Source of the DNA: a virus
Taxonomy: Duplodnaviria; Caudoviricetes
DNA: 37,769 nt
Virus record (IMG/VR): IMGVR_UViG_3300005512_000112
Location: 1-37,769 of that record
Strand: one strand, 5' to 3'
The notes below the pieces were generated by a model. That model was not told the origin of the DNA. It worked only from the letters and a program-made list of their open reading frames with translations, and ran no database searches. Positions 1 to 37,769 of this stretch are shown piece after piece (the first letter of the stretch is position 1; every line of letters begins with the position of its first letter). The translations under genes were made by a program, and so were the position numbers.

Positions 1-46
1 AGAGAGAGAGAGATTGCCGCATCTCCGGAGGCGACGGCGATGCTGA

Positions 47-628
47 TTATGCTGCGCTATCGGCAATTACCGGCGCGGTGGCAACGGTTGCTGGCGGATC
101 CGGCGCTACTCCAGGCGTACCTGCGGGCGCGGGTACGGGCTGCACCTGGGCCGCAATCAACTGTAGCAATTGCAGACGCTCGTCGTAACTGAGGGCGGCG
201 ACTGTTTCTTTAATTGTATCGTATGGGGGCTGCTCATTCTGTTGGGGCCGGGCAGCCCCTGTTTTTTTTGCCACTACCGGCGCACCCCGCGCCGATAGCT
301 CCTGCTCTTGCAGGTACAACCGGGCCACGTTCACCAGCCGCCGCTGCTCGGTGGGGTTGAGTTGGCGGTATATCTGGATAATTTCCGTGGCGGCCAGGTC
401 ATCGGGCTGCCCAGTTTTGGGCGGCAACAACCCGGCCAGCCGAAACACATCGGCGGGATCATAGTGCAGGGCGCGGGCGATGCCCACCAGCACTTCCGGG
501 CCAGGCTTGCGGTCCCGGTTCAATATCCGGCTGATGGTTCCGCTTGTGATTTCAGCGGCCCGCGCCAGGTCGGAGGGTATCATCCCCCGGGCCTGCATTT
601 CTTTTTCAAGCCATTCGGCAAAATCCAT
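47..628 (-). CDS. XRE-family HTH repressor (CI-like) with Pro/Ala-rich tail
   Basis: MDFAEWLEKEMQARGMIPSDLARAAEITSGTISRILNRDRKPG is an XRE HTH; GAGGA RBS before ATG 628; divergent from Cro-like gene. Confidence 0.85.
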   Translation of the reverse strand: MDFAEWLEKEMQARGMIPSDLARAAEITSGTISRILNRDRKPGPEVLVGIARALHYDPADVFRLAGLLPPKTGQPDDLAATEIIQIYRQLNPTEQRRLVNVARLYLQEQELSARGAPVVAKKTGAARPQQNEQPPYDTIKETVAALSYDERLQLLQLIAAQVQPVPAPAGTPGVAPDPPATVATAPVIADSAA

Positions 629-671
629 AGTTTCCTCTAGGAACATTTTATTACCAAAATAGTTCCCAGTG

Positions 672-730
672 GTCAATTCAAAATTGACTCTTGACAAAAT
701 GCACAGAGATGTGATACACTGTTTGACAGT
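672..730. promoter_or_regulatory. Immunity switch: rightward sigma70 promoter plus operator-like palindromes
   Basis: TTGACA (691-696), N18, TACACT (715-720) with extended TG; palindromes GTCAATT-caa-AATTGAC (672-688) and ACTGT-ttg-ACAGT (718-730). Confidence 0.7.
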
Positions 731-760
731 TGGAAGCAATATTTTGACTTGAGGAAGCAG

Positions 761-1054
761 ATGACCACGACAGTCACATTGGGCGACAAAATACGAACCA
801 TCCGGGCGTTACGGGGAATGAGCCAGCAGGCGTTGGCTGATTTTCTGGATGTGCAGCGCAACAGCCTGAGCATTTACGAAACCAATCGGTATCAGCCCAG
901 CCCGGAGACGGTATCTAAAATAGAGGCGGCGTTTGGCGTCCGGCTTAACGAACCGGCTGTCGATGCCGCCTTTGCTGTGCTGGCTAACCGGGCAGCGCGG
1001 GCCAGCCACGTGCGGTTGGCGCTGGCAATTCTGGAGGCCGACAATGCTGGCTAA
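761..1054 (+). CDS. Cro-like XRE HTH regulator
   Basis: LGDKIRTIRALRGMSQQALADFLDVQRNSLSIYETNRYQP; GAGGA RBS before ATG 761. Confidence 0.88.
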   Translation: MTTTVTLGDKIRTIRALRGMSQQALADFLDVQRNSLSIYETNRYQPSPETVSKIEAAFGVRLNEPAVDAAFAVLANRAARASHVRLALAILEADNAG

Positions 1055-1283
1055 AGCAGCAGCTATTGCCGACCGGCAGGCGGCGTTGAGCCTGCCCGGC
1101 CCGGAACAGGTGTACTGGCGACTGGCCGCGGTGCTGTTGTCGCTGGCAGAGACATCCCGATCTGACACTATGAAAGGTAACAGACTCTCCCCCTTCGAGT
1201 TTGATCCTTTGCAGGCCGGGATGCCTGTGGCTGCGAACTGTGTTGCAATCATAGACCAGCCCCAGGAGGCGCGAATGGAATAA
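1044..1283 (+). CDS. Hypothetical early protein
   Basis: ATG 1044 overlaps the Cro 3' end; GGAGG upstream. Confidence 0.55.
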   Translation: MLAKAAAIADRQAALSLPGPEQVYWRLAAVLLSLAETSRSDTMKGNRLSPFEFDPLQAGMPVAANCVAIIDQPQEARME

Positions 1284-1287
1284 TTTG

Positions 1288-1530
1288 CGAGAACAAAAAC
1301 ATTTTGAAGACCCTCCTGTCGGCCACTTCTTGGGGACGTGGGTGACAGGGTGGACGGCAAAATGGCAATTGCTGTTCTCTCATACTTTTTTCCCTCCTTG
1401 AAATGGCCCGGTTGGCCCGCAAACCAACCGGGCCGCATTTACGGCTACGCGGCTCCTCATCGGCTCCACCGACGAGCTGGCACTCCTCGAAAATTCCTTT
1501 CAACCGGTGAGGAGCCTCGTGTTCGTAAGT
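1288..1530 (+). ncRNA. Candidate structured RNA or leader with three long hairpins
   Basis: Stems at 1289-1379, 1405-1434 (11-bp perfect) and 1451-1516 (13-bp, one G-U) in a ~270 nt intergenic gap; strand assumed from context. Confidence 0.45.
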
Positions 1531-1555
1531 CATACGTACAGGATAGCAGGTAAAA

Positions 1556-2032
1556 ATGGAAATGTCACAGATTTCTATAGATTTATTGCTGATTTTGCGG
1601 ATTTCTGGCGGTGTATTTTGGGGGATTTTGTTGGCTGTTTTTATGCAATTCTCCCGGCGTGGTAAATTTCTGGCTACGGAGCGCACCTGGTTGGCCGTAG
1701 TGATCGGGGTGGGGGTTGACCTGCTCATCGCCTACTCTGCCGACTGGTGGACGATTGTATTTGTGATTGTAGGCAGTTCTGCGGGTGTGATTGTGCGCAG
1801 CCTGGTCAACGAGCACGATCAGACCGAGCAGTTGAACAGCAACAGCTACAAATTAAAATGGGCGCTGGAAGACAGTGCGGTTCTGGCCGATGAACAGGTA
1901 ATCGGACTGAACAGATTGTTGGGGCTGGAGCTGCCGCAGGCGGCGCTGGGTCAGGTGTCCGAGCAGTTGAGCCGGGCGCACAAACTCCACGCCGCGATTG
2001 TGGCGGCCAGAAAAGGAAATTATCTGCGATGA
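1556..2032 (+). CDS. Hypothetical membrane protein (about 3 TM segments)
   Basis: Hydrophobic stretches in the N-terminal half; ATGA-coupled to the next gene. Confidence 0.75.
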   Translation: MEMSQISIDLLLILRISGGVFWGILLAVFMQFSRRGKFLATERTWLAVVIGVGVDLLIAYSADWWTIVFVIVGSSAGVIVRSLVNEHDQTEQLNSNSYKLKWALEDSAVLADEQVIGLNRLLGLELPQAALGQVSEQLSRAHKLHAAIVAARKGNYLR

Positions 2033-2310
2033 CGACAAAATACAACTACGGAAAATTTATTGCCACGGCCCTGCCGTTGATTGGGGCCGGGGTGAATGGC
2101 CTGGACAGACTGTCGGCGAAAATGGGGATGCCCCGCTCGCCGGTGTACCAGCGCCTGCGGCAGATGGAGGCCGACGGGCTGGTCAGTCGAGACAATGGGC
2201 GCGGGACTCTGCAACTGACAGAGACCGGGCAACAGATGGCCGGCCACATCAGGCTGGCGCGGCGGGCGGAAAATGGCGTACTTACAGCGATTGAAACTGC
2301 GCGGGGTTGA
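2029..2310 (+). CDS. Winged-helix DNA-binding protein
   Basis: LSAKMGMPRSPVYQRLRQMEADGLVSRD...LQLTETG wHTH pattern. Confidence 0.75.
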   Translation: MTTKYNYGKFIATALPLIGAGVNGLDRLSAKMGMPRSPVYQRLRQMEADGLVSRDNGRGTLQLTETGQQMAGHIRLARRAENGVLTAIETARG

Positions 2311-2536
2311 GTTACCGGATGGCGCGCACATCATCAACCAGCGCAAATATTTTGTGTTTGGTGGTACGGGTTACCCGGTGGTCAAATGTCGGCACTGTTT
2401 TCGCAACATTGTGTTCGTGGAAACGGCGGGCGGCAAACATCAACCCACCGATGTTGACGGACGCAATCATTTTGCCACTTGCCCGGCTCGACAGCACAAA
2501 CGGCGGCGCGGGGCGATACAACCACACTTGTTTTAA
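2273..2536 (+). CDS. Small Zn-finger phage protein
   Basis: CRHC...GKHQPTDVDGRNHFATCP (CxxC plus HxxxC). Confidence 0.65.
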   Translation: MAYLQRLKLRGVELPDGAHIINQRKYFVFGGTGYPVVKCRHCFRNIVFVETAGGKHQPTDVDGRNHFATCPARQHKRRRGAIQPHLF

Positions 2537-2615
2537 TTTCGCATAGCACTACAAACCAGCAGGCTTTTCACCTGTCTGACTTATTCATTAAATAAAAAAT
2601 TCCGAGGTTTCCGGT

Positions 2616-3680
2616 TTGACTGATTATCAGGCGGTATGGGACGCAACAAAAAAACTTATCCAGCCAAAGATGCCGCCTCCGTTGTTTGCGCATCTGGAGC
2701 GCAGCTATCCGGTGCTGGATGAGTCACCAAACGGACATCTGACCATTGCCCTGCCCAGCGAGACGGCGAGGGGGATGGTACTGGCAAACGGGCGCGTCAC
2801 CGACACGATTGACCACACGGTGCAAACGCTGGCCGGGAAACCGGTTGAGTTGCGGTACATTGTGTCCGCGTACTCGCCGGAACCTGCGCCGGAACCGGAG
2901 CCGTTGCCGGCGGCGTTGCGGCGGGCCGATATGCCGCAACTGGTAGAGCCAGACACAATGGAGCTGGCAAAGTTTGACCACGGCACAGCGGTGGGATATT
3001 CCAAGCATTCGCATTATTTGAGCCAGTTTTGGCGGCCATATCTGGGCGCGGTGGCATTTGATGTGTGGGATTTTTTGCGGAGCTTCAGCCGTGATGGCCG
3101 GGCCATCTGGACGGAGCCGCGCGACCTGACTGCGGTGGAGCTGGCCCGACGGGTGGGCGCGCACGTACAGCGGGTGAGCGGTGTGTGGCGCACCTGCCAC
3201 AAGTTTGATGTGGCGTTCCGGGAGGGCGATGTCATTGACTGCTGCGGCCGTCATCCGGGCGCAGAGATGGCCCAGGCCAAGCCCACGTCGGCGTACCCCA
3301 ACGGGCGGCAGGTGTGCCGCCACTGGAAGCCGGGCGCGCTGGAAATTCTCCAGGCCGAGGGGCTGGCCGTGTACGCCAAGCACGGCGACGTGCCACGCTC
3401 GACGTTTTACACGGTGCAGGTATTCCAGCAGCCGCCCCTGCTTACGCCCAACCAGGTCGGCTTGCTGCCGGCCAAAATCCAAACGGCCCACCTGCGCTAC
3501 CTGAGGGGGATGTTCAAGTACAAAAATCTGGACCTGTCGCAGTGGCAGAGCGTCGACGCGTTCAGCTTTCTGGCTCTACTGGAGCCGGAAGCGCGGCAGG
3601 ACGGCCTGATTTTACCACTACCAACGGGTGGTGTATTAAGTGCAGTCGCACGCAATACTATTTTTTTTGATAATGATTAA
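2616..3680 (+). CDS. Replication initiator with N-terminal DnaA domain-I-like region
   Basis: VWDATKKLIQPKMPPPLFAHL...HLTIALPSETARG...KPVELRYIV resembles DnaA_N; FWRPYLGAVAFDVW wHTH-like region; iterons at the 3' end; TTG start with GAGG RBS. Confidence 0.7.
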   Translation: MTDYQAVWDATKKLIQPKMPPPLFAHLERSYPVLDESPNGHLTIALPSETARGMVLANGRVTDTIDHTVQTLAGKPVELRYIVSAYSPEPAPEPEPLPAALRRADMPQLVEPDTMELAKFDHGTAVGYSKHSHYLSQFWRPYLGAVAFDVWDFLRSFSRDGRAIWTEPRDLTAVELARRVGAHVQRVSGVWRTCHKFDVAFREGDVIDCCGRHPGAEMAQAKPTSAYPNGRQVCRHWKPGALEILQAEGLAVYAKHGDVPRSTFYTVQVFQQPPLLTPNQVGLLPAKIQTAHLRYLRGMFKYKNLDLSQWQSVDAFSFLALLEPEARQDGLILPLPTGGVLSAVARNTIFFDND

Positions 3681-3860
3681 GTGCAATTGCACGCAAAAAT
3701 TATCTTTTACGTGCAGTCGCACGCAAAGCAAAATATTTTTACGTGCAGTCGCACGCAATTGAAACCGTATTAAGTGCAGTCGCACGTAATACGGGAACAT
3801 AAGAAGAAGAATCTATTAATAATAAGCAGAAAGAATTATATATTTTAAAAAAGGAGTAAC
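3633..3860. repeat. Iteron array and AT-rich tract: likely replication origin
   Basis: GTGCAGTCGCACGCAA-like copies at 3640, 3681, 3711, 3743 and 3774 (spacing 41, 30, 32, 31), then AT-rich ~3797-3860. Confidence 0.85.
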
Positions 3861-3861
3861 A

Positions 3862-4233
3862 ATGGCCGATCCTGAGAACTTTTACGTTGACCCATACAGC
3901 CGCCAATACTGCTTCAATTGCCCGCTGCCAGATTGCGTGGGTGATCTTGAGCCGTCCTGTCCCATTTACCAGCGGCGCAAACTGGAGCGGGCAGGACGCG
4001 CTCCATCGCTGGCCGGAACGCACACGCGGGCCGTGGCGCGGGTGAAACCGCAACGGGTGCCGGGTTACCTGACGTTGCCGCAGCTGGAGCGCCAGCACGG
4101 CGTAAAGGCCAAAACAATGATTGCCCGGATCAACCGGGGGCGGGTAGATGTGAGCAACTGGTTGCGCGGCAAACGGCGGGCCTGGCTGGTGCCGCAGGCC
4201 GAGGTGTCGCAATTGCTGGAGGTGAGTCAGTGA
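3862..4233 (+). CDS. Cys-rich N-terminus plus excisionase-like HTH
   Basis: CFNCPLPDC...C; GYLTLPQLERQHGVKAKTMIARINRGRV...AWLVPQAEV; AAGGAG RBS. Confidence 0.65.
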   Translation: MADPENFYVDPYSRQYCFNCPLPDCVGDLEPSCPIYQRRKLERAGRAPSLAGTHTRAVARVKPQRVPGYLTLPQLERQHGVKAKTMIARINRGRVDVSNWLRGKRRAWLVPQAEVSQLLEVSQ

Positions 4234-4493
4234 GCGAGCTTTCGATGACGACTAAGGAGGTTCGTATTTTGAACGCAGAGATTTTGGAAACGTTGGGCGA
4301 GCAGGCCGGACTGGTGGCTATTGGGCAGGATGCCCCGCTTACCGCCGACCAGATGCGGCTGACACTAGAGTCTGCGCTGGCCCGGCACTTGTCGCCCCAC
4401 GGCGGGGTAGTACTGACGTGGTGGAATCCGGTCGATGGGCTACGGATGAACGCGCTGCCCATTGCCATTCCGAGAGGTGACGGCGATGGGTAG
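4230..4493 (+). CDS. Hypothetical protein
   Basis: GTGA overlap with the previous stop; GGAGGTGA RBS. Confidence 0.65.
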   Translation: MSELSMTTKEVRILNAEILETLGEQAGLVAIGQDAPLTADQMRLTLESALARHLSPHGGVVLTWWNPVDGLRMNALPIAIPRGDGDG

Positions 4494-4815
4494 AGGCGAC
4501 AACAAGCGACTGGCTGGCTCGTGTCACTTTTGTGGCAGCGATGACACCCTGGTGATTCGCACCACCCGCCGAGTCAATGGCGAAGGTCGCCGGCGCACCT
4601 GCCTGGCTTGTGGGCGTGATTTTTACACCATCCAGCGCGCCGGCCAGCCGGAAGTGTTCGACTGTGTGGCCGCCGACCTGGAGATCAGGTCCGGCGAGTA
4701 CAAGCGGCGACGGCGCGTCTACGTGAAACTGCGGGAACTGGCTGAGGGGTTGCCGCACGTGATGAGTGAGTTGGAAAAGGCCCGGAAGCGGACGGGCGTG
4801 TTAAGTATTGACTGA
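4486..4815 (+). CDS. NrdR-like Zn-ribbon protein without ATP cone
   Basis: CHFCGSDDTLVIRT...RRRTCLACGRDFYT matches the NrdR N-terminal ribbon pattern. Confidence 0.7.
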   Translation: MGRGDNKRLAGSCHFCGSDDTLVIRTTRRVNGEGRRRTCLACGRDFYTIQRAGQPEVFDCVAADLEIRSGEYKRRRRVYVKLRELAEGLPHVMSELEKARKRTGVLSID

Positions 4816-4842
4816 ACTGAGTAAACCGAAAAGGAGTCAAGA

Positions 4843-4929
4843 ATGGAATTTGTTGTGTTTTGGGTTTTGGTAGGGATGGCCTTTGGTATTTTGTTGACCG
4901 ATTGGGCCTACAAGCAGGAGGTGCGGTGA
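4843..4929 (+). CDS. 28-aa single-TM peptide (not in ORF track)
   Basis: AAGGAG RBS; MEFVVFWVLVGMAFGILLTDWAYKQEVR; TGATG coupling to the next gene. Confidence 0.65.
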   Translation: MEFVVFWVLVGMAFGILLTDWAYKQEVR

Positions 4930-5183
4930 TGGCCTGGTTAGTGATCGGCAGAGTGGTCGATGGTGAGACCTACGGCAGCAAGGTGAACGAGCGCACAGAG
5001 GCAGTAGTGCAGTCGGCGGCGAGCAAGGCGGATGCTGCTGACGATGCGTTGGCCAGAGCTGAGGCAAAACATTGGCCGCTGGAGTTACTGTGGGCCGGCG
5101 AACCGATGATTACGGAAGCGCCGGAGGATCGGATGATGCGGGCGATGGGCGCGCCAATGTTGCCGGGGTTGGGCGAACGATGA
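4929..5183 (+). CDS. Hypothetical protein
   Basis: GGAGG RBS; coupled start at 4929. Confidence 0.65.
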   Translation: MAWLVIGRVVDGETYGSKVNERTEAVVQSAASKADAADDALARAEAKHWPLELLWAGEPMITEAPEDRMMRAMGAPMLPGLGER

Positions 5184-5383
5184 CCGAGCGCGAGGCGTTG
5201 AAAACGTTGATAGCCGTAGCCGGCGAGCAGGCCGACAAGCTAAAGTTGGCCGCCAAAATGGCTGAGGCGTACAAGAGCAAAACCAACGTGCCGGCTTCGG
5301 TGTTGCGAGACGCCAGGCGGCATCACGAACTGATAATGGCGGTGCGGATCGCCCGGCAACTGGAGGTGTGGTGTAGTGAGTGA
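5180..5383 (+). CDS. Hypothetical protein
   Basis: ATGA overlap; helical sequence MTEREALKTLI... Confidence 0.6.
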   Translation: MTEREALKTLIAVAGEQADKLKLAAKMAEAYKSKTNVPASVLRDARRHHELIMAVRIARQLEVWCSE

Positions 5384-5561
5384 CGAAACGATGGCATTAG
5401 TATCTGAGCAGTTCGATACCCTGGCCGAGCGGCTGGCTGAGGTGCGGCTGAAGCTGGCCCGTGAAATTGTAGAGATGGCTCAGCGGGTGCAGGCGTTGGA
5501 AACCCAGGTAGAGCATCTGACGGCTCTGTCGGGGCCGACCCCGCCACCACCTGTGGGTTGA
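5376..5561 (+). CDS. Small coiled-coil protein
   Basis: GGAGG RBS; heptad pattern LAERLAEV...VQALETQVEHL. Confidence 0.6.
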   Translation: MSDETMALVSEQFDTLAERLAEVRLKLAREIVEMAQRVQALETQVEHLTALSGPTPPPPVG

Positions 5562-5603
5562 TAAAAAAAGCGCCCCGGCGATGTCACTAGCATCGCCGGG
5601 GCG
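5562..5603 (-). terminator. Rho-independent terminator (minus strand)
   Basis: Perfect 13-bp stem 5571-5583/5591-5603 with an A7 run on + (U-tract on -). Confidence 0.75.
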
Positions 5604-5634
5604 GGGTTCACCGGTCACAGCGGCGAACGGAGTT

Positions 5635-5664
5635 ATTGTAACAGATAACACGGTTGCCGGTCAA
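5635..5664 (-). promoter_or_regulatory. Antisense sigma70-type promoter
   Basis: Minus strand TTGACC, N18, TACAAT with extended TG. Confidence 0.6.
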
Positions 5665-5685
5665 GAAAAAGCAACCGTGTTTTTT
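5647..5685 (+). terminator. Terminator or attenuator hairpin
   Basis: AACACGGTTGC/GCAACCGTGTT stem followed by a T-run. Confidence 0.6.
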
Positions 5686-5705
5686 ATTGGGAAAATGGAG
5701 GGTGT

Positions 5706-5981
5706 ATGTTGGCAATTGTAACCACAATGAAAATGTTGTCTGCCTGGTTGTCGGTGGGGCTGACGCTGGCCACAGTCGCCGCGGCTATCTGGTTGGCTAA
5801 TTACGGTCGCCGCCTGCTAACAGGACTGGCTCTGGATATTATCCAGATTTACGCCGCATTACGGCAGGCTCAGTTTGATGTTTCGTATCGTAAATCAAAA
5901 GCAGAGCTGACCTATGCCGAGGTGCGGCTGGAAATTCAAAAAGAGCGCAAACAGCTACTGGCGCAGATGGAGGAGTTGTAA
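5706..5981 (+). CDS. Membrane-anchored coiled-coil protein
   Basis: GGAGG RBS; N-terminal TM segment and charged helical C-terminus. Confidence 0.65.
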   Translation: MLAIVTTMKMLSAWLSVGLTLATVAAAIWLANYGRRLLTGLALDIIQIYAALRQAQFDVSYRKSKAELTYAEVRLEIQKERKQLLAQMEEL

Positions 5982-5982
5982 G

Positions 5983-6222
5983 ATGGCGCAGTATAGCCAG
6001 GGGGTGATGATTATCAACGTGGCGCCGGATCAGTACGATCTGGCCGTGGAAGTGGGTAAGCAACGCTGGTTTGAGCGGTTTGGTTACCCCGCCGATGTGG
6101 TGTGTCTGCCCACGGGCGTCGACCTGGCTTGCAACCTGCCGGTGGCCGATACGCCGGCGCCGGCCGGATCGGTGATTGTGGGCACGGCCCAACAGAGCTA
6201 CACCCAGGGGCGGTTGGTCTGA
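5983..6222 (+). CDS. Hypothetical protein
   Basis: GGAGGAG RBS; ATG immediately after the previous stop. Confidence 0.6.
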   Translation: MAQYSQGVMIINVAPDQYDLAVEVGKQRWFERFGYPADVVCLPTGVDLACNLPVADTPAPAGSVIVGTAQQSYTQGRLV

Positions 6223-6896
6223 TGACGCGCGATGTGCGGCGAGCTGTGGCGTGGGCATTGGTGGCCGCCGGGTTTGGCTCGGTGGCGGCCTGGCTGCTGT
6301 TCAGTGCGGCCTGCCTGTACAGCGCCGACCTGCCGCTGTGCCGTCATCCCAATGGCGGCTGGATCGTGATGGCCCTGACGGTGGTGCTGTCGCTGCTGCC
6401 GCTGGCATTCACGGCTCGCGAACGGGCGCGCCGGGCGGTAGGGCGGGGGATGTACGCCCGGCCCGTGGGCCTGCGACGGTCGGCTGACTGGGGCGGGATG
6501 TTTCAGAACGTGGCCAGGCTGGTCATCGAGGGGGAGTGGCAGGCGGATCCGCTGCGTCACCCGATGCTCGATGTGTCGGAGCACTGTGGCTGGGATGTGC
6601 CGCTGGCCGATGGTACCGCCGTGCGGGTGTACTGGCACGAAATGTACATCTGGCTGCGGCGGGCCTGGGAATTTCAGCAGGACCCAGCCAACCGGCATCG
6701 GGGGGCAACCAGCCAAAACACGTGGGACGCCGAGATTGGGCGGCCGCAGACGCTGGCCCGTAACGAATTGCTGGAAATGGCCGGGGCTATCCGTCGAAAC
6801 AAAACCAGCGCCAATTCAATTCGCCGGATTGTGGGCACGCCCTGGAGTATTATGGCCGAGCTGTACGAAATTTGGCCGCCGGGTGAGCTGCGGTAA
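6222..6896 (+). CDS. Two-TM membrane protein with soluble C-terminal domain
   Basis: TGATG-coupled start; two hydrophobic segments. Confidence 0.65.
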   Translation: MTRDVRRAVAWALVAAGFGSVAAWLLFSAACLYSADLPLCRHPNGGWIVMALTVVLSLLPLAFTARERARRAVGRGMYARPVGLRRSADWGGMFQNVARLVIEGEWQADPLRHPMLDVSEHCGWDVPLADGTAVRVYWHEMYIWLRRAWEFQQDPANRHRGATSQNTWDAEIGRPQTLARNELLEMAGAIRRNKTSANSIRRIVGTPWSIMAELYEIWPPGELR

Positions 6897-7022
6897 GCGC
6901 GGGTCGGCGGGGGTAAGCGCGGGTGAGCCGCCTATAGAGCGCCGGACCGGGTGCGGGATTTGGCCCGGAATCGGGCAGGGCGGCGGGAATTTACCAACTA
7001 TTATCAATCAATTACGGAGGCA

Positions 7023-7715
7023 ATGATGAAAAAAGCATTTAATACCGATTTTCTACTGTGGCTGGCGCTGATTTTGGCGCTGGCCGGCAGCCTGACCCAC
7101 GTGGCCTGGGGGTTTGCCACGCTGGAGGATGGGAATTTAGTGCTGGGGTACGTGCAGGCCGTGGCAGTTGATGTGGGTATGTTTGCGATTGCAGTCGGCA
7201 TTCAACGCAATCGGCGAGAGGGCCAACGCACGTGGGGGTTGTGGGGTGGGGTGGTGTTCTTTGCGGGTATCAGTACCTACGCCAACCTGCTGCACGGACT
7301 GGCGTTTCAGAGCAGCCTGGTCATCGAAGGCTGGGACGGGTTGGTCGCAATGCGTCCATTTGTGTTGAGCGCAGTACTGCCGATTCTGGTGGTGTATTTG
7401 GCCGAGGTGAGCGCGGCGCGGTGGGGGCAGGCTGACAAACGCTTGCTATCCGAAAAGTTTGTAATCCCGATGGAATTGCAGGCGAATGTATTTTTGCAGC
7501 AATGGTTTGACCGGCACGGCAAAGAGCCGACAGTGCCGGAGATGGTGCATTTCTTTGAGCAGGCCGCCGGGGTGCGGCTGGAGGAAGCGCAGGCCGATGA
7601 GCAGATTTTGACCTGGCGTAAACAGGCCGGGCGGGTTGGGGCGCGACCATCCACGCCGACACTGCCACTGCCCAGCGCGCCGGCCAGCAGTAACGGACAT
7701 CGAAACGGTAAATGA
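7023..7715 (+). CDS. DUF2637/SpdA-like 4-TM protein with C-terminal HTH-like region
   Basis: ALAGSLTHVAW...AVAVDVG...GISTYANLLHG...SAVLPILVVYLAE pattern; GGAGG RBS. Confidence 0.6.
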   Translation: MMKKAFNTDFLLWLALILALAGSLTHVAWGFATLEDGNLVLGYVQAVAVDVGMFAIAVGIQRNRREGQRTWGLWGGVVFFAGISTYANLLHGLAFQSSLVIEGWDGLVAMRPFVLSAVLPILVVYLAEVSAARWGQADKRLLSEKFVIPMELQANVFLQQWFDRHGKEPTVPEMVHFFEQAAGVRLEEAQADEQILTWRKQAGRVGARPSTPTLPLPSAPASSNGHRNGK

Positions 7716-7749
7716 TTTGTGCAAAATTTGCACGGGAGGATAAAAACAG

Positions 7750-8355
7750 ATGGCAGACATCAAACTGACTGAACAACAACAGATGGCGATTTTACGGGAG
7801 ATGTGTGAGTTTATCGAGACACTGGCTCCGAAGCGGCGGGCGCTGCCGGTGGGCCGGTTGGAGATGGAGAACGTCAACTCGGCGCTGGGCGGGCTAGGGA
7901 GAGGTCATTGGCCCTGCGGCATCAAAGACATTTCCCCGCCCTTGCGGGATGGCGTGGTGTTTTACAGTGCCGGTTGGGGCTGGCGATTGCGCAAAGATTG
8001 GAGCGGGGTCTTGGCCCGAAGGGAACGGGTCGAGACGCGGCTTGGTACGGAGAAAGTCCGCATCCTGATGGCGCAGACCATTGAACATTGGGACACGGTG
8101 ATTTATCGGCGGGCTGGTTGGGAGCTGGTGGAAATTGAGGGGCGGGAATTGTGGCTGCCGATTTACCGGCAGGCTGATGATATTGAGGACGAGGAAACCA
8201 AAACCGCACTGGATGAGGACCCGTTTTGTCTGGCCTGTCTGGACTGGTACGGGTATGAGGATTGGGAATATTGGGAACCGGCGGATGGTGAGGGCGCAGC
8301 CTACACCGTGTGCCACTGCGCCAATACTGACGAGTGGTTTGGGGTGCGTGACTGA
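7750..8355 (+). CDS. Hypothetical protein with C-terminal Cys motifs
   Basis: GGAGG RBS; CLAC...CHC. Confidence 0.65.
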   Translation: MADIKLTEQQQMAILREMCEFIETLAPKRRALPVGRLEMENVNSALGGLGRGHWPCGIKDISPPLRDGVVFYSAGWGWRLRKDWSGVLARRERVETRLGTEKVRILMAQTIEHWDTVIYRRAGWELVEIEGRELWLPIYRQADDIEDEETKTALDEDPFCLACLDWYGYEDWEYWEPADGEGAAYTVCHCANTDEWFGVRD

Positions 8356-9251
8356 TGGACAATCAACTGATGTTATTTGATTACAACCAACTGGATAGCG
8401 AGACCCGCATCGTGGTGCAGCAGCGGACCGGTGAGATCAGAGAGCTGGTGCGCAGTACCGCTGAGAACATTATGCGGGTGGGTGAAAAACTACTGGAGGT
8501 GCAGGTTAAGCTGGGTGGCGGGCAGTTCGACCACTGGCTGGAATCTGAGTTCGACTGGAGCCGGCGCACGGCCTACAACTTCATCGGTGTTTTCAAGAAA
8601 TTTCGGGGCGTGGATTTTCGGCAGATTGACATCGCCACCAGCGCCTTGTATCTGCTGGCCGCTCCCAGTACACCGCCTGCCGCAGTGGGCGAGGTGCTGA
8701 CCAGGGCCGAGGCCGGGGAGCGCATCACCGCCACTTCTGCCAAAGAAACTGTCATCGATCACAAGCGGCAACAGTCGCCGGAATTGCCGGAAATGGAACA
8801 CGCCGCCGAACCGGTGGCCTTTACCCGGGCCGCCGACCCGCCTGCGGTGGGCGACTCGGAGTGGCTGCAACCGGGTGAGGGCGCTGAGGATGAGACACTG
8901 GAGCGGGAGGCCGAAGCGGCTAGCCAGGAGGAGCCGGACGGCGATGATTTTGACGTTGAGTTTGACGCTCCGCCACCCCCACCGCCTCAAAAGAGCGAGG
9001 CTTCACTCCCGTCACCGCCACCGCCCCCGCCCCCGCCACCGCCCCCGGCGAAACCGGTCGGAGCGGTCAGTTACGCGCTGTCGGTCACTATCAAACCGGG
9101 CACGGATTGCCTGTTGAGCCTGCACCGGGTGGCGGGCGGGACACTCAGCAACGCCGCCAGTCGGCGGGCGACATTTGGCGAATTGAGCCAGGCTATTGAC
9201 GAATTACTACAAACGATACCGTCGGACATCCGGCAAAAACTGGAGGTATAA
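8355..9251 (+). CDS. DUF3102-domain protein with acidic/poly-Pro linker and small C-terminal domain
   Basis: IMRVGEKLLEVQVKLGGGQFDHWLESEFDWSRRTAYNFIGV...SALYLLAAPSTP. Confidence 0.8.
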   Translation: MDNQLMLFDYNQLDSETRIVVQQRTGEIRELVRSTAENIMRVGEKLLEVQVKLGGGQFDHWLESEFDWSRRTAYNFIGVFKKFRGVDFRQIDIATSALYLLAAPSTPPAAVGEVLTRAEAGERITATSAKETVIDHKRQQSPELPEMEHAAEPVAFTRAADPPAVGDSEWLQPGEGAEDETLEREAEAASQEEPDGDDFDVEFDAPPPPPPQKSEASLPSPPPPPPPPPPPAKPVGAVSYALSVTIKPGTDCLLSLHRVAGGTLSNAASRRATFGELSQAIDELLQTIPSDIRQKLEV

Positions 9252-9253
9252 AA

Positions 9254-9670
9254 ATGACGACCATCTACAAAAATGCGGGCAAGGTGCTATTTACCGACCC
9301 GGATGACGCCTACAACCCGGAGGAGGTTCGGGCGCATTACAGTCAATTTGACAAGAGCTTGCTTCAGGCCACCTACACCGTCATCCCGGCCAACGAAGAG
9401 GGCGACGAGCGGGTGATTGAATTTGCCAAAAAAACCGGCACCAAAGGGGCAACCCCTGGCAGTCTCAACGAGTTGTTTGTTGGGTTGGCTGCGCTAGTGA
9501 CGGCAGCGGAGTCTGTAGCCGGGCGCCTGTACGATGACGGCGGGTACTGCGTGCTATGCGGAATCCGGAGTGACCCGGACCTTAAGCCTGATCACAGAAT
9601 CCACGAGATAGGCTGCCCCGCCCTGGGGTTACTGGCGGCACTGAAAGAGGTGGATCGTGTTCAGGTGTGA
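9254..9670 (+). CDS. PRTRC protein C-like prokaryotic ubiquitin-like protein with C-terminal Zn-finger extension
   Basis: FTDPDDAYNPEEVRAHYS...IEFAKKTGTKG matches the Prok_Ub/PRTRC-C pattern; 73 further residues contain CVLC...HEIGC. Confidence 0.8.
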   Translation: MTTIYKNAGKVLFTDPDDAYNPEEVRAHYSQFDKSLLQATYTVIPANEEGDERVIEFAKKTGTKGATPGSLNELFVGLAALVTAAESVAGRLYDDGGYCVLCGIRSDPDLKPDHRIHEIGCPALGLLAALKEVDRVQV

Positions 9671-9875
9671 GATTCATCCGGTGGTGACGGCCCTGCTGGG
9701 CGTGACCCGGTCTGAGGCTGTGGTCGCTGTGGATGCGGCCGCCGGTAGCGACGAAAAGCCGGGACGGAAAATTATCGACCAGGCCGAAGCGTTGGCTTAC
9801 CGCAGCAACAGGAGTGTGATGCAATGTTTGCGTTTGATGCCCGTACCATCGCCCCGCCCGCCCCGCGGCTTCTAA
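9657..9875 (+). CDS. Small cassette-associated hypothetical protein
   Basis: GAGG RBS; overlaps both neighbours; ends PVPSPRPPRGF. Confidence 0.55.
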   Translation: MFRCEIHPVVTALLGVTRSEAVVAVDAAAGSDEKPGRKIIDQAEALAYRSNRSVMQCLRLMPVPSPRPPRGF

Positions 9876-10735
9876 AGCTGGAAATTGTGCTGGCTCAGCG
9901 GTACAACATCGCGTTGGCTACCCCACCGTGGCGGCTGGTACGGCGGTCGCGGCAACTGCTGCGGCGATATTTCCCGGCGATGGCTAATGAGCCGGTCGAT
10001 GTGTTTGAGTGGCCGGAGTGGGTGATGTTGATGCAGCGGCTGCTGCACCAGATTGAGGCGGAGGGGTGGTTTGAGATGGATTGGGATTTGCTGGATGAGT
10101 TTAGCCGGCTGGCGCAGGAGCTAGCCGGGGATCAGGCTGAGGATGATTTTGGCCTGCCGGAGGGGCTGGCCGAAATGGCCGATTTCCTAGATGGCATCCC
10201 GGTGATGTATTACGGCTTTCGGGGTGACGAGGAAAGCTGGGCCGCTACCGACATCGGGCAGTATCCACCGCTGGCCCTGCTGGGCGGACTGCTGGGGGAT
10301 CGACGTTGGTTTGTCAGTGAACAGGACCTGGTGAGCCGGTATCCGGTGTTTGACGAGTTGCACGGCTACAGCCCCGGCCCGGAGGCGGTGGAAACGGCGC
10401 TGATGCTGCTGGGTGACCTGGCTCAGGATTGGCGGGGGCCGTTTGACCTGCTGCCGGATTTAGCCCGGTACGCCCTGGGCCAGACAGGCAATGATCTATT
10501 GGACGAGCACCGGGGTGGGGTGTGGGAACAAGGGGCGGACTTGCGGCGCTGGCAGTGGGACGCGCCCGGCGACGTGGACGGTCTGCGGGATTTGTACGCC
10601 GATGCCCGCCCCACGCTGGATGCACTGAAGGCGATGACGGCCTGGTTCGACAATCCGAATCCGGCCATTGAGAACGAAAAGTTACAGGAAATCAAAGAGA
10701 GGATTGATACAATATGGACGATAATCGAGAATTAG
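9824..10735 (+). CDS. Acidic protein, positional equivalent of PRTRC protein F
   Basis: AGGAG RBS; acidic helical 303 aa between Ubl and E2-D; assigned mainly by position. Confidence 0.5.
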   Translation: MFAFDARTIAPPAPRLLKLEIVLAQRYNIALATPPWRLVRRSRQLLRRYFPAMANEPVDVFEWPEWVMLMQRLLHQIEAEGWFEMDWDLLDEFSRLAQELAGDQAEDDFGLPEGLAEMADFLDGIPVMYYGFRGDEESWAATDIGQYPPLALLGGLLGDRRWFVSEQDLVSRYPVFDELHGYSPGPEAVETALMLLGDLAQDWRGPFDLLPDLARYALGQTGNDLLDEHRGGVWEQGADLRRWQWDAPGDVDGLRDLYADARPTLDALKAMTAWFDNPNPAIENEKLQEIKERIDTIWTIIEN

Positions 10736-11382
10736 CCGAGAGCCGGTTGCGGGGCAGTCTGCATTTGTATGATGATGCCATTGTGCTGGCTCACGTTGAT
10801 GGCCCGGCCTACTGCGTGGACCCACTGGACGTGGCCGCGGCGATGACCGAGGTGGCATTTGGCAGCGGGTGGCTGCCGCGCAACACGTTGTTTTATCAGC
10901 GGGCCAAAGGGCGGGAGCGGATTGGGATTTTTGTGCCGCCGACGGTGCGCGATTTATCGGTGCAGGTGGCCGGCGAAACGGCGTGGTATCAGGTGCCGTT
11001 TCCGGCGCTGCTGTTTGTAGGGGCAGGCACGGCGTACAACCTGCTGGCGTTTGGCAACAGCACCCGGTTTGGCAGCTTCTGGCCGGGGGCGGATGAGTGG
11101 TTGTATCTGGCGCCGGTACCCAACGTGCACAGCGGGGAGGCGGGGGTGTGTACCGGCAATGTGCCGTTTCCCGTGGCCTCGCCGACCACTATTTACGACG
11201 CGCTGGATTTGTTTTTTGACAGCAATTTCAACCGGGATTTATCCGGCGGGAAGTCGAAGCGGGTCAGCGCGAGCATCATCGACATTTGGGCCGAATTGAG
11301 CCGGGCGGGGTCATTGAGTTATCCGCTGGATGACCTGGTGAGCGCCCGGATAACGCTACGGGAGGTGATTGATGCGCAGTAG
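10714..11382 (+). CDS. Prokaryotic E2 family D (PRTRC protein B)
   Basis: GWLPRNTLF, VPFPALLF, LYLAPVPNVHSGEAGVCTGN (putative catalytic Cys), FFDSNFN. Confidence 0.85.
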   Translation: MDDNRELAESRLRGSLHLYDDAIVLAHVDGPAYCVDPLDVAAAMTEVAFGSGWLPRNTLFYQRAKGRERIGIFVPPTVRDLSVQVAGETAWYQVPFPALLFVGAGTAYNLLAFGNSTRFGSFWPGADEWLYLAPVPNVHSGEAGVCTGNVPFPVASPTTIYDALDLFFDSNFNRDLSGGKSKRVSASIIDIWAELSRAGSLSYPLDDLVSARITLREVIDAQ

Positions 11383-11986
11383 TAATGGTTTGCCGTGGCC
11401 GGTGGGGTATCACATCCACGGGCGGGGTAACGCTCATCCTCTGTCGCCGATGTATCGCTATTTTATGCACGGCGGCGGGGTGTACAAGGTGGCCGAGGGG
11501 CCACGGATGGTGGCGGCAGTGCCGGTTGCCAGAGGGCAGATTACCGGCCTGGATGCGGTGCAGCCCTGGCTTGATATAGACTGGCCGAAATTGCCGGCGA
11601 AATGGCTGTGGGCGATTTACCACCACGCCAAACAGGCTGCCCGGTCTGAACAGGAGCAGATGTACCACATCCATCACGATGCGGAGAACGGCTGGCGGGT
11701 GGCGGTGCCGAAGCAGGCGGCGACCCGCACCCGGATTGAGTACCAGGGCGGCGATGCGGAGTCTGTTGTCATCGACCTGCACAGCCACGGGGAGTTGCGG
11801 GCGTTCTTCAGCGAGACGGATGACGCGGACGAGCAGGGTCTGCGGATTTATGCGGTCATCGGGCGGTTGCTGCACGCGCCGGAAATCCGCATCCGGGTGG
11901 GGGTGTACGGTGATTTTATGGAGATTGACCCGCAGCAAGTGTGTGCCGGTTTGGGGCCGTTTCGGTGGGGTGGGGCATCGAGATGA
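11372..11986 (+). CDS. JAB/JAMM metallo-isopeptidase (PRTRC protein A)
   Basis: VIDLHSHGELRAFFSETDDADE; upstream E in EQEQM; IYAVIGRL. Confidence 0.9.
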   Translation: MRSSNGLPWPVGYHIHGRGNAHPLSPMYRYFMHGGGVYKVAEGPRMVAAVPVARGQITGLDAVQPWLDIDWPKLPAKWLWAIYHHAKQAARSEQEQMYHIHHDAENGWRVAVPKQAATRTRIEYQGGDAESVVIDLHSHGELRAFFSETDDADEQGLRIYAVIGRLLHAPEIRIRVGVYGDFMEIDPQQVCAGLGPFRWGGASR

Positions 11987-12990
11987 TTAAAAAACAGCAC
12001 ACACTGACTCAGAATTTTGACCGGGTGACGGTGTTGCTGGTGGGCTGTGGCGGAACCGGCAGCTATGCGGCGCTGCATCTGGCCCAGTTGGCGCACACGT
12101 CGGGGTTGGACATCCGGCTGGTGTTTATTGACCCGGACACGGTGGAGGCCAAAAACGTGGCTCGTCAGAATTTCTGCCCCGGCGAGGTGGGGTTGCCGAA
12201 GGCGACGGCGCTGGCGCATCGGTACTCGCTGGCGTATGGCCTGCCGATTACGCCGGTGGTGGATCGGTTTGGGGCGGCGCACATTGGGCAGTTTTGGCCG
12301 GATCGGGGGTGGGGCGAGGCCACGCTGACGCTGGTGGTGGGGGCGGTTGACAATTACCTGGCTCGGCGGGACATCCACCGGGCTGTGGTTGGTGTTGACA
12401 GCGCACCCACGCGGGCGGTGTACTGGCTGGATGCGGGCAACGATACCAGCCACGGCCAGATTGCGATTGGGAACAGTACCAGCGCCAGCCCGGTAGCGAG
12501 TGAGTTGGGGGTAGTGTACGGATTGCCGCTGCCCAGCGTGCAGGAGCCGGGGTTGCTGGCCGCGCCGGTTGAGGTGGCGCAGGCACAGGGTGATAGCTGT
12601 GCCGAGCTGGTGCAGGCCGGGGTACAGAGCCGGACCATTAACAAGATGATGGCCGCCTGGCTGGATGTGTACGCCGAGGCGTTGCTGGTGGGTCGTAATC
12701 TGGCGATGCTGCGGACGGTGATCGACCAGCGCAGCGGGCAGGTGTACAGCGAGCCGATCCCGGAGCCGGTGGTGGCTGAGCGGCGGGGTGGGCCACTGGT
12801 GGCGCGGGTGGATTTGTGTCCGCATTGCCACTTGCCGGTCATCCGCGGGCAGGACACGGACGAGGCCGGCGAGGTGGTGGAGATTGTTTTTTGTGATGGA
12901 TGCGATTTTCGGCAAACGGTCCAGTTGTGGCACGGCCGGCCGGGGCAAGAAGCTCGGCGGGTGGCGGCTGCGGTGCGGATATTGGCGTAG
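11983..12990 (+). CDS. ThiF/E1-like adenylyltransferase (PRTRC ThiF) with C-terminal Zn ribbon
   Basis: LVGCGGTGS, IDPDTVEAKNVARQNF, PKA, GAVDN, WLDAGN, SCAE; tail CPHC...CDGC. Confidence 0.92.
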   Translation: MIKKQHTLTQNFDRVTVLLVGCGGTGSYAALHLAQLAHTSGLDIRLVFIDPDTVEAKNVARQNFCPGEVGLPKATALAHRYSLAYGLPITPVVDRFGAAHIGQFWPDRGWGEATLTLVVGAVDNYLARRDIHRAVVGVDSAPTRAVYWLDAGNDTSHGQIAIGNSTSASPVASELGVVYGLPLPSVQEPGLLAAPVEVAQAQGDSCAELVQAGVQSRTINKMMAAWLDVYAEALLVGRNLAMLRTVIDQRSGQVYSEPIPEPVVAERRGGPLVARVDLCPHCHLPVIRGQDTDEAGEVVEIVFCDGCDFRQTVQLWHGRPGQEARRVAAAVRILA

Positions 12991-13031
12991 GTCACACAAG
13001 GGCCATTGTTGGGCCTGAAAGGAACTTATAA

Positions 13032-13370
13032 ATGAGCGTAATCAAATTACAACTCCCGTCCGAGGCGGCAAATTTAATTTGCTCTCAAACCATCGGCGGA
13101 ACGTATGAAAAGATGGTCGAAAATTCCGGTTTGACACTTATGGAAATGATGACATTTGGAATGGTCATCACCCCGATTGTGGAAACCGAAACCGGTGCTG
13201 AACATCATCACGTAACGTACTGGCAAAACGGGATGGTATCTGTAACAGAGTACACGCCCGGTGAGGATTTTATGCCATTAGTTGGGTTGGAGTATTGGGG
13301 CAAATCATCACCAAATTGTGATGAGTGTCTCGATATATTTTTCCGTCACGTACCAGAGGCGTTAGGCTAA
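13032..13370 (+). CDS. Hypothetical protein (lower GC)
   Basis: AAGGA RBS; visibly AT-richer than the flanking genes. Confidence 0.6.
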   Translation: MSVIKLQLPSEAANLICSQTIGGTYEKMVENSGLTLMEMMTFGMVITPIVETETGAEHHHVTYWQNGMVSVTEYTPGEDFMPLVGLEYWGKSSPNCDECLDIFFRHVPEALG

Positions 13371-13433
13371 CAAGGCAATGATGGAATACTCGCAGCCCGT
13401 TATTTGCGGGCGGTGGGCGGATAGCCCGGAGGA

Positions 13434-13685
13434 GTGAAAATGCAAGTAAGTGAACTTATCGAAATTCTCGAACAGTTGCCACCAGAGATTGCGGTGAGGG
13501 TTTACAGTGAGGACGACAACCAAATCGATTATAGTACCCCGCGCATATTTGTGGAGTGGACAGACTACGATGAGTGTATCATTGTCCCGGAGAAATACGT
13601 CGCCATTTGCCCCTGGTTCGATGACAATAACGAAGTCAGAGCCGCGTGCAAATCCGCAAAACAGGCCACACAAGAAACCTTGTAA
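13434..13685 (+). CDS. Small acidic phage protein
   Basis: GGAGGAG RBS; MQVSELIEILEQLPPEIAV motif common in phage hypotheticals; start may be ATG 13440. Confidence 0.65.
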   Translation: MKMQVSELIEILEQLPPEIAVRVYSEDDNQIDYSTPRIFVEWTDYDECIIVPEKYVAICPWFDDNNEVRAACKSAKQATQETL

Positions 13686-13707
13686 GTCCTTGAAAAAAAT
13701 GTCGCAC

Positions 13708-13811
13708 TTTAAACCTGCGGCATAATCTGATAGACTAGGCTCAATTAAACGCCAGCTCGTGACACGCACGCTTTAACAGGTGGGCGTGTGTTACCGAGTT
13801 GGCGTTTTTTT
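13708..13811 (+). promoter_or_regulatory. Putative late promoter followed by a long terminator hairpin
   Basis: TTTAAA, N17, TAGACT with extended TG (13708-13736); hairpin 13747-13807 plus T-run. Confidence 0.55.
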
Positions 13812-13836
13812 ATTTTTGACGAAGGACGGCGGATGA

Positions 13837-14079
13837 TTGCAGACAGCAGAAACCATCGCACTGGAGGCTTACGCTCAATATGGGGCACTGTCCCTCCTGG
13901 CTTTATCTGGATGGGCGGCAGCGTACATTGTCTGGAGATCACTGGAGAGAACCAGGGCGAAATTAGACGATCTGCAGGGCCAGACTATCGAGCAGGTCAG
14001 CAATTTAGGAAACCTGCTCAAGGATTTAACAGACAATCGACGGCTAGAGGATTTATTGCGCGAGTCGCTAAAGCGATGA
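13837..14079 (+). CDS. Holin-like single-TM coiled-coil protein
   Basis: QYGALSLLALSGWAAAYIVWR followed by coiled coil (BhlA-like architecture); TTG start. Confidence 0.55.
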   Translation: MQTAETIALEAYAQYGALSLLALSGWAAAYIVWRSLERTRAKLDDLQGQTIEQVSNLGNLLKDLTDNRRLEDLLRESLKR

Positions 14080-14219
14080 GTCTGTGGCGGCACCGTCGCC
14101 GCGAGCCGGAGATTATGCGCGAGCAAAGGCGGCGAGTTATCGACGATATGGTTACCAGCAATAGCGATATGATTGCCACGTTACAGGCCGAATTGCGAAA
14201 GGTTGTGGGTGATGAGTGA
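14076..14219 (+). CDS. Small hypothetical protein
   Basis: ATGA-coupled start; overlaps the next gene. Confidence 0.5.
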   Translation: MSLWRHRRREPEIMREQRRRVIDDMVTSNSDMIATLQAELRKVVGDE

Positions 14220-14556
14220 TGTGATCTTTCGGAGCGTGTCGGCGGTGGCCCTCCTGTTGATGATTGTCCAGTTTGCCGGCGTGGCGGCGATGGCGCTGCG
14301 GCGCATCCGACACGGCTCGAACGGGTACACCCAGTCTATTTTGTATTGGGCTGGAGCGAGTATCATCTACTCGCTTAACGAGATTTTGCGGGTATACCTG
14401 ATGGGACTGGATACGTTTCCGTTCCGCGCCAACATTTTATTGATTGGCTCGGCGGTGACGCGAGTGGTGATGGTAGCAGCGGTTACTCATCTGATGTACC
14501 GGATGCGGCAACCCAAAAAGGCGAGATATGAGCGGGGGCGAGAGAGAGACGACTAA
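14212..14556 (+). CDS. Three-TM membrane protein (possible holin)
   Basis: Three hydrophobic segments and a basic C-terminus. Confidence 0.6.
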   Translation: MSDVIFRSVSAVALLLMIVQFAGVAAMALRRIRHGSNGYTQSILYWAGASIIYSLNEILRVYLMGLDTFPFRANILLIGSAVTRVVMVAAVTHLMYRMRQPKKARYERGRERDD

Positions 14557-15265
14557 ACGACTGAGTGATGCCCTGCGCCAACGGGCGCGGGAAATACTGG
14601 AATGGCCGCTGGCAGAGATGGACGCTGACGGCGTGACGGTGCAGCCGGCCAACTGGAACACGGGTGATGCGCCCAAACTGCTCCAACTGGCGCTGGAAAT
14701 TGAGGGGCAGGAAGCGGTAACGCTGGAGCCGGGCAGCCTGGTGCCGGGACAGGTCGAGGCGGCGCGTGGCAAGCGGTATTTTTTTGAATATCTGGCCGAG
14801 CGGTTCCCCAACGTGGAGGATGTGTACCGGCTGATGCAAAACGGGTGGGACTGGCGCAAGAGCGTCTACATCACCTGGCTGGCGACACCGAAACAACATC
14901 GACAGCCGCAAACGCAGGCCGAGCTGGCAACCGAGTATCTAAACCTGACCAGTGACCGCACGTTGCGGAACTGGCGCAAAAACCGGCAGTGGCCGATTGA
15001 TGAGACGGCCCGCCAACTGGTGATGAACCGGGCCAGCAGCCCGGCGCCGGACAGGCTGGCCGATGTGATTGCGGCGATGTACGACACGGCCTCTATGAGA
15101 GGCCGGAACGGTACTGCCGACAGAAAGATGATTTTACAGATGTTGCGGCTGATTGGCGGCGACGGCGAACAGGTAGCGGAGCGCAATGAGTTTGAGCAGT
15201 ACGATGACACCGAACTTAATAACGAAATTGCCCGGCTTGACGAGGTTGCCGCGATTACAGCGTGA
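14528..15265 (+). CDS. Terminase small subunit-like HTH protein
   Basis: WLATPKQHRQPQTQAELATEYLNLTSDRTLRNWRK HTH directly upstream of TerL. Confidence 0.7.
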   Translation: MSGGERETTKRLSDALRQRAREILEWPLAEMDADGVTVQPANWNTGDAPKLLQLALEIEGQEAVTLEPGSLVPGQVEAARGKRYFFEYLAERFPNVEDVYRLMQNGWDWRKSVYITWLATPKQHRQPQTQAELATEYLNLTSDRTLRNWRKNRQWPIDETARQLVMNRASSPAPDRLADVIAAMYDTASMRGRNGTADRKMILQMLRLIGGDGEQVAERNEFEQYDDTELNNEIARLDEVAAITA

Positions 15266-16889
15266 ACGTCTGCTGAATTTGCGACGAGAGCAGTTGAGGC
15301 GCGCCGCCAGACGGAACAGCGCCGTATTTGGCGCTGTCTACCGCGGCATCAATCCCGGCCCGCAACAGTACGAGATGGCCGCCCGGTGTGATAATGACCG
15401 GCTGAAATATCAGGCTGACTTCTGGCCGCGCGACCACGGCAAAACCGAGATATTTGTGAACGATTTGCCGCTGCGGACCATTTGCGAGAACCCTGACAGT
15501 CGGATTTTGATTGTACAAAAAACAGCCACCGAGGCCCGCAAAGCGATATCGGTCATCAAAACTGAGCTGGAGCAGAACACGCTGCTGCGGCAGGGGTACG
15601 CCGCCCACTGGCAAAAGGTGGTGGGCGTGCCGGACATTGTGAACAAGGCCGGGATGGTGGATGACAAAACAGGGGCGTGGCAAACGCAGCGCATCTACGT
15701 GAAACGGCGGCGGGTGAGCAAAGACCCTACGCTGGAGGCCGTGGGCGTGGGTGGGGCCATCACCGGCGGGCACTACGACCTGATTATTTGTGATGATATT
15801 CTGGACGATGAGAATACCAAAACCGCCGACCGCAGCCAGAAAATCATTAACTGGTTCTTTGGCACGATCCTGCAATTGCGGGAGCCGCACACCAAAATTA
15901 TTGTGGTGGGCACACTCAAAACGTTGATGGAAAATCTGTACAGCGTATTGCTGGAAAACCAGATGTGGGACACCACGGTACGCAGCGCCATTTTGAGCCA
16001 CGATATTGACGAGATTGAGTACCGCCCCGTGTACGAAACCAGCAGTGAGGGGCAGCGGCAGGTGGTGGGTGTTGAGGTGCAGACGGCGGGTGTGCAGACG
16101 ATGTGGCCGGCAGTGTGGCCGATTGAGGCGCTGCTGCTGGATATGCTGGGCAGTCCACGGCGTATCTGGCGGCGGGAAAAGCTGAACGATTTACAGGCGA
16201 TGGCCGAGCAGATTTTCAAACGGCGGATGTTCAAATATTTCGAGCTGACCAGCCCGCCCCGCTTCCGGCGGGTGGTACAAAGCTGGGACACGGCGTTTAA
16301 GAAAACCGGCGACTACAGCGCCCTGACCGAGTGGGGCGAGGCCAATGCCGGGGCGTTTTTACTGAGCGCCTGGCGGGAAAAACTGGAGTGGCCGGAGTTA
16401 GCGATTGCGATTCCGCTGTTCTACCTGCTGTCTGACTGGCCGGTACAGGCGGTACTAATCGAAGACAAGGCCTCCGGCCAGAGCGCCATCCAGGAGTGGG
16501 GGCGCGGCAAGGATCGGGAGGCGTGGCTGGTGGAGCTGCGGCAGTACATCGAGCAGCCGGCGGCCAACCGGCGACTGGTGCAGATGGCCCGGCAGGCGTT
16601 GTCGATGCCCGGCCTGCCCCAAACAATCCGGGTGCCGGTGCAGGCGGTCAAAGTGGGCGGCGAGAAAGACAAAACGGCGCGGGCCGAAGATGCCAGCGTG
16701 TGGTGGAGCAACGGCCAGGTGTACCACTACCAGAGCGCAGACCGGAAAATGCAGACCATCCGGGAGCAGTTTGAGGCCGAGTTGATTAGCTTTCCGGACG
16801 TGACCAATGACGACTGGGCCGACAGCGCCGTGCAGGCAGTGCAACATTTGCTGGCCGCAGGTCGGGCGCATAGCAGTGGTAAATTGTAA
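15186..16889 (+). CDS. terL: Terminase large subunit (start may be ~15228)
   Basis: PRDHGKT Walker A, ITGGHYDLIICDD Walker B, QSWDTA...DYSA, IEDKASG, FPDVTNDDWADS nuclease motifs. Confidence 0.95.
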   Translation: MSLSSTMTPNLITKLPGLTRLPRLQRERLLNLRREQLRRAARRNSAVFGAVYRGINPGPQQYEMAARCDNDRLKYQADFWPRDHGKTEIFVNDLPLRTICENPDSRILIVQKTATEARKAISVIKTELEQNTLLRQGYAAHWQKVVGVPDIVNKAGMVDDKTGAWQTQRIYVKRRRVSKDPTLEAVGVGGAITGGHYDLIICDDILDDENTKTADRSQKIINWFFGTILQLREPHTKIIVVGTLKTLMENLYSVLLENQMWDTTVRSAILSHDIDEIEYRPVYETSSEGQRQVVGVEVQTAGVQTMWPAVWPIEALLLDMLGSPRRIWRREKLNDLQAMAEQIFKRRMFKYFELTSPPRFRRVVQSWDTAFKKTGDYSALTEWGEANAGAFLLSAWREKLEWPELAIAIPLFYLLSDWPVQAVLIEDKASGQSAIQEWGRGKDREAWLVELRQYIEQPAANRRLVQMARQALSMPGLPQTIRVPVQAVKVGGEKDKTARAEDASVWWSNGQVYHYQSADRKMQTIREQFEAELISFPDVTNDDWADSAVQAVQHLLAAGRAHSSGKL

Positions 16890-16968
16890 ATGATATTTAA
16901 TCGGGACAACCAGTCGGTGCTGTGGACGTGGCGGCGGCTGAGACAAAAAACCAGAGTGGTGTGGAAAA

Positions 16969-18519
16969 ATGCCAACAGTGCTTGATAATTTTGTAACGGT
17001 GATGGATACAGCCCGCCTGGCGTATCTGGAAAATTTAATACAGGCCGACAAAGCGCAGCAGCGGCAGGTGGTGGAGTATCGGGATTATTATGCCGGCAAC
17101 CACGAGACCGAGTTATCCGAGCGGTTGCGGGAGTTTCTGGGCGACGACGCCACGGTGAAATTCCGTTTTAATCAATGCCCCGTCGTCGTTGAGGCATTGG
17201 TCGACCGGCTCAGCCTGAGTGGGTTTGAGCCGCTGGGTGGTGATAATCCCGACGAGCAGCAAAACGGTTTGGTGGAGTTTGCGGCTCGGCTGTGGGAGGA
17301 TAACCGGCTGGACGGGGTGCAGGCCGAGCTGTACCGGCAGGCGGCCATTGACGGCGCGGCCTATCTGGTGGCCGATATTGACGAGGCAGGGCGGATTACG
17401 TTCCATCTGCACGATGCCTACACCGACACCCAGGCCGAGGGCGACGGCGAGGGCGTGAAGCTGCATCGCCCCAGCAAGCGGGGTGAGCCGACATTTGCCA
17501 GCAAACGCTGGAGCGTGCAGGCCGAGGGCGGCGACGTGACTCGCTATCTGGCGGTGTATTACCCGGATCGGATTGAGCGGTACGTGCAGCGGTCTGGCGA
17601 GAAACGGCGGTACAGCGAGGCGCTGTGGCTGCCGGATGTGGCCGAGGCTGGCCCACTGGCCGGCGTGTGGCCCGTTCCGTGGGTGGATGGCAACGGCGAA
17701 CCGCTGGGGCTGCCGGTGATTGAGTTCGTGAATGGGCGAGCCAGTGAGCTGCACGAGGTAATCCCGCTACAAAAGGCGCTCAATAAATCGTTTATCGACC
17801 TGATTGCCGCCGGAGATATGAGCGGGTTGGGCATTTTGTTTGCGGCCGGCTGGATACCGACCAGTGACGGGATGCCGATTACCACCAACAGTGACGGCGA
17901 TGTGACCAGCGCCAATGAGCCGTTGAGCCTGGAGCCGGGGGCTATGTTTTACACCACCAACCCAGACGGCAGCCTGACCAGAGTGCCGGGTGATGACCTG
18001 GACAAGCTGATCCGGCTGGTTGACCGGCACACGATGGCGATTGCCCAGGCCAGCCGCACCCCGATCACCAATTTCCAGCTATTTGGACAGATACCGGCGG
18101 CCAACACACAGCAACAGATGGAAACCGGGTTGCTGGCAAAAGCAGAAAGCCGTCAGCGGGATTATGGCAACGCCTGGGAGGATTTGGTCTATCTGGCCCT
18201 GCGCGTGGCGTTGGGAGCGCCAGTGTTTAGCGCCGGGCAGGTGGTGGGGTATGGCCTGCCGGAGTACGCCGAATACGCCCTGACAGACGGCGAGCGACTG
18301 GCGGCGATCTGGGCCGAGGCCGAGACCCGCAACGAAAAAGATCACCTTGAAACACTCAAAATCAAACAGGAATTGGGTGTGCCGGATGAGCAAATTTATC
18401 TGGAAATGGGATACGACAGCCGGCAGGCGCAGCGGTTTGCTCAGGAACGGGCGGCACAGCGCATCGCCGGGCTGGCTGCTCAGTTGGAGGTGCCCGGTGG
18501 GGGTGAGCCGACCGACTGA
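16969..18519 (+). CDS. Portal protein (SPP1 Gp6-like)
   Basis: DYYAGNH, NQCPVVVEALVDRL, IDGAAYL, LGLPVIEFVN, SELHEVIPLQKALNK; follows TerL. Confidence 0.9.
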   Translation: MPTVLDNFVTVMDTARLAYLENLIQADKAQQRQVVEYRDYYAGNHETELSERLREFLGDDATVKFRFNQCPVVVEALVDRLSLSGFEPLGGDNPDEQQNGLVEFAARLWEDNRLDGVQAELYRQAAIDGAAYLVADIDEAGRITFHLHDAYTDTQAEGDGEGVKLHRPSKRGEPTFASKRWSVQAEGGDVTRYLAVYYPDRIERYVQRSGEKRRYSEALWLPDVAEAGPLAGVWPVPWVDGNGEPLGLPVIEFVNGRASELHEVIPLQKALNKSFIDLIAAGDMSGLGILFAAGWIPTSDGMPITTNSDGDVTSANEPLSLEPGAMFYTTNPDGSLTRVPGDDLDKLIRLVDRHTMAIAQASRTPITNFQLFGQIPAANTQQQMETGLLAKAESRQRDYGNAWEDLVYLALRVALGAPVFSAGQVVGYGLPEYAEYALTDGERLAAIWAEAETRNEKDHLETLKIKQELGVPDEQIYLEMGYDSRQAQRFAQERAAQRIAGLAAQLEVPGGGEPTD

Positions 18520-18709
18520 GGCCACGGCGTTGGCCCGGATAATGATGGCCGAAAATCTGCGTCGGCAGGCCAATGACTATGACCGGCTGATGTTGATTTT
18601 GAATGTCAGCGGGTGGCGGCAGGGCGAGCTGGCGAGCGTGGTCGGAGTGACATCGCAGGCTGTGCAGTGGACTGTTAATGAAAGTAGACGGAGATTGGAG
18701 ACATTATGA
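18497..18709 (+). CDS. Sigma70 region-4-like HTH protein
   Basis: LMLILNVSGWRQGELASVVGVTSQAVQWTVNESRRRL; GGAGG RBS before GTG 18497. Confidence 0.65.
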   Translation: MGVSRPTEATALARIMMAENLRRQANDYDRLMLILNVSGWRQGELASVVGVTSQAVQWTVNESRRRLETL

Positions 18710-18945
18710 GTGCAGGCGAAACAAAAGAGCTGATCATCCACAAATTGACGATGATTTTATTCGCAATCCTTGATTTGTTTGGGCAAAAGAAATTTCTGGT
18801 AGCCCTGAGCGCCGGGATTGCAGCCTATCGGGAAACCGGCAACGTGTGGGCCGGGCTGGCCCCGGTAGTGGCTTACATCATCGCCCAGGGTGTGGCCGAT
18901 ATGGGCAAGGAACGGGTCAAGGCTGAGGCGGCGTACCGTGGCTGA
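18706..18945 (+). CDS. Holin-like small membrane protein
   Basis: QKKFLVAL...VVAYIIAQGVADMGK pattern of small phage holins. Confidence 0.6.
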   Translation: MSAGETKELIIHKLTMILFAILDLFGQKKFLVALSAGIAAYRETGNVWAGLAPVVAYIIAQGVADMGKERVKAEAAYRG

Positions 18946-19117
18946 GAAAATCAGTCCGAAACCGGGCGACAAACGTCTGAGTGAGGCTGAACTGTTGGCC
19001 GGTGGCGAGGTAACCAGTGGCGATGTGGGCCGGGCGCTGGCTAAGTGGCGGCGCAGAGTGCTGAATTTTGAGGCGCGGTTAAAGCAGGCCGCGGACGAGG
19101 TGGACAATGCCGACTGA
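18938..19117 (+). CDS. Small hypothetical protein
   Basis: GAGG RBS; GTG start; overlaps both neighbours. Confidence 0.5.
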   Translation: MAEKISPKPGDKRLSEAELLAGGEVTSGDVGRALAKWRRRVLNFEARLKQAADEVDNAD

Positions 19118-19688
19118 GGCGCAACTGGGGCTGATGCAGGAATGGCAGGAGATCAGTAAGCAAAATTTCGAGCGGTACGCCGACCACTGGTCGGCGGGCA
19201 ATGTGGCCCTGGCTGATTTTGAGCGGCTGTTTCAGCAGGAGTTGAAAGATTTGTACATTGCCGGGGTGTGGACGGCTAACGGCAGCACGGAGACCAGTCA
19301 GGCCGATTACGGTCGGGCCGGGCGACGGCTGCGGGACCAGTACAAATTTATGCACGAGTTTTTTGGCGAGATTGAGGCCGGGGATCTGAGCCTGGCCGAG
19401 ATTAAAGCCCGGATGAATCTGTACGCGTCATCGAGTACGCAGATGATGGAAGAGGTAGCCGGGGCGAAAGCGGGATTGCCGTTACTGCCGGCCTACCCGG
19501 CAGACGGGACCACTCAGTGTCGGACCAACTGCAAATGCAGCCTGCGCACTGATGAGGTGACCGGCGGATTTGATGTGTACTGGGTATTGCATCCGGCAGA
19601 GCATTGCCCGGATTGCACCCGGCGAGCGGCCAATAGCCCGCTAAAAATACGGGCCGGGAAAATTATCAACAGAACGGTGTGGACGTGA
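19107..19688 (+). CDS. Minor head morphogenesis protein (MuF/Gp7-like)
   Basis: Between portal and scaffold; CRTNCKC and HCPDC Cys motifs. Confidence 0.65.
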   Translation: MPTEAQLGLMQEWQEISKQNFERYADHWSAGNVALADFERLFQQELKDLYIAGVWTANGSTETSQADYGRAGRRLRDQYKFMHEFFGEIEAGDLSLAEIKARMNLYASSSTQMMEEVAGAKAGLPLLPAYPADGTTQCRTNCKCSLRTDEVTGGFDVYWVLHPAEHCPDCTRRAANSPLKIRAGKIINRTVWT

Positions 19689-19751
19689 TTTATGATTTTG
19701 GATTTGCGATTTACGGAGTGGCTCGTGAATCGCAAATCGTACATCGTAAAT
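19687..19751. repeat. Inverted array of heptamer repeats forming a hairpin
   Basis: GATTTAT GATTTTG GATTTGC GATTTAC followed by CGTGAAT CGCAAAT CGTACAT CGTAAAT. Confidence 0.8.
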
Positions 19752-19799
19752 AATTTAACACCCTGACCGGCAGGGGTAAGCGCCGGGAAGAGAATCAAA

Positions 19800-20402
19800 A
19801 TGAGTGACGAAGGAACTGCAAAGAACCAAGTTGAAGAACCAACCCAGACCGGCGAGGGGCAAGCGCCGGGGAGTAATGGTAGTGGAGCAGAATTTTCACA
19901 GGACGACCTGAATCGGGTGGCCGGGAAGGCGCGCAAGGAAGCGCTGGCCCGTTTTGCCAAAGAGCAGGGGTTGGCTGATGTAGCCGACCTGGAGGCGCTC
20001 ATTGCGCAGAAGCGGCAGGCTGAGGAGCAGGCCAAGACCGAACTTGACCGGGCGCAGGAACAGGCGACCGCAGCTCAGCAGCGGATGCAGGCGATGGAAC
20101 AGCAGATGCGCAGCAATTTACTGCGGGCTGAGTTCCGGGTGCAGGCCGCGGCGCAGGTAGCTGATGTTGACCTGGCGTATCTGGCGGCCAGAGAGGCCGG
20201 GTATCTGGATGATGACCTGGTGAACCTGGAAACCGGAACTGTGACCGGAGTGGACGCGATTGTGGAAAAACTACTCGTCGAGAAACCTATTTTAAAAAAA
20301 CAGACGCCGGCGCGGGCTGCCGGAACGGGTGGAGCCGAGTCTGGCAATGGCTCCGGGGCGGGCGTCAGTGCGAATAGTATACGAGCCAGATTTGGCATCT
20401 AA
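19800..20402 (+). CDS. Capsid scaffolding protein
   Basis: FSQDDLNRV, coiled coil, LLVEKPIL, Gly-rich C-terminus; upstream of capsid genes. Confidence 0.85.
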   Translation: MSDEGTAKNQVEEPTQTGEGQAPGSNGSGAEFSQDDLNRVAGKARKEALARFAKEQGLADVADLEALIAQKRQAEEQAKTELDRAQEQATAAQQRMQAMEQQMRSNLLRAEFRVQAAAQVADVDLAYLAAREAGYLDDDLVNLETGTVTGVDAIVEKLLVEKPILKKQTPARAAGTGGAESGNGSGAGVSANSIRARFGI

Positions 20403-20415
20403 GGAGATTTAAGTA

Positions 20416-20829
20416 ATGACAGATATTACAGTAACTGCGGCTGATGTGCGCCCGCTGCCGGGAGCAACAGTCGAGCGATTTGAAGCCGGTGGGGCGCTGG
20501 CCGTGGGCGACACGGTTTATATGGCCTCGGATGGCGATGTGGAAGAGGCTGACGGCAGCGCCGCCGGCACTGCTTACGCTATTGGTGTGGTAGTCAGCGT
20601 GATCAACGGCGCCACCAGCGGGGCGACAACTGCGGCCGCAGGTGACACCGTTGAGGTTGCGACCTGGGGGCCGGTGACCGGTCTGTCTGGAATGACCCCC
20701 GGCGACGTTTTGTATCAATCCGACACTGCGGGCGCGCTCGGCGATGCCGCCGGCAGCACCAGTCATAAAGTAGCGCGGGCACGCAGTGCAACTGTGGCAT
20801 TTATCAACCCGCCGATGACGGAGGCGTAA
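20416..20829 (+). CDS. Head decoration/cement protein
   Basis: Small A/G/T-rich beta protein (AGGALAVGDTVY...GMTPGDVLYQSDTAGAL) before the MCP. Confidence 0.75.
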   Translation: MTDITVTAADVRPLPGATVERFEAGGALAVGDTVYMASDGDVEEADGSAAGTAYAIGVVVSVINGATSGATTAAAGDTVEVATWGPVTGLSGMTPGDVLYQSDTAGALGDAAGSTSHKVARARSATVAFINPPMTEA

Positions 20830-20833
20830 ACCA

Positions 20834-21931
20834 ATGGCAACCCTATCTTTTGCAGACCTTAAAAACACTGCCCTACCCAGCTTATGGGACGGCGGAGAGA
20901 TGACCAAAGTGCAGTTGGCCGACGGCACCACGATGGATCAGATTATCCGTGATGTACAGGCCGGGCTAAATATGATCAATCAGGATATGCTGACCTTGCC
21001 TCATTACGGCGGCCTGGTGGCGGTGCAGGACGATGCCGCAGTAGAGTACCCAATCGGCGTGAGCAACGGGGTGCAGGTGGCCGGCGAGTACAGCACCCCG
21101 AATCCGCAGCGCGGCGCGACCAGTGGCCATATGTTGCCGCTGGTACCTTACGAGCGGGCGGCTGGCTGGACAATGATGTATCTGCGCAAGGCGCGAATGA
21201 AACGCGTCGACGCCGACGTGCGGAGCATTATCACTGATGTGCGCTCTCACTGGCAAAAAGCCCTGTTGACCCGTTTCTTTAAGATGGCCGGGGAAACCGT
21301 GGGGACGACCAGCAACGCCAGTGTGCCGTTTGCCGATGGCGGCAGCACCGACAGCGCCTATGTCCCGCCCCAATCGCCGGACGGCGAAGATTTCACCAGC
21401 GCCCACGACCATTTTCTGCGACAGGCCGCCCTGAATGACACCAATGTTTCTGCGGCCATCGAAACTTTGCAGGAACACGGGCATCAAGGCCCGTTTGACA
21501 TCATTGGCAGCCGGGCCGATGCCGCCACCTGGACGGGTCTGACTGGTTTCAAGAACCCGGAATGGCCGGGGATTGTGTACCACGCCAGCGCGGTAGAGCG
21601 CGCCGACGTGAACGAAATCACCAACTACTTCGGATATGTTGAAACTGATTACGGCATCGCCCGCGTATGGCTGACCCCGCGGGTGCCAACGAATTACTAC
21701 GGCGTCCATTGTTCTTATGGCCCCGGCGACCCGCGCAACGCGTTACGGGTACGTATTGACCCCAACCTTGGCTTTGGCTGGCGGTTGGTGCCGGGCGACT
21801 GGGTTAACGCGCCGCAATTGATGGCCGTGGCTTACAACGAATTTGGCGTGGGTGTGGGCGAAGATCGCACCAATGGCGTCTGTGTGTACGTGGCCGCCAT
21901 TGGCGATTACGTAACCCCGACTATCAGCTAG
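20834..21931 (+). CDS. Major capsid protein
   Basis: 365 aa; GGAGG RBS; position after scaffold and decoration genes; hairpin downstream. Confidence 0.8.
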   Translation: MATLSFADLKNTALPSLWDGGEMTKVQLADGTTMDQIIRDVQAGLNMINQDMLTLPHYGGLVAVQDDAAVEYPIGVSNGVQVAGEYSTPNPQRGATSGHMLPLVPYERAAGWTMMYLRKARMKRVDADVRSIITDVRSHWQKALLTRFFKMAGETVGTTSNASVPFADGGSTDSAYVPPQSPDGEDFTSAHDHFLRQAALNDTNVSAAIETLQEHGHQGPFDIIGSRADAATWTGLTGFKNPEWPGIVYHASAVERADVNEITNYFGYVETDYGIARVWLTPRVPTNYYGVHCSYGPGDPRNALRVRIDPNLGFGWRLVPGDWVNAPQLMAVAYNEFGVGVGEDRTNGVCVYVAAIGDYVTPTIS

Positions 21932-21943
21932 TGACAACAAGCG

Positions 21944-21969
21944 TGACGGCGGCCGCGAGGCCGTCGTCA
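21944..21969 (+). other. GNRA-tetraloop hairpin after the MCP (mRNA stabiliser or terminator)
   Basis: TGACGGCGGCC-GCGA-GGCCGTCGTCA; a similar CAGGGCGGTCA-GTGA-TGGCCGCCCTG hairpin lies near 22539-22564. Confidence 0.6.
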
Positions 21970-21983
21970 GGGAGACAACAACG

Positions 21984-22517
21984 ATGACACGACCAATGAA
22001 GCAACTACTGGCAGTTGGCTTGCTGGTGATGGTGCTGCTGCTTGTCGCCGCCACTCCGTTTGCCCAGTTTGGGCAGTTTGGCAGCGTGTTTGTGCAGCAC
22101 GATTTACGAGTGGACGGCACCAGCGATCTGAATGGCTCGCTCGATGTGGCCGGTAGTCTGACCGTGGCTGACAACGTGGCCGCCGACAACGTGACTGTCG
22201 CCACCGATCTGACTGTCGATGATACGTTTAATATCGACGACAGCGCGATCGCGATTAGCGGGACGCAGACCATCACACCGACAGCATCGGTGCTGCTGGT
22301 TTCGCCCAGCGTGGCTAGTACGATTACGCTGGCAACCGGCTCGGCGACCGCCGGCGATTTACTGCTGGTGCTCAACACTGTGACGACCAACACCAACATT
22401 GTCGACACCGGCGCAACGGCGGGCGGAAGCTCGATTGATCTGGGCGCTAACGACAACGCCCTGTTTATTTATCTCAACAGCAAGTGGGTTGAGATTGCAT
22501 CACCCGACAACAGCTAA
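21984..22517 (+). CDS. Beta-rich protein with signal-peptide-like N-terminus (head fibre-like)
   Basis: MKQLLAVGLLVMVLLLVAATPFA-QFGQFGSVFVQHDLRVDG then short beta repeats. Confidence 0.7.
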   Translation: MTRPMKQLLAVGLLVMVLLLVAATPFAQFGQFGSVFVQHDLRVDGTSDLNGSLDVAGSLTVADNVAADNVTVATDLTVDDTFNIDDSAIAISGTQTITPTASVLLVSPSVASTITLATGSATAGDLLLVLNTVTTNTNIVDTGATAGGSSIDLGANDNALFIYLNSKWVEIASPDNS

Positions 22518-22898
22518 ACAGCTAACGATTGACAAGGGCAGGGCGGTCAGTGATGGCCGCCCTGGGAGGACACGATGAAACAGACAAGCGCGGGGCTACC
22601 GAATACGTGCAGCCGGTGCGGGCAACCCGCCGGCGAGCAGTGGTGGGCCGAGAACGACGAGCAGGCCCAGGCCGGGCAGGGCGTGTGTGATACCTGTCAC
22701 CAGCCGCCAAAAAAAGCGGCACCGAAGCCGAAGCGAAAAACCACCACCCGGAGACAAACCAGTGAAAAATAGATATGCGTTATTTGCAACAATACTGATT
22801 TTGGCGGCGTGGGTAATTGCAGCCTCGCCGGGGGCGCAGTTTGGGCAGTTTGGCAGCGTGTTTGTGCAGCACGATTTACGAGTGGACGGCGCCAGCGA
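22065..22898 (+). repeat. Direct repeat: 22065-22118 identical to 22837-22890 (54 bp; 61/62 when extended)
   Basis: CAGTTTGGGCAGTTTGGCAGCGTGTTTGTGCAGCACGATTTACGAGTGGACGGC occurs in both genes. Confidence 0.95.
22575..22772 (+). CDS. Small Zn-ribbon protein with Lys/Arg-rich tail
   Basis: GGAGGA RBS; CSRC...CDTC; PPKKAAPKPKRK. Confidence 0.65.
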   Translation: MKQTSAGLPNTCSRCGQPAGEQWWAENDEQAQAGQGVCDTCHQPPKKAAPKPKRKTTTRRQTSEK

Positions 22899-23559
22899 CT
22901 TTAACAGCGCGGTCGAGATAGACGGCGTGGCGAAAATTGGCGATGTGGCCGGCGGTAACTACACCCAGATTGGCAGCGACGGTACGCTGACGCTGGTGGG
23001 TGAGGCTACGGTATTTGATGACATCCGGGTGCCGGTTTCCAGCACGCGGGCCGGCGGCACGAAGGACCCGGATTTTGCCGTGTGGAAAACGGACGGCAGC
23101 AGCCAGGGCGTGTTTGTACAGTGGTTTGATAAGGCGGCGGAGGAGGAGTTGTATTTTTCGATGCAGCTACCCCACAGTTGGAAAACCGGCACCGACATTG
23201 AGCCGCACGTCCATTGGATACCGAAAGCGGACGGATCCGCCGGGGCGGTGGTCAACTGGGGGCTGGAGTGTAACTGGACGGCCATTGGCAGTACCGGGAT
23301 CACCACCACGATTATTTATAGCAGCACCAACCACGCCGGCGATACCACACTGGTGGCTGATAAGCATTATCTCTCTGATTTGGGGATGATGGACGGCAGC
23401 GCCATTACCGGGGTGTCGTCGATGGCTGTTTGCCGGGTGTTCCGGGATGCAACCGGCGCGCTGGCAACGGACGATTATGATAATGATGCCGGTTTGCTGG
23501 AGATTGATTTTCATTACGAGATTGATGCCATCGGCAGCGGCACGGAGTACGAAAAATGA
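22762..23559 (+). CDS. Second signal-peptide-like protein with globular beta C-terminal domain (head fibre/adhesin-like)
   Basis: GTG start with GGAG RBS; KNRYALFATILILAAWVIAASPGA-QFGQFGSVFVQHDLRVDG; QLPHSWKTGTDIEPHVHW domain. Confidence 0.7.
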   Translation: MKNRYALFATILILAAWVIAASPGAQFGQFGSVFVQHDLRVDGASDFNSAVEIDGVAKIGDVAGGNYTQIGSDGTLTLVGEATVFDDIRVPVSSTRAGGTKDPDFAVWKTDGSSQGVFVQWFDKAAEEELYFSMQLPHSWKTGTDIEPHVHWIPKADGSAGAVVNWGLECNWTAIGSTGITTTIIYSSTNHAGDTTLVADKHYLSDLGMMDGSAITGVSSMAVCRVFRDATGALATDDYDNDAGLLEIDFHYEIDAIGSGTEYEK

Positions 23560-24002
23560 GCTTTACTTATGATTTGAGCGCAACCGGGGATAGCCTGATT
23601 GTCAGCAGAATCAGGCTGGAGATCGGCGACACCGACAGCGGCACCGATGCCGGGGTGAAGCCGGACGGCAACAATTTTACCGATGATGAGCTGCTGTATT
23701 TTTACGGTGAAGAGCTGGGGGTTGGGGCCGCATCGGCGCGGGCCTGCGAGGTACTGGCCCGGATGTGGGCCGGGGCCGGAGGTGTGGCGCGGGTGCGGGA
23801 GTACCAGATTGACACCCGGCAAAAGAGCGCGGATTACGCCAAAATGGCCGCCGATCTGCGCAGCCGGAGTGGCGGGCGATTTGTAAGCGGCAGCGCGCCG
23901 ACCACGCGGGTGGATGGCTACAGCAGCACCGTCAACAGCCGGGAACAGAGCGCTGATAACGGCGAGTATGGCGGTAAAATCATCCACACGAGGGTGCGCT
24001 GA
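23556..24002 (+). CDS. Head-tail adaptor
   Basis: MSFTY...RIRLEIGDTD...FTDDEL pattern and position. Confidence 0.75.
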   Translation: MSFTYDLSATGDSLIVSRIRLEIGDTDSGTDAGVKPDGNNFTDDELLYFYGEELGVGAASARACEVLARMWAGAGGVARVREYQIDTRQKSADYAKMAADLRSRSGGRFVSGSAPTTRVDGYSSTVNSREQSADNGEYGGKIIHTRVR

Positions 24003-24436
24003 TGCAGGGGGCAGTATGGCGGCGAGCCTTGAAAGATGCCTTCGGGCAGCTAATGAGGATGGCTGACCGGCCCGTACTGTACGCCATTCCGTGGCAGGAG
24101 CCAGCCGGGGCCAGCTACGAGGCTGATGTGGATGCCTGGTTGAGCGACGCGGACGGCAGTGTGGTGACGGTGGAGCCGTCCAGCCTGGACTATTACGCCA
24201 TTCCGGCGATGTGGGGGGCGGATGCTGATCTATTTACGCTGGCAATGGGCGGGCTGAGTACGGCGGGCAGGATGAATATGGTGGCCCTGGCCCAGTACCA
24301 GCCGCAGTTAAACGGAGCAATGATGGTGGTGGCCGGTAGTTTGGATGGAGACCAGTACACCCTGGGCCAGTTGGAAAACGCCCCGGATGGTATGGCGGTG
24401 TTTGTGACAGCCGGGATGACCCGACGGGAGGCGTGA
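24002..24436 (+). CDS. Putative head closure/stopper
   Basis: Position and size; TGATG coupling. Confidence 0.55.
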   Translation: MQGAVWRRALKDAFGQLMRMADRPVLYAIPWQEPAGASYEADVDAWLSDADGSVVTVEPSSLDYYAIPAMWGADADLFTLAMGGLSTAGRMNMVALAQYQPQLNGAMMVVAGSLDGDQYTLGQLENAPDGMAVFVTAGMTRREA

Positions 24437-24633
24437 CGATGGATAGGCGAAGGAGCGCGGTCAATTGCCCCCATTGCGGGCAGCGGATTGAGATTGTGAG
24501 CACCAGTTTTAAATTGATACGCTACACCTGCCCGACTTGCGAGCAGTGCTACACCCTGGAGTTGGCGACACCGGGCTGGAAAGCGGTACCGGTGGAGAAA
24601 CCGAAACCGCTGCGGGTCGCGAGGTCGGCGTGA
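24433..24633 (+). CDS. Small Zn-ribbon protein
   Basis: CPHC...CPTC; GTGA coupling on both sides. Confidence 0.65.
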   Translation: MTMDRRRSAVNCPHCGQRIEIVSTSFKLIRYTCPTCEQCYTLELATPGWKAVPVEKPKPLRVARSA

Positions 24634-25103
24634 AGATTGAACATAACATTCAGCGGGTGCGAAAGTCTGTGGCCGACGAGCAGGGGCGGTATGTGATTCG
24701 CACAAAGGTGGCGGCGAAGCGACTGGGGCGGATGATGCGGGATAACATCCGGGATAATGTGCGCCCCAAAATAGCGGGTGGTGTATTTCCGGGGTACGCA
24801 ATGACCGGACGACTGCGGCGCAGCGTGATGGCCGGCGAGTCGGTCAAAAAAGGCAAACGCTGGGTGGCGACGGTGCAGGTGCAACAGCGAGGCGTGGTGA
24901 AGAAATATGCGCTCATCCACGAAAAGGGCGGCGTGATCCAGGCCAAAAACAAACCGTTTCTGGTGTTTAGAACGCGCATCGGTAAGGAATGGCAGTGGGT
25001 GCGGGTTAAGCAGGTGCGGATTACAGCCAAACATTATTTCCGGGACGGGGTGCAAAAAACCCGGCGGGAGGCGACGCTCAGTAAATTACAGCGAATGTGG
25101 TAA
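24630..25103 (+). CDS. Neck/tail-completion protein (HK97 gp10 / Mu gpG-like)
   Basis: Basic; TGRLRRSV, YALIHEKGG, KNKPFLVF, ITAKHYFRDG. Confidence 0.75.
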   Translation: MKIEHNIQRVRKSVADEQGRYVIRTKVAAKRLGRMMRDNIRDNVRPKIAGGVFPGYAMTGRLRRSVMAGESVKKGKRWVATVQVQQRGVVKKYALIHEKGGVIQAKNKPFLVFRTRIGKEWQWVRVKQVRITAKHYFRDGVQKTRREATLSKLQRMW

Positions 25104-25178
25104 GGGAGCAGGCGCAAGCGGCCAACTGTTGGCCGTTGGGGTTTGGTTCTTTGCAGATCAAATTGAATAGGAGTTTTT

Positions 25179-25598
25179 ATGGCAACATTGCGTGAAATTG
25201 TAGACGCACTGGGTGCGTACATCGAAACGGATGACGGCCTGAGCGTGACCTGCGTGAAAGGCTACCCGGATTTCCGGCAGTTGAACCTGTCGCCGCCGAT
25301 GGCCGCGCTGTTTTATGGCGGATCGGCGAGCGCGGGCGAGGTGCCGGGAGCAGTGGGCCGCAGTCGCAAGGCGCTGGCCCTGAGCCTGGCCGTGTACGCC
25401 AGCAATGAGGTCAACCTGTTTGCGCTTATGCAAAAATTGCACGAGCTACGGGCGCGGCGGGTAACGCTGACCGCCGGCGACGACAGCCAGCCGGTGCAGT
25501 TGTACGTGGGCCAGGATGAACGGCAGATACCAGACCCGGACGACCCGAAAGAATTGCGGCATTGGGTAATTTGCCCGGTGGTGTTGGCCTATGGATAA
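25179..25598 (+). CDS. Putative tail terminator
   Basis: 139 aa; AGGAG RBS; position before the tail tube gene. Confidence 0.6.
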   Translation: MATLREIVDALGAYIETDDGLSVTCVKGYPDFRQLNLSPPMAALFYGGSASAGEVPGAVGRSRKALALSLAVYASNEVNLFALMQKLHELRARRVTLTAGDDSQPVQLYVGQDERQIPDPDDPKELRHWVICPVVLAYG

Positions 25599-26310
25599 GC
25601 GGGCGGCGCACATTGTACTGGTGACGCACGGCGAGCGGTTGCACTATCTGGAGCAGACCATCCCGGCGCTGCTACGGACGGAGTACCCGCACACCATTAC
25701 CGTGATAGCCAACGAGCCGGGCGACGCAGAGACTGAATACCTGTTGACCTGCCAGGGGCTGGCCGAGGTGACGTTCAACTTTGTCAACGTGGGCTTTGCG
25801 AAGGCGGCCAATCAGGGCTGGCAACGGCGACCGGCGGACACGGAGTACGTGGTGACAACCGCCGACGACCTGCTGCCACTGAACCCAGATTGGCTGGGCT
25901 TGCTGGTGGAGATGGTAGAACGATGCCACAAAATTGGCATTGCCGGGCACAGCGTGGAGCCGACTATCTGGCCGACGCACATCTGCGGCGGGGTGCAGTT
26001 CCAGAAGCAACCCAGCAACCTGGGCGGGGTGACGCTCATCCCCAAGCGCACTGAGTTGCTATGCGGACGGTACAACGAGGAGTTGCCGGTGTACGGTGAA
26101 GAGGACGCGCTGTACGGCTGGAAGGTGCGGCAGGCCGGACTGATCTGCGCCTACTGGCACGGCGACCACACCCGGCGCTTCAGGCATCTGGGCGCGACAG
26201 ATAGCGCGCAGTACAGTCAATGGAAAAACGACCAACGGTATCAGTGGGCCATTCCGGCACGGGATGCGCTCATTAAAGAATACGAGGCTGGACGGCCTCT
26301 CAATAGCTAA
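25591..26310 (+). CDS. Glycosyltransferase family 2 (GT-A)
   Basis: IVLVTH, NVGFAKAANQG, TADD, GRYNEELPVYGEEDALYGWKVRQAG. Confidence 0.88.
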   Translation: MDKRAAHIVLVTHGERLHYLEQTIPALLRTEYPHTITVIANEPGDAETEYLLTCQGLAEVTFNFVNVGFAKAANQGWQRRPADTEYVVTTADDLLPLNPDWLGLLVEMVERCHKIGIAGHSVEPTIWPTHICGGVQFQKQPSNLGGVTLIPKRTELLCGRYNEELPVYGEEDALYGWKVRQAGLICAYWHGDHTRRFRHLGATDSAQYSQWKNDQRYQWAIPARDALIKEYEAGRPLNS

Positions 26311-26321
26311 GGAGATAAAAA

Positions 26322-26798
26322 ATGACACGACCAACTATTCCCAGTGGATTTGATGTAAACCCGCAATACTTTGCCCTGGTGACGGACGGCAGCGGCGCGG
26401 TGTTGGGACAGGTGCGGAGCATTAACCCGCAACTGACAATGGAAACAACCCAGGCGGGACGGGTAGGATCATCGACCAAAAAAACCCTGAAGAAAACCAA
26501 AAGTGGCACACTGAGCCTGGAGATGTGGGCCGATGAAGATTTGGCAGAGATTGCAGTGGCGCTGAACCGGTCCGCAGCTCCATCCAGTGGCGACACAGTG
26601 CAGCTTGATTCTGACGCGGCAGCTACAGACATCTACATTAAGCGGTACGACGGAGAGTCGGCTTCCGCCAACTTGATTGATATTTTGTACTGCTACCAGT
26701 ACACCGCCACAGAAATGAGCTGGACGTTCGACGAGGACGGCGAGCAAGTGGTTAGCGTGAGTGGTACCATTGAGGATCTATACAGCGTGCGGGCGTAA
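26322..26798 (+). CDS. Major tail (tube) protein
   Basis: AAGGAG RBS; acidic beta-rich 158 aa; downstream hairpin GCAATCCCGGCC...GGCCGGGATTGC. Confidence 0.65.
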   Translation: MTRPTIPSGFDVNPQYFALVTDGSGAVLGQVRSINPQLTMETTQAGRVGSSTKKTLKKTKSGTLSLEMWADEDLAEIAVALNRSAAPSSGDTVQLDSDAAATDIYIKRYDGESASANLIDILYCYQYTATEMSWTFDEDGEQVVSVSGTIEDLYSVRA

Positions 26799-26856
26799 CT
26801 ACTAAACGCAATCCCGGCCTGAGTAAATCGTAGCGGGCCGGGATTGCAACGGAGCA

Positions 26857-27906
26857 ATGATGCGAGTTTTGGTAATTGCCGAGCAAAACGGCGTGAGTGA
26901 GTTTTACCGGGTAGGCACCCCGTATCGGCTGCTAGCCGAGGCGGGATTGATTGAGAGCGCCACCTTTGACGACGGCCTCAACCCGGCGCTGATTGACCAT
27001 CTGGGAGAATTTGAGGCGGTAGTGTTCAGCCGTCCAGATAGCCCGGAACACAGCCTGCTGCTACAGCACGCCAAACAGCGCGGCCTGCGGACGATTGTCG
27101 ATATCGACGACAATCTGTTACTGCTGCCGCCCAGCATTGGGGTGTACGGGGCCTGGCATCAACGCGGTACCGGGCGGATTACAGGGAGGCTGTGGCATTT
27201 CAAGCGCAACATCCAGTTTGCCGATGTGTTGACCGTCAGTACGGCAGTGCTGGGGGCGCAACTGGTGCAGTATCGGCCCGACAGCAGTTATTTGATACTG
27301 GAGAATCAGGTGATGCTGAGCGAGTGGGAGAATTTGCCGGAACCGGCGATCAAAAAGCCCGCCGGCGAGCGGTGGGTGGGTTGGTGGGGCATTTACAACC
27401 ATTGGGACGACTGGGCCACAGTAGCGCCGTTCGTGACAGCGGTCATCGGGCAGCGACCCGACACCAAACTGGTACTGCTGGGGATGCCGGAACTGGCACA
27501 CCTGTTCCGGGGACTGGAAAAATCAGGGCAACTGATTACTGCCCCGTTTGTGCCGCCGGAACGGCTGGGCGCGTATCGGGCCACAGTGGCCCAGTTTGAT
27601 GTAGCGCTGGCTCCCACTGCCGACCATCCATTCAACGAAGGCAAAAGCGATTTGAAAATGCTACAGTACGGCGTGTGTGGCCTGCCGGTGATTGCCAGCG
27701 AAATCACATACCACGCCTGGAGCGCCGAGGCCCAGGTGCTAATGTGGCACAGCAGTTGGGCCGACAGCCTGAACTATCTACTGGACAACCCGGAACATAG
27801 CGCCCGGTTGGGTCAGAAATTGCGGGCGCGGGTGACGCGCGAGCGCGCCTACGAATATAATTTTGCTAATTGGCTGAACGCCCTGGGCGTGTCGCCACTG
27901 GATTGA
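26857..27906 (+). CDS. GT-B glycosyltransferase (GT4-like)
   Basis: FYRVGTP, IVDIDDNL, ADVLTVST, FDVALAP...FNEGKSDLKMLQYGVCGLPVIAS. Confidence 0.9.
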   Translation: MMRVLVIAEQNGVSEFYRVGTPYRLLAEAGLIESATFDDGLNPALIDHLGEFEAVVFSRPDSPEHSLLLQHAKQRGLRTIVDIDDNLLLLPPSIGVYGAWHQRGTGRITGRLWHFKRNIQFADVLTVSTAVLGAQLVQYRPDSSYLILENQVMLSEWENLPEPAIKKPAGERWVGWWGIYNHWDDWATVAPFVTAVIGQRPDTKLVLLGMPELAHLFRGLEKSGQLITAPFVPPERLGAYRATVAQFDVALAPTADHPFNEGKSDLKMLQYGVCGLPVIASEITYHAWSAEAQVLMWHSSWADSLNYLLDNPEHSARLGQKLRARVTRERAYEYNFANWLNALGVSPLD

Positions 27907-27911
27907 GGCTG

Positions 27912-28337
27912 ATGGAAGAAAAAGAGAAATATACAACCAGTTTAATTCTTGAGAATGGGCGGTTCGCCGTCAGGGTGGCCGGGCAGGGGTATTTTATGCG
28001 CCAGCCCACGCCAGACGAAGCCGCCGACGGAGACAGCGCCTACCGGCTGATGATGAACCGGGTACTGGATGACCCGCGCCTGCGGGAGTTGGCCGCCAAC
28101 CCCGCCGAGCTAAAACGAGAGGCGCACATCCGGGCCGCAGCCGCCGAGGCCGTTTATATGATTCCGCTGTTGCTGGAGGACGAGCGCGGCAAACGATTGT
28201 TTGAGCCGTGGAACCAGCACGATCGGGATCGGTTTGAGGCCCTGGCCGCTGATGAGGTAGTTGATTTGACCCGCGTGTATTGGCAGGTGCGGGATTTGGC
28301 GGTGAGTGCAAAAAAAAAGTCTCCGAATGGTTTGTAA
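27912..28337 (+). CDS. Tail assembly chaperone (gpG-like)
   Basis: Before the tape measure gene; ends with AKKK over a slippery A-run. Confidence 0.75.
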   Translation: MEEKEKYTTSLILENGRFAVRVAGQGYFMRQPTPDEAADGDSAYRLMMNRVLDDPRLRELAANPAELKREAHIRAAAAEAVYMIPLLLEDERGKRLFEPWNQHDRDRFEALAADEVVDLTRVYWQVRDLAVSAKKKSPNGL

Positions 28338-28519
28338 CGCGGGTGGCTGTGTGCCGGGGGCTGAAACAGTGGCCGTTTGAGGCATCGCCGGCGCGGGCCA
28401 GCCTGGGGCAGTGGTTGATGTACGCCGAGGCGGTGGGCCGACTGGAAAACAAAGAACCGACCAAGCCAAAACGAATCTCGAAGGAGCAGCGATGGTGGAA
28501 GAAAAACCCAGACCGGTAA
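28310..28519 (+). other. Programmed -1 frameshift site and gpT-like extension
   Basis: A9G at 28310-28319 includes A AAA AAG in frame; the -1 frame is open to 28519. Confidence 0.8.
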
Positions 28520-28665
28520 TGATTGCCCTGAGTGACGGGCAAAGCATCAATTGGAAACCGGTCGTTAAAAAATCGTGGTGGCAGCGACAATGGGAAAAAA
28601 TTGAGCAGGTAGTCTGGTTTTTGGCCGGGCTGGTCGCCGGGCTGCTGCTGGGAGGATTGTATTAA
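28519..28665 (+). CDS. 48-aa membrane peptide
   Basis: TAATG-coupled start; C-terminal TM VVWFLAGLVAGLLLGGLY; abuts the TMP start. Confidence 0.55.
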   Translation: MIALSDGQSINWKPVVKKSWWQRQWEKIEQVVWFLAGLVAGLLLGGLY

Positions 28666-30930
28666 ATGGCAATTACAGATTTGGTCAGCAAAATTGTGGC
28701 GGAGGATCAATTTAGCCGTACGTTTCAGGATTACAATCGCAAACTGGGCGACGCCGAGGGCGGGATGGAGCGATTTGGTACGGCTCTGCGGGGCGCGGCC
28801 AGTCTGGGGACGGTGGTGGCCGGAAGCATTGGCGCGGCGGCAGTGGCTGTCAAGCAATTGACCGACCGGGCGCTGGAGGCCCAGGTCGCTGAAATGTCTC
28901 TGGCCAGCAGTGCGGCGGCGGCCAATCGTGAATTTGGCTCGGCGGTGGGCAGCGCCGAAAGCTGGCGGGAAACCGTGGCCGGACTGAATGATGAACTGCG
29001 AATTTACAGCGAGCAGGAACTAAACAACGCCACGGCCCGGTTGGTCGATATGACAAAACGACTGGGACTGACTGAGGATCAAATGCAGACGGTTCTGAGG
29101 CGCACGGCAGATTTGAGCGCAGGTAAGGTTGACCTAGAGGGCGGCATTGAACGGGTGACGGCAGCCCTGCGGGGTGAGGCCGAGAGCGCTGAATACCTGG
29201 GCTTAAGTCTGGGCGAAACCAATGTGCGGGCCTACGCCGAAGCCCAGGGCGCGTTGTGGAAAGAGCTGACCGACAGCGAAAAGGCGCAGTACCGCTACGC
29301 CCTGCTGCTTGACCAGACTAATCAACTTCAAGGCCGGGCTGCCCAGTTTGCCGAAACCGCAGCGGGCAAACAGGCCGAACTCAACGCCAAATGGGAAAAC
29401 ACCGCAGCCCTGTTGGGTGAGCAGCTTATTCCTCTGCGGGAGGGCTGGATTGAGGCGATGGGGGCGATGACCGAAGAGACCGAATCCGGTGCCAGTATCA
29501 TCACCAAAGCACTGGCGGGGATTGCCGCCGGGGCAGGGACACTGGTGGAGGTTTTTAAGGCCACAACTGAAGCTATCAAAATTGAATTGGGAGCGTTGGG
29601 GGAGGGGATGCAGGTGCTTGCCAGTGGTGGTGGGCCCATAGAGGCCCTAAAAACCGTCATCGGCTCGGTGGCTGACCAGCGCGGCCCGGAGCAGGTGGTA
29701 CTGAATTTTTGGGACGTGTACAAAACCGCCTACAACGACATCATCAAGGGCTGGGAGGAGCAGCGAGAGGCTATCAGTCAGGCCGGCGACACGCTGGAAA
29801 CTGTGACCGAAAAAGAGGCAGAACACGCCAAAGTGGGCGTGAGCGTCGCAGCAGAGGTGGCGCAGGCATACAGCAAGGCTTACAGTGACCGGCAGCGGGC
29901 GCATAGCCAATATACTGACCGCATCGAGGCGGCGGAACTGCAACACACTCAGAAAATAGCGCAACTCAATCAGGATTTGCAACGGACGGTGGCGCAGGCG
30001 GCAGCAGACGCAGCCCGGAGCCGGGCCGAAAGCGCGGCAGAACTGGCGCGGGACATTGGCGGGATTGAGGCCGATCTGGCGACGGACAATCGCCGGGCAC
30101 GGGCAGATTACAATGATGACCTGGCCGATCTGGCGCGGGAGCAGGCCGACGTGGAACGGGATTTGGCCCGCGACCTGGAAACACTGACCCGACAATCGAA
30201 CGAGAGCCGGTATAAAATTGAGCAAACCTACGCCGACAAACGGGCGCGGGTGAACAGTAATTTTGAGGATGAGTACGCCGACGCTGACCCGTTCCGCCGG
30301 CAGATTATGGAGTTCAACCGGCAGGAACAACTGGCCCAGCTTGACCAGCAGGAACAGGACGAACTGTCGGCGCTGGACAGCCGGATTGAACAAGAGCGGC
30401 AGATTTTGGACGAGGACGCCGCCTTGAAGCTGACCCGGCTGGCCGAAGAACGGGAAAGCCTGCGCAACCATTACGAAATGGAACGGGAGATGCGCCAGGC
30501 AGAGGCATCGAGAAAACGAGCCGAGTTACAGGCCGAACAGGCCGAAGAACTGGCCCGGATTGACCAGCAGGAGCAGGCAAAGATTCAACGGGCACAGCAG
30601 GCACTGGAACGGGAGCGGCAAAATTACCAGAACCGGCTGGCCCTGTTACAGCAGAGCTACCAGCAGGAATTGGCCGCCACCCAGACCCATTTACAGGCCG
30701 TTGAACAGGAACGGCGCGCCAGCTACCAACGGCAAATTGAGGAGGCTCGCCGGATGCGGGCGCAACTGGACAGCTACTGGCAAACCAATCGGCTGGGCGA
30801 TACGCTCAACCTGGGCGGCGGCTCGTCGACAAACAACAGCGTGACCGTCAACGTGGGCGGGTCCGGTAGTAGTTTACAGACCGGGTACAGTGTGGGGCGC
30901 AGCGTGGTCGATGCCCTGCGGGGATTTTAA
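28666..30930 (+). CDS. Tape measure protein
   Basis: Longest ORF; KIVAEDQFSRTF N-terminus, ALRGEAESAEYLG, long coiled coil; follows the chaperone. Confidence 0.9.
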   Translation: MAITDLVSKIVAEDQFSRTFQDYNRKLGDAEGGMERFGTALRGAASLGTVVAGSIGAAAVAVKQLTDRALEAQVAEMSLASSAAAANREFGSAVGSAESWRETVAGLNDELRIYSEQELNNATARLVDMTKRLGLTEDQMQTVLRRTADLSAGKVDLEGGIERVTAALRGEAESAEYLGLSLGETNVRAYAEAQGALWKELTDSEKAQYRYALLLDQTNQLQGRAAQFAETAAGKQAELNAKWENTAALLGEQLIPLREGWIEAMGAMTEETESGASIITKALAGIAAGAGTLVEVFKATTEAIKIELGALGEGMQVLASGGGPIEALKTVIGSVADQRGPEQVVLNFWDVYKTAYNDIIKGWEEQREAISQAGDTLETVTEKEAEHAKVGVSVAAEVAQAYSKAYSDRQRAHSQYTDRIEAAELQHTQKIAQLNQDLQRTVAQAAADAARSRAESAAELARDIGGIEADLATDNRRARADYNDDLADLAREQADVERDLARDLETLTRQSNESRYKIEQTYADKRARVNSNFEDEYADADPFRRQIMEFNRQEQLAQLDQQEQDELSALDSRIEQERQILDEDAALKLTRLAEERESLRNHYEMEREMRQAEASRKRAELQAEQAEELARIDQQEQAKIQRAQQALERERQNYQNRLALLQQSYQQELAATQTHLQAVEQERRASYQRQIEEARRMRAQLDSYWQTNRLGDTLNLGGGSSTNNSVTVNVGGSGSSLQTGYSVGRSVVDALRGF

Positions 30931-30939
30931 GGAGGCGTA

Positions 30940-31815
30940 ATGTACATCACCAGATTTGGCGAATATGATTTGCCGGCGCAACTGGAAATGGAAGAGAGCC
31001 ACGGCGCGGCCCGGCGTGGCAACACGGCCACGTTGGCCGGGCTGGGCGGCGGGTGGGACAACAACGGCCTGGGGCCGGACCCGCTGGCAGAGGACATCAT
31101 CACCAAAAGTTTTATTATTGAAGCGGACAGCGGCACTGATTTGCAAACGGCCGTTGATAATTTCGTGGGGGCGATGATGCTGAACCAGAGCGACTGGCAG
31201 TTGGGCCTGCGGCTGTTGCAGGTGACGCTGCCGGACGGCTCGAAGCGGAACACCTGGGCCAAATGCGAGGAGGTACGGGCGCGCTGGGAATATTTCAATG
31301 TCAACGAGGGCTGGGTGCCGGTACAGGTGGTGTGGCGGCGGGCCTGGCCGGTGTGGGAGAAAGACGGCGATCTGATGTACGCCGGTTATTTGCCGATGAC
31401 TTTGGCCGAGATTGCCGCAGCCGGGTACAGCGCCGGGTCAGTCAACGTGGTCGAACAAGCCGTCAGTGCCAGCCCGACCACATTTAGTGTGACCAACAGC
31501 GGCACAGCGCGGGTGACGGTGGGCCTGATTGAGTTCGACGGTGTTATCGTCAACCCGAAAGTGGAAAATCTGACCAACGACTACTGGTTCCAGTGGGCCG
31601 GATCGCTGGGGGCGGGGGACAGATTTGTACTGTACACGGACCGATTTGACAGCAAAGTGAACGGCGCTGCCGGCGGGTGGGACAACATCACCGTGGGTAC
31701 GGACGGCGGGCAGCTGCTGCCGATGGTGCTGGAACCGGGGGTCAACAGCCTGCGCGTGACCGGCACATCACCCAGCTGCACATTTCGATATTATTTTGCC
31801 AACAGCTACGCATAG
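30940..31815 (+). CDS. Distal tail (Dit-like) protein
   Basis: After TMP; TNSGTA...NPKVENLT...LEPGVNSLRV pattern. Confidence 0.75.
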   Translation: MYITRFGEYDLPAQLEMEESHGAARRGNTATLAGLGGGWDNNGLGPDPLAEDIITKSFIIEADSGTDLQTAVDNFVGAMMLNQSDWQLGLRLLQVTLPDGSKRNTWAKCEEVRARWEYFNVNEGWVPVQVVWRRAWPVWEKDGDLMYAGYLPMTLAEIAAAGYSAGSVNVVEQAVSASPTTFSVTNSGTARVTVGLIEFDGVIVNPKVENLTNDYWFQWAGSLGAGDRFVLYTDRFDSKVNGAAGGWDNITVGTDGGQLLPMVLEPGVNSLRVTGTSPSCTFRYYFANSYA

Positions 31816-31824
31816 GAGGCGATT

Positions 31825-33786
31825 TTGCAGGGAATTGGAGCGTTTCGGTTTGATTTATTGGACCCGACAACCGGCAACAAAATAGACAGCGTGCCGATCA
31901 CCAGTGTGACCCGCCTGACCAGGCGGCGGACACTGGATAAAATTGGGGCGTGGGAATTTGATATGAGTGTGTCCGACCCGGCGCTGGAAAACATTGTCGG
32001 CGCGGATATGGCGGTGTACTGGCTGCATCGGGGGCAGACGGTTGCCCTGGGGCAGTGCAGCTACCTGGATCATCAGGTCAGCCCGGAGGGGGTGACGGTG
32101 CAGGCCAGTGGCCGGCTGCGGGATTTGACCCGGCAGACGGTGCTGCAACGCAGTTTTGATGGCGCGACGGATGATGTCAACGATGTGTTGAGCGAGATTG
32201 TGCCGCTGCGCTCCGGCTGGAACCTGGGCAGTGTGGACACCATCAGCAAGGCCGCACCGATGGACTTTTGGTACGAGACTATTTTTGATAGCGTGGCCCT
32301 GCTGGCCGAAACATTTGGCTACCATTTCCGGGAGGGGAGCGCGGCTAAAACGCTGGATTTCGGGGCGTTTGGCGAGGACAGCGGCGTGCTGGCGGTGGGT
32401 GGCCTGGATGAGGCATCGCCGGGCGGCATTTATCGCAACCGGAACGCCTGCCTGATTTCCGATTTGCGGGTGGGGTACAAAAGCAGCGAGGTGGTCAATC
32501 GACTGATTCCGTTTGGCGGGGCGGTGGGGGTAGCAACCATCGACCTGAGCGAGACCACGGCCACCCAACCGGGCTACGACGTGGAGAGCGACACTCTGCC
32601 CAGCGGAGACGACTATTATTACATTGAAGATGCCGCCAGCCAGGCCAGCCACGGTCTGACGGAACGGCGATTTCTGCGGAAAGATTTGCGGCCTATTTCA
32701 AACTCGCCGGGCGCGCGGGAATATGCGGCCAATATTTTGTACGAGGCCACTTTAGCGAGCCTGCTCAACCTGAAAGAGCCGCAGACAATCTACGAGATGA
32801 GCGTGACCGGCCTGGAGCCGGGGCTGGTAGAGGTGGGCGACAAAATATCGGTGTTGTACCGGGGCTGGGTGCGAGACCGGGACGGGCTGCGGATGTGGCT
32901 GGACATCGACAGTGCCAGCCAGCGCGGGCAGGGGAAGCAGTTTTACGTGCTGGCAATTGATGAGGAGTTTGGCGACGGGGTGCGCACCCGGCTGACCATC
33001 AACGAAAATGCGGTAGCCGAGCAGACGGTGGAAGATTTGCTGGCGAACACCATCAAGGCGTTCGAGAATGCGCAAGTCCACGTGCAGCCCACTATCAGCC
33101 GCTACACGGTGGGGCCGTACACCAAACGGGTGGCGGCCAGTCCGGCGGTGGGGGCCACGTTCAGTTTTGAGCTCGGGCCGGAAACGCTGGATGTGTGGTA
33201 CGTCAAAATCCGGCTGGCGGGCGAGCCGCTCAAGAGCAGTATCTCGGCAGTGGCAGGGAATAGCCAGTCGAGCGGCCCCAGCAACAGCACATCCGCCGGG
33301 GCCAGTACGTCAGAATCAAGTGGCAGCGGTTCGTCACACAAACACACGTTGGTGATTCACAAAACGCTTAATACCGGCTATCCGCCAATTGTTTACAATG
33401 ATTCTGCTAACGAGATAGCAATCGTGGGCAGCGGTGGCAATATATATGATGACACCCAGGATACCGAGAGCAGCCATACTCACAATATTGAGCACACGCA
33501 CACTATCGCCCACACGCATACTTTTACACCGGACATTAGCACCACCTACGGGCTGTATCAAGATAGCGTGTCGCCCGGAACGGTCAGCGTCAAGGTCAAC
33601 GGGAGTACGGTTGCCAGCGGGGTGAGCCTGGCGAGCGATTACACACTGGACATCACCAGCAACATTTTGGCGGCGGCGACGCTGCAACAGGAACACACGG
33701 TCACGGTGGAGTGCACAAGTGGCCGCGGCGAAATACAATTTCAGGCGCACGTGCTGGCGGTCATCCAGGGGATACCGGTCAGCTAG
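31825..33786 (+). CDS. Tail hub/Tal-like protein with HxH-repeat spike region
   Basis: RTLDKIGAWEF, VVNRLIPFGG, VEVGDKISV; SHKHT and SHTHNIEHTHTIAHTHT. Confidence 0.75.
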   Translation: MQGIGAFRFDLLDPTTGNKIDSVPITSVTRLTRRRTLDKIGAWEFDMSVSDPALENIVGADMAVYWLHRGQTVALGQCSYLDHQVSPEGVTVQASGRLRDLTRQTVLQRSFDGATDDVNDVLSEIVPLRSGWNLGSVDTISKAAPMDFWYETIFDSVALLAETFGYHFREGSAAKTLDFGAFGEDSGVLAVGGLDEASPGGIYRNRNACLISDLRVGYKSSEVVNRLIPFGGAVGVATIDLSETTATQPGYDVESDTLPSGDDYYYIEDAASQASHGLTERRFLRKDLRPISNSPGAREYAANILYEATLASLLNLKEPQTIYEMSVTGLEPGLVEVGDKISVLYRGWVRDRDGLRMWLDIDSASQRGQGKQFYVLAIDEEFGDGVRTRLTINENAVAEQTVEDLLANTIKAFENAQVHVQPTISRYTVGPYTKRVAASPAVGATFSFELGPETLDVWYVKIRLAGEPLKSSISAVAGNSQSSGPSNSTSAGASTSESSGSGSSHKHTLVIHKTLNTGYPPIVYNDSANEIAIVGSGGNIYDDTQDTESSHTHNIEHTHTIAHTHTFTPDISTTYGLYQDSVSPGTVSVKVNGSTVASGVSLASDYTLDITSNILAAATLQQEHTVTVECTSGRGEIQFQAHVLAVIQGIPVS

Positions 33787-33800
33787 AAAGGAGGTGAGTT

Positions 33801-34412
33801 TTGGGGACACATTTTACCGATTGGGAAACCACCGACACGCTGTCGGCGGCGGAACTCAACAATCATTTTGACGAGTTGAACGCGGCGATTGACGCTATCC
33901 CGGCGGCGCAAATAGACAGCGAAACTGCCACTGACGGCTACGTGCTGACGGCTGACGGAGCTGGCGGGGCAGCTTGGGAGGTGGCGGCTGGTGGCTATGG
34001 ATTTCTGGCAAAAATGGACGCTGATCAGTCTGGTATTGCACATAATACCACTACGCAATTGGAATTTGACACACTCGTAACAGGCTATAATGATACAGGA
34101 TACAATACGAGTACATACACGTATACAATACCGGCAGACGGATACTACTTGTTTGAATTGATGACATATCCCGCGGTAAATACGGCAGACACATTGCACG
34201 AAGCACGTATACATGTGGACGGCGTATCGGTTGTTTTTGTTGCAGCAATACCATCGGCAGCAACGTCAATGTCCATTACTGCAATGGGTGTAATAAAATG
34301 CTCTACAAGCGAAGATATTACTGCTCATTATAGACACAAATCCGGCGTGGGAACAACAGAAACAATCGCAAATGGTACATCATATTTTAGAGGAACATTT
34401 TTAGGTGGATAA
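33801..34412 (+). CDS. Receptor-binding/tail fibre protein with C1q-like head
   Basis: AGGAGGTGA RBS and TTG start; LSAAELN N-terminus, DGYVLTADGAGGAAW linker, EFDT...YNTSTYTYTIPADGYYLF. Confidence 0.7.
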   Translation: MGTHFTDWETTDTLSAAELNNHFDELNAAIDAIPAAQIDSETATDGYVLTADGAGGAAWEVAAGGYGFLAKMDADQSGIAHNTTTQLEFDTLVTGYNDTGYNTSTYTYTIPADGYYLFELMTYPAVNTADTLHEARIHVDGVSVVFVAAIPSAATSMSITAMGVIKCSTSEDITAHYRHKSGVGTTETIANGTSYFRGTFLGG

Positions 34413-34981
34413 TGGCAACGTTAGCAGAAATAATTGAAATAAAATACGGATACTCTGATGGTTTTGAGGTTGCCGACATTGGCGCAGGCCCATACATTGA
34501 TGCTTGGAATCTACCACACCCGGAGCCGACCGTCGAGGAGTTGCAGGCGTGGGCGGCTGACAGTGTTGACCTAATTCTTGAGCCAATTCGTCAATCACTC
34601 CGTACTCAAGCCGAGGACACCTTTTACCAGATGGCCTCAGAAAAAACTGGCGAACCGATTAACGCCTTGATAATCCAAGAGTGGCAAGCCAAAGAGATAC
34701 TTGTCAAGCAATGGGTAGCGGCTAGTAGACCAGCCCCGGCGGATAACAACGAATACGCTTTGGCCTACTATGAAGCTGCCGGCGATCCGGACAAAACACC
34801 GTCAGAGTTAATGGAAACGTGGCTGACCAATGCTACAAACTGGCGAATGCTTAACACTGCCTACATTGCGTGGCGGCAATCGTTCCGGGCGCGTCTCAAA
34901 GTCGCCACCACCGAGGCCGAACTAGAGGCGTTGCGGGCCAGCATCGAGCCGGAATTGCGGGGATTGTTGGGGCTGTCATAA
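34412..34981 (+). CDS. XkdW-like tail fibre assembly protein
   Basis: FEVADIGAGPYIDAWNLPHPEPTVEEL; directly after the fibre gene. Confidence 0.65.
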   Translation: MATLAEIIEIKYGYSDGFEVADIGAGPYIDAWNLPHPEPTVEELQAWAADSVDLILEPIRQSLRTQAEDTFYQMASEKTGEPINALIIQEWQAKEILVKQWVAASRPAPADNNEYALAYYEAAGDPDKTPSELMETWLTNATNWRMLNTAYIAWRQSFRARLKVATTEAELEALRASIEPELRGLLGLS

Positions 34982-34992
34982 GGAGATTTTCA

Positions 34993-35526
34993 ATGAATGA
35001 ATTATACCAATTGCCTGATGAGTTTTTGCCGTGGATGGCTCGGCTCCATAAAGCCACCCCCACGGATAAAGGCGTGTTTCGACTGGTCAATATCCGGAAA
35101 ACTGCGCCAAAGAGTTTTGAAGAGCTACGCATTATCGCGCTGGTACTGGATGAAAACGGGCATCCACTGCCGAATGTGCCAGTAGTGTTTGGGTACTCGA
35201 CCGGCCCGCACTCCGTGCCGTATGTTCAATGGGCCGGGCCGTGGCCGCCGTACAAGGCGCTGGTGGTGCCAACCCAGGGCAGTGGTCAGATTGACCAGGT
35301 GCAGGGCAGTGCTGTCAAAGAAGGGCAGCCGGGAGGCGTGACGGTTTACGTCGGCGAGCCGGACATCGCCAGCGATTGGGTGTCGGGCTGCGGGATGCTG
35401 GAGGATCACACTGGCCTGCACCTGACGTTTCAGCGGCAGTTGACCGGGGTGAAGACGGTCGAGGCACGGTTGTCGACTGTTGAGGCACGGATGTCGGCAC
35501 TGGAGGGGGCGGTTATCGGTGTGTAG
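34993..35526 (+). CDS. Hypothetical beta-sandwich protein with coiled-coil tail, in the usual lysis-gene position
   Basis: AAGGAG RBS; VLDENGHPLPNVPVVF motif; VEARLSTVEARMSALE. Confidence 0.65.
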   Translation: MNELYQLPDEFLPWMARLHKATPTDKGVFRLVNIRKTAPKSFEELRIIALVLDENGHPLPNVPVVFGYSTGPHSVPYVQWAGPWPPYKALVVPTQGSGQIDQVQGSAVKEGQPGGVTVYVGEPDIASDWVSGCGMLEDHTGLHLTFQRQLTGVKTVEARLSTVEARMSALEGAVIGV

Positions 35527-35565
35527 AATGTGTGGTTGTCTCTACTCTATCCCACAGTCTACACA
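35520..35565. other. Candidate attP site for the serine integrase
   Basis: 46-bp imperfect inverted repeat TGTGTAGAaTGTG...CACAgTCTACACA centred on CT (35542-35543), immediately 3' of the integrase. Confidence 0.65.
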
Positions 35566-37100
35566 GTAGCGAGGACTGGAAGTAGCTCCAGCAGTGGTGC
35601 CATTTCCGGGCGCGGATACAGGGCGACGATCTGCTGATCGGCGGTTTCGATGCGGTTGTAAACGCCCTGGATGATGTCTCGCAACTGTTCCGGCTCGGCT
35701 TGTGGTAGCTGTTCGATGTACTCCAGTATCCGGTCGATTTCTTGCTCGATGTCCGGCCCAAAGGCCGGCTGACCGGCGTCCTGCCGGAGCCGGTCAATCT
35801 CTGATTGCAGTTTCTCCCGGCGCGGGATAAACTCTGATTTCGTAATCAGGCCGTCGGTGTATAAATCCACCAGGCGGTCGTAGGCGGCCTGCCGCTGTTG
35901 CAGGCGGGCCGTTGGTGTACTGTCGCCCTGAGCCAGTTCCAGGGCGATTTTTATTTTTTGGCCGATCTGTTGCAGGTGCTGCCCTTGCCCAAACAGGTCG
36001 GTCAGTTTGCTCAACACGGCCTGCTCCAGGGGGAGGGCGGGGATCATCATTTGGACGCAGCCGGATTTTTGGTACATATGCCGATAGTACCACACGGCGT
36101 TTGTGTCTGGTTGCCGCTGGCCGCACATCGGCTGACCGCAGGCGGCGCAGACCAGTCGCCCGGATAGCAAATACAGGTGGTCGCTGCGATTGTTATGCCT
36201 GGCTCCGAACCCCCGATGCCGTTTCTTGAGCGTGGCCCCCACCTGCTGGCATAACTCTACCGGCAAAAGGGGATCGTACCCAGCCTGGTCAACGCCGGAT
36301 AGTTCACCGGCGTACACTTGCCAGCGATTCAGTACCGAGCGGGTTGTCTGCCGGGTAAATTTCCGGGGGGCGCGGTGATTGCTGCCCCAGTAGCGCCACC
36401 CGGCCTCGTTGAGTTGTTGGGCGCTGGTGGTGTAGCTGTGTTGCCCGGTGGCGTAAAGGTCATACAGGGTGCGCAGGGCATCGTGGTAGTAGCGGGTTTC
36501 CAGGGCGGGGCTGCGGTGTTCGTCGGTGTTGGGGTAGGCGTCGCCGGTGCGGGGGTCAAGCAGGTAGGTGATGGTGGAGGGGACGAGGTGTTTGGTGTCG
36601 GGATGCCGGTCGGCGGCGAATGGGGCGGTGCCTACGTGTCGCCCCTGGTTGTGTTTGATGTGCAGTATGGTGCGGCTGATGCGCTCACCCGCCTGGCGAC
36701 TCTCCATCTCTGCGAATGACATCAGAATGGAGGCCATTGCCCGCCCGTCAACGGTGGACAGGTCGATGTTTTGGGTGGCGCTGACGAGCGTTTTGCCCCG
36801 CGGGTGGAGCACGTCATCATAAAATGCGAGAAATTCACGCACGTTACGGTGGGCGCGGTCAACCGATTCGATGATGACGCCGGCCACATCTGGATGATCC
36901 AGTCGGCGCAGGAGCGATTGCCACCCGGGGCGGGTGGCTTCGTACCGTCCGGAAATATCTAAGTCCTGATACCATTCCAGCAGATACCGGTCTCCGGCCC
37001 ATTGCCGAATGGTGGCTCGCTGCCGTTCCGGCCCGGCGGTGGGGTTTTCTTCGTCCCAGCGGGATTTGCGGACGTAGGCCAGCAGGATGGTGGGGGTCAT
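35559..37100 (-). CDS. int: Large serine recombinase (integrase)
   Basis: AYVRKS catalytic Ser, DISG, RPG, ESVDRAHRN, AEMES; LLSGRLVCAACGQPM Zn ribbon; coiled coil; start ATG 37100. Confidence 0.95.
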   Translation of the reverse strand: MTPTILLAYVRKSRWDEENPTAGPERQRATIRQWAGDRYLLEWYQDLDISGRYEATRPGWQSLLRRLDHPDVAGVIIESVDRAHRNVREFLAFYDDVLHPRGKTLVSATQNIDLSTVDGRAMASILMSFAEMESRQAGERISRTILHIKHNQGRHVGTAPFAADRHPDTKHLVPSTITYLLDPRTGDAYPNTDEHRSPALETRYYHDALRTLYDLYATGQHSYTTSAQQLNEAGWRYWGSNHRAPRKFTRQTTRSVLNRWQVYAGELSGVDQAGYDPLLPVELCQQVGATLKKRHRGFGARHNNRSDHLYLLSGRLVCAACGQPMCGQRQPDTNAVWYYRHMYQKSGCVQMMIPALPLEQAVLSKLTDLFGQGQHLQQIGQKIKIALELAQGDSTPTARLQQRQAAYDRLVDLYTDGLITKSEFIPRREKLQSEIDRLRQDAGQPAFGPDIEQEIDRILEYIEQLPQAEPEQLRDIIQGVYNRIETADQQIVALYPRPEMAPLLELLPVLATV

Positions 37101-37222
37101 AATTGCCCCAGGGCAAAAATTATACCTATTGAGACCGGGAACACAAACAGGAAAAACAGGAAGCCGGCGGTAAAAAAGCCGCAACCAAAGCGCAGTCCAT
37201 CGTTGACGGTGAGTTTTTGCAT
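37097..37222 (-). CDS. 41-aa membrane peptide translationally coupled to int (not in ORF track)
   Basis: GGAGG RBS; MQKLTVNDGLRFGCGFFTAGFLFFLFVFPVSIGIIFALGQL; ATGA overlap with int. Confidence 0.7.
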   Translation of the reverse strand: MQKLTVNDGLRFGCGFFTAGFLFFLFVFPVSIGIIFALGQL

Positions 37223-37239
37223 AATGCCTCCGTGGCAAG

Positions 37240-37268
37240 ATTGTACAATGTGTCAAGAGATTTTGCAA
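37240..37268 (-). promoter_or_regulatory. Promoter for the peptide-int operon
   Basis: Minus strand TTGCAA, N17, TACAAT. Confidence 0.55.
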
Positions 37269-37269
37269 C

Positions 37270-37300
37270 AAAAAACCCGCCGACTGGCGGGCTTTTTTAT
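37270..37300. terminator. Bidirectional terminator
   Basis: AAAAAA-CCCGCC-gact-GGCGGG-cTTTTTT. Confidence 0.8.
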
Positions 37301-37656
37301 TTATCTTTCTTCAGCCTGGCGCTGACGGTTGCCAGTAGCGGATTGTCGGCGTCAATCTCAAACTCGGCCATAAAATCAGCCCCCTCGCAGTTGAGGCACA
37401 ATCTACTGCCGTCTCGCCCTATATCGTCAACCGTGAGCGGGGCGCCGCATCGCTCACAGGGGTCTCCTGTCCTGACGACAAAATCCAAAGTGGTGCATTG
37501 TAGGTAATCCATAATTCTGTCAATAATATCTGTTTCAACATTATTATGGACAGCCACTTTTTGTAGGGTACTCACGGCGATACCAGTATCGGCGCTAATC
37601 TGTCGGTATGTTACATTTTTTAATCTCATCAATTCTTTTAAGCGGAAATACAACAC
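37297..37656 (-). CDS. Cro/C1-type HTH regulator fused to a Zn ribbon
   Basis: RLKELMRLKNVTYRQISADTGIAVSTLQKV...IDRIMDYLQC; CERC...CLNC; AGGAGG RBS. Confidence 0.8.
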   Translation of the reverse strand: MLYFRLKELMRLKNVTYRQISADTGIAVSTLQKVAVHNNVETDIIDRIMDYLQCTTLDFVVRTGDPCERCGAPLTVDDIGRDGSRLCLNCEGADFMAEFEIDADNPLLATVSARLKKDK

Positions 37657-37681
37657 GGCTGCCTCCTTTTCTGTTGAATCT

Positions 37682-37711
37682 AATATAACAGAACTGGTGG
37701 CATTTTGTCAA
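37682..37711 (-). promoter_or_regulatory. Promoter of the HTH-Zn ribbon gene
   Basis: Minus strand TTGACA, N18, TATATT with extended TG. Confidence 0.7.
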
Positions 37712-37769
37712 CTTCTTTTTGCAAACAAACCTTAAAATTACCGAATATTCATTACAAAACTATTGACAT

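Follow-up and report, generated by a model that had tools for sequence, protein, structure and literature searches.

The window, i.e. the whole stretch of DNA that was analysed, is a 37.8-kb viral record that is ca. 55% complete. In family and PHROG scans of the window, the part that follows 15.2 kb matches terminase, portal, scaffold, major head, tape-measure and Dit proteins; an HTH repressor is encoded near the left end. Just 5' of the terminase sits a coupled run of genes (Table 1) that encodes, in order, a DUF3102 protein, the open reading frame (ORF) of a ubiquitin-like protein (Ubl), a 72-codon ORF, a 303-aa acidic protein, a Prok-E2_D protein, a Prok-JAB peptidase and a ThiF/E1 enzyme. 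The closest relatives of the JAB protein in species genomes (among the best 80 of 193 loci) belong to the Ardenticatenaceae, Anaerolineae and other Chloroflexota at ca. 40% identity, and therefore the host of this tailed phage is probably a member of the Chloroflexota. Elsewhere in the window, a glycosyltransferase (phrog_7162, E 3e-30) is encoded amid the structural genes at 26857-27906. Positions 2616-3680 encode a replication-initiator-like protein (by eye), unannotated and without a family match in the NCBIfam, Pfam and PHROG scans, which is shared with positions 1675-2718 of the phage locus L102 and lies 5' of the cassette in both phages.

Table 1. Coordinates of the Ubl cassette and of the related family Y gene in the window.
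Feature	Position	Strand	Description and basis
Family Y stand-alone gene	4929..5183	+	Own Shine-Dalgarno sequence and ATG; homologous to the tails of P0032, P0033 and P0036
DUF3102 protein	8355..9251	+	N-terminal DUF3102 domain and acidic/Pro-rich linker; position of PRTRC protein E and ParB in plasmid cassettes; Pfam/PHROG scans
Shine-Dalgarno sequence of Ubl gene	9242..9247	+	GGAGGT, within the end of the preceding gene; sequence
Ubl-plus-tail ORF	9254-9670	+	138 aa, ATG start; reads ...FAKKTGTKG(65)-ATPG...YCVLCG...HRIHEIGCP...VQV-stop
Ubl domain	9254..9448	+	Prok_Ub/PRTRC-C-like beta-grasp; ends at Lys64-Gly65 (Gly codon 9446-9448), the predicted cleavage point; family matches, model, Gly invariant in 30- and 34-row alignments
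73-aa tail, in frame	9449..9670	+	Helix / C99-x2-C102-x14-H117-x3-C121 / helix; predicted single-Zn module; motif codons 9548-9616; without own start
PPxGF-domain gene, separate	9657..9875	+	GTG start; GAGGT at 9647-9651 inside the last codons of the tail; phmmer E 4e-11 to P0020 tail; profile E 5e-8
Acidic 303-aa protein	9824..10735	+	Position of PRTRC protein F / 6d alpha-helical protein; position, and by-eye likeness to same-place genes of L005, L008 and L009
E2-like protein	10714..11382	+	Prok-E2_D / PRTRC_B-like, conserved Cys146; family match, alignment
JAB/JAMM peptidase	11369..11986	+	Prok-JAB / PRTRC_A-like; E96...H138-S-H140-x7-S148-x2-D151 intact; family match, alignment
E1/ThiF-like enzyme	11941..12990	+	GCGGTG motif, conserved Cys in SCAEL, C-terminal CxxC...CxxC; family match; likely start ATG 11983, overlapping the JAB stop

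An earlier note on this DNA had described a Ubl that ends at KTGTKG (residue 65) and runs on in frame for 73 residues with CVLC...HEIGC, and the ORF and its motifs re-read as claimed. The matches of the Ubl domain to curated families lie under the respective cut-offs, both for residues 11-65 and PRTRC_C (TIGR03738; E 0.0025, 17.9 bits, cut-off 45.95) and for residues 11-63 and Pfam Prok_Ub (E 8e-5, 22.8 bits, cut-off 25), and six homologues of the window Ubl exceed the Prok_Ub cut-off. The AlphaFold2 model computed from the 34-row alignment has a pLDDT of 90-95 over residues 1-60 (the single-sequence fold, with a pLDDT of 39.5, was uninformative). With this model, Foldseek returns ubiquitin as the top match in the PDB (E 0.08, prob 0.84) and zero PDB matches at E <= 0.001, VIA-align returns beta-grasp proteins at Z 4-5, and the structure search of BFVD gave nothing at E <= 0.001. 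These structure matches are consistent with a beta-grasp fold, but modest.

In addition to the Ubl, the cassette encodes three enzyme-like proteins whose family matches exceed the Pfam cut-offs. The E2-like protein scores 66.5 bits against Prok-E2_D (cut-off 25), and its Cys146 is invariant in 4/4 sequences; the candidate position for a conserved His 3' of this Cys is Asp in the window, in Nostoc PCC 7120 and in three Chloroflexota genome loci (L016, L024 and L030), and His in L005, L008 and L009. The JAB protein, which carries an N-terminal extension, scores 36 bits against Prok-JAB (cut-off 25), with E96, H138, H140, S148 and D151 invariant in 27 sequences, and no solved structure matched its profile by sequence. 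The JAB motif is also intact in L005, L008, L009 and L096, contigs found via Ubl or E1 searches; its integrity in most of the genome loci is circular, because these were fetched using the JAB motif. The E1-like protein scores 57 bits against ThiF (cut-off 28), and its top NCBIfam match is PRTRC_ThiF (E 1e-28, under the cut-off). Every reading frame of the cassette is open, and signals of translational coupling are present. No NCBIfam match was obtained for the DUF3102 protein, and no NCBIfam, Pfam or PHROG match for the acidic 303-aa protein. ParB-like proteins (by eye) lie 5' of the Ubl in related phages, at the place of the DUF3102 protein (L008 4692-6011, L009 4120-4995, L010 4675-5946 and L102 2892-3770). 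The terminase (phrog_38) was found in two of the five related viral records, the remaining three being viral by collection label alone.

The closest known counterpart of this gene content is operon type 6d, which has been predicted to be ubiquitin-like since 2006 and the Ubls of which, in the accessible text, are small, stand alone and end in Gly (Iyer, Burroughs and Aravind, 2006; PMC1779556). Type 6d is the PRTRC cassette of the family databases (NCBIfam TIGR03735-TIGR03738; Pfam Prok_Ub, Prok-E2_D and Prok-JAB). In common with it, the window has the gene order Ubl, alpha-helical-position gene, E2-D, JAB and E1 found in Rhodoferax and Polaromonas plasmids, a separate JAB with the full JAMM motif, an E1/ThiF-like enzyme and a family D E2 with the conserved Cys. 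Further traits of type 6d are a His conserved downstream of the E2 Cys, an alpha-helical protein (PRTRC F) and a JAB-N domain with Arg/Trp. Unlike the 6d Ubls as that text describes them, the window Ubl has a 73-aa extension; the Rhodoferax and Nostoc plasmid Ubls are not standalone either, and in the annotated plasmid cassettes of RefSeq, Polaromonas protein C ends at the Gly, while Rhodoferax protein C (141 aa) and the Nostoc PCC 7120 Ubl (140 aa) extend beyond TKG. Also different from the plasmid cassettes are the location in a tailed phage and the variable phage cargo after the Gly. The PRTRC C, B, A and ThiF matches of the window all lie under the curated NCBIfam cut-offs, and no match to PRTRC ParB, E or F was found among the 15 proteins scanned against NCBIfam from this ca. 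55% complete record. Judged by these sequence matches, the window cassette is a divergent PRTRC-like/6d variant and not a strict PRTRC member. No study of 6d/PRTRC function, processing or tails was found in the literature searches made; subscription papers or supplements could describe such fusions.

When 1.84 billion representatives were searched with a profile of the Ubl, 37 matched, and 29 were retained after removal of the window protein itself, the frameshift-like P0005, three false matches and three poly-Ubl proteins. The protein extends past the Gly in 23/29 of these cluster representatives and is Gly-terminal in 6/29; the extended proteins comprise ten with PPxGF tails, four with DUF551 tails, four with family Y tails, three with unique tails, one with an 18-aa tail, and P0002 (its tail, as that of P0003, was classed by eye and is outside the tail profiles and the tree). 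In this breakdown, distinct tails are over-represented because the clustering was done on whole proteins, at 50% identity. P0028, P0029 and P0035 are linear poly-Ubl proteins with several TGTKG-ending repeats, the layout of a polyubiquitin-like precursor. Since a genome scan using the Ubl alignment gave no matches, genome loci were gathered via the JAB gene, with the best 80 of 193 kept; L002-L004 were rejected, the matches being spurious and in a non-coding frame. In the combined set of 122 Ubls from proteins and loci, which leaves out duplicates and the P0002/P0003 records, 60 carry extensions of 2-10 aa, 46 carry longer tails, 14 are Gly-terminal and two are cut by contig ends (L113, counted as 'free' in this set, looks spurious and was excluded from the tree). 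The short extensions comprise 55 near-copies from Dehalococcoidia/SAR202 genomes and five cyanobacterial sequences. Extension beyond the Gly is thus the norm in this family.

Despite this variety, the Ubl ends in Lys-Gly in 120/122 cases (Leu-Gly in 2/122), and Gly65 itself is invariant in both alignments (Table 1). The alignment of homologues for tail variability that the earlier note had proposed gave at least eight unrelated tail types behind the conserved Gly. Retention of Lys-Gly before unrelated sequences is what would be expected at a processing site. The first residue of the tail is A, S or G in 28 of the 46 long tails. Within Dehalococcoidia/SAR202, near-identical cassettes with 4-10-aa Ubl extensions (L022-L095) occur in dozens of genomes, often in multiple copies per chromosome, and in L071 and L076 the Ubl is instead fused to the next gene. 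At window positions 9440-9448, and at the corresponding codons of L008-L107, Lys-Gly is mostly encoded by AAGGG(G/A/C). This stretch resembles a Shine-Dalgarno sequence, and it could promote translation of a gene that begins right after the Gly and so ease fusion and fission.

The mutually unrelated tail types, at least eight in number, are PPxGF, DUF551 and family Y together with the unique tails of the window, P0008, P0025, P0026 and L101. The commonest is a domain of ca. 75 aa, usually ending in PPxGF (18 profile matches), which is fused directly after Lys-Gly in many relatives and is a gene of its own in the window. This gene, shorter in the middle than its relatives and with no usable feature match for its ORF in the Atlas, begins right behind the tail, and the 73-aa tail is therefore an insertion between the Ubl and its usual partner. 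This arrangement recurs in the phage locus L010, where the Ubl Lys-Gly is followed by a DUF551-like tail and then by an overlapping, GTG-started PPxGF gene. In P0002 (by eye), the Ubl Lys-Gly is followed in one frame by a CxxC...CxxC ribbon and a PPIGF-ending domain, as in a cargo insert that is still fused on both sides.

The view that such tails are captured phage genes is supported by family Y, the tails of which have a free-standing homologue in the window itself (E 3.8e-8 from P0033 and 2.4e-4 from P0032; family Y profile E 1e-10 over 2051 frames). The protein of this gene has a C-terminal MMR-x(3)-G-x-P-x-LPG-type motif, the enclosing 4860-5183 frame has no Pfam match, and a further, weak family Y match lies at L102 9136-9837 (E 0.002). 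On a tree of the Ubls, the tail labels are scattered (25 changes versus a shuffled mean of 30.6; near-copies thinned to 60 rows, few columns, 65), and the six DUF551-type fusions (four assigned by Pfam, two by similarity) require six changes, at least five of them forced by starred branches of this 65-column tree. Unrelated small genes are also found between other cassette genes in L008, L009, L096 and L102. Fusion or fission needs just a small change, because in L102 the start of the PPxGF gene is overlapped by the Ubl stop, and in L074 a two-residue tail results from an ATGA overlap. In several of the direct fusions the cargo has lost its start, and P0004 and P0038, whose Ubls are distant, have in common a two-domain tail (45% identity over 227 aa); both observations leave room for selection on cargo delivery beyond mere tolerance.

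The window tail looks to be coding, as judged from its sequence. Its GC content at the three codon positions (0.71/0.45/0.66) resembles that of the neighbouring genes, its frame has the best codon score among the six, and the gene that follows has its Shine-Dalgarno sequence in the final codons of the tail; within the tail itself, no in-frame start is preceded by such a sequence. The spacing of C99, C102, H117 and C121 predicts binding of a single zinc. The tail is modelled by AlphaFold2 at a pLDDT of ca. 50-60, has no Pfam or PHROG match, and resembles small phage and Chloroflexota hypothetical proteins in the Atlas at scores of 0.78-0.81, which are below the reliability bar and serve as leads only. 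No homologue was found among 32 candidates of 40-128 aa, in five related phage records or, with confirmation, across 125 viral stretches; 2365 longer candidates gave the tail itself alone, 50,697 phages a single match at E=5, and 401 Anaerolineae-class genomes 18 matches at E <= 0.05, for a chance expectation of ca. 20 (best E 0.003), all of these searches being weak under ca. 35% identity. A free-standing homologue, such as that of family Y, was thus not found for the window tail in these searches, and a survey of 1218 small ORFs from the window and the phage loci gave no second convincing CxxC..H..C ORF. By analogy with family Y and DUF551, and with the sub-threshold Atlas look-alikes, the 73-aa tail likely originated as a small phage gene that was taken up as a passenger, and is probably not a dedicated effector.

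Processing of Ubl fusions by JAB enzymes has precedents in two bacterial systems. In the accessible parts of the respective reports, BilC cuts BilA after Gly97, and also from a Ubl-GFP fusion (10.1101/2023.09.26.559546), and in BubAB, a Ubl-E2 fusion, cleavage by the JAB domain of BubCD occurs after G229 (PMC11601596). As far as these texts describe it, the Type I Bub cassette resembles the window in having the Ubl in frame with a whole downstream domain, and its JAB releases the Ubl after a conserved Gly; its partner is always E2, its JAB is fused to E1, its chemistry is oxyester and BubE is present. By comparison, JAB, E1 and E2 are separate in the window, E1 and E2 keep their cysteines, the partner of the Ubl varies across the family, and no DUF6527 (BubE) match was found among the window proteins scanned against Pfam. 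Type II Bil, in the text available, shares the JAB pre-processing, and its Ubl runs at most nine residues beyond the Gly, much as the Dehalococcoidia and cyanobacterial relatives do with their 2-10-aa tails; unlike the window cassette, Type II Bil is a host anti-phage system with a multidomain E1, a different E2 and natural tails that are short peptides rather than domains. In its accessible text, a further report deals with fused E2s and with how Bil/Bub Ubls vary at the N-terminus, and not with variable C-terminal cargo (PMC11601603).

A cut by JAB after TKG, as the earlier note had proposed, is supported by the Lys-Gly kept before unrelated tails, the complete JAMM motif and the BilC and BubCD precedents, and by this analogy cleavage after Gly65 is likely. 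The explanation that accounts best for the locus, and that is regarded as reasonably probable, is that JAB frees the Ubl at Gly65 for activation and attachment by E1 and E2, with the tail as a likely captured passenger bearing a predicted zinc site. Once the tag had been freed, E1 would adenylate Gly65, a thioester would be relayed from the SCAEL Cys of E1 to Cys146 of E2, and the tag would be conjugated to lysines of target proteins. The tail would have been acquired by way of a Ubl gene often without its own stop and of small phage genes that insert at cassette junctions; an in-frame insert behind the Gly would cost little, because JAB would trim anything downstream of it. The released tail would be a by-product, beginning Ala-Thr-Pro and made 1:1 with the tag. 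This tail probably retains any accessory role that its free ancestor had, and would be dispensable for the tagging system.

Eukaryotic ubiquitin-ribosomal protein fusions (UBA52/eL40, RPS27A/eS31 and FAU/eS30) place a Ubl before a small, sometimes zinc-binding protein, which is released by a peptidase, and their ribosomal partners are fixed and essential. The partners of the phage Ubls are, unlike these, swapped often and, with no Pfam match, have no ribosomal relation, so that the likeness is one of analogy and not of tail homology. A tentative reading, rather doubtful at present, takes the Lys-Gly junction as a selected 'fuse-and-release' slot, in which the Ubl would serve as an expression handle, and cleavage by JAB as a timed switch, for delivering interchangeable accessory proteins (DUF551, family Y and zinc modules) 1:1 with the activated tag. 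If this were true, the junction would be a prokaryotic-virus counterpart of the ubiquitin-ribosomal-protein fusions with an open cargo bay.

It is rather unlikely that the cut releases a zinc module which is a dedicated effector, itself selected for 1:1 release with the tag in the manner of the ribosomal proteins. Such an effector, made through the fusion only, would agree with a coding-like tail without its own start, with the mostly small first tail residues and with the recurrence of DUF551 and family Y tails on distant Ubls. However, the separate Zn-finger effector proposed in the earlier note was not borne out, as no homologue of the window tail, fused or free, was found in the searches made, zinc binding is predicted from the motif alone, the tails are interchangeable and in most relatives not zinc fingers, and unrelated phage genes insert at other cassette junctions too.

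It is improbable that the fusion stays unprocessed and makes no tag, the Ubl being a stable N-terminal domain or the cassette copy decaying. The Asp at the His position of the E2, and the PPxGF gene with its shortened middle and moderate score, would fit decay, but this Asp variant is natural in other lineages, the cassette frames are open and coupled, the catalytic residues of JAB, E1 and E2 are retained and Lys-Gly is conserved whatever the tail.

It is very improbable that the tail reflects a misassembly or a chance read-through into non-coding sequence, for although 14/122 relatives end at the Gly, 7.3% of 20,000 shuffles of the tail DNA leave its 73 codons stop-free, and the matching contigs are possibly of one source, just 0.025% of the shuffles are stop-free with CxxC..H..C (a pattern picked after being seen), the codon-position GC and codon score are gene-like, the Shine-Dalgarno sequence of the next gene lies in the tail end, the 3799-nt contig L011 agrees with the window at every base but one N, and L010 has the same architecture with a Pfam-type cargo. 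The L011 match gives no independent support, because that contig is possibly from the same source as the window. One DNA sequencing run holds a relative of ca. 94% identity, the contig of which stops 8 nt after the Gly codon, short of bridging the junction, and no RNA sequencing run is listed as containing the sequence.

Processing of Ubl fusions by JAB enzymes is already known, and a phage-borne 6d cassette with a swappable slot after the Gly appears, from the literature searches made, not to be in print. As surveyed here, the 6d/PRTRC Ubl is usually born masked, which would therefore make JAB its obligatory activator, and a cut after Lys-Gly offers a simple first assay for the whole family. 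With this cassette, a ubiquitin-like tagging kit is seen in a phage as well, whereas the characterised bacterial systems are host defences or proposed ones, and a tail-blind bacterial JAB/Ubl pair would be a possible cleavable fusion tag. More generally, a processing protease can make the end of a gene a tolerated landing site for new domains, which is a plausible route to fixed ubiquitin-fusion genes.
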